Source: an uncultured bacterium (GTDB lineage: Bacteria; Patescibacteriota; JACMRA01). Taken from it: a stretch of DNA of 64,000 nt. Position numbers and translations under genes: made by a program. The notes beneath the pieces were generated by a model. That model saw nothing but the letters and a program-made list of their open reading frames with translations. It had not been told where the DNA came from and searched no databases. Of the stretch, positions 1-64,000 are shown in pieces (the stretch's first letter is position 1; each line of letters begins with the position of its first letter). Location: the NCBI GenBank assembly GCA_963784355.1, contig CAWAQU010000012.1, positions 96,001-160,000 of the forward strand, written 5' to 3'.

Positions 1-981
1 TTCGATCAAACAAAGCATTTTAAAATCTCCTAAACTCTGCTTTTTAAACTCATATATACCAAAAATCTGCATGGCAACTAAACTTGTAGCTCTTTCAAAA
101 ATTGTGCTTGCGAGCTCGGCCTCATCCTGGTTTTCTGATTCTGTTGAGTGACTAAGCTCTTTTGTCGTATGTAAATTGATTGGAAGACTATTTAATTTAG
201 CCAAAATATTGAAATGTTTAGATAAGTAAGCACCTCCCACTTCTTTCTCCAAATATTGTTTGCCGGGGTTGGTAGATAGGGCATCGATAATTTTCCCGGT
301 GTAGGTTTGCTCAAATTTATCAAAATTTCCGGACTCTACATTTATAAAAATGTTTTCTGACTCAAAAAAACCGAAATTGTATCCAGTACCTACGATCCCG
401 CAAATTATTTCTTCCTTTTTATATTTATCACTGTACTTTGTTCCAGCTATTCCTAGTCCTACAGTGTCATTGCATACTGACACTTGAATTTTGCGTTTTT
501 GGGTTTCAAAGATATATTCCTCCAGCATCAAACCTACAGTGTTGTGAAGCATTCCTACAAATCTATGCTCTTTAGTAGTGGAGATCAAAATACCATCAAT
601 AAAGCCCTGCCTTACAATCGGTTGCATGGGGTAGGCAAAGTTTAGGGAGACTTTAGTGACTTCAGAATGTAGTTGTTTGGCAAAGAGTTCGCAGACCAAT
701 TTTTTACTTTCTAAGTGTGGCAGCCCCTCTTTATACTTACTCAAAATTTCTATATGGCTATTAATGTTTTGTACTAAAGATGATTCAAGGTGAGACCCGC
801 CCATCACGATCACTTGAAAAATCTCTCCTTCTTTTACAAGTCCACCTGCGGGAATCTCATTTCTAGCGTAGGCAAAGCTATTTTTGGATCCGGTACTTGC
901 TTGGGTTAATTCGGCAATAAGATTACTTGAGATTTTTTTTAGTTGGTTCAAATCAAATAATTCAGGTTTTACTTCGAGCAT
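1..981 (-). CDS. Hexokinase-family protein (3' end runs off the window)
   Basis: Absent from the ORF track. Manual translation from ATG 981 gives VIVMGGSH, LNFAYPMQP, TTKEH, VCNDTVG, IVGTGYN, INVESGNF and EKEVGGAYL, matching hexokinase motifs in order. Confidence 0.75.
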   Translation of the reverse strand, partial: MLEVKPELFDLNQLKKISSNLIAELTQASTGSKNSFAYARNEIPAGGLVKEGEIFQVIVMGGSHLESSLVQNINSHIEILSKYKEGLPHLESKKLVCELFAKQLHSEVTKVSLNFAYPMQPIVRQGFIDGILISTTKEHRFVGMLHNTVGLMLEEYIFETQKRKIQVSVCNDTVGLGIAGTKYSDKYKKEEIICGIVGTGYNFGFFESENIFINVESGNFDKFEQTYTGKIIDALSTNPGKQYLEKEVGGAYLSKHFNILAKLNSLPINLHTTKELSHSTESENQDEAELASTIFERATSLVAMQIFGIYEFKKQSLGDFKMLCLIE

Positions 982-1088
982 ACTGCAAGAAAGTCGTTGA
1001 AGTGGCTTGATTTGTCAAGAATTATAGCAATAAGGCCAAGTCTTGTTAATAAGAAAAAAATGTGCTATAATAAGCTCATAACAATCGT

Positions 1089-2327
1089 ATGAAATACAAA
1101 AATAGAGTATCATATAAGCTACTTAGTCATGTTTTAGTACTGACAATGCTGCTTTTCCTGAATTTCTCTACACCTATCCAAACATTAAGCCAGCAGGCTA
1201 TCGCAAAGCCAACTAATGAATTAAGCTCAGATCAAGAAATAGATTCTACAATTTCTAAAATTGATACCAAATTAAGCGATTTAAATGTCGACTTACACGA
1301 TTCTTCCCAATTGAAAAATAATTTGAACGATCAAAAAAAGACTCTACAGAAAAATATAGATGAATTGGAGGGGATGATTGTAGATTCCAGATTGGTTATT
1401 AATAAACTCCAAGCCAGGATAGATAAAGAGCAGAAAGATATTGATAGTTTAGGAGGTGAAATGGGTCAAATGTTGAGAGAGATTGACAAAGAATCCCAGA
1501 CTCCGATGCTTTTAAGATTGCTTTCCAGTCAAAATTTAGGTGAGGCAATCAGTACAGTATACTCCTATAATACAATTCAAAGCAAGGCAGAGACTTTAAG
1601 AGACGATCTTGAGAAAAAGGTTAAAGTGCTTAAAGATAAGAAAGTGGAGCAGGAAGATAGGGTAAAAAAACTTGAATCAGCATATTTTCTATCCAAAAGT
1701 AAGAGAAGTGGGCTCCAAGATCTGATTGATAAGTATGAGGGTAAGGAAAGAGATTATGAAGCAATGGTTAAAAAGCTCAGAGAGGAAAAGCAGGCTCAGG
1801 ATGCTCAAGCTATAAAAAGAGAGAGTGAGAAAAAAGTAGTGAGTACAAGCACTTCCTCTTGCTGGTTTGAAGAAACTACACCACTCGGCATAGGTAAAGA
1901 TGTTTTAGGTAAGCCTGTAGAGGGATCAATTAGTAGAGTGCTTGAAGGTTGTCGACATGATGCAATAGATATAGCCAATAGCATGGGTACGGAATTAAAG
2001 GCTGTATATGAAGGTGCAGTAGTCAAAAAAGGTTATGAAGGTTACGGATATGGTAATTATATTATCATAAAACATGATCTACCAAATGGAAAAAGAGTAT
2101 ACGCTCTCTACGGACATATGAAAGGCCAGTCTTTTCTTAGTTTGGGTGATGCCGTTACAAAAGGACAGACTATAGGATTTATGGGAAACACCGGTAATTC
2201 TACAGGTCCACACTTACATTTTGGAATGATTTCAGAATCCTACGAAAAAACCAATAATGAAGGCTGCAGAAATGGAGGCTCTAATAATAGCTATTGCTAT
2301 AATCCGACTAAATATATTGATTTTTAG
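1089..2327 (+). CDS. Secreted coiled-coil M23 peptidoglycan endopeptidase (EnvC/CwlO-like architecture)
   Basis: N-terminal hydrophobic signal, long coiled coil, M23 motifs HDAID, YGHM, GNSTGPHLHF. Confidence 0.9.
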   Translation: MKYKNRVSYKLLSHVLVLTMLLFLNFSTPIQTLSQQAIAKPTNELSSDQEIDSTISKIDTKLSDLNVDLHDSSQLKNNLNDQKKTLQKNIDELEGMIVDSRLVINKLQARIDKEQKDIDSLGGEMGQMLREIDKESQTPMLLRLLSSQNLGEAISTVYSYNTIQSKAETLRDDLEKKVKVLKDKKVEQEDRVKKLESAYFLSKSKRSGLQDLIDKYEGKERDYEAMVKKLREEKQAQDAQAIKRESEKKVVSTSTSSCWFEETTPLGIGKDVLGKPVEGSISRVLEGCRHDAIDIANSMGTELKAVYEGAVVKKGYEGYGYGNYIIIKHDLPNGKRVYALYGHMKGQSFLSLGDAVTKGQTIGFMGNTGNSTGPHLHFGMISESYEKTNNEGCRNGGSNNSYCYNPTKYIDF

Positions 2328-2570
2328 ATAAATTAATACTTGTAATTAAAATTTTGACTAGAGAGTTTAGAAAGTCCTTTTGGTGTTTATATCTACTATT
2401 TTTCTTGAATTAATATTTTAGAAATCTCATGAAATTAAAAACCTATCATATAAATTGTTGGGAGATTGCAAATACAGATTCCTTTGACAAAATTTAGAAA
2501 ACTCATCTTGTTATATTCTGTTTAATGCCTTGCACGAATGTGTAATTTAGATTAGACTCAATACAGGATT

Positions 2571-3917
2571 ATGCTAAAGAGACTATTTAATCTTAAAAAA
2601 TCAACTTTCCTTTCAATTACCTTTGCTTTTGTAATACTTTTTAACTCAATTATATTTTTAGGTTTTGGAGTCAATTCCGCAACTTATGATCAGCAAAAAA
2701 AAGAGATAGAGACAAAGAAAAGCGATCTAGCCAAAAATTTATCTAAAGCTAATGATGATTTAGAAGATGTAAGCCAATTAAGTAATACTTTATCAGGAGA
2801 AATTACCAGAAAAAATCAAAAAATTGAAGAGTCCAATCAAAACATAGTTAAAATCGATAGTTTGATCACAGAGCTTGATAAGCAAAGTGAGGTTATACAG
2901 AGCCAAAGAGTTGAAACAGTCAATCAAATTAAAAGTGTTTTAGTGGAAATGCAAAAAGAGCCTACTCCTCTACATGCATTTTTATCTAGCCAGAGTTTAG
3001 GAGATGCTTTGAGCAAATTTTACAGTTTTAGTGTATTACAAGAAAAAGCAGACGATTATAGATTAAAACTTGAAGAGACTGAAGCAGAGCTGGAAAAAAA
3101 CAAACAAGATCAGCTAAAAACTAAAGAGCAGCAAGAAATCGCAAAAGGTTTGCTTATTGCAGAAAAAAGTTCTTTGGTTGAATTAAAAACTAAAACTCAA
3201 AATGATGAGGCTAAGTATCAGCAAATGAGAAATTCATTAATTGAGCAAAATAGTAAATTAGAAGCGAAATTAGCTGAAGTAGAATCTTCAAGAAAAAAAG
3301 AAATAGCCGAACAAGAGGCAAGAAGATTACAACAAGAAGAGGAAAATAGGAAAAGAAGAGCGAACGAACGAACAGTTGTGAGTAATCCGGGCGGAGGTTC
3401 AAGTGGAGGCACTGATTCTGATGGTCCGGATGATAATGATACGGGTAGTGCATCTTGTTGGTATGAAGAAGGAAGAGCATTAAATGTACCTAGCGGATAT
3501 TTTGGTTCTCCTGCAAATGGTAGCTTGACTAGAGCATTTAGCGGCTGTTCCCATGACGGTGCTGATATTGCAAATGATACAGGCACTGAATTACATGCTG
3601 TAGCTAGTGGGGTGGTTGTACATAAAGGCTCATATGATGTTTCCGGTTATGGTATTTATGTTGTAGTCAAACATAATCTTCCATCAGGTCAAACAGTATA
3701 TTCACAATACTCACATATGCTTTCTGAGTCACCCAGATCTGTAGGTGAAACTGTCGCTAAAGGTGCAGTAGTAGGTAGAATGGGTTGTACAGGGCTGTGT
3801 TATGGTACTCATGTCCACTTTATGCTGTATTCAGATACATATGGCCAAAATGGTCCGGGATGTAGGTTAGGTTCATCTAAATGCTACAATCCTACCAAAG
3901 TTCCCGGGATCCTGTAA
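2571..3917 (+). CDS. Second coiled-coil M23 peptidase (paralog)
   Basis: Signal/TM segment, coiled coil, Gly/Asp linker, HDGAD, YSHM, GTHVHF. Confidence 0.9.
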   Translation: MLKRLFNLKKSTFLSITFAFVILFNSIIFLGFGVNSATYDQQKKEIETKKSDLAKNLSKANDDLEDVSQLSNTLSGEITRKNQKIEESNQNIVKIDSLITELDKQSEVIQSQRVETVNQIKSVLVEMQKEPTPLHAFLSSQSLGDALSKFYSFSVLQEKADDYRLKLEETEAELEKNKQDQLKTKEQQEIAKGLLIAEKSSLVELKTKTQNDEAKYQQMRNSLIEQNSKLEAKLAEVESSRKKEIAEQEARRLQQEEENRKRRANERTVVSNPGGGSSGGTDSDGPDDNDTGSASCWYEEGRALNVPSGYFGSPANGSLTRAFSGCSHDGADIANDTGTELHAVASGVVVHKGSYDVSGYGIYVVVKHNLPSGQTVYSQYSHMLSESPRSVGETVAKGAVVGRMGCTGLCYGTHVHFMLYSDTYGQNGPGCRLGSSKCYNPTKVPGIL

Positions 3918-3928
3918 TCAATTTGCAA

Positions 3929-4933
3929 ATGAATATCTTCAATAAAATCAGTTCTAAAAATTTGAGCCTACTATTTTTACTTTTTGGCTCATTATTGGCT
4001 TTAGTTCTATATTACCCTATAAGTTTAATTTTTTCAGGAAATGTAAAACTAAATCAGCAAATTGAGCTTTTTAATATAGAGCAAATTTGGTTTTTAGGCG
4101 TTGAGATACCTATTGGAAGTATTAGTGTTCGATTTTATTCGATTTGCATTTTGTTGGGACTCTTGGCAGGCTATTTTTTGACTCTTCATTTAGCCAAAAA
4201 GCATTTTATCGCAAGTACTACAATTGATCGTTTGTTTATAGGGTTGTTACTTGCAGGGTTGGTTGGAGCAAGATTATTTTATGCCCTATTTAGTCTGGAT
4301 AAATTTATTCAAAATCCACTCGAAATTGCGACTGAAATTACCAGGGGGGGCATTGCTATCTACGGCGCGATTATTGCCGGAACTATACAGCTGTATTTTT
4401 ATTCTAAAAAGTATAAATTTAATCTTTTTGAGCTTTTGGATGTTATTGCTCCGGGAGTTTTGATTGGTCAGGTCATAGGTAGATTCGGAAACTTTTTTAA
4501 CTACGAAGCTTATGGCGGGCCTACTTCAGTATACTGGAAAATGTTTGTGCCTCAAACAGCCAATATCTATGAAGACTTCCATCAAAAATACTTTCATCCT
4601 ACATTTCTATACGAGATAATACCAAATTATATTCTATTCTTAATAATTTTGGCCAACTATGATAAATTAACTCATAGGAAATCAGGTTTAGTGTTTGCAA
4701 TTTATGCTATAGGCTATGGCATTATACGTTTTTTTGTTGAGTTTTTCAGATTAGATGCATTGAGAATTAATTTTCCTGAGTATTTCATACCAAAAATAGG
4801 CCCTTTCAGTTTTGAATATATCGCAGTAAGCCAAATATCCTCATTAATTTTGATTTTTGTAGGTACTTATGTAATTCTCAAAAGAAGAAAAACTATATAT
4901 CTCAAAAGAAATATGAATGAAGTAAGCGTTTAA
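3929..4933 (+). CDS. lgt: Prolipoprotein diacylglyceryl transferase
   Basis: GARLFY, GGIAIYG, IGRFGNFFNYEAYG, HPTFLYE, RFFVEFFR. ATG 3929 avoids overlap with the upstream gene. Confidence 0.95.
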   Translation: MNIFNKISSKNLSLLFLLFGSLLALVLYYPISLIFSGNVKLNQQIELFNIEQIWFLGVEIPIGSISVRFYSICILLGLLAGYFLTLHLAKKHFIASTTIDRLFIGLLLAGLVGARLFYALFSLDKFIQNPLEIATEITRGGIAIYGAIIAGTIQLYFYSKKYKFNLFELLDVIAPGVLIGQVIGRFGNFFNYEAYGGPTSVYWKMFVPQTANIYEDFHQKYFHPTFLYEIIPNYILFLIILANYDKLTHRKSGLVFAIYAIGYGIIRFFVEFFRLDALRINFPEYFIPKIGPFSFEYIAVSQISSLILIFVGTYVILKRRKTIYLKRNMNEVSV

Positions 4934-5050
4934 GTTTTACCCTTGTCAAAATACTTTTCCTTGTTTAACCTAAAGTTAATATAGAATTAAAAGCCTAAAA
5001 ATGTTATAATAATGCGGCTAAACATTAAAAACCCTAACACAAGTTTACTT

Positions 5051-5623
5051 ATGTACGAAAAAAAATCAAATAAAGCAAGTATAATTATTGCCGTTGTAGC
5101 AATCGGATTAGTTTTACTGGGAGTTTACTTAATCAGCGAAAGTATAAGCTCTTCAAAAAATAAAAATGACTCTAAAACAGCCCAATCATCTTCAGTAAAA
5201 AGTGAGGCTAAATCAAGTACAGTGAGTAGTACAATAACTACAGCCTCAACAAACAATAATAATAGTACCACCACAACTACAGCTACCGATTCAAACTCTG
5301 CCACAGAAGAAGATGTAACCACATCATCTACAACATCTAGCCAGGCCAGCAGCCCCGCTCCGGCTGAAACCGTAACAACACTAGCTGAAGATGAAGCGAT
5401 TATTAAAGTAACTAAAGTTACGTCCGGCAGCTCTGCAACTAGATATGATATCGAAATAGTTGATACAGGTTTTAAAGATGGAACTAAGCTGAAAAAGGGT
5501 GCTACTACTTATGTAAATGTTAGTGGAGTCACTTTAACTGAAGGTAAAAGCTATAAAATTACCAGCATAACTGAGAAAGACGGAAGAATTGCGATTAATA
5601 ATTTAAAAGCAGTTGAAGCCTAA
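5051..5623 (+). CDS. Membrane-anchored protein with Ser/Thr-rich linker
   Basis: Single N-terminal TM helix, S/T-rich stalk, small beta-rich C-terminal domain. Alternative start at 5012. Confidence 0.7.
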   Translation: MYEKKSNKASIIIAVVAIGLVLLGVYLISESISSSKNKNDSKTAQSSSVKSEAKSSTVSSTITTASTNNNNSTTTTTATDSNSATEEDVTTSSTTSSQASSPAPAETVTTLAEDEAIIKVTKVTSGSSATRYDIEIVDTGFKDGTKLKKGATTYVNVSGVTLTEGKSYKITSITEKDGRIAINNLKAVEA

Positions 5624-5647
5624 GTTTGAAAGACAAAAAACTTTTAC

Positions 5648-6475
5648 ATGTCCGTTTATCCTGAAAATATTGGAATAAGATTACAAAAGGCTAGTTTTAA
5701 CAACGAACAAATTGTTGATTTAAAAAATACTTTGCCGGCAAAATTAATTATAAGTGTGGATGGATTAGCTGGAGTGGGAAAGGGTACTTTGGGAAAAAAT
5801 TTAAGCAAAGTGTTGGAAATCCCCCATCTTCACACGGGTTTACTCTATCGTACCTTTACATACATTTATGAGGATCAAGGTTTTGAGCTTAATAGTGAAA
5901 ATACTGCCAAAGTGGCTGAGTTAGTTGATGCCAAAATTGCCAATAATTCTTTAGAAATGAGTTACAAAGGTGAGGTTTTGCACTATACTGATTTAAACAA
6001 TAAATTCATTGATACAGCTCTGAATAAATATACCTCTAATCTATTACTAAGGCAAAAAGTAGATGAGTGTATGGTGGATATTGTACTGGAGCTAAAATCG
6101 CCATTTGTACTTGATGTAAGAGGTGAATCCAATCCTTACCAAACAATTCCTGAAAAAAACGGTTTTAAAGTAGTCAGACTAATTCTAGAAACTGATTTAG
6201 AAGAAAAAGTTCAGAGAAGATATTTAGATCACATAAAAATTGCTCAAGAAAAGGATCCTAATTTTCATGATACTGAGGAAAATAGACAGAAAGTTTTAAA
6301 ACAGTGTAGGGAGGCAATTGTGATCAGAGACAATCAAGATTTAGAATCAATTAAAAAAACTAATATTGGCCTAATTACACCTGAGTCAGCCATTATTAAC
6401 ACAACAAATCTCAGTATTCATGAGGTATTGGAAACAGCGCTACACTTTATAAAAACTGAGATCAGTAGAAGTTAG
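5648..6475 (+). CDS. cmk: Cytidylate kinase-like protein
   Basis: ISVDGLAGVGKGT P-loop, LHTGLLYR, RDNQD, INTTNLSI. Confidence 0.8.
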   Translation: MSVYPENIGIRLQKASFNNEQIVDLKNTLPAKLIISVDGLAGVGKGTLGKNLSKVLEIPHLHTGLLYRTFTYIYEDQGFELNSENTAKVAELVDAKIANNSLEMSYKGEVLHYTDLNNKFIDTALNKYTSNLLLRQKVDECMVDIVLELKSPFVLDVRGESNPYQTIPEKNGFKVVRLILETDLEEKVQRRYLDHIKIAQEKDPNFHDTEENRQKVLKQCREAIVIRDNQDLESIKKTNIGLITPESAIINTTNLSIHEVLETALHFIKTEISRS

Positions 6476-6528
6476 TTGACAATTTTTCAAAAATCAATCT
6501 AAACTTAAGTATTATTGATAATATAAAC

Positions 6529-6604
6529 GGGCGGTTGGCACAGCTGGTAGCGCGTCTCGTTTACACCGAGAAGGTCAGAGGTTCGAGCCCTCTACCGCCC
6601 ACCA
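6529..6604 (+). tRNA. tRNA-Val(TAC)
   Basis: Acceptor stem GGGCGGT/ACCGCCC, anticodon arm TCTCG-TTTACAC-CGAGA, GGTTCGA T-loop, encoded CCA. Confidence 0.97.
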
Positions 6605-6618
6605 TTGACATCTTTAAC

Positions 6619-6640
6619 AACTCTGCATAGAGTTTTTTTT
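6619..6640 (+). terminator. Intrinsic terminator after tRNA-Val
   Basis: AACTCT-GCAT-AGAGTT followed by a T run. Confidence 0.65.
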
Positions 6641-6685
6641 GTTAAGACTTTTTTAACTACTATATACCTATTAAAATAAATATTT

Positions 6686-7105
6686 ATGTCAGACCTAATG
6701 GAATTAAATGCAACTACATTTGAAGAACTAAAGAAAACAACTGATTTAGTAATAGTCGATTTTTGGGCTACTTGGTGTCCACCTTGTAAAGTAATGGGAC
6801 CAATTTTTGAAGAGTTTGCTACTCAGTCGGAATTTGCTAATTTGAAATTTATAAAATGTGACGTAGACAACAACCCAGAAATCTCAGGATTATTTGACAT
6901 TTCTAGTATTCCTACGTTTGCAGTTATTAAATTTAATGGAAATGGAGGCTATGAATTAGTTGACTCTATTGTAGGGGCGTATGAAAAGGAAGTTTTTCAC
7001 AAAATGATTACTGAAATAGTTGCAAAGTCTAATTCTAAATCAAGTAATGTTTTGAATCTTGATGATGCTAAACCTGAAATCAATGTAAACCCCAAAGCTG
7101 CATAA
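6686..7105 (+). CDS. trxA: Thioredoxin
   Basis: VDFWATWCPPCK active site and SIPT cis-Pro motif. Confidence 0.92.
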   Translation: MSDLMELNATTFEELKKTTDLVIVDFWATWCPPCKVMGPIFEEFATQSEFANLKFIKCDVDNNPEISGLFDISSIPTFAVIKFNGNGGYELVDSIVGAYEKEVFHKMITEIVAKSNSKSSNVLNLDDAKPEINVNPKAA

Positions 7106-7108
7106 TTA

Positions 7109-7363
7109 ATGGAAATAATTTTCGCTATAATAAGCTTTATTTTTCTCTTTTTAGGACTTTGTATTGTAGTCCTTTTATCTTTTACGCTAACTAATATCTT
7201 TACAAAAAGCTATAGTTCAAAAAACGCTACAATAATTATATTATTTTTGCTGGCACTTTTTTTAATAAATGGGTTAATGTTATTTTATAGTTATACACAG
7301 CTAGTTTCAAAGATAAAAGAAAATTCAAGTAGAAACGATGTGGTTGAACTACAAAAATTTTAA
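7109..7363 (+). CDS. Small two-TM membrane protein
   Basis: Two hydrophobic helices; starts 3 nt after the trxA stop. Confidence 0.6.
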   Translation: MEIIFAIISFIFLFLGLCIVVLLSFTLTNIFTKSYSSKNATIIILFLLALFLINGLMLFYSYTQLVSKIKENSSRNDVVELQKF

Positions 7364-7371
7364 GTTAAAAT

Positions 7372-8538
7372 CTAAAATCTCAACTTGGCAGCTATCTCGG
7401 GAGCACTTTCAAATTCAGGCTCAAAAAATATTCTGATATTTCCACCATGTGAAATGACACTGTTAATTAACCATGGACCAATGTTGCTCACTTGTTTTGC
7501 ATTTTCAACTGGTTTGGTAAAAACTAAATCATTATCTAGCACATAACCTTCTTGAATTAAGTCAGGTTTAATAAATAGTGTTTCAATTCTAGCTGATTGA
7601 CTGGCATTGCAGATATCAGACCAGTCAGTAACAAAATGCGTGTATTTCTCTTTTGCTTGATTAAAATAGTCGTTTTTTTCTTTAGATTTTAGTGATTTTA
7701 TCTCGTGGAGTACTTGGTCTTTTATTGAGTCAAATAATTGTAAGTTCTTTTCGATAAATACCACTTTAGCTTTAAATTTATAGTTGTCCAAATGATTTTT
7801 AACTGAGTCTAAAATATGTGTAAAGTTGGTTGAGTGAAAAACTACCATGTAATCGAAATCAATATTAAGACTATCTATCCTGCTGGCGATACCCTCTAAA
7901 AAATGCTTATCCTCTTCTAAAATCCACTGAGTATCTTCTCCAATGTTCCACCAACCTTGCTCTCTTTTATTGTCCATTCTTACCTCACTTTGCACCTCAT
8001 CTACAATGGCATTTTTATTGTCCATAGTAAACATTTCACTCAATTCATTTTGCTCCAAGGATAAAAATCTACAACCATATCTTTGCAATTCCAAGATCAA
8101 AGTAGTTTTATCAAAATTTTGGTTGGCAATTAACTGATCTAAATCAAAATATTTGTCTATTGTACTTTCTTTAACTACGTCTAAATGTAAATTAGCATAT
8201 TTTACATCAGTTTCAGGCTCCAACTCAGGATTTCCTTTAGACTCTTTATCAATTGTAAATTTACAAAATAGAGCAAAGCCTTTCTTATTGTAATCAAAAT
8301 ACTGTCCAAAAGCTGACAATTTATCAGCAAGATTTGTCCTTAAAAATTTGTATTCATCCAAATCAGGTGAGTTTTTCAAACATTCTAAAATTTGAGCTCT
8401 AAACTCTTCTTGTAAATTACCGCTTCGGTCTGGATTGTCACCGTAGGGAAAATAGGCTGTGAAGCAAAAACTTTTTTCGGATAAATCGTTGTATGAGCTT
8501 AAAAGTTTGTTTAGGATTGTGCTATATTCTGTTTTCAT
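7372..8538 (-). CDS. baeRF-family (aeRF1/pelota-like) protein
   Basis: C-terminal L7Ae-like pattern RIETLFI...VISHGGNI...IAAKLRF and N-terminal KGFALF segment, typical of bacterial archaeo-eukaryotic release-factor families. Confidence 0.7.
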   Translation of the reverse strand: MKTEYSTILNKLLSSYNDLSEKSFCFTAYFPYGDNPDRSGNLQEEFRAQILECLKNSPDLDEYKFLRTNLADKLSAFGQYFDYNKKGFALFCKFTIDKESKGNPELEPETDVKYANLHLDVVKESTIDKYFDLDQLIANQNFDKTTLILELQRYGCRFLSLEQNELSEMFTMDNKNAIVDEVQSEVRMDNKREQGWWNIGEDTQWILEEDKHFLEGIASRIDSLNIDFDYMVVFHSTNFTHILDSVKNHLDNYKFKAKVVFIEKNLQLFDSIKDQVLHEIKSLKSKEKNDYFNQAKEKYTHFVTDWSDICNASQSARIETLFIKPDLIQEGYVLDNDLVFTKPVENAKQVSNIGPWLINSVISHGGNIRIFFEPEFESAPEIAAKLRF

Positions 8539-8687
8539 ATGTATTTGTTTATTAAAACACAGATATACAAGACTACATTGAATGTGTCAAGATTTTTTTA
8601 GTTACTGATCCAAAATACCGGCAAAATTATTTATAACAATTTATATAGCAACTTAAACTGCTTTTATAGATTTGTGTGTCAGTTGAT

Positions 8688-9413
8688 TTAGATTTTTCCT
8701 TTATCTTGTGGTCTAACTTTACCTCCACCAACTTGAAAAATTTGATCTACATTTTTAATTGTGTTTAATCTATGGGCTATGATCATTTTAGTCGTAGTTT
8801 TAGGTAAACTGTCTAGAATTTCTTGTAAAATCTGCTCTGTAACGGTATCTAAATTTGCTGTAGCCTCGTCTAAAATCAAAAAACTAGGCTCTCTTAAAAT
8901 GATTCTTAAAAAGTTAATAATTTGCTTTTGACCTAAGCTGATATTTTCACTATTGTTATTTACTTGAGTTTCCAAGCCGTCCGGAAAAACTTTAATTAGA
9001 TTGTATAAATTTTTGGCCTTTAAAATATCTTCAAAATTACCTTTTTCTTCAGCATCAATTTTTTTATCTTCATCAAACATTAGACTGTATTGTTTTAGGG
9101 TAGGGTTACCGTATACAATATTTTCCAAAACTGTCCCACTAAATAAATATGGTTCCTGTAAAATAAACCCGATCTCTTTATAGATATCTTCTTCAGTCCA
9201 CTCTTTTAAATCTTTTTGCTGAAATATAACCTGGCCGCTATCAGGGGAATACAGTCCTGCGATCAAGCTGGCAGTAGTGCTTTTACCTTCTCCAGTTGGG
9301 CCAATAAATGCATAGCTCTTACCTTTTTCCAAACTAAAAGATACATCGTTTAAAACATACTTTTGAGTCTCATTATATCTAAAGCTTACATTTTTAAATT
9401 CTAAAATATTCAT
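8688..9413 (-). CDS. ABC exporter ATPase domain (stand-alone NBD)
   Basis: GPTGEGKST, ISLGQKQ, LILDEATANLD, IAHRL. Confidence 0.92.
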   Translation of the reverse strand: MNILEFKNVSFRYNETQKYVLNDVSFSLEKGKSYAFIGPTGEGKSTTASLIAGLYSPDSGQVIFQQKDLKEWTEEDIYKEIGFILQEPYLFSGTVLENIVYGNPTLKQYSLMFDEDKKIDAEEKGNFEDILKAKNLYNLIKVFPDGLETQVNNNSENISLGQKQIINFLRIILREPSFLILDEATANLDTVTEQILQEILDSLPKTTTKMIIAHRLNTIKNVDQIFQVGGGKVRPQDKGKI

Positions 9414-9414
9414 A

Positions 9415-10410
9415 TTACTTAACTTTTAATAAGGTTTGGATACGGCTCCAAGCTGCTAAAGCCTCCTGCATATTACCCCAGATATTGCCTAGTGTTCTGA
9501 GAGGCTCATAAAATTTTTGAGTATAACTGATAAATCCGATTAAAAGACCAATACTTAAATCACCTTTAGCAAAAAGATATAGCCCAAAGGATAAAACCAA
9601 AACCTGAGCAATGTTACCTGCAAAACTGTATAGTGGATTGAAAAAACCATTTAAAATTTGAGCAAAAGTAGCTTTTTTGAAATTATCTTGATTTAGTCTA
9701 TCAAACGATTGTTCCAGATACTCTCCCTTATTGAAAGCTACTAATGCCTTAAAATTGTTAAGATTTTCGTCCAAAAATGCCGTCATTTCTCCATTTGCTT
9801 TCAAACTGGCTTTGTTTTGAATATTTACTTGGCTTGAAATTAGCTGACTAATTACCACTACAAAAAAAACTGCCACCCAAACTACTGCGGCTAATTGCCA
9901 ATTTAGGAAAAATATAAAAATTCCGATACCTATAAAAGTGAAAAAAGAGGAAACAAACTGAAAAATCGAACCACTTAAAAAGTTATTGAGTTTGTCTGTA
10001 TCACTATTCACACGAGCAATAATATCACCGGCTTTGTTTTGTTGAAAAAAACCGACAGGCAAGTCCTGAAGCTTGGTAAATAAATTTCTTCTAAGCCTGT
10101 AAAGCACTCTTTGTGAAAGTTGTCCTACCAAAATAGTCTGTAAATAACTTACAATAGAAGTAATTATAAACATTACAACCAAGCCAATTAAAATTGCATT
10201 AAGATCTTTTAAATCGTTCCTAGCAATATATTGGTCTAAAGCAATAGACACTAATAAAGGTGTTGCAATATTGGTTCCGGAATTTATCAGTACGGCAAAA
10301 ATTGAAGTGTAAAGCTTGCTCCATTCGTTGGTTAAAAGTTTACTAATTGATTCCCATTTATCATTCCAGGTATCGTTTAACTGAATTTCATTAAGATTGT
10401 ATTTCTGCAT
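9415..10410 (-). CDS. ABC exporter transmembrane domain (stand-alone TMD)
   Basis: Six TM helices, GDIIARVNSD, LSIGLLIGFISY. Confidence 0.9.
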   Translation of the reverse strand: MQKYNLNEIQLNDTWNDKWESISKLLTNEWSKLYTSIFAVLINSGTNIATPLLVSIALDQYIARNDLKDLNAILIGLVVMFIITSIVSYLQTILVGQLSQRVLYRLRRNLFTKLQDLPVGFFQQNKAGDIIARVNSDTDKLNNFLSGSIFQFVSSFFTFIGIGIFIFFLNWQLAAVVWVAVFFVVVISQLISSQVNIQNKASLKANGEMTAFLDENLNNFKALVAFNKGEYLEQSFDRLNQDNFKKATFAQILNGFFNPLYSFAGNIAQVLVLSFGLYLFAKGDLSIGLLIGFISYTQKFYEPLRTLGNIWGNMQEALAAWSRIQTLLKVK

Positions 10411-10521
10411 ATTTTGATTTTTCTGCGGTAATAAGAATGTTTATACAGTAAAACACAAAACAGCTGTTGTCAAAGGTATGGATTTTTGACAATTATATTA
10501 GTATAGGCCATAATGTTACTC

Positions 10522-10956
10522 ATGAACAACGAGTCTAATTTTGATCGACGAGCTGCAGAAAACCGCAGCAAAGAGCTACTTATTACTACAATATCTTCAA
10601 ATTTGGTTAGGATTAGTAATATACTTAAACCAAGGGAAGAAAAATCTGAATATATGCCAAGTTTGGATACATTAGAACTTGAAATTTTGAACGCCCAATC
10701 TCCTGACCTTCGTGAAAGAATTGAAAATATTAAAACTAGCTTGTCAGTTAGCGATGAAAAAAGCTTAAGTCGAATATTAAATCCAAATGATTCTTATTTA
10801 ACGATTTCAAGAATTAAGTTGGAACTACCGGTCATTAATGATGAAATTGAAAAGCTAGCTTTAAGCGTAACTAGACATGGTAAAACGTTAAGTTCTGGGC
10901 TTCGAATAATAAAGCAAGATTTAGCTAATATATCTAGATTGATTAACAGTCTTTAA
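10522..10956 (+). CDS. Hypothetical protein (ORFan)
   Basis: Open frame. Start chosen from TTGACA-17-CATAAT-7nt-ATG geometry. Confidence 0.6.
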   Translation: MNNESNFDRRAAENRSKELLITTISSNLVRISNILKPREEKSEYMPSLDTLELEILNAQSPDLRERIENIKTSLSVSDEKSLSRILNPNDSYLTISRIKLELPVINDEIEKLALSVTRHGKTLSSGLRIIKQDLANISRLINSL

Positions 10957-10978
10957 AAATTGAAAAAAAGTTTAAAAT

Positions 10979-11512
10979 TTAAACTAATAATCTATCTCCA
11001 TATAAACTCAATAACTTCTGAACTTTAGGGTTGATCACTATTCTACAATACCCTTGGTTTTGGTTGTTATTAAAGTAATTTTGATGATAATCCTCTGCCG
11101 GGTAAAATTTTTCTAGGGCTACAATTTCCGTAACTATAGGATCTGAATATACTTTTTCAGCTTCAGTTTTCAATTTAGATTTTTCAGCTATTTCTTTTTG
11201 CTCTTCTGTCTCATATAAAATAATTGATCTATACTGTGTACCTTCATCCGCTCCTTGTTTATTTAGAGTGGTTGGGTCGTGTAGATGCCAAAAAATTTCC
11301 AGAATTGTACTCAAGTCTATGATTCCTGGATCAAATGTAATTTGTATAACTTCGGCATGTCCTGTATTACCTGTGCAAATCTCTCTATAGGTTGGGCTTG
11401 CTGTATGTCCTCCTGCATAACCGGAAACTACTTTTAGTACTCCATTTAATCTTTGAAAAATAGCTTCTGTACACCAAAAACATCCTCCACCAAATACAAT
11501 ATTTTCTGTCAT
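10979..11512 (-). CDS. msrA: Peptide-methionine (S)-S-oxide reductase
   Basis: GGGCFWC, TGHAEV, GTQYRS, FYPAEDYHQNY. Confidence 0.97.
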   Translation of the reverse strand: MTENIVFGGGCFWCTEAIFQRLNGVLKVVSGYAGGHTASPTYREICTGNTGHAEVIQITFDPGIIDLSTILEIFWHLHDPTTLNKQGADEGTQYRSIILYETEEQKEIAEKSKLKTEAEKVYSDPIVTEIVALEKFYPAEDYHQNYFNNNQNQGYCRIVINPKVQKLLSLYGDRLLV

Positions 11513-11557
11513 ATTCTAAATATGAAAGTATGCTTATGTATTGGCAAGTCTTTTTGC

Positions 11558-13300
11558 TTAATCTTCCAAAACCTGTTGACTGGAGTAGATACTTTGATAT
11601 TCCGAATTATTTTTCAAAAGCTCATCATGAGTACCAATACCAACTAGCTCTCCTTCCATCAAGACAATAATTTGATCAAAATCTTTTACAGCATCAATTT
11701 TTTGAGTAATACTAACCAAGGTTAAATTAGGATACTTATCTTGTAACCTCTGCCAAATTTCTTTTTCAGTCTGATTGTCCACTCTAGCAGTAAAATCATC
11801 TAAAAGTAGTATTTTAGGCTCAATTGCAAGACTTCTAGCAAGCATTAATCTTTGTTTCTGGCCACCTGATAAACTAGCACCTCTTTCGCTTATTTGAGTC
11901 TCCAAACCATTTTCTAAAGATTCTACAAATTCATCAAGTTTTGAAGTAAATACTGCATTATTTAAGTTTTCTTCGGAAACCAAATTAGAAAACACAATAT
12001 TTTCTTTAAGGCTACCTTGAAAAACCAAACTATCCTGAAATACAATACCGATTTGACTTAATAGTTGTTTTTTACTCCACTCAGGTAACTTTACTCCATC
12101 AATCAAAATTTCTCCGCTTGTAGGGTGATTTAGACCAATTAACATTGTAAATAGCTGGGATTTACCGGCACCTGTTGGTCCTAAAATTGCTGTCCTAGAT
12201 CCTGGTTTAATTTCAAAGTTTATATCTTTTAAGATATGTTTTCCATTTATTATTAGATTCAAATCTTTTACAGAAATAGCTCCTTTAATTTCCTTATCAT
12301 AATTACCATCAAAGTCCTCATTTGGGGCTTCTAAAATATCTTCAATTCTTTGATATGAAATCAGACCTCTAGATAGTCCTTGGCTTGTAAAACCAAGAAT
12401 AAAAATTGGCATTATAAGTAAATTGAAATATGTTATAAAACTAGCAAACTGACCAAAGGTCAAACTATTATTTACTATAAGTGAGCCACCAATAAATAAA
12501 ATTAGGACAGTAGCTAGATTGGAAATTAGATTAATACTTGGGATTAGTAAAGAAAATAAAGAAATTATATTTAAACTAATACCTCTAGCCTCTCTATTTA
12601 CTTTTTGGAACTTTTTTTCCTCCCAGCTTTGGCTATTTATTACTCTAACTAAACTAGAGCCGAAAATACTCTCGTTTACTACTTGGTTGACTTTGCTAAT
12701 ATTTTGTTGAGCTTTTCTAAAAAGAGGTGAGATTTGGCGAAAAATAACCACAAACACAATTATAATTACCGGCAAAATTGACAGTGCTATGGTTGCTAAA
12801 TAAGCATTTGTAATCAATAACATTACACAAGATCCAACTAGTAGAAATACTGCAGTTAAGAGGTAAACTATACCTTGGGATATTACAGATTTTACATTGT
12901 TTACATCTGAAGTAAAAATAGTTATTAAATCACTAGCCCCATACTTATTTACAAAGCTAAAACTACTTTTAGATAATTTTTTGATTAGTTTTTCTCTGAG
13001 ATCTTTGGCGATTTTTTCCGATAAATAAGTGGTAATACCTCCTTGAAGTACTGCAAGTGCAAAAATTTCGAAAACTAAAACCCCAAGAATCGTGTAATTC
13101 ATGATTGATAGACTTCCCTGATCTTTTTGGAAAGCATCAATATAATTACCAACTAATCTCGGCAAGAATAGGTTTAATCCATTTGCAGCTAAAATTATTA
13201 GTAATGATAAAATTAAAGTTTTTAAGTACGGCTTGAGTAATCTAACCAAAGGAGAACTTTTCGGTTTTGTTTGGGCCTGTGTTTCGATATTTTTGTCCAT
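11558..13300 (-). CDS. ABC exporter, fused TMD-NBD (degenerate-site half of a heterodimer)
   Basis: GPTGAGKS, LSGGQKQR, Walker B LLLDD (D replaces catalytic E), ITQK replaces the H-loop. Confidence 0.92.
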   Translation of the reverse strand: MDKNIETQAQTKPKSSPLVRLLKPYLKTLILSLLIILAANGLNLFLPRLVGNYIDAFQKDQGSLSIMNYTILGVLVFEIFALAVLQGGITTYLSEKIAKDLREKLIKKLSKSSFSFVNKYGASDLITIFTSDVNNVKSVISQGIVYLLTAVFLLVGSCVMLLITNAYLATIALSILPVIIIVFVVIFRQISPLFRKAQQNISKVNQVVNESIFGSSLVRVINSQSWEEKKFQKVNREARGISLNIISLFSLLIPSINLISNLATVLILFIGGSLIVNNSLTFGQFASFITYFNLLIMPIFILGFTSQGLSRGLISYQRIEDILEAPNEDFDGNYDKEIKGAISVKDLNLIINGKHILKDINFEIKPGSRTAILGPTGAGKSQLFTMLIGLNHPTSGEILIDGVKLPEWSKKQLLSQIGIVFQDSLVFQGSLKENIVFSNLVSEENLNNAVFTSKLDEFVESLENGLETQISERGASLSGGQKQRLMLARSLAIEPKILLLDDFTARVDNQTEKEIWQRLQDKYPNLTLVSITQKIDAVKDFDQIIVLMEGELVGIGTHDELLKNNSEYQSIYSSQQVLED

Positions 13301-13447
13301 GTGAATTTAGCTAGAGTTAAGCTTGACTTTTTATTTATTGTCAAAACTGTAGGTAAGTTGAAACCCTACTTAGTCATATTAAATAAATTTTGTTTTAACA
13401 GAGCTAATTAAATCTAATAATATAAATAACTGTGTACCTTACCTAAA

Positions 13448-13885
13448 TTAATTTTGATAGCCGGTTGAATTACCTAAGTATCTGGGTCTGGTAGATTCGC
13501 CAGCTGCTAAGCTAGGTCTAAGTTGAGACTGCGTTGTCACAACCCAAATTTTTAAGTTATCAATACTTTCTAATGCACCTGATAAATTATTAATACTTTT
13601 TTGTGTATTTTGGTCCTTCAAACAATCATTTTCCAGATTTTCTAGATCTTTTTTAATTACACACAATTGATCAAAAGCGCCTGAATTATTTTTACCTACT
13701 TTGAGTTGATTATAAATGTTGTTGCATTTTTGGCCAATTTCCGTAAAACGCTGCTCTGCAGTTTTTGGTTCAATTGGAAGTAGCTGCTCTTGCGACTTAA
13801 TTATGCCATTATTTACGGGAATATTTTGTGTTTCTAAACGTGGTTTGTTGTTGCGTATATTATTACGAGGTATATCAATAGACAT
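13448..13885 (-). CDS. Hypothetical protein downstream of an attenuator-like leader
   Basis: 145-aa open frame, no recognised motif. Confidence 0.6.
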   Translation of the reverse strand: MSIDIPRNNIRNNKPRLETQNIPVNNGIIKSQEQLLPIEPKTAEQRFTEIGQKCNNIYNQLKVGKNNSGAFDQLCVIKKDLENLENDCLKDQNTQKSINNLSGALESIDNLKIWVVTTQSQLRPSLAAGESTRPRYLGNSTGYQN

Positions 13886-13981
13886 AAAATTAATAAAATA
13901 AAAAATTTATAAAATTGTAATGAACTAATTAGCTAATAGTTTTTACGAGATTGAAAAATAGTTTTGTTTTAATTTTAGCAT

Positions 13982-14097
13982 AAAAAAATCTCCCGGTTGT
14001 TGGGAGTCTGGTTTGAGTAAATTTAGTTTTATACAACAATCTAGGCCCCCGTATTATCAGGAAGAATGAGACTAAAAATAAATGTTGCAAAAAACAT
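13982..14097 (-). promoter_or_regulatory. Leader peptide (MFFATFIFSLILPDNTGA, 14097-14041) plus terminator hairpin; attenuator A
   Basis: uORF followed by CTCCC-AACAACC-GGGAG-ATTTTTTT. GGGGGCCTAGATTG at the uORF end can pair with CAAACCAGACTCCC. Confidence 0.6.
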
Positions 14098-14209
14098 AAT
14101 TAAGCCTAAGAAACCATATTTATTGTGTTTTGTCAAGAGCTAGAACTACAAAAGTGCATGTGTATATTAATATTAAATATATTGGTGAAAGCGCTTAAAA
14201 TTCACCTTA

Positions 14210-15280
14210 TCAGATTAATTTCAAAAAATCAGTTAGAATTAAGTAAAAATTCTCAAGGCTTTTAATATCAACCCATTCACTATCAGTCCCTATACCTCCA
14301 CCAATTGGACCAAACTCTATTCCTTTTCCGCCAATTTTAGTATAATGTCTTGAATCTGAAGATCCTTGTGCACCATAAAAATTGACCTTTGAATTTAGCC
14401 TCGATTCAGTTGCTTGTTTGAGTTTTTGTAGATACCTATTATCCTCTTCTACAAATAGTGGACTTTCTTCTGCAATAACTTCAATTTTAAAATCTGAAGG
14501 CAGCATATTTTTGATATCATTTAAAACATTTTCATATTTACCTGGTATAGATCTGATATCAAGACAAATATTACAATTATCTGGAATTTTATTATATGTC
14601 TGGTTTGTAGTTTCAATTGATGCTAAGTTTGCAGTAGTATCCCAAATTTGCTCGACAGGTAAAGGATACTTTTCAAGTAATATATCAAGAAATTTATGCA
14701 TTTTCCAGATTGCATTTTCTCCTCTATGAGGATAAGCGCCATGTGCTGTAGTTCCACTACAGGAAATTCTAAGCCATACAACTCCTTTAGCTTGATTAAC
14801 GATGTCAAAATTAGTGGTTTCACCTGCTATAACAAAATCTGCTCTAACTCCTTTATCAATTTGAAATTTCGTACCATGAAAACCACCAATTTCCTCATCT
14901 GTAACAAGCTGAATTGCAAATGGATAACCTACCTTGCTAGCCATTGTTTTAAACACAAAAATCATTGTTGCAACACTAGATTTCATATCCATAGAACCCA
15001 CTCCATATAATCTAGAATCTTTTATTTCTGGAATATACTGATAATCTTTCCCAGGAATGACATCCAAATGTCCATTCAGTATTACTTTGAATTTTTCAGG
15101 CCTGACTTGTGAATTGTAAGCAAGTAAACTCTTGTAACCATTACTTTCAAATTCCTCCAAAGTAAATTCATTCAGTTCACTTATAGCTAAATTGAGAATC
15201 TCATTTAGTGCTTGTTTGTTGTCCGGGTCCGATTTGATATGGATAAATTTTTGGCTAAGTTCAAGTATTTTTTGTATCAT
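14210..15280 (-). CDS. M20-family metallopeptidase/amidohydrolase (ArgE/DapE-like)
   Basis: NGHLDVIP, GSMDMK, TDEEIGG, GTTAHGA, SSDSRHY. Confidence 0.9.
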   Translation of the reverse strand: MIQKILELSQKFIHIKSDPDNKQALNEILNLAISELNEFTLEEFESNGYKSLLAYNSQVRPEKFKVILNGHLDVIPGKDYQYIPEIKDSRLYGVGSMDMKSSVATMIFVFKTMASKVGYPFAIQLVTDEEIGGFHGTKFQIDKGVRADFVIAGETTNFDIVNQAKGVVWLRISCSGTTAHGAYPHRGENAIWKMHKFLDILLEKYPLPVEQIWDTTANLASIETTNQTYNKIPDNCNICLDIRSIPGKYENVLNDIKNMLPSDFKIEVIAEESPLFVEEDNRYLQKLKQATESRLNSKVNFYGAQGSSDSRHYTKIGGKGIEFGPIGGGIGTDSEWVDIKSLENFYLILTDFLKLI

Positions 15281-15335
15281 AGGTAAGTTGTAAATTTGGT
15301 ACAATATTACGTGACTTTTAAAAATATTGCAAGCT

Positions 15336-17237
15336 TTACATTTCTACTGGAGCCCATACAGTATCTTTAGAACCGTGCACTCTATTTTGTTCTGCCTCTT
15401 TAGTATTGAGGGGCATTAGAGATCTAAACCCTCCTCCAACTAGTACTACTCCTTTAGGGCCAGTAAACAAAAAATTTCTATCAATTGCAATATATTTATC
15501 ACCTTCATTTCTATCATTTAATAAATTTTGGTTTGGCACTGTAATTGTTATAGGCTTCATTTCAGGCTGAAATACATATGCACCACGTTGTTGCATTTCC
15601 TTTTCAAGTTTTTCTACAAAATCAGGTTTTATAGGATTTACTCCAATTAGATGACCATAGCATCCATAAGCATCTGTTAAAGGTTTTCCTCGTAAGGTCA
15701 AATTACCAGCTTTTGCACTCTCAAGATCAATGCCTCTATTTGATAAAAAACTCTCAAATTGTTTTGTAAACGGAGTAGTAAAATTATTAATGTCATATAG
15801 TTGAACTGGCTCAATTTCTAAAATGTTCAAACTATTATTTAAATTGGAAAGTAGTGTCGTTGTAGTCTTAACTTTTTCATCTTGATTTAAAGCCTTTTTA
15901 GAAATAAGCTCTAAAAGTAAATTAGTAACTTTGTCTATCTGACCAATTGTATTTGTTATAATCTGGTTTTTATGTGTAAAGGTAGTTTCAATATTTGACT
16001 GGGCTTCATTTTTTAGTTTGGTAAGTCTTAATTGTGCATTGCTATGTTCCGTTAGGTCATAATCCGATGTCTTGTATAAATTCTTCATTTTTTTAATTTT
16101 GTTCAGTTGTCTTGAGTATGAGCTTATTTGTAAGTTTTTACTTAGTGCTTCGGTCTTTTGTTTTTGATTGTCTCTAATTAAATTTTGTAATTGCCTTTTT
16201 AATAATTGTAAATGTGTGTACGAAAGGTAATTTTTATTAAATATATCTTCCATTTTCCTAACAACATATGCCATTTTAGTATCTTCCATATATTCCTTTG
16301 TATCATTTATTTTCTTGCTGGAATCTGAATCATTTGGATTGTTGACGTTCATAGTTAGAGAATTAGCCTTAATTTGCTTTCTCATTTCATCATTACCAAG
16401 TAGTGGGTGTTCTACTGCAGCGTTAGGATTTTTTAATTTATTTACTGGATCAGAAGATCTTACGTATAGTAATGTTTGACACTCTCCATTGTTCTCAGTT
16501 AAGTGCTCTTTAAATTGATTTGGACCCCAAACATCATTAAAGCCAGATTTGTCCATTATATATTGACTATTGGGTTCAGAGGAATTTTCTACTCCAAATT
16601 CTGAAGCTAGGATAGCACGGTATTTTTGTTCTGTTACCGCCAGCATTACAATATTTTTGCCGGTTCTATTCCTTATTCCGTCTAGAGTTTGCCTGAATGC
16701 TATGCTAAATTGACTTTGAGCGTCTCCTTTTTGAAAAAGTATTTCTAAAAGTGGAGTCATAGCCATAGAGTTTTCAATTTCAAATATTAAATTCCTTACT
16801 ACTTCCTTTACTGTATCTTTCTTGAATTTTCCAGAAGCGCAAGCTTGTAAAAATTTTTCTGGTAAGGCTTGCATATCAATCTGTACTCCATAGCTAACGG
16901 GAAATCCATTAATAATACAATATTGATAATCAGTTTTCCATTCTCGATTTTTCTCAATAAGAGGTGTAAATGCATTATTATATTCTGTGTATAACTCTTT
17001 TAATACGTCTACTACGATTTGAGGGTAGACCGTTTTATATTCCTGCATGACTGGATACCCTCCTTTAGGCGTCAAACTACTTTCAAAGGGTACCCTCTGA
17101 ATCTGGGCTATGTTGGGTTCAATTACCAAGTTTTGATTATTTTTAAAAGTGTGTTCCAGAGCACGAATTTGACCTTTATTAGGCTCTGTTGTGGTTTCTG
17201 ATATTTGGGTGTTGTACGATGATATTATTTCTGACAT
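15336..17237 (-). CDS. Hypothetical protein, possibly ATP-grasp-like ligase with a coiled-coil insertion
   Basis: C-terminal GKPLTDAYGCYG, YVFQPEM and IDRNF resemble ATP-grasp elements. The fold is inferred only. Confidence 0.5.
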   Translation of the reverse strand: MSEIISSYNTQISETTTEPNKGQIRALEHTFKNNQNLVIEPNIAQIQRVPFESSLTPKGGYPVMQEYKTVYPQIVVDVLKELYTEYNNAFTPLIEKNREWKTDYQYCIINGFPVSYGVQIDMQALPEKFLQACASGKFKKDTVKEVVRNLIFEIENSMAMTPLLEILFQKGDAQSQFSIAFRQTLDGIRNRTGKNIVMLAVTEQKYRAILASEFGVENSSEPNSQYIMDKSGFNDVWGPNQFKEHLTENNGECQTLLYVRSSDPVNKLKNPNAAVEHPLLGNDEMRKQIKANSLTMNVNNPNDSDSSKKINDTKEYMEDTKMAYVVRKMEDIFNKNYLSYTHLQLLKRQLQNLIRDNQKQKTEALSKNLQISSYSRQLNKIKKMKNLYKTSDYDLTEHSNAQLRLTKLKNEAQSNIETTFTHKNQIITNTIGQIDKVTNLLLELISKKALNQDEKVKTTTTLLSNLNNSLNILEIEPVQLYDINNFTTPFTKQFESFLSNRGIDLESAKAGNLTLRGKPLTDAYGCYGHLIGVNPIKPDFVEKLEKEMQQRGAYVFQPEMKPITITVPNQNLLNDRNEGDKYIAIDRNFLFTGPKGVVLVGGGFRSLMPLNTKEAEQNRVHGSKDTVWAPVEM

Positions 17238-17371
17238 AAACAAAATACCTCCCTTGATTGGGAGGCTGGTTAAAATTTATTATTATTTAATAATATAGTT
17301 TAAATCCAAACACTCCCTAACTCACTAAACATGAGTAACCAGAGATTTATAAAAATGGATTTGAATTGCAT
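17238..17371 (-). promoter_or_regulatory. Leader peptide (MQFKSIFINLWLLMFSELGSVWI, 17371-17300) plus hairpin; attenuator B
   Basis: uORF, then CCTCCC-AATCAA-GGGAGG-TATTTTGTTT-ATG. GGGAGTGTTTGG in the uORF is complementary to CCAGCCTCCC. Confidence 0.6.
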
Positions 17372-17486
17372 ACTATTAAACTTAAGTCCAAATACAGCGC
17401 ATTTTCATCCTTTTGTCAAGAGCAAATGCAGTAAATAATGGTTGACTAATCAGCTATATTGCTTTTAATATAAGTACAGCTTATTT

Positions 17487-18083
17487 ATGTCCTCAAATTT
17501 TCGCTTAAAATGGTATCACGGAGTAATATTCTTCGTTATTGTAAATTTAATAGGTTTTGGCTGGGGAATTGAAGTACGAGAATACTATGCTAATCTAAAC
17601 AAGCCATGGTTTGCCCCTGCAACTTGGGTATTTGGAATAGCCTGGACTGTAAATAATATATTAGTTATAACCGGAAATATTTGGGCTTTTAATCTATTTC
17701 AGGATTTGCAAGCAAAAAAGGATAAAGTACTCAGCAACTCTAAAACTGCAAGTGTATTTAGTAATCTAAAGCTTTACGGTACATTTCAGGTTTTGTCTTG
17801 GGTAAATTTTATGATTTTTCAGTATGTATCTTTTGGTACACAAATTCCTGCTATGTTTTTCTGGCCAACTTTTTCTATGTGGCTAATTACAGTGATTAGT
17901 ATGTATTTTGCAGGGCAGATTGATACACAAAGAGCTTGGGTTGAAAATCCTGAATTGCCAAGATTCGAAGCTTTTTGGCAAACTGTGATAAAAGGTAGGA
18001 GTATTATTTTCACTTTTACTACTTTAATAATTTGGTTGAGTATAGCTAGTTTGCTAGGTCACTACATCTGGTGGAATAACTAA
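17487..18083 (+). CDS. tspO: TspO/MBR family membrane protein
   Basis: YANLNKPWFAPATWVFGIAWT; C-terminal WLSIASLLGHYIWWNN. Confidence 0.85.
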   Translation: MSSNFRLKWYHGVIFFVIVNLIGFGWGIEVREYYANLNKPWFAPATWVFGIAWTVNNILVITGNIWAFNLFQDLQAKKDKVLSNSKTASVFSNLKLYGTFQVLSWVNFMIFQYVSFGTQIPAMFFWPTFSMWLITVISMYFAGQIDTQRAWVENPELPRFEAFWQTVIKGRSIIFTFTTLIIWLSIASLLGHYIWWNN

Positions 18084-18159
18084 ATCTTCGAATTGCTAAA
18101 ATAATACATTGGTATGATAAGCATTTGCCAAATTATGTTTTGTATATAAAATATTAAAT

Positions 18160-18864
18160 ATGCTTGATAGCATTTGGAAAGACTTACAAAGTGTTAGCTC
18201 CAGAGAAAAAGCAGCTAGCTCATCCAGATTTTTTAAAACTGGAATAGGCCAATATGGCGAAGGAGATATTTTTATTGGAGTGACCGTACCAGAGCAAAGA
18301 AAAGTAGCTCAGAAGTACTATAAAGATGTAGATTTAGATGAAATTCAAGATCTTTTAAATAGTAAAATTCATGAGTATAGGCTTACTGCTTTAATTATTT
18401 TGACGCTCAAATTTAAAAAAGCTGATAGCACTGAGCAAAAAGAAATTGTTGACTTCTATCTAAAAAATACAGAAAATATCAATAACTGGGACTTAGTAGA
18501 TGGCTCAGCTCCCTATATTTTAGGAAAATACTTGCTTGATAAACCACGAGAAATTTTGTACAGTTTGGCTAAATCCGGGACGCTATGGGAAGAAAGAATC
18601 TCAGTGCTAGCAACCTACACTTTTATCAAAAACAATGACTTTGAGGATATTCTAAAACTGGCTAAGTTATTTTTAAGCCATAGGCACGATTTGATGCATA
18701 AAGCAGTAGGTTGGATGCTTCGTGAAGTAGGTAAACAAAATATTTTGGTACTTGAGCAGTTTTTAAAAGAAAATTATAAAACAATGCCCAGGACAATGCT
18801 TAGGTACGCTATTGAAAAATTTGAACCGGAAATCAGGAATAAAATCTTAACCGGAGAATACTAA
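18160..18864 (+). CDS. alkD: AlkD-like DNA alkylation repair protein
   Basis: FIGVTVP, INNWDLVD, HKAVGWMLRE, RTMLRYAIE. Confidence 0.9.
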   Translation: MLDSIWKDLQSVSSREKAASSSRFFKTGIGQYGEGDIFIGVTVPEQRKVAQKYYKDVDLDEIQDLLNSKIHEYRLTALIILTLKFKKADSTEQKEIVDFYLKNTENINNWDLVDGSAPYILGKYLLDKPREILYSLAKSGTLWEERISVLATYTFIKNNDFEDILKLAKLFLSHRHDLMHKAVGWMLREVGKQNILVLEQFLKENYKTMPRTMLRYAIEKFEPEIRNKILTGEY

Positions 18865-18871
18865 TAAAATT

Positions 18872-19528
18872 ATGTCTAAAAATGATAAAATAATAAAAAT
18901 CTTAGATCAGCTGATATTTGGAAGTTTGCTTTTGACCGTTCCAGTTGAAATATATTTAAAGAGTTGGCACGCCTTGATGATGAGCTTATTCAGCATATTT
19001 GTAATTTGCACTGCCAAATTCTTTCTGAAGAAATCAGATATAAACCTACCTGTAGAATTCAGTTTATTTCTAACGGTTTTTATATACTGCTCGGTTTTTT
19101 TGGGTGAGGGAAATGATTTTTATACTAAATTTTGGTGGTGGGATTTAGTTTTACACACATCCTCTGGAATGGTATTTGGTTTTGTGGGATTTATGATATT
19201 GTATATTTTGTACAGAATCAAAAAATTTACAGCTAGTGTATTTTTAATTGCCTTATTTACTTTTTCTTTCTCTGTAGCAATAGGAGCAATTTGGGAAATC
19301 TTAGAATTTACAATGGATCAGTTATTTAAAACAAATATGCAGAGATCAGGCCTTTTAGACACCATGAAAGACTTGATTGTGGATACCGTAGGAGCATTAA
19401 TCACTTCTGTTTGCGGCTATTTTTATTTAAAGAAGAGTGGAGACTCTTTTGATTGGTTTGAAACTTTGCTTGAAAGATTTGTCCACAAAAATCCTAAATT
19501 AGTAACTAAATTAAAAAAACAATCTTAA
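18872..19528 (+). CDS. Integral membrane protein (DUF2238-like)
   Basis: WWDLVLHTSSG, AIWEILEF, DTMKDLIVD. Confidence 0.75.
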   Translation: MSKNDKIIKILDQLIFGSLLLTVPVEIYLKSWHALMMSLFSIFVICTAKFFLKKSDINLPVEFSLFLTVFIYCSVFLGEGNDFYTKFWWWDLVLHTSSGMVFGFVGFMILYILYRIKKFTASVFLIALFTFSFSVAIGAIWEILEFTMDQLFKTNMQRSGLLDTMKDLIVDTVGALITSVCGYFYLKKSGDSFDWFETLLERFVHKNPKLVTKLKKQS

Positions 19529-19543
19529 AATCGATTATAATAT

Positions 19544-19888
19544 ATGACACTCACAGACTACCAAAAAGCTGCTAAAACTACACTTATACACACAGATAAA
19601 GAAGTAGATAACAAGGATTATCTTTTATTCAGAATGGTGCTTGGTTTGCTTGGAGAAACAGGGGAAGTGGCTGAAAAAATCAAAAAACAACTTAGAACCG
19701 GAATTGATTATAACGATGAAAAATTTAAGGAAGACTTGAAAAAAGAACTGGGAGATGTGTTGTGGTATATGTCCATGCTAGCCGAAGTGTATGGCTTTGA
19801 TTTAGAATCAGTTGCGCAGACAAATATTGAAAAATTAAGCGCTAGAAAGGCAAGCGGAACTATTTTCGGTAGTGGGGATAATAGGTAG
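19544..19888 (+). CDS. MazG-like nucleoside triphosphate pyrophosphohydrolase
   Basis: GLLGETGEVAEKIKK, KELGDVLWY, GSGDNR. Confidence 0.9.
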   Translation: MTLTDYQKAAKTTLIHTDKEVDNKDYLLFRMVLGLLGETGEVAEKIKKQLRTGIDYNDEKFKEDLKKELGDVLWYMSMLAEVYGFDLESVAQTNIEKLSARKASGTIFGSGDNR

Positions 19889-19936
19889 GTGCAATTATTG
19901 ATCAAAATATTTAAATACCTGAATTATATTAAATAA

Positions 19937-20647
19937 CTACAAAATTTGGCCACTCTGTATTGATGTTTTGTTGTTCAATATTCCTTCAAGTGTTTTAATT
20001 TCTTGAGTTTGGGTGTCAATTATACTTGTTGTAATTTGTTTAATTTTTTCATTTTGCACTTTATTTTGCGCTAGCTTAGTCATGTCGATTGCTTCTTTGT
20101 GATGCTTAATCATATCCATAATATAGGCCTTGTCTAATTCTACACCTCTGAAGTTACTCAAATCCATCATAGGTTTGTAATCAAATTTTGAAGGCAGATC
20201 AGATTGATATAAATTTTTATATTGCAAAGTCATTTCACTGATTTCGGAAGTCTGTTTTTCGATGACCTTTTGAGCAAAATTCTTTAGTTCCTGGTTTTGG
20301 CTTCTAGATAATATAATCACTGAACTATCAATCGCTTCTTGGTGATGAGGAACCATGTGTAAAATAAAATCTTTATCATTACTTATTTCGTCATTATTAT
20401 GATGGTCCTCCCTTTTATTGTTCATCTTTTTTTCTGCTTTCTTGTTTTGTTTAATTGATTGTTTTTCATCATTCATCTTTTTAAGAGTTGACTTATCGGG
20501 ACTTGATAAACCAGTAATATAGAGTAAAGGTATGAGTAAAGTCAAACCAATTGCTAGCAAAGCTACAGTAATTAAGCCGGCAGTAAGTGGAGAGAATTTC
20601 TTGCCATTTGGTATATTTGATTCAGAAATATTTTTGTTTTCAACCAT
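19937..20647 (-). CDS. DUF305 (ferritin-like, CopM-related) exported protein
   Basis: Two MxxHHxxAI repeats (MVPHHQEAI, MIKHHKEAI) after a TM segment. Confidence 0.88.
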   Translation of the reverse strand: MVENKNISESNIPNGKKFSPLTAGLITVALLAIGLTLLIPLLYITGLSSPDKSTLKKMNDEKQSIKQNKKAEKKMNNKREDHHNNDEISNDKDFILHMVPHHQEAIDSSVIILSRSQNQELKNFAQKVIEKQTSEISEMTLQYKNLYQSDLPSKFDYKPMMDLSNFRGVELDKAYIMDMIKHHKEAIDMTKLAQNKVQNEKIKQITTSIIDTQTQEIKTLEGILNNKTSIQSGQIL

Positions 20648-20793
20648 AATTTGTTATTTAACTAAACCTATAATATTCAAACGAAGACCTATTGTCAATC
20701 ATAAAATAGGGTACAACAGAATAAGACACTTGACAAAATCAGTAAAATCTCAGATAAGTTTATAGATATTAATACCTTTGCCACAATAATAAT

Positions 20794-21387
20794 ATGCTTC
20801 AGAATTACGAACTTTATATTATTTTCAACCCTGAATTATCCAGTGAAGAAATCCAAAAAGAACAAGACACAATTAACTCTATTTTAACCACAGATCTTAA
20901 AGCTCAAAATTTGGATGTGCAATCTGAGGGTTTGAGAAAATTGGCTTATCCTATTAGTAAACACCGAACAGGATTCTACTCTCTGGCTAATTTTGACATT
21001 GATATGTCGGATGCTAGAAATTTAAAGAATCTAGAGAAAAAATTGAACTTAAGCGAAAATGTAATTCGTTATATTATCATTAATCAAACTGACTACCTAA
21101 AGCAAAAATCCAAAGAAAAGAGAAATGACGTTGAAATAGTAAATCACAGAGAATTGAATAAGGGTAAGTCAAAAGCTAAAAAATGTATTTCTAAATACAT
21201 GGGATTAAAAGTAGTTGATTACAAAGATGTAAGTTACTTAAGCCAATTTGTATCACCATATTCTAAAATCTTTATTCGTGAGAAAACTGGATCCAGTGCT
21301 AAATTCCAAAGAAAAATTACGCAAGCTGTAAAAAGAGCGAGACATATGGCTCTTATGTCATTCACTCCCATACATAATGACCAATAA
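20794..21387 (+). CDS. rpsF-rpsR: Fused 30S ribosomal proteins S6 and S18
   Basis: N-terminal YELYIIFNP...GLRKLAYPI...VIRYII is bS6. C-terminal VDYKDVSYLSQFVS...TGSSAKFQRKITQAVKRARHMALM is bS18. One frame, no internal stop. Confidence 0.93.
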   Translation: MLQNYELYIIFNPELSSEEIQKEQDTINSILTTDLKAQNLDVQSEGLRKLAYPISKHRTGFYSLANFDIDMSDARNLKNLEKKLNLSENVIRYIIINQTDYLKQKSKEKRNDVEIVNHRELNKGKSKAKKCISKYMGLKVVDYKDVSYLSQFVSPYSKIFIREKTGSSAKFQRKITQAVKRARHMALMSFTPIHNDQ

Positions 21388-21397
21388 ATTTATTATT

Positions 21398-21423
21398 ACC
21401 TGAACATCGCTTCAGGTTTTTTT
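21398..21423 (+). terminator. Intrinsic terminator after rpsF-rpsR
   Basis: ACCTGAA-CATCGC-TTCAGGT followed by TTTTTT, immediately before the ruvX ATG. Confidence 0.7.
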
Positions 21424-21825
21424 ATGTTTGATATAATTGCAGTAGATTGGGGTGAGAAAAGATGTGGCATTGCTTTTGGTGATCAAAAAACCGATTTGGT
21501 TATTGCCTACAAAAAAGACTGTTATACCCAAGAGGTTTGGGAAATTTTAGCTGAGGAAATAAGCCAAAAAAAAATCAAAATTGCAGTAATTGGTTTACCT
21601 TCCAATTTTAATGGAAAGCCCACAGAAGTAACTAAAAAAATTGAGTTGTTTATTGAAAACTTCAAAGTGGTTTTTCCGGGTATTGAAGTAATTACTTTAA
21701 ATGAAAGAAATAGCACAAAAGAAGCACTAATTGGATATAAGATTATTGATAAACATATAATAAATCATCAAGCTGCAGCAAAAATACTTGAGTATTATTT
21801 CACTGATAAATCATTGCGTAAATAA
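21424..21825 (+). CDS. ruvX: YqgF/RuvX pre-16S rRNA nuclease
   Basis: IAVDWGEKRCGIAFGD, VIGLP, NERNST, AAAKILE. Confidence 0.88.
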   Translation: MFDIIAVDWGEKRCGIAFGDQKTDLVIAYKKDCYTQEVWEILAEEISQKKIKIAVIGLPSNFNGKPTEVTKKIELFIENFKVVFPGIEVITLNERNSTKEALIGYKIIDKHIINHQAAAKILEYYFTDKSLRK

Positions 21826-21849
21826 TTTACTGATAGGGTTTAAAATAAG

Positions 21850-22668
21850 CTAACTAAGAGTAATTTCTCGTAAAATATCCCATACAGTTTGTTTTTGCGA
21901 CGAGGATAATTCGAAGGGAAGTTTATGTGTTAGGTTGCGTAAAAAATCAACATCCAGATGCCCTATTTTGGCAGGTTTATCAACTCTTTTTAGCTCTATA
22001 TACTTCAACAAACAAAGCCTCAAAAAAACCCTAAAAGTAGTCCAGGAACTTAGACTTTCTTGATAATGCTTAGCTGATTTTGGGTGATGAATGCCGCCGA
22101 GATCCAGAATTTCTTTCAATATTGAGCTTTTAGGTACGAGGCCTTGTAAATTTAAAACATAATCAATAGGCTTAAGACGTCTATGGAGTGCGACTATTTC
22201 GGCTCCTGTGAGAGTTTCAATTCTAAGATATTTTGCTACTAAGTAAGGTCTTAATTCTGCTTGTCCAAGTATGAAATTATATTTGTTGATAGCATCTTTT
22301 TTTAAAGAAAATTTTTCTATATTCCAAAAACCGCTATGAAATTTGAGTAATAGCTGATATTCTTTACCAATTTCTAAAAGTTTGTAGGTAAACTTAGATA
22401 CGGAAAACAAGTAACATTTTAGTTGCCAGCCACCGTCAAAATCTAAAATAAAATAATTTTTTTGAGCTTTTTTCTGAGTAATATTTACAAGTTTTGCATT
22501 CCACAAGTAAGTAATTTTCTCTTCAGGTAAATCATGAATATTCTCTAAAGGCTTGATCTCAGTTAAATCGTAGGGTAGGTAGGTAATAAAATCATACAGG
22601 TTTGTTATACCTACTTTTTCTAGCTTTTGTATTTGTAGTGGTGTAAATCTATCTTTTAGTCCCAACAT
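21850..22668 (-). CDS. recG: RecG N-terminal (wedge) fragment lacking helicase domains
   Basis: KLEKVGITNLYDFITYLPYD start, IHHPKS, ends at LPFELSSSQKQTVWDILREI just before helicase motif I. Confidence 0.7.
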   Translation of the reverse strand: MLGLKDRFTPLQIQKLEKVGITNLYDFITYLPYDLTEIKPLENIHDLPEEKITYLWNAKLVNITQKKAQKNYFILDFDGGWQLKCYLFSVSKFTYKLLEIGKEYQLLLKFHSGFWNIEKFSLKKDAINKYNFILGQAELRPYLVAKYLRIETLTGAEIVALHRRLKPIDYVLNLQGLVPKSSILKEILDLGGIHHPKSAKHYQESLSSWTTFRVFLRLCLLKYIELKRVDKPAKIGHLDVDFLRNLTHKLPFELSSSQKQTVWDILREITLS

Positions 22669-22734
22669 AGATTATTTGTATTCTTGACAATTTTCTCATT
22701 TTATGCTTAACTAAAAATATATTTAATGCAAATC

Positions 22735-22809
22735 GGCGCTATCGTCTAATGGTTAGGACGCAGGATTTTCATTCCTGTAATCGGGGTTCAATTCCCCGTA
22801 GCGCTACCA
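22735..22809 (+). tRNA. tRNA-Glu(TTC)
   Basis: GGCGCTA/TAGCGCT acceptor stem, CAGGA-TTTTCAT-TCCTG anticodon arm, GGTTCAA T-loop, CCA. Confidence 0.97.
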
Positions 22810-22897
22810 ACTTTAATTTTCAATAATATACAAACTACCGATTAGACAAAAACTTAATTTATTTTTACAATACTCCCTATTATAAGGGTAATTTTTT

Positions 22898-23884
22898 ATG
22901 TTTAAACAAAACCTGCCAATACTGGAAGAAATATTTTCCTTTTTGAGAAATCCACAAAGCTTTTTAGAAAAAAAATCCGAGTTAAATTTTTGGCAAACTT
23001 TATGGTATGTAATTCAAATTATAGGTTTTTGCATTACAGCCGGAATTTTAATAGGTTTAATTACCGAGTTTGTAAGTAAATTATTCGGGTATTCTCAAGA
23101 AGAAAATAATATTATAATTAGTACTTTGGTTGATATACCACCTTTGGTTGCGGGATTATTTTTGGTAATTATTGGTCCTTTTTTTGAAGAACTAAGTTTT
23201 AGATTATTTTTGCGTCCTAAAAAGTTTGCCTTTTTATTAGGGTTAGTGTTTTTTGTTTTATTCTTTGCAAGTTCTGTGCTGAGCTATTTTAACATTAGTT
23301 TACCGCAGATGGTTACAAATTACACTACTTTAATTTCGGGTGAAATCGGAATATCTTTTTTGATCACTTTATTAATATTGGCAGGACTTTTACTTGGATG
23401 TTTGAGCTTGGTTTTTAGATTTATTGATAAAGAAAAGGCAGAAAAATTTGTTTACTCTAGATTCAATTATTTGGTGTATTTCAGCTCAGTTATTTTTGCT
23501 TTGATGCATATTACAAATTATGAAAACCTGGAAAAGTTTTGGTGGTTGGCCCCTGTGTTTATTTTGCCACAATTGCTTGTAGGTTTGATTTTGCCTTTTG
23601 TACGTACAAAATTTGGTTTTTGGTGGTCTGTTTTTACCCACAGTTGTTACAATTTTGTTTTAGGGGTGGGCGTAATTGCAATTTTAGCCGGTTCTGATGC
23701 AGTTAGAAAACTTATTTTGGAACCCAAAAATGCTGACGATGCCATGAAAACCTTGAGCCAAGCTGATCAAATTTATGTTGGAGGGTTTGGTTTGATTTCA
23801 GGATGGTTGTACTTAACTGCCTTTACTTTAGCTGCAATGCTTGTGTATAATTTTTGGAGAAACGGTAATTTCAGAAAAAAATGA
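22898..23884 (+). CDS. CPBP/Abi (CAAX-like) intramembrane metalloprotease
   Basis: EELSFR, FALMH, HSCYN motifs; multiple TM helices. Confidence 0.88.
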   Translation: MFKQNLPILEEIFSFLRNPQSFLEKKSELNFWQTLWYVIQIIGFCITAGILIGLITEFVSKLFGYSQEENNIIISTLVDIPPLVAGLFLVIIGPFFEELSFRLFLRPKKFAFLLGLVFFVLFFASSVLSYFNISLPQMVTNYTTLISGEIGISFLITLLILAGLLLGCLSLVFRFIDKEKAEKFVYSRFNYLVYFSSVIFALMHITNYENLEKFWWLAPVFILPQLLVGLILPFVRTKFGFWWSVFTHSCYNFVLGVGVIAILAGSDAVRKLILEPKNADDAMKTLSQADQIYVGGFGLISGWLYLTAFTLAAMLVYNFWRNGNFRKK

Positions 23885-23930
23885 GTTCAGAGGTAATTTC
23901 CTAGATTCTACTTTTATAAACAGAGCATGT

Positions 23931-25493
23931 TTAATTCTCTTCCTTGACTAGCATCTCAATTTCTTCAGCTAATCTAAATAAAGTATCTTCACTGAGCTCA
24001 GGACCTAGAATCTGACAGCCTGTAGGTAGTTTCAATTTTTCACTTGCCAGCTCGGATTCACTATTCTCATCAATTTCAAACAAACCTAGTGGTACTGAAA
24101 GTCCGGGGATTTTTACAGGATTTATACCGCAAGTAAAAACATCAGACAAGTACATTTTAAGCGGATCACTGGTTTTCTCACCAATTTTAAAGGGAAATTC
24201 TGGTGTAGTTGGTGTTAAAAGTACATCAACTTCTTTAAATACCTCCAGAAAATTCTGTCTGGCCAATTCCTTTACTTTTTGAGCTTGATTGTAATAAGCA
24301 TCGTAATAGCCTGCTGAAGAGACGTATGTACCCAACATTATTCTTCTTTTTGCTTCATCACCAAAGTATTCCTGCCTGTGATCAAAATATAATTCGTCAT
24401 ATTTATCTTTTTGAGCAGCGTACCTAATACCATCAATCCTTTCTAAATTTGAAGCTACCTCGACAGTCATAGTCATATAGTAGACTGAAATAGCGTATTT
24501 TGATAAAGGAATGCTAACATCCACCAAAGTATGCCCCAATCCCGTGAGTTTTTCCTGTAAATCCTCTAGCGCTTTTCTGATTATGGGGTCAATACCGTCA
24601 ATATAAAATTCTTTTGGGATACCTATTTTTAAGGGTTTTGTGGTTTTAGATATTTTTTTAGTTGTTCTTGTACTCTTTTTTAGTTCAAGGTTTTTTCCAA
24701 GCTTTTCAATTAATTCATCTGATTGCAGTGTAGTTTGATCTTTAGGATCTTTCCCGGCCAAAACTTTTGTGACGATAAGATTATCTTCTACATTGTTGGT
24801 GATACCTCCTACCTGATCAAAAGATGATGCCATAGGGATTACACCATATCGGGATACTAGGCCGTAAGTTGGTTTGAGTCCTACTACGTCGCAGAAGGCA
24901 GCTGGTTGGCGAATAGAGCCTCCTGTATCAGTTCCTAGGCTAAATACAACCTGTCCTGAAGCTACTGCGGCTACCGGGCCACTTGATGAGCCCCCTACAA
25001 TACGGGTAGTATCAAACGGATTTTTGGAAATGGCATAAGCCGAAGACTCACCACTAGATCCCATGGCAAATTGGTCCATGTGGCTAATACCTATACAAAT
25101 AGCACCTGCCTGATCTACTTTTTTGTAAACTGTGGAGGAATAAGGAGATTTGAATTGATCAAGTATTTTAGAATCAGCATCAAAAATTTCATTATCTATC
25201 AATATAATAGCCTTAACAGTATATGGAATTCCAAACAAAGAATAGTCTTCAATTAGTTTATCAAACCAGTTTTCCTCTCCTTTTTCAGCTTTGTATTTGT
25301 CTAAAATATCATCTAATTCAAAAGACTTTTTTTCAGCTAATTCTTCAGTATAATAGTGAAAAGCTTGAATTTTCTTATCTATTTGCTTACTTCGATTCAG
25401 AAAAAATTGTAGCACTTGAGATGGCTTGCCTTTACCGGTTTTATACAAATCATGGATTTCATGGATCGTAGGTCGTTTGGAAACGGAAAACAT
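23931..25493 (-). CDS. gatA: Asp/Glu-tRNA amidotransferase subunit A
   Basis: GGSSSG, LGTDTGGSIRQPAA, RRIMLGTY, GYYDAYY. Confidence 0.96.
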   Translation of the reverse strand: MFSVSKRPTIHEIHDLYKTGKGKPSQVLQFFLNRSKQIDKKIQAFHYYTEELAEKKSFELDDILDKYKAEKGEENWFDKLIEDYSLFGIPYTVKAIILIDNEIFDADSKILDQFKSPYSSTVYKKVDQAGAICIGISHMDQFAMGSSGESSAYAISKNPFDTTRIVGGSSSGPVAAVASGQVVFSLGTDTGGSIRQPAAFCDVVGLKPTYGLVSRYGVIPMASSFDQVGGITNNVEDNLIVTKVLAGKDPKDQTTLQSDELIEKLGKNLELKKSTRTTKKISKTTKPLKIGIPKEFYIDGIDPIIRKALEDLQEKLTGLGHTLVDVSIPLSKYAISVYYMTMTVEVASNLERIDGIRYAAQKDKYDELYFDHRQEYFGDEAKRRIMLGTYVSSAGYYDAYYNQAQKVKELARQNFLEVFKEVDVLLTPTTPEFPFKIGEKTSDPLKMYLSDVFTCGINPVKIPGLSVPLGLFEIDENSESELASEKLKLPTGCQILGPELSEDTLFRLAEEIEMLVKEEN

Positions 25494-25573
25494 AATTACT
25501 TAAAACTTAAATAATTTACAAACTTTGTAAAGTAATTGGGCTTTAATTGATAAGACTAGATCTAGTTTGTTTG

Positions 25574-26341
25574 TTATTTGGAGCCTAACACAAAGCATTT
25601 TCGGTTTTCATCTACTTCAAAATGTAAATCTCTGTACATTTGGGCTACCGGTGGGCGGCTACAGCTAAAACTCAAATATTTGAAATCCTTTTTTTGTAAA
25701 ATATCTGCTAACTGACCCATCAAAATACTCATTTTATTACCTTGAGTATATTGATTGTCTAAATCTGATTTTGCTGCGACGGAATGGAGTTGTATTTCAC
25801 CTAAGTCTGAAATGTTTAGTAAAGAAAATACTCCTACATTCTGGCCGTTTTTATGCTGGACTAAGTAAGTTTTGAGATTGGGGCTGTCTTGAATTACATT
25901 TAAATTTTCCGAGATTTTTTGTCTGCGATTTTGGTCAGGCTCAAATAATTTTACCCCGTTTTTTTCTGAATATTTTACACCAAAGCTGGTAAACATATAA
26001 TTCTCTAAAATGTCCTTTTCAGCATTATTAATTTTGGAAAATTGGAAATCATCAGTTATTTTTGTAGTTTTATTTGCCTCTATAAAATTATCTAAATCAG
26101 TTTTCCTCAGCCTAAAAAAAGTAGTATTTCTTTGAGCTATTTCGTAGTTTTCATGGCTATTCTGAAAATTAGCTATGGCTTTTTCCTGCTCATCCGAATT
26201 TGTAATTACTCTAAATACAGTCTGTCTTTGCTCGGTGATTTTTTGCAGCTCTTTTTGAACTTCAGTCAAGGTTTGACTCGGACTCAAAATCAATTCTAGA
26301 TATTCAGAACCATCCGGTAGTTGTACTTTGATTAAAGACAT
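25574..26341 (-). CDS. Hypothetical protein with GNAT-like C-terminal half
   Basis: VGVFSL...IQLHSVAAK...QGNKMS...AQMYRDLHF resembles GNAT motifs A and B. Start uncertain. Confidence 0.5.
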   Translation of the reverse strand: MSLIKVQLPDGSEYLELILSPSQTLTEVQKELQKITEQRQTVFRVITNSDEQEKAIANFQNSHENYEIAQRNTTFFRLRKTDLDNFIEANKTTKITDDFQFSKINNAEKDILENYMFTSFGVKYSEKNGVKLFEPDQNRRQKISENLNVIQDSPNLKTYLVQHKNGQNVGVFSLLNISDLGEIQLHSVAAKSDLDNQYTQGNKMSILMGQLADILQKKDFKYLSFSCSRPPVAQMYRDLHFEVDENRKCFVLGSK

Positions 26342-26395
26342 AAAATAATTTGTATTTGTCAAAAAATATTATTTAAAGTAAACTTTGACAAGTAA

Positions 26396-28615
26396 ATGGC
26401 AGCGAACAATAATCTTAATACGAATCAACCACAAAATACCTCAAATTCCGGGAGAAATTCTAACTTTGGCCAAATTAATATGGGCTATACCCAAGCCCCA
26501 ATGCGAAAATCTTCTGCGGTTCAATTTCCTCAAATTCAAACCAATGCTCAAATGCAGGGTAATTTACCTCAAATGCCAAGTCCTGCAGGTAGCGTAACAC
26601 CAGTAATTAATAATAACCAGCCTCCTTACCCTCAGAGTCAACAATTTTACCCTCAGCAAAGACCATCAATGCCTTATGGACCTAATAATGGTTACGGTCC
26701 AGGGATGCCACCTCAGCAAAATCCGGTGTACGGTAGGCCTGCTTACCCTCAACAAAGAGCGATAGGACCTCAAGAAAATTACGACTATCTCACAAAATTA
26801 AATCCGACTGAGCTTAGAAATGAAGTAATCAAGACTGAAATCGAAATCCAAAAGGCTTTAGTAGATAGTGAAAGAGCTTATAGAGAGGGGATTTCTACTA
26901 TACGTGACTTAATTGCGCCAAGTAGTGTAAAAGTTACCACAGGACAACTGGAAATCGGTACTAAACTTATTCGTAGTTTTTTTGTTTTGACTTATCCTAG
27001 AGTAATAAATAGCGGTTGGCTAGAAGGTGTGGTAAATGCTGATATTCCAATGGATTTATCAATCTTCATTTACCCGAGAGATTCGTCTGATGTACTTCAC
27101 GAATTGAAGAGTAAGGTAGGTAAAATCCAAGCCTCTTTGGAAATTAATTCAGAGCGAGGTGCTGCCAGAGATCCTGCTTTAGAAATAGCTTATAAAGATG
27201 TAGAAAGTCTTCGAGATGCTATTCAACAAGGTGTAGAAAAATTTTTCAGGGTAGGGGTGTATGTTACTATCTACGCTGATAACTTAGACCAAATGGAGAA
27301 ATATACTCAAGATATTGAAGGAATTTTGAGTCAGCAGAGTATCATAATGAAAAGAGCTGCCCTTCAAATGGATGATGGTTTCAACTCTTCACTACCGATT
27401 TTAAAAGATGATTTGTATGTTTTAAATAACATGAATACAAGTCCGCTTTCAGCTTGTTTCCCTTTTGTTTCTTCCGAATTGTCTTCTGACTCAGGTATTT
27501 TGTATGGAGTAAATAGACATAACACTTCTTTAATTATTTTTGATAGATTCGAGCTTGAAAATGCAAATTCCTTAATTTTTGCTACTTCAGGTGCCGGTAA
27601 GAGTTATGCTGTAAAATTAGAAATTTTGAGGAGTTTAATGATGGGAATTTCTGTAATTGTAATTGACCCTGAACAAGAATACAAAGTACTTGCTGATACC
27701 CTGGGAGGTACTTATGTAAATATGAGTTTAAACTCAAATAATCGTATCAATCCTTTTGATTTACCTAAACCTTTACCAGGAGAAAGCACTGCAGATATTT
27801 TGCGTACAGCTATAATTGACTTGATGGGACTTATGGGCTTGATGCTTGGTAAATTGACTCCTGAAGAGATAAGTATTTTGGAAAAAGCAATCCAAGAAGC
27901 TTATGCTAAAAGAGATATTACGGCTGAGAGTGATTTGCATAATATAGTACCTCCTACAATTGGTGATCTAGTGGACATTCTAAACGGTATTGTGGGTGGA
28001 GAAACTTTAGCCCAAAGACTTTATAGATATAGTGAGGGTACCTTTGCCGGTATTTTCAACCAACGTACAAATATCAATATCAGCAATGATTTTATCGTAT
28101 TTAATATTCGAGATTTGCAGGAATCACTGAGACCAATTGCCATGTATGTACTCTTGAAGTACATTTGGAACGAAATTAGATCTAGTTTGAGAAAAAGAAT
28201 TTTGGCTATCGATGAGGCCTGGATTATGATGCAATACGAAGATTCGGCTAGGTTTTTGTATGGGCTTGTAAAGCGTGCCCGTAAATATTATTTGGGAATT
28301 ACCACAATTACTCAGGATGTAGGTGACTTTTTGAGCTCTCCATTCGGAAAACCAATTGTGACTAACGCGGCTATGAAGTTATTGCTTAAACAATCTCCGG
28401 CTGCTATTGATACCGTTGCTGATACCTTTGCACTTACCGGTGGTGAAAAACAAGTTTTATTGCAATCGGATGTAGGGCAGGGAATCTTTTTTGCCGGTCC
28501 GAGGCATGTAGCTATTGAAATTGTGGCTTTTCCAACCGAACACAGGATCATTACCACCAATCCAAAAGACATCCTGAGAATGCAAGGTATGAATGAGAAC
28601 GATATTCAGGTTTAG
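26396..28615 (+). CDS. VirB4/TraC-like ATPase with Q/P/N-rich N-terminus
   Basis: ATSGAGKS Walker A, VIDPEQEY, INPFD, AIDEAW Walker B, KRARKY, TITQ. Confidence 0.9.
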   Translation: MAANNNLNTNQPQNTSNSGRNSNFGQINMGYTQAPMRKSSAVQFPQIQTNAQMQGNLPQMPSPAGSVTPVINNNQPPYPQSQQFYPQQRPSMPYGPNNGYGPGMPPQQNPVYGRPAYPQQRAIGPQENYDYLTKLNPTELRNEVIKTEIEIQKALVDSERAYREGISTIRDLIAPSSVKVTTGQLEIGTKLIRSFFVLTYPRVINSGWLEGVVNADIPMDLSIFIYPRDSSDVLHELKSKVGKIQASLEINSERGAARDPALEIAYKDVESLRDAIQQGVEKFFRVGVYVTIYADNLDQMEKYTQDIEGILSQQSIIMKRAALQMDDGFNSSLPILKDDLYVLNNMNTSPLSACFPFVSSELSSDSGILYGVNRHNTSLIIFDRFELENANSLIFATSGAGKSYAVKLEILRSLMMGISVIVIDPEQEYKVLADTLGGTYVNMSLNSNNRINPFDLPKPLPGESTADILRTAIIDLMGLMGLMLGKLTPEEISILEKAIQEAYAKRDITAESDLHNIVPPTIGDLVDILNGIVGGETLAQRLYRYSEGTFAGIFNQRTNINISNDFIVFNIRDLQESLRPIAMYVLLKYIWNEIRSSLRKRILAIDEAWIMMQYEDSARFLYGLVKRARKYYLGITTITQDVGDFLSSPFGKPIVTNAAMKLLLKQSPAAIDTVADTFALTGGEKQVLLQSDVGQGIFFAGPRHVAIEIVAFPTEHRIITTNPKDILRMQGMNENDIQV

Positions 28616-28616
28616 C

Positions 28617-29744
28617 CTAATTTGCTTTTATTGCTTCCTGTAGAGAATCAACATCGGATTTCAATTTTACATCTGGTTCTAGTCCGGTTTTGTTTATCTT
28701 TATATCATTTGGGGTAATCCATTCGGCAATGGTTAATTTCATTCCGTCACCATTTTTCAGTGGGAAAATTTGCTGTACTACTCCCTTACCATAGGATTTT
28801 TGACCAATCAATTGAGCACCTTTATGGTCTCTTAAACTCCCAGCTACAATTTCACTTGCGGAAGCAGTATTTTTGTTTATCAAAATTTTTACAGGGTAGT
28901 TTTGCAGACTAAATTCTTTTTTTGTACTGTTATGATTAATTATCCTGGTTTTAGTTTTTTCTTTTAGTACTACTTTATCTGGCTCGATGAAGTAAGAAAC
29001 CGTGTCTACAGCTTCGTTTAACAAGCCTCCAGTATTATCTCTCAAATCCAGTATAATTTCTTTAGCTTCTTTGTTTTGTAATATTTTCTGAGCTGCATCG
29101 TTTAGTTGGGTATCTACCTGCTCTCCAAACGAAGTAATGTTTAAAATAGCGTACTTATCTTTAAAATCCAGAGTAACCAAATCTGCAGTGATGCTGCGAC
29201 GAGTTACTTCGAATTGCAAATTTTTACCACCTCTTACAAATTCCAATTTTACAAGGGTATCTTTAGGACCTTTAATAAGTTTAACTACCTCAGCAAAATC
29301 CATACCATCTGTAGACTTATTGTCCACTTTCTGAAGTAAATCTTCAGCTTGAATACCGGCTTCTTTAGCGGGGCTATTGTTGAAAACTTTCTCAACTACA
29401 AATCCTGCATCAGTTTCTTTAAATGAAACCCCGATTCCTTCATACTGCCGATTAATCTCGTTCTTAATTTCTTGGGTATCTTTCACCGTTAGATATTCGC
29501 TATACGGATCGTCTAAACTAGCGACTACAGCCCTCAATTCAGTTTCTCTAAGCTTCTCATCAGTTGGTAAATCACCCGTGTAATTTTGCTTGATGGTGTC
29601 TAAAATTTCTTGCTTTGTGTTGAACTGATTGTAAGAACTGACTGGGTTGAGTTTGTATCTGTTGAATATACCGAAACTGGCTACTAATACTAGTAAAATA
29701 ACGATTCCAAATGTATTCAGATTTTTATTGAAGGAGTTTTTCAT
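28617..29744 (-). CDS. ctpA: S41 carboxyl-terminal protease with PDZ domain
   Basis: LDDPYSEY, PDZ segment, LDLRDNTGG, TASASEI, GKGVVQ. Confidence 0.93.
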   Translation of the reverse strand: MKNSFNKNLNTFGIVILLVLVASFGIFNRYKLNPVSSYNQFNTKQEILDTIKQNYTGDLPTDEKLRETELRAVVASLDDPYSEYLTVKDTQEIKNEINRQYEGIGVSFKETDAGFVVEKVFNNSPAKEAGIQAEDLLQKVDNKSTDGMDFAEVVKLIKGPKDTLVKLEFVRGGKNLQFEVTRRSITADLVTLDFKDKYAILNITSFGEQVDTQLNDAAQKILQNKEAKEIILDLRDNTGGLLNEAVDTVSYFIEPDKVVLKEKTKTRIINHNSTKKEFSLQNYPVKILINKNTASASEIVAGSLRDHKGAQLIGQKSYGKGVVQQIFPLKNGDGMKLTIAEWITPNDIKINKTGLEPDVKLKSDVDSLQEAIKAN

Positions 29745-29821
29745 ATCACTAATAGACTAAAATTCCACATAGAAAGATTGTTGTCAAAGATTTCAAGGTT
29801 CTGCCTACATGTTTTACTAGC

Positions 29822-30358
29822 CTAATTTAGTGGTTCATTTCCTACGAGACTTTTAGCCTTGTTCCTTGCTCTGTTCAATCGGACTTTTACATTCCCTTTG
29901 GTAATTTTCAGAATCTCGCTTATTTCTTCAATGCTCAGTTCCTGCAGGTAAAAAAGTATTAATATTTGCCTATCTTTCTCCTGTAGTTGATTCAAAACAG
30001 CTTCCAAATCATGTTTGTCGGGCTTATCAAAATCGAAATTTATTGGCTGATCGTACTCTTTGATTTCAATAGTGTAATGTTTTGATTTATGCTTGATAAT
30101 ATTTACGGCTTCGTTGTGGGCAATACGGTAAAGCCAGCTAAAAAATCTTAGGTCTTGCTTGAATGTGGCTAAATTTGCATAGGCTTTTAGAAAAGTCTCA
30201 TTTAAAGCATCTTTTGCATCTTCGTTGTGAAAGTTTAAAAACCTTATAAGGTAACTGAAAATCTGTTTTTGGTATCTTTCAACCAACATTTCAAAATAAT
30301 CAGATTGACCTTCCAAAACAAGGTTGATTAATTCTTTGTCAGTATGATTATGCTGCAC
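29822..30358 (-). CDS. ECF-type RNA polymerase sigma factor
   Basis: Region 2 (DAKDALNETF, FFSWLYRIAHN) and region 4 (SIEEISEIL, VKVRLNRAR). GTG start. Confidence 0.9.
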   Translation of the reverse strand: MQHNHTDKELINLVLEGQSDYFEMLVERYQKQIFSYLIRFLNFHNEDAKDALNETFLKAYANLATFKQDLRFFSWLYRIAHNEAVNIIKHKSKHYTIEIKEYDQPINFDFDKPDKHDLEAVLNQLQEKDRQILILFYLQELSIEEISEILKITKGNVKVRLNRARNKAKSLVGNEPLN

Positions 30359-30431
30359 AGTTAAAAATTAGAGTAAGTTTTTTTAGTTATGTGAAAAATA
30401 TTAAAGAACTTAGATTTAGTAAAATGGATTA

Positions 30432-30695
30432 TTAATCATAATGCCCCTTGCAAGATAAAATTAGAACCTCACCTTTGTCTACTCTATAAATTAATCTATT
30501 CTTTTTATCAATCCTTCTTGACCAGTATCCAGATAAATTAAGTTTTAAAGGTTCAGGTTTGCCTATGCCTGCAAAAGGATCATCTTGTATTGATTGGGCT
30601 AGACGTACTATTTTTACTGCTAATTTCAGATTGCTATCTTTAAGATAAACCAGATCTTTTTTAGCCCTGTCAGTCCAAATTAATACCCAGCTCAT
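30432..30695 (-). CDS. yoeB: Txe/YoeB family toxin
   Basis: GIGKPEPLK, WSRRI, CKGHY. Confidence 0.93.
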   Translation of the reverse strand: MSWVLIWTDRAKKDLVYLKDSNLKLAVKIVRLAQSIQDDPFAGIGKPEPLKLNLSGYWSRRIDKKNRLIYRVDKGEVLILSCKGHYD

Positions 30696-30945
30696 CTGCC
30701 AAACCTTTTACATTATTATATTTTGTATACTCTCCCTTTTCATGTTGCTTAAGTGAGACATCTATATCCTCCATAATTTTAGAATTACTTAAAACATATA
30801 GAGTTTCCTGTAAACTTTCCCACTCATCTTTTGATACAAGCAATACATCGTTTCCTTCTACTAAAATAGGCTCAGAGTCGTCGTTGACTTTCTTTAGATA
30901 CGACTTAAGATTGTTTCTCAAAGTAGTATAGTTTACCGTAGTCAT
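30670..30945 (-). CDS. yefM: Phd/YefM family antitoxin
   Basis: NYTTLRNNLKSYL, SKDEWESLQETLY; overlaps yoeB. Confidence 0.92.
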   Translation of the reverse strand: MTTVNYTTLRNNLKSYLKKVNDDSEPILVEGNDVLLVSKDEWESLQETLYVLSNSKIMEDIDVSLKQHEKGEYTKYNNVKGLADELGINLD

Positions 30946-30980
30946 GTACAGATTATTGTACGTATTTTTAATATTGTCAA
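30945..30980 (-). promoter_or_regulatory. yefM-yoeB promoter/operator
   Basis: TTGACA-17-AATAAT-6nt-ATG on the minus strand; TGTACA (30945-30950) and TGTACG (30957-30962) lie 12 bp apart. Confidence 0.7.
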
Positions 30981-31000
30981 TATTGGGCGGAGTATTATAA

Positions 31001-31474
31001 TTATCTTGCAATTTCCTTAATATTCGCTGTTACTAGTTTCTCGTATTCACTGTTACTTAAAAAAACTGATTTGGTTAGTTCACCTGCGTTAAAACAAAGC
31101 TCCGGTTCGATTAAAGCTTTTGGATCGACAATAATTCTTAAACTAAATATTTCACCAATTGGCGGTAAAGTGCCAAATTTGCAACTGGTAAGTTGAATCA
31201 TTTCCTGTTCTGAGCCAAATTCTACTTTATCAGCTACTAAAGCGGTTTTTACTTTTTTAAGATCCAATTTTAGATGGGCTGGTACCACACATATGATAAA
31301 TTCTATTTGATCATTTTTACAGCTTTTCACAAATAGCGCTTTCAATCCTTGTTCGGGTTTGGTTTTTACGATGCGGTTATGCTCTGTTGTCGAGCCGGCC
31401 GGTAAGTGATCTACAACTCTGTATTTAACATTGTTTTGATCCAAAAAGGCTGTGATTTTTCGATATGTTGTCAT
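31001..31474 (-). CDS. YbaK/ProX aminoacyl-tRNA editing domain protein
   Basis: GLKALF, GTLPPIG, FNAG. Confidence 0.88.
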   Translation of the reverse strand: MTTYRKITAFLDQNNVKYRVVDHLPAGSTTEHNRIVKTKPEQGLKALFVKSCKNDQIEFIICVVPAHLKLDLKKVKTALVADKVEFGSEQEMIQLTSCKFGTLPPIGEIFSLRIIVDPKALIEPELCFNAGELTKSVFLSNSEYEKLVTANIKEIAR

Positions 31475-31590
31475 ATATTCAGCTAATTACATACTAATGA
31501 CTTATTGTCTATATATTCCTGACACTATTTTTAACACTTGACAATTCGGCCTTTATTTTCAATATAATTCTATCGTAATATTTCGACGAT

Positions 31591-32337
31591 ATGCTAGAAA
31601 ATTTGTTATTTGAACTTGGCCTTGATGAAAAAGAAGTGATTATCTTTTTAAAAATAAATGAGCTTGGCAGCACTAAAGCTTCTGACATTGCCAGAGAAGT
31701 AGAATTGCCCAAAACTACTGTAATTGAAAAGCTTTATAGCCTGGAAAATAGAGGGCTTGTGAGTAAAACTAAGGACAAAAACTCCTTCACTTTCCGCCCT
31801 GAGGACCCGGAAATACTGCTGCTGGAGCTTGTGAGAAAGGAAAAAGCTATTGAACAATTGAAAAAAGGTGTAAATCAGGCAGTACTGGAGTTGAAATCCA
31901 AACGTAAACAAGTAAAATTGCCTAAAGTGAAGTATTTTGAAGGTAAGGAAGGGTTGAAACAGCTTTACGAAGATACTTTAAACAGTGAAACGGAAATTGT
32001 AGCTTATGGTAATTTTGAAGCAGAGATTGACTATCTTGGTGACTATATTTGGGATTATTGGGAAAAGCGAAGTAAATTGGGAATTGAACTGATAGGACTG
32101 ATACCAGATAACCGCACCAATAGACAAATGGCAGTAGAGACAAATCGCAGGCACTTAAGAACTACGTTTGCTTATGATTCTAAATATGCCACTCCGCTGG
32201 AAATTGACGTATATGATGATAAAGTGATTTTCGTATCTTTTAAAGAAGCTTTTGGAGTGATGGTGGAAAGTGAAGTAATAGCTGGCGCGATGAGAAATTT
32301 ACTTGCTCTAGCCCGAAAATCTTCAGAAAAAGTTTAA
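31591..32337 (+). CDS. TrmB-family transcriptional regulator
   Basis: GLDEKE...ASDIAREVELPKTTV wHTH, VKYFEGKEG, IDVYDDKV. Confidence 0.88.
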   Translation: MLENLLFELGLDEKEVIIFLKINELGSTKASDIAREVELPKTTVIEKLYSLENRGLVSKTKDKNSFTFRPEDPEILLLELVRKEKAIEQLKKGVNQAVLELKSKRKQVKLPKVKYFEGKEGLKQLYEDTLNSETEIVAYGNFEAEIDYLGDYIWDYWEKRSKLGIELIGLIPDNRTNRQMAVETNRRHLRTTFAYDSKYATPLEIDVYDDKVIFVSFKEAFGVMVESEVIAGAMRNLLALARKSSEKV

Positions 32338-32460
32338 CAATCTAGATTCAAATTTTTAGGTGAGAGCATAGTTGTTACAATTTTGTAACAGCAAAATTTG
32401 CTAATATTTACATTATATGGTATTATTTATTGTGTAAAAAACATAAATACCAACATAACT

Positions 32461-33423
32461 ATGAAAGAATATAAACATAGAAATGCTATTGATTTAGAAA
32501 AAGAAAGAAGAAAGTGGATTAGCAGTCAACCAATAGATCCTATTAATGAATCACAACCAAAAAATCATGATAAATTACCAAGATTAGAAGCGATTAAACG
32601 ACTAGAAAGTATATTTTTAAGTGAGCAAAATCCGCAAAATGTTATAGCTGTATCCAAAATATTAAGTGAACCAGTAGGGCAGGTTACGGATAAAGAAAAA
32701 GCTGTAGCTTTAATTAGGATTATTAATAAAGGTTATAAACTGATAGCTTATGATAAAAGTAAGAAGCAAAGAGCTATCGTTAACAGAAATTTGGATGAAA
32801 TTGTAAATTTTATTTCTGATCCTAATTATTGGATTGTTTTAGAAAATAGTGAAAGCCAAAGCCAACCTGAAAATCCGACTATTAACATTGAAACAACATT
32901 AAAAGAAGACAGAAAGATTAGCTGGCAAGTAAAAGTGTTAATCCAAAAAGCTTTTTATATGCCAAGTGAGGAGGGGGATAGAAACTTTGTTGTGGTTGAA
33001 TTGGAAGGTGAAACTCAAGAAGGTGAAAAAATTAAATTTACTCAGCCATTTTATCAATCTACAGGTAAAAATTCAGGTTATGCGGGAAAATGGTTCCCTT
33101 GTCGTGGTACTTTTCCAAAAGGTTTGGAGGAGCATATTGTAAAATTGGAAAATAGTAGAGTACCTAAATCTATACCTGTAATAAAGAATGGAGTAGTAGC
33201 CACTACAGCTAAAAATCCCTTTACAAGATTAGGGAGCCCGGAAAAAGTATCTGAATATGGTCAAATATATGCTAAAGTATCTAATGAGCTTGGTAAATTA
33301 AGTATCAAACCAAAAAAGGAAGTAACATATGAAGAAGTAAATCAGGAATTAAAAAATATTTCTCCTGAAGTAGATATTCAATTTCAGCCCGGTACTGATT
33401 TTACTCACTTTTTCACTTCATAG
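32461..33423 (+). CDS. Hypothetical protein with toxin-like C-terminal motif
   Basis: Open frame containing FYQSTGKNSGYAGKWFP. Confidence 0.6.
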   Translation: MKEYKHRNAIDLEKERRKWISSQPIDPINESQPKNHDKLPRLEAIKRLESIFLSEQNPQNVIAVSKILSEPVGQVTDKEKAVALIRIINKGYKLIAYDKSKKQRAIVNRNLDEIVNFISDPNYWIVLENSESQSQPENPTINIETTLKEDRKISWQVKVLIQKAFYMPSEEGDRNFVVVELEGETQEGEKIKFTQPFYQSTGKNSGYAGKWFPCRGTFPKGLEEHIVKLENSRVPKSIPVIKNGVVATTAKNPFTRLGSPEKVSEYGQIYAKVSNELGKLSIKPKKEVTYEEVNQELKNISPEVDIQFQPGTDFTHFFTS

Positions 33424-33519
33424 ATTTCGGGGTACGAAATTGTTTAAAATTTGGAGTTTTGGCCCGAGAAATTTATGCTATTTCTTGACAATCTGAGCTT
33501 ATAGACCTATACCTACTGT

Positions 33520-34110
33520 ATGTTTACCGGAATTGTGCAGGAAAAAGGTACTATATTATCAATAGAGCAGACTGATTGGTTTATTTTCAAAATTCAATCC
33601 ACAATTATTTTGCCTGATCTGAAAATAGGTAGTAGTGTAACTGTGGATGGGGCTTGTCTTACAGTTCTAGAGCTTTTTTCTGACAGTTTTTCAGTACAAT
33701 TAATGCCTGAGACTAGAAATAAAACAGGGTTTTTAACCAAGCAAGTGGGTAGTATTGTAAATCTGGAACCTGCATTGAAATTAAACGGAGTTCTGGACGG
33801 ACATTTAGTGCAGGGTCACATTGACGGGGTAGGTATTGTAAAACAGTTTGAAAAGGATGGGGACTGGGCGGTCCTAACTATCACTCCAGCTGATTCAAAA
33901 TTGATGAGATATATTGCTCAAAAAGGTTCAATTACTTTAAATGGGGTGAGTCTAACTGTATCCGAGCGTAACGATGCTGATTTTGGTGTGTCACTTATAA
34001 AACATACATTGGAAAATACTAATCTTAGTATCCTAAAACCTGAAGATTTGGTGAATATCGAAGTTGATCTATTAGCCAGATATATTGAAAACCTGCTTAA
34101 ACCTAATTAA
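33520..34110 (+). CDS. ribE: Riboflavin synthase
   Basis: MFTGIV N-terminus, DGACLTV, GHLVQGHID, NGVSLTV. Confidence 0.96.
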   Translation: MFTGIVQEKGTILSIEQTDWFIFKIQSTIILPDLKIGSSVTVDGACLTVLELFSDSFSVQLMPETRNKTGFLTKQVGSIVNLEPALKLNGVLDGHLVQGHIDGVGIVKQFEKDGDWAVLTITPADSKLMRYIAQKGSITLNGVSLTVSERNDADFGVSLIKHTLENTNLSILKPEDLVNIEVDLLARYIENLLKPN

Positions 34111-34130
34111 AATTAAAAAATATTATTTAT

Positions 34131-34583
34131 ATGCAACATGCTGATGTAAAAAAATTTGATACTTTTGATGCTTCTAAACTAAGGGTTGGAGTAGTCAGAG
34201 CTTGTTTTAATAATGAAATTACAACTGAATTAACAGAAAGACTCTTGAAAAAAGCTACTGAATATTCAATTAACAAAGACAACATTACAGTAAAAGAAGT
34301 ACCGGGTAGTGTAGAATTACCGGTGGTTTTACAAAACATGGCTAAATCAAATAAATATGATGTTTTAGTAGCTGTGGGTTGCGTGATACGGGGTGAAACT
34401 CCACACTTTGAGTATGTGTGTAAAATAGCTTCTGAAGGAATATTGAGAGTCATGCTAGATTTTGAAATCCCAATCGGTTTTGGCATAATTACCGTAAATA
34501 CCGTTGAGCAGGCTTTGGTCAGATTGGATGCGGGAGAACATGCACTGGTAGCAGCTTTGCAGTCGTATAAAGCTATGTATTAA
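34131..34583 (+). CDS. ribH: 6,7-dimethyl-8-ribityllumazine synthase
   Basis: VPGSVELP, GCVIRGETPHFEYV, PIGFGIIT. Confidence 0.96.
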   Translation: MQHADVKKFDTFDASKLRVGVVRACFNNEITTELTERLLKKATEYSINKDNITVKEVPGSVELPVVLQNMAKSNKYDVLVAVGCVIRGETPHFEYVCKIASEGILRVMLDFEIPIGFGIITVNTVEQALVRLDAGEHALVAALQSYKAMY

Positions 34584-34615
34584 AATAAGTAAAATACAGC
34601 TTTATTTAACTAAAC

Positions 34616-35815
34616 CTACTCTTTTAACTTGGCCGCTATCAATAACCTAAGAATTGGTTCCATTTCCAAGTGCTTAGCAGTTTCTAATAACCATAAAAGA
34701 GTTTTATATTCCACACCAATTATTTTAGAAATCCGAGGTAATGTTAGGGAATTAAAGCTTGTTAAGGTTTCTTTGAAATTAGGCTCGTTTGCAGTCTCTT
34801 GGAACTGAGTACGTAATCTAGTGTTAATCTTAGAAAGGATAGGAGTATCCAATATTGGCTCAATTATTAGTCTAGATCCAAAAGTCCGTAGCCTTTCAGC
34901 ATAGGCCAAGGCAAGTATAAGATTTTTATCTAATTTCAGCAGGTCAGTTAATTTTTTTAACTCCTCTTCATTAACTTCAATGACCAAATCATTATTTACA
35001 TAGCTAAAGTTTAACTTTTCTTCTTTTATTAAACCTTGTATATTAGCGATTACTTTCAAGATTTTTGCTTTATTCTCAGCTAAATCTAAGTTCCCCGTAA
35101 TTTGCAATAATTTACTTATAATTTGAATTAAATCTGGTACAACAATTTGGTAAAATCCATTTTCTTTATTAAAATGATGTGACTCTACTAATTTAATAGG
35201 CTCTCCGTTATATGGCTTAACCTTTTTAAAATCTTTTTTATAGATATTTTTTGATAGTAGTAAGCCTTTCAATACGCCTAGTACTTCCGGATTTTTGACT
35301 AAACCAAATAAAGTTCTATCTTGTAAGCTAAGCTTTATCTCAGAACCTAGTATTTGGAAGTTATTACTTTTCTCAATAGCAAATTTGATTATTTCTAAAA
35401 TCTTATCTTGGTCTAAGTCTTTATAAATATGAGTGACTAAAAACTCTATAAAATTTGAAAGTTTAGGTGTTTCAATAGTAAAGTTTATTTTATTACTCCA
35501 AAAGTTTACTCCTTCAGAATATATATCCATTGGGTAAGTGCCATCATCTAGAATTTTCATAAAGGCATTAATGATCCAATCTACTCTTTTCAGTTCGGAC
35601 TCGCTATTTACCTCAATTGTTTTAGTTGAGTCGTCTACTTCCGGTATGTTGTTTTGTATAAATTTTAGAATTGTGGCAATTACTACAGCAACAGTTTTAG
35701 AGGTATCAAAATAGTCAGTTTCAACATTTTTAGTCTTTTGTCTCTCGCTCCCTGCAAAATCTGCATCCATACTCAGTAAATGCTTAAGCCTAGCATAGAA
35801 TAAAGCTCTAGTCAA
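34616..35815 (-). CDS. Hypothetical protein (ORFan)
   Basis: 399-aa open frame; start uncertain (TTG 35815 or ATG 35770). Confidence 0.6.
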   Translation of the reverse strand: MTRALFYARLKHLLSMDADFAGSERQKTKNVETDYFDTSKTVAVVIATILKFIQNNIPEVDDSTKTIEVNSESELKRVDWIINAFMKILDDGTYPMDIYSEGVNFWSNKINFTIETPKLSNFIEFLVTHIYKDLDQDKILEIIKFAIEKSNNFQILGSEIKLSLQDRTLFGLVKNPEVLGVLKGLLLSKNIYKKDFKKVKPYNGEPIKLVESHHFNKENGFYQIVVPDLIQIISKLLQITGNLDLAENKAKILKVIANIQGLIKEEKLNFSYVNNDLVIEVNEEELKKLTDLLKLDKNLILALAYAERLRTFGSRLIIEPILDTPILSKINTRLRTQFQETANEPNFKETLTSFNSLTLPRISKIIGVEYKTLLWLLETAKHLEMEPILRLLIAAKLKE

Positions 35816-35853
35816 TTGCCCTTTATTGTATAAAGATGCTTTAACAAGTTAGA

Positions 35854-36672
35854 CTACCGTTCAAATTGACCTTCAGAATATAAGTTTATAATTGCTTTTG
35901 CATCCTCAAGAGTATTAGGTCCTCTCTTATCGTCATTTTTTGTTCTAACTGCTTTATTAGCAAAATCTAATTCAACTGAAGTTTTAGGATATAAAGCGAC
36001 AATTTCTCTTGCAAATATTGTCATTTCTTCATTTGCAGCTTGAGGATTTCCTTCATAGTGAAATACTAGTTCACCTGATTTGCTTGGTTGAGTGATGTTA
36101 AATTTACTTTTGTTTGGTAAGTTTTGTTGCTGAATGAGCTCGGGTACATCTGCTTTTAATAATGTGGATAAAGCTGATTTATTAGGAATAGTATCTACAA
36201 TAACTCTACCATTAGCAAAATCCAAAGTAACTCCAGGAATTCCATAGGTAGACAACTCGATTGCTAATTCAGACATGCTAGTATCCTTAGAAGATAAATC
36301 TAATTGTTCCTTGCCGGTCTTTTTATTTTTGTACCATACATTAAACAGGAATTCTGCTTTATTTAACTCTTCTGGATATATAGGGAGAAATCCGGTAGAT
36401 GGTAAGTCAATACTTTCTGAAAATCCAGCTATATCAATTTCTTTTAATAATTGAGAAAATTTAATTTTAGGGTTAATGTCTGCTGTAATCATGCCCCTGT
36501 CGTCATCTTCAGTAATACTAGGTATGGCAAAAGCGGAAATCATCATGCCTAGTCTTCTTTGTGTTTGTGCCTTCACTTCAGGGCTTAATTTTTTATCATA
36601 ATGATATTCCAATTTGTTTGGATCTTTCAGAGGTTGTGCAACTGTAACTTTTGGTAAGTTTCTTTCGTTCAT
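35854..36672 (-). CDS. Hypothetical protein (ORFan)
   Basis: Open frame; TTGACC-17-TAAAAT-7nt-ATG supports start 36672. Confidence 0.65.
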   Translation of the reverse strand: MNERNLPKVTVAQPLKDPNKLEYHYDKKLSPEVKAQTQRRLGMMISAFAIPSITEDDDRGMITADINPKIKFSQLLKEIDIAGFSESIDLPSTGFLPIYPEELNKAEFLFNVWYKNKKTGKEQLDLSSKDTSMSELAIELSTYGIPGVTLDFANGRVIVDTIPNKSALSTLLKADVPELIQQQNLPNKSKFNITQPSKSGELVFHYEGNPQAANEEMTIFAREIVALYPKTSVELDFANKAVRTKNDDKRGPNTLEDAKAIINLYSEGQFER

Positions 36673-36726
36673 ATGATTAATTTTAGCATACATTTAGCCT
36701 ATGGTCAAAGTTTGTTTAAAAGCTTT

Positions 36727-37222
36727 TAAATATTGCAAACAACTATTTTCTGTGATATAATTAGATTAAATAAAAAAATATTATGGAATTTGAAAAAGGA
36801 ATTAATCATAGAGTTTCAGAGATTAAGACCCAAACAGAAATATACTCAGGATCAATTTCAAGATATTTAATAGATTGCTCTCTAGCTATCAGTATTGATC
36901 CACAGCTTGCGGATAATCAAAGAGCAAGAGCTCAAAGCTTATTAAAGCAACTTTCAGTTGTAGTAAAAGTTCAAACGCTCGATACTCAAGAATCGCTTGA
37001 AGAGTTTGGTAGTCTTTTAGCTGAATTAAATCAATTATCAATTCAGAATAGTAGTTTCACAGATAACCTGTTGAGTATTATATCTTATTTCAATAATCTA
37101 ATTGAACTTAAGGGGAAATAAATATTGTAATCTAGTCTTAATCAAAAAATCGGGTCAATGTCTGGTAATTACATGTGTATATGTTTCTAAATATTGCAAA
37201 CAATTATTTTCTATGATATCAT
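36727..37222 (+). repeat. 35-bp promoter block duplicated (36727-36761 and 37188-37222)
   Basis: TAAATATTGCAAACAAYTATTTTCTRTGATATMAT, 3 mismatches; contains TTGCAA-17-TATAAT/TATCAT. Confidence 0.85.
36783..37121 (+). CDS. Hypothetical protein (ORFan)
   Basis: Open frame behind a consensus promoter. Confidence 0.6.
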   Translation: MEFEKGINHRVSEIKTQTEIYSGSISRYLIDCSLAISIDPQLADNQRARAQSLLKQLSVVVKVQTLDTQESLEEFGSLLAELNQLSIQNSSFTDNLLSIISYFNNLIELKGK

Positions 37223-37242
37223 CAAGCTAATATCAAATTACT

Positions 37243-37608
37243 ATGGAATCAATACCGTCATCAAATCAACAAAATGAAGTAAAAAGTGAAATGAAAAAAT
37301 TTGTCATACCTAATGTTGATAGGGAAGATGAATCAGCTCTACTAACAATTTCACTATCTAATAAACCTCGTACAATTGAAGAACTTGCAGGTATTACTCA
37401 GATTCCGCTGGAAGCAATTCAAGGTCTAATTCAGAAATATAAAATACCTGCCATACCTAATACAGATAATCCAAGTAAACCTAAAATTAAACCAATTACT
37501 TTGATAACATCAATTCCTCAAGATGATCCTGAGAAGATTGCTAAGCGAAGCCTTGATTTATGGGAAAAAATAAAACAAGCAAATGCAAAAAAGAGTGATA
37601 ACCAGTAA
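37243..37608 (+). CDS. Hypothetical protein, possible HTH
   Basis: RTIEELAGITQIPLEAIQ resembles a helix-turn-helix. Confidence 0.55.
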   Translation: MESIPSSNQQNEVKSEMKKFVIPNVDREDESALLTISLSNKPRTIEELAGITQIPLEAIQGLIQKYKIPAIPNTDNPSKPKIKPITLITSIPQDDPEKIAKRSLDLWEKIKQANAKKSDNQ

Positions 37609-37620
37609 TAAAAAATTTAT

Positions 37621-38049
37621 ATGTTTAACCCAGAAAATCCCAACACAAAAAAAGAACAACCCCTATTAACTGTAGGCCAGATTTTCGAGTTGATCCAACC
37701 TGCCGAATTTGCAACAGAAGAAGAAAAAGCTAAATTTCTTGATAATGTAAAAGAAAACCAGATAGAGCTTACACAAATGTTTGTCGATGCATTATCATTA
37801 CTTCCTGCATACCAGAAAGATTTAGAAATACTTGAAAGTAATGTAAAAAAATTAGATCGTCCTACGGGAGAATCTCGGAAAATCCTTGAGAGATATGGTG
37901 CAAGTAGCGTGATTAGTTGTATTTCTATGTTGAAAAACCTAATTAATGATTTGAAAAAAGCATCTAAAAATTTGGATCAGATTTCTGATAAATGGCTAAA
38001 TATTCTAAAACCAAGGTTAAAAACAATTAACGTTGCTATAAGGTTCTAA
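37621..38049 (+). CDS. Hypothetical protein (ORFan)
   Basis: Open frame, apparently co-transcribed with the previous ORF. Confidence 0.6.
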   Translation: MFNPENPNTKKEQPLLTVGQIFELIQPAEFATEEEKAKFLDNVKENQIELTQMFVDALSLLPAYQKDLEILESNVKKLDRPTGESRKILERYGASSVISCISMLKNLINDLKKASKNLDQISDKWLNILKPRLKTINVAIRF

Positions 38050-38105
38050 ACACTAAAAAACCGGGTCAACGCCCGGTAAAATTTGTTTATATATCTAAAA
38101 TATTT

Positions 38106-38798
38106 TTAGAATCCACCCACACCTTTCATGCCTCTGTCCATACCTCCTCTGCCACCTTTCATTCCGGGCATACCCATACCACCTAGGCCCATTGGTCCTT
38201 CTTGTGGAAGTGAATTGTTGGCTTTATAATAGGTTACCAACTCATCAAATCTGGTTTTCAACTGTTCATCAGTAAGCTGTTTAGGAGCTCTGCCTTGATG
38301 ATTTTCATTGGCATCTGCCAGTTTGTTAGCTTCCATAAGCTGTTTTTGTTCTGCCATCGCAGATTTGTAAGCATCAAAGTTGTTGTTTTTTGCAGCCTCT
38401 AAAACTTTATTTTGAATCTCCTGACCTTTTTTGTAATTTGTTACTAGTTTATTAAACTCGTCCTGAGAATTTACTTTTTCAAGCATTCGCTCATCAGCTG
38501 CTTTTTTGAAGACTTCGTAGTCATTTGCTTCAATAGCCTTTTTAATAGCTTCTGACTGTGCTTGGCGTTCGGTAATTTTATTAAACTCATCCTGAGTCAT
38601 GTTGTTGGCTCGAGTTGTAGCGTTTTCGATAAGAGCTTTTTTAAAAGCATCAAAATCTTTGTTTGCAACTGCTTGTTGTACGTTTGCGTTAGATACTATA
38701 GGTGTGGCAGCGTAGGTGATAGCACCGCCTGCAGCGATTGTAAATAATACACCGACTCCGAGAAGTCCTAGCATTTGTTGTTTTTTGGTTGGGAACAT
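38106..38798 (-). CDS. Secreted helical-repeat protein with Gly/Met-rich tail
   Basis: Signal peptide (AxA), three A..NxD(F/Y)xxFK-like repeats, GMGMPGM tail. Confidence 0.75.
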   Translation of the reverse strand: MFPTKKQQMLGLLGVGVLFTIAAGGAITYAATPIVSNANVQQAVANKDFDAFKKALIENATTRANNMTQDEFNKITERQAQSEAIKKAIEANDYEVFKKAADERMLEKVNSQDEFNKLVTNYKKGQEIQNKVLEAAKNNNFDAYKSAMAEQKQLMEANKLADANENHQGRAPKQLTDEQLKTRFDELVTYYKANNSLPQEGPMGLGGMGMPGMKGGRGGMDRGMKGVGGF

Positions 38799-38851
38799 AT
38801 ATAAAAATGTGTGGTTTAAAAAAATACAAGTGAATTCAAGCTTGTAATATA

Positions 38852-38883
38852 ATTATACATTATCTAAATGACTTGATTATGAC
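38852..38883 (-). promoter_or_regulatory. GTCAT direct-repeat promoter (site 2)
   Basis: GTCATAATCAAGTCATTTAGATAATG-TATAAT on the minus strand, 11-bp period. Confidence 0.65.
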
Positions 38884-39835
38884 TTTTTACTTTTTGTGTT
38901 AATTTCACCCTAAAAATATTGCCCTTTTGCTCAATTTTTAATTCAAATCCAGTTTTCTCAGCCAATTCACGGCAAGTGTTTAATCCAGTACTACTCTGGT
39001 ATTCTTCTGATTTACAAGGGTTGCTAAAAATGATACTTTTATTCTTTTCATCAATTTGTATGCTTAAGGTAGATTTAGCAGGAAAAGCATGTTTAAGGAC
39101 ATTTTCTATCAAGTGGTAGATTAGTTGTTGGAAATAGACAGATTTTGCTTTAAACGTGCCTGTATCATGTACATTTAATATAATCTCATTTGTATTGATA
39201 GGTTGCAAACTGTCCCAAGCATTTTGTATCATCTCATTTACATTTACCATTATCTCAACATCGTCATTTTGTCTACCAAGTAAAGTATTACTAAGCTGCT
39301 GCAATCTTTTAATTTCAGATAAAGCCTCCAAATGAACTTTTTTAATATTTTTCAAACTTTTTTCATCCTGCGATAAGCTTAATTCCGAATGCAATATTGC
39401 TAGAGGAGTCCTTAATTCGTGACTGGCGTTTGTAAGAAATTTCTCACGTTCCTGGATGCTCTTGGCTAGTGGTAGAAGCAAAAAGTATAATGCTATCCAA
39501 GTACAGAATGTAAAAAGACTCAAAAGCAGTATATTACTTATTAAAATTGCGTTTTGTACGCGGCGAAAATTTTCCGAGCGTCTTACTTCATCCTGCTCAC
39601 GTCTTTCGATGTTTTGTAGGGTAGGGGGTCTAGGGGCAATCATCTCCTGTCTTAACTGGCGTCGGTCCGCCTCAAAACCCATACGGGTAGTTTCCGAGAT
39701 ATTAGCTCCACTAAAAATCAAAACTAAACTTAAAAATAGGAAAACAAGTAATGTCAGCTTAATTCTGGTCTGTTGAAATTGTTTTGGAAGTTCTGAGCCT
39801 GTAACCGAGGCCGCGAGTTGTTGTAATGGGGTCAT
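38864..39835 (-). CDS. Sensor histidine kinase with degenerate ATPase domain
   Basis: Two TM helices, ASHELRTPL H-box, LIENVLKH N-box; no DxGxG box. Confidence 0.85.
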   Translation of the reverse strand: MTPLQQLAASVTGSELPKQFQQTRIKLTLLVFLFLSLVLIFSGANISETTRMGFEADRRQLRQEMIAPRPPTLQNIERREQDEVRRSENFRRVQNAILISNILLLSLFTFCTWIALYFLLLPLAKSIQEREKFLTNASHELRTPLAILHSELSLSQDEKSLKNIKKVHLEALSEIKRLQQLSNTLLGRQNDDVEIMVNVNEMIQNAWDSLQPINTNEIILNVHDTGTFKAKSVYFQQLIYHLIENVLKHAFPAKSTLSIQIDEKNKSIIFSNPCKSEEYQSSTGLNTCRELAEKTGFELKIEQKGNIFRVKLTQKVKSHNQVI

Positions 39836-40433
39836 AAGTAAATTTTTGGCGGATTGATTTTATATGTCTCTCAATTACGTTGGAGTAGGGGTTTGCGGAC
39901 TGATCATAAATAGCTCGAATCAAGCTGGTTCGAGATATCATTCTGCTTGGATGATCAAAAAAATATTTGAGTATTTTGTATTCTGTGGCTGTTAAATCTA
40001 CTGGTTCACCTTTTTCCAAAAACCTTTGATTTAGCCTATCTAGTTCAATTTCTCCAACCTTAAAATCCTCAGGTAAAGACCGTCTTAGTAAAGCATTGAT
40101 TCTGGCAATTAGTTCTGGCCATTCAAAAAATTTAGGTAAATAATCATCAGCCCCAAAATCCAGCCCGGTTACTTTATCATTTGTTTCACCCTTGGCGGTG
40201 AGCATCATTACGGGGGTAAGTAAATGCTGACTTCTCCAGTGCCGCAGTAAATCAATGCCAGAAAATCCGGGCAGCATCCAGTCAAGTAATACCAAATCAA
40301 ACTCACTGATATTTATAGCTCTTGCAACCAAGCCATTGTTGATTATTGTTGTATCAAAACCAGCCTGTTTCAAGCCTTTCTCAAGAGTTTTGGCCATTCT
40401 ATCTTCATCCTCTACAATTAATATGTGAGACAT
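39759..40433 (-). CDS. OmpR/PhoB-family response regulator
   Basis: ILIVEDE, LLDWMLPG, GADDYLPK, wHTH ending in TRGLGYR. Confidence 0.95.
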   Translation of the reverse strand: MSHILIVEDEDRMAKTLEKGLKQAGFDTTIINNGLVARAINISEFDLVLLDWMLPGFSGIDLLRHWRSQHLLTPVMMLTAKGETNDKVTGLDFGADDYLPKFFEWPELIARINALLRRSLPEDFKVGEIELDRLNQRFLEKGEPVDLTATEYKILKYFFDHPSRMISRTSLIRAIYDQSANPYSNVIERHIKSIRQKFTYDPITTTRGLGYRLRTSKTISTDQN

Positions 40434-40439
40434 AATTGA

Positions 40440-40471
40440 ATTATAGCCTATCTAAATGACTTTAAAATGAC
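40440..40471 (-). promoter_or_regulatory. GTCAT direct-repeat promoter (site 1, autoregulatory)
   Basis: GTCATTTTAAAGTCATTTAGATAGGC-TATAAT-6nt-ATG on the minus strand. Confidence 0.7.
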
Positions 40472-40552
40472 AAGGCTTGAATTAATATGCAAAAAATAAA
40501 TGCTACATTTAAGTAGCAAATACTTTTACAGGTGAAGGATATTCAAATGGTT

Positions 40553-40729
40553 TTATTTATCCTCTTCTATATCCTCATTTTCCAAACTTTGTGTAAATTC
40601 ATCTATTTTTGCTTTAACGTATGGAATTGCAACAATTATTGCCGCCGCCCTTCTTAATTCTTCTCTATTTTTCTCTTCCTTTGATTTTTCTTGATTGTTA
40701 ATCTTTTTCTTAGGCGGTTGTTCGTTCAT
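40553..40729 (-). CDS. Small hypothetical protein (58 aa)
   Basis: Below the ORF-track cutoff. MNEQPPKKKINNQEK...EEDK starts 5 nt after the upstream stop. Confidence 0.5.
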   Translation of the reverse strand: MNEQPPKKKINNQEKSKEEKNREELRRAAAIIVAIPYVKAKIDEFTQSLENEDIEEDK

Positions 40730-40734
40730 ATAAA

Positions 40735-42384
40735 TTATTTTTTAGATTTAAAAAAGTTATTAAACTTTGAAAATACATTTGATTGTTCTTTTTCTTTTGA
40801 CTTAGCGATTGCAGACAAGTTTACACCGTTAACTAATTGTCGCATTATAAAGCTATTTTTAGTGTTTTTAAATTTATCTGATGTGGCGTAAGCAAGAAAT
40901 AGATTTACAATCAAGAAATTTTTATCGTTGGGACTATATAGTTTTTCTCCACCAGGATAGTTTGAGCTATCAAGCATTGTAAACAAGTCTTCAAATACTA
41001 TTTCGAATTTTTCCAGACATGAGTCAAAAACTTGGTCATACACATTTTCTATTCCTAGATTTTTTTTCCATGTTTTTTGACCGTAGGTACTCCTATACAC
41101 TAATTTTAACATATCGTCAAGACTGAAGTCTTCGCCTGTTTCATTTACAAAATGGTATGTATTCAACTTCTTCCATACAAAATTTAAGAAATCATTGGAC
41201 ACTTCTTTTAATTCAGCTAGTACATTTTTGTAATTCTGACTATCTGATGTAGATACTACAAAATGTGTTGCTTTTTTAAAAGAGTTTAAAAATTTAACTG
41301 GGGAGTTTTTATTTGATTCTCTGAGGTAAGTTACAAATTCTTGGTATCCCGGCAACTCTTTAATATTGATAGAAAGCTCCTCTTGAGGCATAAATTCTTT
41401 TGGTGAATGCTTAGGTAGATCTTGATTTGTTGTAAATTCTAATGAATTTTGCTCTTGTGGTGCTTTTTGAGACTCTTGAGTTGCTTTAAAATTTGACGCG
41501 TTGTTAGTTTTAATGGTCTTTGTCGCAAAAGAAGCAAATTTTCTGTTTTTATCATTTTCCAATTGCTTTTTGTATTCTTTTTCTTTCTCTAATTGTTCTT
41601 CTTTTAGTCGATTTGCTTTGTCTTGATTCATTTTATTTGTTTCGCGCTCCTCAATAAATTTGCCAAAGATAGGAATAAACTTAACAGATGACTTCATGGA
41701 ATCAGGGGATGATTCAATTATATCACTATGTAACTTAAAAATTTCTCCAAAATCAGAACTGTATTCAGTATTACTATAAAGAATCTCTGGTAATTTTTCA
41801 TTTAAAGCCTGGTTTATAGCTAAATTTGCAATTTTTTTTGAATCAGTAATTTCTTTAGTTTTTGAATACTCATTAATAATTTTTCTAGCCCTTTGCTGAA
41901 TGGATATATCAGATTTCCAAATATTTTTAGTTGTGTTAGCTACCGCTATATCTATTAATTTTAGAATATAAAGTCTATCGGCAAATTTTTCGGTATCTTT
42001 ATTTCTTTTAATATTGATCAGTTCATGTAAAATCTGATTTTGAAATAAATTATGAAATTCTTTGGATTTCAATATTGTAATTTTATTTTCAGCAAATATT
42101 TGAGGTAACGCATCTACCGCGTCTGGATATTTTAACATGATTTCGTGTTTGTGATCTTCAAATACTTGATCTTTAGTATCTTTAAATGACAATATTTTAT
42201 TGCTGCGTTCAGCTGTTTTTATTCTTTTATTGATTTCAACGTTGTATTTGGAATTAGGGCCATCTATTTGATTTACCATCCAACTTTTAGCATTTTCTTC
42301 TAATTTTTTAATAACAATCTTTACAGTTTCTATCTTTATAGCTTCAGGATTATTTTTGTTAGGGTTGTTGGTTTGCTCATTCAT
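40735..42384 (-). CDS. Large hypothetical protein (ORFan)
   Basis: Long K/N/E-rich frame; ATG 42384 (MNEQTNNP). Confidence 0.65.
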   Translation of the reverse strand: MNEQTNNPNKNNPEAIKIETVKIVIKKLEENAKSWMVNQIDGPNSKYNVEINKRIKTAERSNKILSFKDTKDQVFEDHKHEIMLKYPDAVDALPQIFAENKITILKSKEFHNLFQNQILHELINIKRNKDTEKFADRLYILKLIDIAVANTTKNIWKSDISIQQRARKIINEYSKTKEITDSKKIANLAINQALNEKLPEILYSNTEYSSDFGEIFKLHSDIIESSPDSMKSSVKFIPIFGKFIEERETNKMNQDKANRLKEEQLEKEKEYKKQLENDKNRKFASFATKTIKTNNASNFKATQESQKAPQEQNSLEFTTNQDLPKHSPKEFMPQEELSINIKELPGYQEFVTYLRESNKNSPVKFLNSFKKATHFVVSTSDSQNYKNVLAELKEVSNDFLNFVWKKLNTYHFVNETGEDFSLDDMLKLVYRSTYGQKTWKKNLGIENVYDQVFDSCLEKFEIVFEDLFTMLDSSNYPGGEKLYSPNDKNFLIVNLFLAYATSDKFKNTKNSFIMRQLVNGVNLSAIAKSKEKEQSNVFSKFNNFFKSKK

Positions 42385-42522
42385 AAATTGGTATTTTTTA
42401 TTTTTGTTTGAATTTTTTATGCAGGGTATTATTGCATACGTTTTGTTTTTATACAAATACTTAACCAGCAGAGCAGGCTTAAATTGACAAATTTTGTCTA
42501 AACAGGCTAACTTTCAGTAGTA

Positions 42523-42622
42523 ATTAAATAAATTATGCTTTGCCCAGTTTGTAAAATCCCATTGAAATTAACATTAAATAAATTATGCTTTGCCCAGTTT
42601 GTAAAATCCCATTGAAATTAAC
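42523..42622 (+). repeat. Perfect 50-bp tandem duplication covering a gene start
   Basis: 42523-42572 is identical to 42573-42622. Confidence 0.95.
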
Positions 42623-42893
42623 TTTTAGAGAGGATATTGAAATTGACTATTGTGAGCAGTGTAGGGGTGTTTGGTTAGATAGGGGTGAGCTTGATAAATT
42701 AATTGAAAAGTCAAAAAAATACGACAATCATACCTATAGTCAATCAGCTCCTGTACAACCTCAGCAAGTAAATGATCACCATTATGCTGAACATAGAGAC
42801 GATAAAAACCACCACAACCAATATCCACAACATGGCAAACCTCATAAAAAGAAAGATTCTTTTCTAGGGGATGTGTTTGATATCTTTGGTTAA
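42585..42893 (+). CDS. zf-TFIIB zinc-ribbon protein
   Basis: CPVC...IDYCEQCRGVWLDRGELDK, with a KKKDSFLGDVFD tail. Confidence 0.9.
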   Translation: MLCPVCKIPLKLTFREDIEIDYCEQCRGVWLDRGELDKLIEKSKKYDNHTYSQSAPVQPQQVNDHHYAEHRDDKNHHNQYPQHGKPHKKKDSFLGDVFDIFG

Positions 42894-43018
42894 TCAAAGT
42901 GCTTTAAGTAATACTTACCTTTTAAAAAGGAAGACAATGGGCTTAAGATAGTCCGAAATTTTGTTATACCAAGTCACTTGGCACAAATTGATATATTAAA
43001 GCTCTTAGCCAAAGAAAA

Positions 43019-43246
43019 TTAATCCACTTTTTCTACTTCGCTGGACAGTTTCAAAACTTTATCTCCATCCTTTTGCTTGATCAATAGTGCCGGATTTTTT
43101 GAGCTTCCGTGTCTTGTAATTGTGCTGTCTTTAATTTCTTTTTCAATATCTTTTTCGTAAATCTCCATAACCTTTCCCTAAGCAGTTCCATTCCCCCATT
43201 TCCAAGATACTAAATCACCTTTTTGAATTTTATTTTTATTAGTCAT
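43019..43246 (-). pseudogene. DUF2945-like small protein with in-frame TAG
   Basis: KGDLVSWKWGNGTA*GKVMEIY...ITRHGSSKNPALLIKQKDGDKVLKLSSEV; TAG at 43180-43178. Confidence 0.75.
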
Positions 43247-43558
43247 AGTAACTGCAGCTTAAAAAATTTCGATGCTTTTCGTCAATAATTTTTGTGTTTA
43301 ATGTAGTTCTAGAATTACAAAGTATTTTTCAGACATTATCAATTTGATACGCCTACCTTTTTAAACAACTAGATAACATAAGGCTGGCTGATCTGATTAT
43401 TATAGTTATACGAAGTAAATTTGATATTATTTTTACTAATTATGGATAGTTATAAGGCTACATTTGTATTATAAAAGTAGCAATTTAATTATTTCATATA
43501 TCATTCATATTCTAAAAAGTGAATTGACAAAAGGTAATAAACTTTTTATATTCTATAC

Positions 43559-44167
43559 ATGTCTACAAACGATTTTAGATATCTCGAGCAGCGGCTTTTA
43601 GACGAGTTTAGCAAGCCTATGCATATGGGTATTTCTGAGCTTGCTACTGAGCTTGGCATGAAAGACAATACAACACTTTTGTACCATATTCGTAAGCTTG
43701 TGAATGCAGGGTTCTTAATTAAGCTAAAGAAGGGAAGTTATAAAACATTGTTGAGTGTGAATACCGTAAATAGTAACATAATGGAAATACCCTTTTTTGG
43801 TAATGCCAGATGTGGAGATGGGGGAGAGTTACTTGAAGATTATCCTGACTACTATCTTCCAATGAGCACTCAAATGGTAAAACACAACTCTAAAGAATTA
43901 TTTGCCTTGAAAGCTATAGGAGATTCTATGCGACCTGTAATTACTGAGGGTGATACTATTATTGCTGAAAAATATACAAGTAATGTACCTGATAAAAAAA
44001 GTTTTTATGTGGTTACAAATAACCAAGAAGTATTGATAAAAAGAGTTTTATTTTCTAAAGATGGTAGCTTTTTACTTTCTACCAACCCTGAACACTTACC
44101 GATTCCTATTAATAAGGAAAATTTCAACATTGTCGGAAAAGTAGTAGGAGTATATAAAAATTTTTAA
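43559..44167 (+). CDS. lexA: LexA-like repressor (wHTH + S24 peptidase)
   Basis: N-terminal wHTH, GDSM Ser, LIKR Lys, IVGKVVG; putative cleavage site RCG. Confidence 0.8.
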   Translation: MSTNDFRYLEQRLLDEFSKPMHMGISELATELGMKDNTTLLYHIRKLVNAGFLIKLKKGSYKTLLSVNTVNSNIMEIPFFGNARCGDGGELLEDYPDYYLPMSTQMVKHNSKELFALKAIGDSMRPVITEGDTIIAEKYTSNVPDKKSFYVVTNNQEVLIKRVLFSKDGSFLLSTNPEHLPIPINKENFNIVGKVVGVYKNF

Positions 44168-44204
44168 TAAATATTATGATTTACCAGACTAATTAACAAT
44201 ACTT

Positions 44205-44600
44205 ATGCCTACAGACACAAAAAATTTCTCACTATGGGTTAATCAAAAGACTGAATTAGAGCAAAATCTGTCCAGATTAAACTTTAGGGAAAGAGAAGTT
44301 TGGTCTTGTTACTGGGGCTGTAATATTGGATATGAATTAGATGGTAAAAGTGATTTTCTCCGCCCTATTTTAATTATTAAAAAAGTGAGCCCTGAGACTT
44401 TTTTGGCAGTACCTCTTACTAGTAGATTAAAAGATGGCTCCTGGTACCACAAGAGTAATGTTGAGGGTAAAGAAGGAAGGTTTGTATTGCCGCAAATTAG
44501 AATGGTTGATGCAAAGCGGTTAAAATATTTTATTTCCAGGTTAAATGAAACTGACTTTAAAAGTGTCCGGCAAGCCTTTATAAAATTCATTATCTCTTAA
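44205..44600 (+). CDS. PemK/MazF-family endoribonuclease
   Basis: GCNIGYELDGK, RPILII, AVPLTS, QIRMVDAKRL. Confidence 0.88.
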   Translation: MPTDTKNFSLWVNQKTELEQNLSRLNFREREVWSCYWGCNIGYELDGKSDFLRPILIIKKVSPETFLAVPLTSRLKDGSWYHKSNVEGKEGRFVLPQIRMVDAKRLKYFISRLNETDFKSVRQAFIKFIIS

Positions 44601-44620
44601 AGTGTTGACTGAAATTAGGC

Positions 44621-44671
44621 AAAAAAAATACCTCCCGGTTGAGAGGAGGATCGGACTTACGTCAAAACTAC
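44621..44671 (-). ncRNA. Putative ~50-nt sRNA convergent with the PemK/MazF gene
   Basis: TTGACA(44705-44700)-17-TAATAT promoter, GAC-GUAA-GUC hairpin, CCUCC...GGAGG-UAUUUUUUUU terminator. Confidence 0.6.
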
Positions 44672-44900
44672 TTTTAATATTAGATTAAAATAATGAATTT
44701 GTCAAATATAAAATACTGAGCCTAAGGCAATTATATTCAAATAGAAATAAGGCTTAATAAAAAAAGATGGTCTATCAGACCAGTAAAATCAAGAGTATAA
44801 TCTACTGTAGAGCTTGACTACATTTATTTTAAACATCCATATTAGCCTAGATAAAAAACTAAAAAATATATTACCAAAATAATACATAACACAAAAATTT

Positions 44901-46973
44901 ATGATTACAAACTTTTTTAAAACTATTTTAACAGCTGCCCTAATTTTATTAATAGGAGTAGGCCTGTTTCCAGTTCAGGCAAAAGCTATGAGTGCTAACT
45001 GGCAAAAAGGAATCAGTATATATCCAGCTAACCAAACCGTTTATGGTAGTAGTGATTTTAGACAATCTCTTTCAAACTACGCACAAACTGGAGGCAATTT
45101 TTTCAATTTTGTGGTACCATACTATCAGGCTAACAAGTACTCAAGCGATTTTTACCCTGGAAATAGTACACCTACTGATGAATCTTTGATTTCAGGTATC
45201 AATTATGCGAAAAGTTTGGGTTTGCAAACTGGTATTAAAATATTTGCAGAGATAAGCAATGGTGACTGGAGAGCAGCGATAGAAGCAAGTAATAACCTGG
45301 CCTGGTTTAGCAATTATGGTAAAATTGTTACAAAATATGGCCAGCTGGGTCAGCAATATGGGGTCGAGATAATAACTATCGGCACAGAAATGATAGGTAT
45401 GTCAATTCCCTCGAAAAATAGTAACAATACCCAGGGCTGGCTTGATATTATTGCAAATACCAGAAAAGTTTATTCGGGTAAATTAACTTATGGCGCTACA
45501 CACCTTGGTGGGCAGGATGATGAAAAAAATCTGATTCAGTTTTGGCCACAATTGGATTACATAGGTATTACAGCCTATTTTCAGCTAGCGGATAGTGATA
45601 TAGGAAATCCGGGGGTAGATTATTTCAAAAACGTTTGGAATACAATAAACAATGAGCAAATAAAACCGCTCTACACTAAGTACAATAAGCCCATTATATT
45701 TGCTGAGGTGGGTTACGAAAGTATTAACGCTAGCTATATTAATCCAGGGGATTATACAAGAGATGGTCCGGTAAATACTGAACTTCAAGCCACACTATAT
45801 GAGGCCCTATTTTCATATTTTAGTAATTACGATTATATTGCGGGTATACATTTATGGGAGTGGAATAGTAATCCTAACACTGGAGGTATAGGCAATAAAG
45901 ATTTTACCCCTCAAAATAAGCCAGCTCAAAAAGTAATGGAATCTTGGTTTAAATTTGGATCAAGTCCTACAAAATTAAGCTTTCAATCAACCACAACAGT
46001 ACCAACTACAACCCCAACTCTAAATCAACCTGTACAAGTAAATAATGTAATCAAAAATACATCAACCTCAGCAGGATCATCTTTAGTAGATATTGAAATA
46101 TACAACCAACAAGGACAAAAAGTATTTCAACAATACTATGAAAATCAAGGCTTTACAGCAAATGAATCAAAAAACTACAACGTAACCTACACTCCAACAA
46201 CTACAGGTACATATACAGTTAAAGTAGGAGTATTTGGAAGTGGTTGGAATCCTAATTACATCTGGGATGATAAGGCTGTTGAGTTTAATGTAACTAATCA
46301 AATTGTAGCTCCTCTGAAATTCACATCAACCACAACAGTACCAACTACAACCCCAACTCTAAATCAACCTGTACAAGTAAATAATGTAATCAAAAATACA
46401 TCAACCTCAGCAGGATCATCTTTAGTAGATATTGAAATATACAACCAACAAGGACAAAAAGTATTTCAACAATACTATGAAAATCAAGGCTTTACAGCAA
46501 ATGAATCAAAAAACTACAACGTAACCTACACTCCAACAACTACAGGTACATATACAGTTAAAGTAGGAGTATTTGGAAGTGGTTGGAATCCTAATTACAT
46601 CTGGGATGATAAGGCTGTTGAGTTTAATGTAACTAATCAAATTGTAGCTCCTCTGAAATTCACATCAACCACAACAGTACCAACTACAACCCCAACTCTA
46701 AATCAACCTGTACAAGTAAATAATGTAATCAAAAATACATCAACCTCAGCAGGATCATCTTTAGTAGATATTGAAATATACAACCAACAAGGACAAAAAG
46801 TATTTCAACAATACTATGAAAATCAAGGCTTTACAGCAAATGAATCAAAAAACTACAACGTAACCTACACTCCAACAACTACAGGTACATATACAGTTAA
46901 AGTAGGAGTATTTGGAAGTGGTTGGAATCCTAATTACATCTGGGATGATAAGGCTGTTGAGTTTAGAATATAA
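44901..46973 (+). CDS. Secreted GH113-like glycoside hydrolase with three Ig-like repeats
   Basis: Signal peptide AKA, WRAAI, IGTEM and FAEVGYES Glu motifs, LDYIGITAYF, FTPQNKPA. Confidence 0.8.
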   Translation: MITNFFKTILTAALILLIGVGLFPVQAKAMSANWQKGISIYPANQTVYGSSDFRQSLSNYAQTGGNFFNFVVPYYQANKYSSDFYPGNSTPTDESLISGINYAKSLGLQTGIKIFAEISNGDWRAAIEASNNLAWFSNYGKIVTKYGQLGQQYGVEIITIGTEMIGMSIPSKNSNNTQGWLDIIANTRKVYSGKLTYGATHLGGQDDEKNLIQFWPQLDYIGITAYFQLADSDIGNPGVDYFKNVWNTINNEQIKPLYTKYNKPIIFAEVGYESINASYINPGDYTRDGPVNTELQATLYEALFSYFSNYDYIAGIHLWEWNSNPNTGGIGNKDFTPQNKPAQKVMESWFKFGSSPTKLSFQSTTTVPTTTPTLNQPVQVNNVIKNTSTSAGSSLVDIEIYNQQGQKVFQQYYENQGFTANESKNYNVTYTPTTTGTYTVKVGVFGSGWNPNYIWDDKAVEFNVTNQIVAPLKFTSTTTVPTTTPTLNQPVQVNNVIKNTSTSAGSSLVDIEIYNQQGQKVFQQYYENQGFTANESKNYNVTYTPTTTGTYTVKVGVFGSGWNPNYIWDDKAVEFNVTNQIVAPLKFTSTTTVPTTTPTLNQPVQVNNVIKNTSTSAGSSLVDIEIYNQQGQKVFQQYYENQGFTANESKNYNVTYTPTTTGTYTVKVGVFGSGWNPNYIWDDKAVEFRI
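45986..46965 (+). repeat. 339-bp tandem repeat, about 2.9 copies that read as identical
   Basis: Units begin at 45986, 46325 and 46664; each encodes a 113-aa beta-rich module. Confidence 0.95.
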
Positions 46974-47013
46974 GGAATCCCAAATAGTAAAAAAACTTAA
47001 TAAGAAAAATACT

Positions 47014-48021
47014 TTAGGTTAACACCCAAGAAAGATATTCCTCTAAATGATTTAATCTTGAGGTAATTTGTTTAATCGTTTGGGGTATTTGAATGTGTGC
47101 AATTTCTTTTTCATCATTTGAAGAGTTAGATAATATTCGATTTAGATTAAATTCCAGCCAGCTGATATTATCTACTAAACTAAAATATAAAGCATCTTTA
47201 ATTAAATTTTTATCTACATCATTCGAGATAGTGTATGATTTAAAAATCTCTCTAAATATTAATTCATTTGTTTCTCCGGTCGGTTCACTAGACCAGTCAA
47301 AAGCTAACCGAACTAACTCAACCAGTGGATTTGTATAACCGGCACTTTCCCAATCAATTATTTGTGGTATACTTTGCTCAGTCCAGATAACGTTTTTTTT
47401 ATCTAAATCTCTGTGACTTAGTACAATTGTATTCTGCAGGTTGGTAATTGAGGTATTAACTAAATCAAAATTAATCCAATCTTTCATGTGCAGTATGAAA
47501 TCTATACAATCCTTTTTCCAGCTAAAATCGGTAAATTCTATTCTTGTTTTTAAGTCCAGCCAAGTTGCATAATTTATATTACTCGGTATTATATTAGGCG
47601 TATCAAATTGTAAATTAGATTTATGGATTTTAGCTAAAACTGAGGCGATTTTTTTTGCTGTTTCAACTGTGATTAAATCACTATCTGTCAAAACGGTGCC
47701 CTCTATCCAAGGGTAAACAATAAAAAACTTATCATGTATCTTTGAAACAAAGTTATCTTCTTTACCACTTTCTAAAGCAGGAATGGCTTCAACTCCTAAT
47801 GTTTTAAATTGTTTGGCAATTTTTTCACACCTATTCATATTTTGTATAAGACCCGGACGTAGCATAATTTCTGCATTTAATTCCTTAACTGCGTAGTTGC
47901 CTGTCTCTGTTTCCAGCATCCACATTTTGTGAATCAACCCTCCAGTTACTTTGGTAGGTAATTTAATAACTGATTTCAAATTATACTTAGTACAGACAAT
48001 ATTAGCCTCTTCTCCGGTCAT
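47014..48021 (-). CDS. APH/choline kinase-like phosphotransferase
   Basis: GGLIH loop, YAVK, HRDLDKKN, IIDWE. Confidence 0.88.
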   Translation of the reverse strand: MTGEEANIVCTKYNLKSVIKLPTKVTGGLIHKMWMLETETGNYAVKELNAEIMLRPGLIQNMNRCEKIAKQFKTLGVEAIPALESGKEDNFVSKIHDKFFIVYPWIEGTVLTDSDLITVETAKKIASVLAKIHKSNLQFDTPNIIPSNINYATWLDLKTRIEFTDFSWKKDCIDFILHMKDWINFDLVNTSITNLQNTIVLSHRDLDKKNVIWTEQSIPQIIDWESAGYTNPLVELVRLAFDWSSEPTGETNELIFREIFKSYTISNDVDKNLIKDALYFSLVDNISWLEFNLNRILSNSSNDEKEIAHIQIPQTIKQITSRLNHLEEYLSWVLT

Positions 48022-48182
48022 ATCATATATTATTTATGTTAGTTTTATCATTAAGAACAGAGATACTATAGCCAATGTTGTCAATTACTATATCCATATG
48101 ATGGTTCAATGTATGTGGCGTTACTACCATGATTCAAATGACTTTGACATAAATTAAGCTACGGTCAAAAATACCACAATCC

Positions 48183-58690: not shown

Positions 58691-60658
58691 ATGATTATTG
58701 GTATTTTTTTAAGACATATTAAAGCTTACAAAGGTATAAAATATGTTCCAATAGGTGAAAAATATAACTTTGCGTCTTATATTGGAGAAAACGGGGTAGG
58801 TAAGAGTTCTATTTTGCAAGGTTTAAATGCATTTTTTAACGATACAGACTATCCAATAAATAAAAGTTCCTTAAATGAGGGTAATTCTCAGAATTTTCCA
58901 TATTTTACTACTATATTCTTAATTCAAAAAGACAAAATACCTACTAATTCGACTCACAAACAAACTTTTGAAAGTTTAAGTAATTACTTTTGGAATGTAA
59001 CTAAATCCGATATAACATCAGGTACAGCAGGCGCAGTAAAAGAGTTTTTTGATTTAAGATCAGAAATTCCACATAAACGAGATAGCTACTATCTGTTGCT
59101 GCTAGGCGAGAAAATTCTACATATAAAACAGCCGTATTTTGGTAGTTTTCATAGAGATATTAAATTAATGGAATTATTGGATACAAAACAGACTATGGGT
59201 ATAGTATTAAATAAAGAAGCAGATAAAGATGATATTGATAAATATGAGTCTAGTTTTGATGCTCTAATACAAAAAGAATATAAAACCTTTTTCAGAGAAT
59301 TGAAGGAAATGTATTCATATGTCTACATACCTGTTGAGATAGATGTGGAAAACTTTACAAAGATTGAACGGAATGAAATGCAAAAAATTTTTGATAAGAA
59401 AATTAAAGATGAGATTGGTAAAATGATAAAAGTTGGAAATATTAATGAAATAAATAATAAACTAGATGAATTTACTGATGAAATCGAAAAAATACTAGAT
59501 TATCAATATTTTTATGACACAGGCAATAAAGGAAAAAAAGCGCTTACTTCAAGAGATCTTGTAGAAAAAATTTTAGAAACTTACTTTCAAATAAGAGTTC
59601 TTAATAAAGGTATTACTTCAAGTGATAAAAGCTCAAAAAAAATAAGTGAATTAAGCGCAGGTGAAAAAAGGCAAGCATTAATTGATGTGGTTTATGCATT
59701 TTTAAAAAAGGATGCTGAAAGAGAAAAATCTTTAATAATAGGAATAGATGAGCCAGAAAACTCACTTCACACCTCACTTTGCTATGATCAATTTGAAAAG
59801 CTTAAAGAAATATCTAAAAATAATCAAATTCTTATAACAACTCACTGGTATGGATTTTTACCTGTAATTGATAAAGGATTTGTACACTTTTTAAAATCCG
59901 AAAATCAAGCTATTTCTTTTTTTAATAAAATGGATTTATATTCAGATGAATATAAAACTAAAAATATCCCTGAGGATTTTTCACTAAAAAGCACAAATGA
60001 TCTCATACAATCAATTTTCCATTCTCTAAAAGCTGTTAAACCTTATAATTGGCTTATTTGCGAGGGGGCAAGTGACAAAATCTATCTTAATAAATTTTTA
60101 CATAACGAAATAGCTAATAAAAACTTAAGAATAATTGCTGTTGGGGGCGTAGAGCAAGTAAAGAAATTTTATAAATATTTAGAGCTTCCAATATCGGAAA
60201 ATGTAAATGATTTAAAAAGAGGGAAGGTATTTTGTTTAACTGACACAGATAATGATCATGGTACAGAATGTAAAACTTCTGAAGAATTAAAAAAAATACT
60301 TACTATTCAGAGATTTTATGCGGAAAAAAACAATATAGTATCCTTAATAAAATTTGACTCACCTAACGGAAAACTCCCTGTTGATATAGAAAAATCACTA
60401 AATCCTTTGATTTTTAAGAAAACACTAGATAGTCTAAACGTAAACGAAATTTTTTTAATTAACGAGTTGAATATTCAAAACATTGATGGAAATACTAGTA
60501 AAGAAAATTTAAGAAGTTGGGATATAGACAACTACTTTTCTTCTGAAGAAATTAAAAATACTTTTGCTGACAAATATGTAGAAATTTTGAGTAAAGAGCA
60601 AGATGAAAATAAATATACCCCTCAATGGGTCAAAATGATTAAAGATTTCTTTAATTAA
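58691..60658 (+). CDS. OLD-like ABC-ATPase + TOPRIM nuclease
   Basis: GENGVGKSS, LSAGEK, IDEPENSLH, TTH, then ICEGASD, AVGG, LTDTD. Confidence 0.82.
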   Translation: MIIGIFLRHIKAYKGIKYVPIGEKYNFASYIGENGVGKSSILQGLNAFFNDTDYPINKSSLNEGNSQNFPYFTTIFLIQKDKIPTNSTHKQTFESLSNYFWNVTKSDITSGTAGAVKEFFDLRSEIPHKRDSYYLLLLGEKILHIKQPYFGSFHRDIKLMELLDTKQTMGIVLNKEADKDDIDKYESSFDALIQKEYKTFFRELKEMYSYVYIPVEIDVENFTKIERNEMQKIFDKKIKDEIGKMIKVGNINEINNKLDEFTDEIEKILDYQYFYDTGNKGKKALTSRDLVEKILETYFQIRVLNKGITSSDKSSKKISELSAGEKRQALIDVVYAFLKKDAEREKSLIIGIDEPENSLHTSLCYDQFEKLKEISKNNQILITTHWYGFLPVIDKGFVHFLKSENQAISFFNKMDLYSDEYKTKNIPEDFSLKSTNDLIQSIFHSLKAVKPYNWLICEGASDKIYLNKFLHNEIANKNLRIIAVGGVEQVKKFYKYLELPISENVNDLKRGKVFCLTDTDNDHGTECKTSEELKKILTIQRFYAEKNNIVSLIKFDSPNGKLPVDIEKSLNPLIFKKTLDSLNVNEIFLINELNIQNIDGNTSKENLRSWDIDNYFSSEEIKNTFADKYVEILSKEQDENKYTPQWVKMIKDFFN

Positions 60659-60970
60659 AATAATTAGAATTTAACCTACAATTTTAAAAGTTTTTTGTTG
60701 TACAACTTTTAGGTTACACTTTTAAATTGTGTAAACATAGTGTTTATTCCAAGCAAGTCTATTATAAAGGGAGTTAAAGTTGGTTTATTCTTAAAGAACT
60801 ACTTTAATTTTTGTATAAAATGACCAAAAGTAATTTATTCTTTTTGATTTATTTTCCTAACTCGCTTTGGGCTAAGTAGTTTACAGCTTTACTAGTTTCA
60901 AATATTGTAAATAAATAATTTTTGTGCTATTATATAAGGAATATAATTATAAACTTAATATAATTCTTCT

Positions 60971-61264
60971 ATGGAAAAAATTCCTCAAAATTTAAAAGAT
61001 AAAAAGCAACCAGAAGGTAAATCATGGCATGCTAAAGTATTTTCAGATATAGTAAAAAGAAAAGAAGAGTCTCTAGATCCGATAGTTTATAACACTATAA
61101 TGGTTTTATGTAACAATAAAAATAATCGTAGTGTTAGCGCAAAAGAAATTGTTGTAGCTCTTGATAAAGCCTTAGCAGAAAGACCTTTAACCACTCAACA
61201 GGCTGTAGATCAGTTCAATAAAGTTTTTGGGCCTGTTTTGCCAAATCCAGATGATGCGGTATAG
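60971..61264 (+). CDS. Hypothetical protein (ORFan)
   Basis: TTGTAA-17-TATTAT promoter and open frame. Confidence 0.55.
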   Translation: MEKIPQNLKDKKQPEGKSWHAKVFSDIVKRKEESLDPIVYNTIMVLCNNKNNRSVSAKEIVVALDKALAERPLTTQQAVDQFNKVFGPVLPNPDDAV

Positions 61265-61276
61265 AATTTTAGAAAA

Positions 61277-61864
61277 CTAACTAGCTTCACCATTCTTTGT
61301 TTTAAGCTTTTTAAATTCTCCGGCTTTATCTAATTCCTGATATCTATCATAAACCGGTTTGGGAAACATAAGCTGTATTGATTTAAGGTTAAAACTGCCG
61401 TCCAGCGTTTCTTTGTGATTTATAATTTTGTAATCAGTGCTGCTATATTCAAATCTTATAGGTGTACTGAATCCGTGACCTGATGTTTTATCTGGATTTA
61501 GGCTTTCACATAGTGCTCTGGAATAAATAAATTTATCATCATAACCAACAATATAACTATCACAATAATAACTTGCGTCTAATGAAGAATTTTTACTGAA
61601 AATCACTTCTAAATATTGGCTGACACTTTCACGCAATTTGTCGTTATTATTTAGAACTAGCTTACCATATGATTCTGGGAATTGTAGTTTTTGATTTTTG
61701 AAAATATCGTCTGTATAGCAAGCAATCCTAGGTGCACATGATTCACTATTTATAACCGTGATAGTTTCAATTTTTTTGTAATTTGAAATTAATATGCCGA
61801 TTATAATAATTACTATTAAGGTAATGCCACCGATTATCAATGAAGTGTGCTTTTGTATTTTCAT
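61277..61864 (-). CDS. Membrane-anchored exported protein
   Basis: N-terminal TM helix; Cys-containing extracellular domain. Confidence 0.65.
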   Translation of the reverse strand: MKIQKHTSLIIGGITLIVIIIIGILISNYKKIETITVINSESCAPRIACYTDDIFKNQKLQFPESYGKLVLNNNDKLRESVSQYLEVIFSKNSSLDASYYCDSYIVGYDDKFIYSRALCESLNPDKTSGHGFSTPIRFEYSSTDYKIINHKETLDGSFNLKSIQLMFPKPVYDRYQELDKAGEFKKLKTKNGEAS

Positions 61865-62038
61865 AGGTTTAACAAGTTAAAAATGTATTAAAGGAGTATT
61901 ATTGAAAATAATTTGAAAAACTAACACTGTTATAAGTAAATTCAATAGAATACCGGATATAAAACTGAGATTAGTGCAACAACAGGAATTGCATGAACGT
62001 AGTAAATATGATATAATTAATCTACAAAGTCAATAAAT

Positions 62039-64000
62039 ATGGACCAGCCATCTTCAGGCAATAGAAATAATCCACGCCTTTTCCTACCTATAGACAGAGT
62101 TTCAAAAAGTAATAAATTAGAATCCCAATCTAAAGCTGAACATGTGGTGGAGGTTGAGGATGAAGTCTGGAATGTACTTAAAATAAATCCTACACTTAAG
62201 AAAGAACTTAAAAGCGTGAGTAAAAGGCTTATTAATCTTGGTCGAATGACTTATACTCGCGTGCCAACTGAAAAAGAAAAGCAGAATACCCAAGGTAGAG
62301 GATATTCTCATCACATTGATGCACTACCTCCATATCGCCTTCCATTGGACATATATGTTAAGGGTATTGGATCAGCTTCAATAAAAGAATCTTATAGAGA
62401 TCCGGAATCCCCAGGTTTTTCCACAGGAGATGTGCATGAGGCAGTCTTTTATGATCAGCCAGGAAGTTCACATTTAAGAACATGGGGTAATAATACTATT
62501 CGTTGGTGTTTGTATGAGTATTGTAACCTAGCTGTGATATTTAAATATTATACAGAAAAATATGGTATAAGTACTCTTGAAGAAGTTTTTAAAAAACACC
62601 TGCCTTTCCCAGTTGGTATTACGGAATTTCACATTCAAAACGAGAAAAAAAAGCAAGACTTCCTTCGTATCCGAGATAAAATAATTACCCAACTTACGGA
62701 ATTAGGTGAGGATATAAAATTTGAAAGTCTTTCAGATGTTGAAATTCAGGAAATGGCGACAGAAAATATAATGCGTATCAAGTCATTAAGCTTATTTTCA
62801 CATAGTAATGAGGAAGATTTAAAAGTTTTACTCTGGACCCAACTTCGAGATACATACACTAAAGATAATCGTTTTGCTTCAATCGTAATCTCAGCTCCTT
62901 CATCTTCTCGGGTAGGCGATTTATACCATGGTTATTCAGGTGAGGTATTTCAAAATAATCTCCTCAAAACTTCGAACTCAGAAGTAGTTACAAATTTTGC
63001 GCAACGGTCCCGTGAATCTATAATCAATTTCGGAGTTTTATTTAGCGGGGGTAGCTGTCATGTACAAAATGTTTCTGACAATCCTAATTCAATATTTCCG
63101 TTTTTTGACTATTCTGATCTAGCATTTCTTGGTCTTTATCCTTAGCATATTGCAAAATATCGAATATTTGAGTTTGTTCGAGGTTCTGAAGAGTTTATTC
63201 CAAATTATCAATTTTCTGTAGAAAATGGTATCAATTACGAAACATTTACCGAATCTCAAAAAACTTACTGGAATACTCTTATGAAAGGTTTTATTCCAGA
63301 TGATAAGCTTGATTATGTATCACGAATAGCGCCATTTCTCAGGCCTGAAGTTGCTTGGACTGCCTCAAATGTACTACATAGTAAATCTGATCATGAGACC
63401 TGGAAAAAGATTGGTCAGGACAGACGCCATGTGTATGAAGTGGCTGGTAACACTACCAAAGAAGATATATTGAGTACAATCGATGATTCTATTGGGTCGA
63501 CTATTGAGTCCATTCAAAAAAATGCTACTGATTTATATTTAAAACCTGAGTTTAAAGAACCTGGGACGAGAGTTTTGCCTGAGCTTTATGAAAAAATTAC
63601 CGGTAAACATTATACTGGTTACGATACAACCACTACTAAAAGTGCTTACTTAAATTTTGTAGATTTATTTACTCAACAAGTGACAACTTTAACAGAATCT
63701 GAAGATAAAACTTTTTACTATTCCACTCTTTATAACAAACTAATTACTTATAAAGGGTATAAAAAACCGGGAGAGCTGATTGATTACTTAAACTCGTGTG
63801 AAGGTATTTTTTCACAAATAATTAAATCTCTTAAACAAGGTGACAAAAAGCGATTTAAAATGTGGGTTGAAATACTCAAAAGTGGAATGTTCTGTGGAGG
63901 TGAAATTGCTGAAATACCTACATCAGTCCAACAAAATTTCCAAAATTCTTTAAAACAAGTAGCAATTGAAGAAAATCCTTCAACAGAAGCACTTACGCAG
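62039..64000 (+). CDS. Kinase-like (SelO-like) protein with in-frame TAG at 63143-63145, open to the window end
   Basis: YVKGIG, CHVQNV, FFDYSD. The same frame continues for 285 codons after the TAG. Confidence 0.5.

Follow-up and report, generated by a model that had tools for sequence, protein, structure and literature searches.

A solitary MazF/PemK-family toxin gene and a conserved convergent small RNA: a candidate toxin/RNA-antitoxin module

Background

Type II toxins are defined by the protein antitoxin that accompanies them, and MazF is their textbook example. The locus considered here, which lies in a stretch of 64,000 nucleotides (hereafter the window) from an uncultured patescibacterium, raises the question of what holds a MazF-like protein in check when no such antitoxin gene is recognizable beside it. 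An initial annotation of this DNA had described an orphan PemK/MazF gene that is faced, shortly beyond its stop codon, by a self-contained convergent small RNA (sRNA) gene, and had proposed the pair as a new antitoxin or regulatory architecture. The comparative analysis presented below leaves us with little doubt that the toxin gene and the convergent sRNA constitute a real, functionally coupled module, and suggests that the sRNA probably serves to restrain the toxin.

The toxin gene and its neighborhood

The features of the locus are collected in Table 1. The predicted toxin, encoded exactly where the initial annotation had placed its PemK/MazF gene, scores 32.3 bits on the Pfam PemK_toxin family (PF02452), whose curated threshold is 23.1. 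A profile constructed from 78 members of its family recovers B. subtilis EndoA, S. aureus MazF and MoxT with e-values of 3e-7 to 1e-6 (3.1e-7 for EndoA), and the listed PDB profile and Foldseek matches include MazF, Kid and CcdB, together with weak matches to eS17 in the profile search only. The best Foldseek matches of an AF2 model of the toxin (mean pLDDT 89.2) are S. aureus MazF, a B. cereus mRNA interferase, MoxT and YdcE (TMq 0.63–0.67), with S. aureus MazF being matched at a TM of 0.63–0.74. As modelled, the fold is a MazF/Kid/CcdB-like beta-barrel. In the HMM alignment, R53-P54 of the toxin falls on the RP of B. subtilis EndoA and T72 on its IT, and across the 78 sequences P54 is invariant and R53 nearly so. 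The residues of the B. subtilis MazF aligned with R53 and T72 are R25 and T48, which we take to be its catalytic arginine and threonine. Since the MazF fold and the R-P and T residues are shared with EndoA, the toxin looks to be active as an endoribonuclease. The analogy that had been drawn to ToxN, a type III toxin inhibited by RNA, is weak because this protein is a MazF proper: its best relatives are EndoA and S. aureus MazF, and ToxN is absent among the listed PDB profile and Foldseek matches. PADLOC gave no match at the toxin locus. The family is large, with 3713 representative clusters at e-values of at most 0.001, 2122 at a threshold of 1e-10 and 678 at one of 1e-30, and as many as 8 places in a single genome match the query toxin.

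Table 1. Features of the toxin/sRNA locus (positions in the window)
Feature	Position	Strand	Remarks
Promoter-like site TTGACA-17-TATATT	43524..43552	+	11/12 consensus; precedes LexA-like gene
LexA/CI-like repressor gene (HTH and peptidase S24)	43559..44167	+	202 aa; 37 nt upstream of toxin gene
MazF/PemK-family endoribonuclease gene	44205..44600	+	ORF, 131 aa; stop codon 44598-44600
11-bp inverted repeat	44583-44593 / 44690-44700	.	Exact; arms at end of toxin ORF and in sRNA promoter spacer
U8 tract after hairpin B	44621-44628	-	3' end of predicted sRNA
Predicted sRNA, ~50 nt	44621..44671	-	Start inferred from position of -10
Hairpin B, CCUCC(U)...(G)GGAGG	44631..44649	-	5-6 bp GC-rich stem, 7-nt loop; intrinsic-terminator-like
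Hairpin A, GAC-GUAA-GUC	44654..44663	-	3 bp, GNRA loop
sRNA promoter	44677..44705	-	-35 TTGACA 44705-44700, 17-nt spacer, -10 TAATAT 44682-44677; 10/12 consensus

The lack of a protein antitoxin, first remarked upon for this one gene, proved to be a property of the whole family. Within two genes on either side, no neighbor family (the clustering covered ORFs of at least 50 aa) recurred in more than 4 of 90 toxin loci, and no adjacent MazE/PemI-like gene was found in any of them. The gaps flanking the toxin genes are often below 100 nt, and often too short to accommodate another gene, the toxin genes being inserted between same-strand housekeeping genes.

Upstream of the toxin gene in the window lies what had been called a full LexA-like gene. 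Its product does combine an HTH with a peptidase S24 domain (Pfam Peptidase_S24, 76.9 bits; the HTH_20 match is weak), but at 59.1 bits it falls below the equivalog cut-off of 110.95 for LexA in NCBIfam (TIGR00498). As the gap is short and no terminator is predicted between the two genes, they are likely to be co-transcribed, and the promoter-like site preceding the LexA-like gene probably drives the toxin gene too. This arrangement brings up the possibility that restraint is exerted at the level of protein, either by the LexA/CI-like repressor acting as a surrogate antitoxin or in cis by the N-terminus of the toxin itself, with the sRNA being secondary. The family does possess a conserved N-terminal extension, in which W11 and K15 are invariant and K6 and F8 nearly invariant, with a family-specific helix predicted at residues 8–20. 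Precedents for both routes are described in PMC4803016, namely the solitary MazF-mx neutralized by the protein MrpC and EzeT restrained in cis by its own N-terminus. A LexA-like gene is also found directly upstream of the toxin in locus L017 and divergent to it in L015, the latter being the only locus without the sRNA unit. However, such a neighbor is seen in only 3 of the 90 loci, all from one bacterial family, and the sRNA unit present nearly everywhere else would be left unexplained, so that we regard control by protein as very unlikely. In G001, a genome of the same genus, no close ortholog of the LexA-like protein was found (there are distant S24 matches, the best being 27% identical), and a DNA search of that genome for synteny with the window gave no match.

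Anatomy of the convergent unit

The promoter, the GAC-GUAA-GUC hairpin and the terminator reported for the opposite strand were all found in place. The predicted sRNA consists of a short 5' single strand followed by hairpin A, a 4-nt linker, hairpin B and the U-tract, and its 3' end is separated from the toxin stop codon by 20 nt. Taken alone, this unit is not beyond chance: positions 43000–45200 contain 14 promoter-like and 3 terminator-like sites, where shuffled sequences give 10.0 ± 2.6 and 0.9 ± 1.0, respectively. The folding energy of the 53-nt window sRNA is likewise ordinary (z = -0.59), and that it folds no better than shuffled sequences counts against the module. Searches against Rfam yielded no match at the unit, either across positions 42000–47000 with Rfam 15 (e-values up to 10) or in 13 homologous loci (e-values up to 5). 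A second copy of the sRNA stretch was not found by blastn in the genome to which the window belongs, where related copies were seen by covariance model only.

The unit could in principle be an accident, with an AT-rich intergenic region containing promoter-like hexamers by chance, along with a terminator left behind by a minus-strand gene since lost, and the near-expected promoter counts and the unexceptional fold would be compatible with this. The significance of the unit comes from comparison with other loci, and the conservation, covariation and genome-wide specificity found there refute an origin by chance, to which we attach a negligible probability.

Conservation of the unit across homologous loci

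The search for related loci was seeded with 6 closer sequences. As MAFFT alignments of all the units mis-align hairpin B, covariance models (R1 and R2) were derived from two narrow seed sets of equal geometry. The R2 model, whose 9 seed loci left out the window, found the window sRNA at 44623-44673 with 23.5 bits (e-value 3.9e-5), and at the same place in a whole-genome search. Together the two models detected 78 convergent units in 75 of 97 homologous loci, between -60 and +90 nt of the toxin stop codon. Inspection by eye of the 22 model-negative loci revealed a promoter and two hairpins in 17, while 3 were ambiguous, one was L015, which has no unit, and one stops at a contig end. Models and inspection combined indicate that the unit is kept in about 92 of 96 assessable loci, and the conserved convergent promoter, tetraloop hairpin and terminator that the initial annotation had expected among homologs are thus strongly in evidence. 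Throughout the family the sRNA measures about 45–55 nt, and in most loci it ends 2–30 nt from the toxin stop codon. In 55 of 90 homologous loci a crude pattern search recovered promoter-like hexamers where the window has its sRNA promoter, with more being apparent by eye; the near-consensus -35 is conserved and often accompanied by an extended -10. A U-run follows hairpin B in only 41 of the 78 units, so that in nearly half of them no such run marks the 3' end of the RNA, an observation that counts against the module.

The link between the unit and the toxin family is nearly exclusive. In 151 other genomes of the phylum, R1 gave a single match at an e-value of 1e-4 or lower, and this match is convergent to, and 19 nt from, the only toxin-family match of its genome. 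Among 26 whole genomes, an R2 match (e-value at most 1e-3) is adjacent to the toxin gene at 19 of 23 toxin-family places and, conversely, 15 of the 20 R2 matches of at least 30 bits abut a toxin gene. The second toxin paralog in the genome of the window (C3) has an sRNA unit of its own, scoring 37 bits. Relatives of the toxin with a convergent structured RNA were also noted on a 5.8-kb Helicobacter suis plasmid, on a Nitratiruptor plasmid and in the Campylobacter jejuni prophage CJIE4. Plasmids and prophages are typical places for addiction or defense modules. This comparative evidence supports the proposed new architecture, in which an orphan MazF is coupled to a dedicated convergent sRNA.

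Some copies of the sRNA depart from this arrangement. There are tandem or orphan extra copies at C10 in the genome of the window and in L004, L011, L020, L027 and L053, and in a few places the same type of sRNA is convergent to unrelated accessory genes (DUF1828/1829 with DUF6978, DUF3800 and DUF1877-like). The C10 copy has no recognizable promoter and is situated where the terminator of an operon would be expected, and a 27-bit match at C9 resembles the plain terminator of a 492-aa gene. The unrelated partners and the C9 and C10 sites would fit a unit that did not control the toxin at all, but was a mobile cassette of convergent promoter and terminator, accompanying accessory genes and insulating their surroundings, whether through polymerase collision that stops read-through or by providing 3'-end structures for the transcript of either strand. 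Read-through would be a real issue at these loci, since the toxin genes are inserted at short distances between housekeeping genes of the same strand. Nevertheless, an insulator would not require a conserved hairpin A and 5' strand (see below), and neither the conserved, near-consensus promoter nor the linkage to one toxin family is readily accommodated by it. Moreover, a toxic RNase devoid of any antitoxin would presumably be hard to keep at as many as 8 places in one genome. On balance we consider an insulating role quite improbable.

Structure and sequence conservation of the RNA

Two alignments, both fitted to the models, were used to assess covariation; in these, 99.5% and 93.9% of the cells are paired, as against 48–71% and 42–60% in slid controls. 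Changes on both sides were observed for 9 of 10 pairs in one alignment and for all 11 in the other, and the covariation score was reached by none of 500 shuffles. In hairpin A, all 4 pairs exhibit both-side changes across loci, and the counterpart of the window hairpin in many of its relatives is GGC-UUCG-GCC, the sequence carried by 40 of 85 units. When both hairpins of the 85 units are considered, UUCG or GNRA loops occur 100 times on the convergent strand and a loop of the reverse-complement type only once, a bias that shows the convergent strand to be the one from which the RNA would be read.

The two hairpins differ in what is conserved. The 5' strand (ACAAAU-like) and hairpin A are conserved in sequence, and hairpin B in structure only. 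Toxins whose loci share the conserved leader and hairpin A have a mutual identity of only 35–45%. The 5' strand is often UACAU- or ACAAAU-like (for example in L020, L021, L029, L050, L054 and L057), and the leader of the f1 family, GUAAUUU or GUAGUUUU, is unlike this ACA type.

Possible modes of action

The sRNA had been described as not overlapping the toxin transcript, which is doubtful: no plus-strand terminator is predicted between the toxin stop codon and the sRNA gene, and because of this the toxin transcript probably runs through it. With such read-through, and only then, the 3' end of the toxin transcript would be perfectly complementary to the sRNA. This suggests a possible mode of action in which the convergent promoter would provide an abundant, structured sRNA with its 3' end abutting the toxin stop codon, and the toxin transcript, for want of a terminator of its own, would extend across the sRNA gene. 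The resulting duplex, starting at the stop codon, could then be cut (the genome of the window encodes RNase III), whereupon the toxin cistron would be degraded or be left without a proper end. In the window, the sRNA would in this manner hold the toxin down while the operon of the LexA/CI-like gene and the toxin is on. We are inclined to accept restraint of the toxin by the sRNA; that it occurs through cis-antisense pairing is a tentative proposal, for which we see a somewhat less than even prospect. The broader reading of the locus as a two-gene module of a toxin and an RNA antitoxin, or negative regulator, acting most likely by a type I-like route, appears to us about evenly balanced. The occurrence of the sRNA beside unrelated accessory genes fits an antisense mechanism that is agnostic of the partner.

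Certain observations count against antisense pairing. The sequence conservation of the 5' strand and hairpin A is not needed by a purely cis-antisense RNA, and orphan or tandem copies of the sRNA would be useless in cis. There is also no cognate-specific complementarity between the sRNA and the ribosome-binding region of the toxin gene (-15.3 versus -15.5 kcal/mol, 50 pairs, p 0.56). Closed UUCG and GNRA loops are poor kissing loops, and the type I toxins known to us are small membrane peptides rather than 131-aa RNases.

Several of these properties could be explained if the sRNA, in the manner of type III antitoxins, were to bind the MazF-family protein directly and block the nuclease. In such a scheme the 5' strand could enter the groove that binds RNA and act there as a pseudo-substrate, or as a decoy that is cleaved slowly; hairpin A would anchor it and hairpin B would be no more than a terminator or stabilizer, which agrees with sequence being kept in the 5' strand and hairpin A and only structure in hairpin B. 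UACAU is the site of the B. subtilis and S. aureus MazF enzymes. The UACAU- and ACAAAU-like 5' strands resemble this site of the closest solved relatives, the toxin is itself an RNA-binding endoribonuclease by family, the loops are of a compact, highly stable kind and not kissing loops, and orphan and tandem copies make sense for an inhibitor acting in trans. However, the same leader and hairpin A are encountered beside unrelated proteins, the f1-family leader is not of the ACA type, and a trans-acting inhibitor would have no need to end so close to the stop codon. Furthermore, a single-copy, downstream and convergent RNA is not known from any described type III locus, those of PMC3401426 and PMC8860590 included. 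We therefore judge direct binding, the main alternative to antisense pairing, unlikely. Its evolutionary corollary, that a MazF lineage swapped its protein antitoxin for a single, non-repetitive and separately transcribed two-hairpin sRNA that binds the nuclease as a pseudo-substrate by means of its 5' strand and UUCG hairpin, and so gave rise, independently of ToxIN, to an RNA-protein type of toxin-antitoxin system differing from it in gene arrangement, seems to us equally doubtful.

Relationship to known toxin-antitoxin systems

No description of a MazF/PemK toxin with a dedicated convergent sRNA was found in Rfam or in the literature searched, which included few subscription journals. The locus shares features with several known systems. 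Convergent antisense RNAs that overlap the 3' end of the toxin transcript are known from the type I loci txpA/RatA, bsrG/SR4 and fst/RNAII of par. Like these, the present locus has a separately promoted, small convergent RNA ending at the 3' end of the toxin gene and proposed to pair with the toxin transcript, has no protein antitoxin, and is multi-copy and mobile, occurring on plasmids or prophages. In contrast to type I toxins, which are membrane peptides of fewer than 60 aa, the toxin here is a soluble MazF endoribonuclease of 131 aa, and the sRNA is encoded entirely past the stop codon, is conserved in sequence and has closed tetraloops, the overlap of the two transcripts being our inference. 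Type I loci with antisense RNA are treated as a general class in PMC6563280 and PMC2887945.

As in type III systems, an endoribonuclease toxin lacks a protein antitoxin and is accompanied by a structured non-coding RNA. Type III toxins share the wider Kid/MazF-like fold. The toxin of the present locus, however, is matched in Pfam by PemK_toxin only, and not by ToxN/AbiQ, CptN or TenpN; and whereas the RNA here is a single unit downstream of the toxin gene, transcribed toward it from a promoter of its own, that of type III systems is a tandem repeat array which lies upstream and co-directionally, with a terminator in between. The ToxIN, CptIN and TenpIN systems are the type III examples dealt with in PMC3401426 and PMC8860590.

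With type II MazEF/PemIK the locus has in common the toxin family and fold and the conserved RP and T residues, but it differs in the lack of an adjacent MazE/PemI-like gene, in the family-specific N-terminal helix and in having an sRNA gene at the place expected for the partner. The LexA-like gene directly upstream in the window is reminiscent of SymE/SymR of E. coli; SymE, though, has a MazE/AbrB fold as opposed to the MazF fold of this toxin, and the link to LexA is local (3 of 90 loci). SymR overlaps the 5' end of the symE mRNA. PMC1891008 presents that system as a non-peptide, RNA-cleavage-linked toxin that a cis-encoded antisense RNA restrains and a LexA-type repressor controls. Finally, MazF-mx illustrates that a MazF can exist without MazE, and aMEF, an antisense RNA that stimulates a normal type II mazEF operon (PMC8749433), that a mazF locus can be the target of such an RNA; a dedicated convergent sRNA with two hairpins is absent from both.

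Judging from the comparison of loci, a dedicated sRNA, and not a protein, appears to be the partner of a large MazF subfamily. If this is true, evolution would be able to exchange the fold of the toxin as well as the kind of antitoxin, many of the "orphan" MazF annotations in uncultured small-celled bacteria would be explained, and the catalogue of RNA motifs would gain an unlisted one that covaries well. That an sRNA-linked MazF lineage comprises thousands of clusters from Patescibacteria and Campylobacterota, some of them plasmid- or prophage-borne, and also employs direct binding, is a joint proposition that we hold to be rather improbable. In Patescibacteria, whose genomes are tiny and in which few regulators are known, a recurrent, mobile toxin/sRNA pair would be of interest for phage defense and genome stability. 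An experimental handle would be easily had, as carriers of the pair are in culture, among them those of the C. jejuni CJIE4 prophage and of the small Helicobacter and Nitratiruptor plasmids.

Minor features of the locus

The 11-bp inverted repeat that the initial annotation saw bracketing the sRNA gene is exact in the window, but the bracketing is a local feature and is not conserved: among 55 loci only 2 have an arm of at least 9 nt, with a mean of 6.2 as against 6.0 in shuffles. The fold of the plus-strand region between the arms (z = -0.16) is uninformative. A shared palindromic operator was sought upstream of the LexA-like genes, and nothing convincing was found there. The mRNA of the LexA-like gene in the window may be leaderless, as the -10 ends 7 nt before the ATG. 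There is a weak trend for the leader motif of the sRNA to be repeated in its 3' tail (mean longest shared word 4.2 versus 3.7), and this repeat is striking only in L046, L072 and L076.

The toxin locus and its convergent unit

In the window, a PemK/MazF toxin gene faces a compact unit on the opposite strand, comprising a promoter, a small tetraloop hairpin (hairpin A), a GC-rich hairpin (hairpin B) and a U-run (see table). The initial annotation had described each of these elements, and its statements of fact on the unit are correct. Taken alone, the window unit is unremarkable: promoter-like hexamers are equally common in shuffled sequences, and its RNA fold z against shuffles is -0.59.

Features of the toxin locus in the window
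Feature	Position	Strand	Remarks
Near-consensus promoter before LexA-like gene	43524-43552	+	
HTH + peptidase S24 gene, 202 aa, LexA-like	43559-44167	+	Ends 37 nt upstream of toxin gene
PemK_toxin protein gene, 131 aa	44205-44600	+	Pfam, 32.3 bits vs cut-off 23.1
U8	44628-44621	-	sRNA end 20 nt from toxin stop codon
Hairpin B, GC-rich, 5-6 bp	44649-44631	-	
Hairpin A, GAC-GUAA-GUC	44663-44654	-	4-nt linker next
Predicted sRNA start and short single strand	from about 44671	-	
sRNA promoter -10, TAATAT	44682-44677	-	
sRNA promoter -35, TTGACA	44705-44700	-	17-nt spacer to -10
GH113 glycoside hydrolase gene, next plus-strand gene	start 44901	+	300-nt gap after toxin gene

The toxin is probably co-transcribed here with the LexA/CI-like repressor gene, and no Shine-Dalgarno-like sequence is visible ahead of its ATG. 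Within 43524-43561 (+), the -10 element of the LexA-like gene's promoter ends 7 nt ahead of the ATG, so that this mRNA may be leaderless. A second minus-strand terminator-like hairpin (44782-44768), with a T-run behind it, lies between two plus-strand genes; ahead of it are a weak TATACT resembling a promoter element and a 32-aa ORF of hydrophobic character (44789-44887, -). This element (44760-44887, -) gave no match at E≤1 to either of our two covariance models of the sRNA unit, R1 and R2; it might be a small peptide gene or a decayed second sRNA copy, the latter being conceivable because tandem copies exist at other loci (L004, L011 and L020). The 3' end of the GH113 gene (44901-46973, +) consists of three identical ~339-bp tandem repeats encoding filamin/Ig-like domains, with identical small ORFs at 46093, 46432 and 46771 and identical spurious Rfam matches at 46020, 46359 and 46698.

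The toxin family is MazF proper and lacks a protein partner

A 78-member profile of the toxin family, searched against 1.84 billion representatives, recovered 3713 representative clusters at E≤0.001, of which 2122 pass 1e-10 and 678 pass 1e-30. With E values of about 3e-7 to 1e-6 it matches B. subtilis EndoA/YdcE, S. aureus MazF and B. anthracis MoxT, and the AlphaFold model of the window toxin (mean pLDDT 89.2) resembles the structures of the same three proteins (TMq 0.63-0.67). ToxN-type toxins are absent among the listed profile and structure matches, and PADLOC gave no match. The family is MazF proper. Its conserved Arg-Pro and Thr correspond in the alignment to RP and IT of EndoA, whose Arg and Thr are catalytic, and the toxin is probably an active MazF nuclease. 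An N-terminal helix (residues 8-20) with invariant W11 and K15 is specific to the family.

Relatives come overwhelmingly from Patescibacteria, with some from Campylobacterota, and a search of 61 related genomes found the protein in 19, at up to 8 matching places per genome. The window's own genome (1.14 Mb, 13 contigs, about 33% G+C) carries a second paralog on another contig, beside an integrase. The accessory island around it (C3:5000-17000, locus L021) holds UmuD-like S24 peptidase, Y-family polymerase-like and SRAP-like genes, assigned by reading translations, a nuclease-like secreted protein and a tyrosine recombinase; the paralog (L021:9237-9677) has its own convergent sRNA.

The claim that the window toxin is an orphan without a protein antitoxin holds family-wide. 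Clustering two neighbors on each side of the toxin, among ORFs of at least 50 aa called at 90 distinct homolog loci, gave no family that was present at more than 4 of them; tandem toxin paralogs were neighbors in 3. Many of the toxin genes are flanked by same-strand housekeeping genes, with gaps that leave no room for another gene. Given these short gaps and the lack of a recurrent neighbor, orphan status applies to the whole family. The full LexA-like gene reported upstream is indeed present, but its product misses the NCBIfam LexA cut-off (59.1 vs 110.95 bits) and the gene is a local feature; a search of one same-genus genome gave no close ortholog. LexA-like neighbors occur in 3/90 loci, all within the window's own bacterial family; the likeness to SymE of E. 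coli, which PMC1891008 describes as LexA-controlled and antisense-restrained, is not a general one.

The convergent unit is conserved and encodes a predicted structured RNA

Inspection of the sequence beyond the homologs' stop codons revealed a repeated layout: a short tail leads to a GC-rich hairpin, which a short linker joins to a small one, and next come an AT-rich stretch and a sigma-70-type promoter in reverse complement. A crude promoter pattern (TTGAC[AT]-like, 16-19 nt, TAnnnT, on the opposite strand 65-120 nt beyond the stop) matched in 55/90 loci, all but a few of which form two hairpins behind a leader of ~10 nt. R1 was seeded with 5 equal-geometry sequences of the common GGC-UUCG-GCC type, and R2 with 9 sequences of equal geometry (8 from the window's bacterial family and L059), the window being deliberately left out. 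At E≤1 they yielded 51 and 47 matches, respectively, across 97 sources; together they placed 78 convergent units at -60 to +90 nt from the toxin stop, in 75 of these sources, with 11 matches elsewhere. R2 recovered the window unit at 44623-44673 (-) as the best match in 64 kb (23.5 bits, E 3.9e-5). The 22 model-negative loci were inspected by eye: 17 have a promoter and hairpins, 3 are ambiguous, one ends at a contig end and only L015 shows no unit. The unit is thus found in about 92 of 96 assessable loci, by models and eye, and is conserved among homologs. The 11-bp inverted repeat said to bracket it is not conserved (arm of at least 9 nt in 2/55 loci, the mean equaling the shuffled mean); both this repeat and the LexA-like neighbor are local and lie outside the toxin/sRNA module.

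In alignments which, being fitted to the models, are biased towards structure, standard pairs occupy 99.5% of cells in the R1 set and 93.9% in the R2 set, as against 48-71% and 42-60% in slid controls. Two-sided changes affect 9/10 and 11/11 pairs, respectively, hairpin A alternating between GGC/GCC, GAC/GUC, UCC/GGA and GGG/CCC, and no shuffle reached the observed covariation score. Independently of any alignment, the loops of 85 units include 100 of UUCG or GNRA type versus 1 of the reverse-complement types, a bias that makes sense only if the RNA is transcribed from the convergent strand. On these comparative grounds, the unit is an RNA read on that strand. The promoter, hairpin A and the 5' strand are conserved in sequence, the last being ACAAAU-like in most units and GUAAUUU or GUAGUUUU within the bacterial family of the window. 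Hairpin B is conserved in structure only, and a U-run follows it in 41/78 units, including the window's.

At three loci (L046, L072 and L076) a 7-nt word of the leader recurs right after hairpin B, overlapping the toxin stop codon in the latter two; the trend is weak over 30 loci, and the repeat could mark a site of processing or be the footprint of an insertion. The Sulfurovum contig L072 carries three tandem PemK paralogs (1810-3263); the first is followed by a unit that R1 matches, the second by one recognized by pattern and eye. On an Andersenbacteria contig (L099), four tRNA genes and a match to Rfam LOOT RNA (633-750, -; 74.3 bits vs a gathering score of 46.4) lie near the module.

Specificity, extra copies and mobile carriers

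Across 26 genomes searched whole, an R2 match at E≤1e-3 adjoins 19 of 23 toxin-family places, and 15 of the 20 matches of at least 30 bits abut a toxin gene. As a background control, R1 gave a single match at E≤1e-4 in 151 genomes across the phylum, convergent to and 19 nt from that genome's only toxin-family match. The window's whole genome yields four R2 matches at E≤1e-3, two of them beside the two toxin paralogs; a match on contig C9 (27 bits) resembles a plain terminator. The strongest (47.1 bits; C10:32561-32610, +, equivalent to L106:2001-2050) is without a toxin gene or recognizable promoter, and lies behind a ParA-like gene/operon and a 77-aa ORF, facing a Methyltransf_33-like gene (393 aa); this copy of the sRNA may be orphaned or co-opted. 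Copies with a full promoter lie convergent to non-MazF accessory genes at three places: a DUF1828/1829 and DUF6978 operon (L102:2001-2050), a nearby DUF3800 gene (L104:1252-1301) and a gene for a 165-aa DUF1877-like protein, whose stop codon is 6 nt away (L107:2001-2050, 26.7 bits). The RNA module may serve several gene families. Of the five matches of at least 30 bits that abut no toxin gene, L102, L104 and L106 are those just described, one is degenerate (L105) and one is coupled to no clear partner (L103, from G003:C52). Extra tandem or orphan copies also occur at L004, L011, L020, L027, L053 and G015:C60.

The module is mobile and multi-copy, and both plasmids and a prophage carry it. The toxin gene of a 5.8-kb H. 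suis plasmid overlaps the stop of the relaxase gene, a Nitratiruptor plasmid carries the toxin with a convergent structured RNA, and in the C. jejuni CJIE4 prophage the terminase and portal genes flank the toxin. In all three an extended -10 faces the toxin, and the convergent RNAs fold well, with z of -3.2, -4.5 and -4.2, respectively; of the three only the Nitratiruptor copy is matched by a model, weakly (13.4 bits).

Precedents and possible mode of action

No Rfam 15 family matches the unit in the window region or in 13 homolog loci, and a search of mainly open-access literature turned up no description of a convergent sRNA dedicated to a MazF/PemK gene; the CJIE4 transcript may already figure in the TSS tables of PMC3656092. 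Precedents described in that literature are the solitary MazF-mx with MrpC and the cis-antitoxin of EzeT (PMC4803016), the aMEF antisense RNA of mazEF (PMC8749433) and the type III toxin-antitoxin families (PMC3401426, PMC8860590). We would file the module as related to type I and type III systems and a member of neither, because at least one defining feature of each is missing.

Taken together, the data show a co-inherited pair in which a predicted MazF nuclease lacks a protein antitoxin and a structured RNA, with a predicted strong promoter, sits at the toxin's 3' end; we take this to be a putative toxin/RNA-antitoxin pair. We favor a mechanism in which the sRNA would act antisense on the 3' end of the toxin transcript, because it consistently ends close to the stop codon, no plus-strand terminator was found between that codon and the sRNA gene, the same type of RNA accompanies unrelated neighboring genes, and the window's genome encodes RNase III. 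Three observations speak against this route and for the alternative that the sRNA could bind the MazF-type nuclease directly: hairpin A and the 5' strand are conserved in sequence, the tetraloops are closed, and orphan copies exist. No cognate-specific pairing of the sRNA to the start of toxin translation was found. Its 5' strand is often similar to UACAU, the site of the closest solved MazFs.
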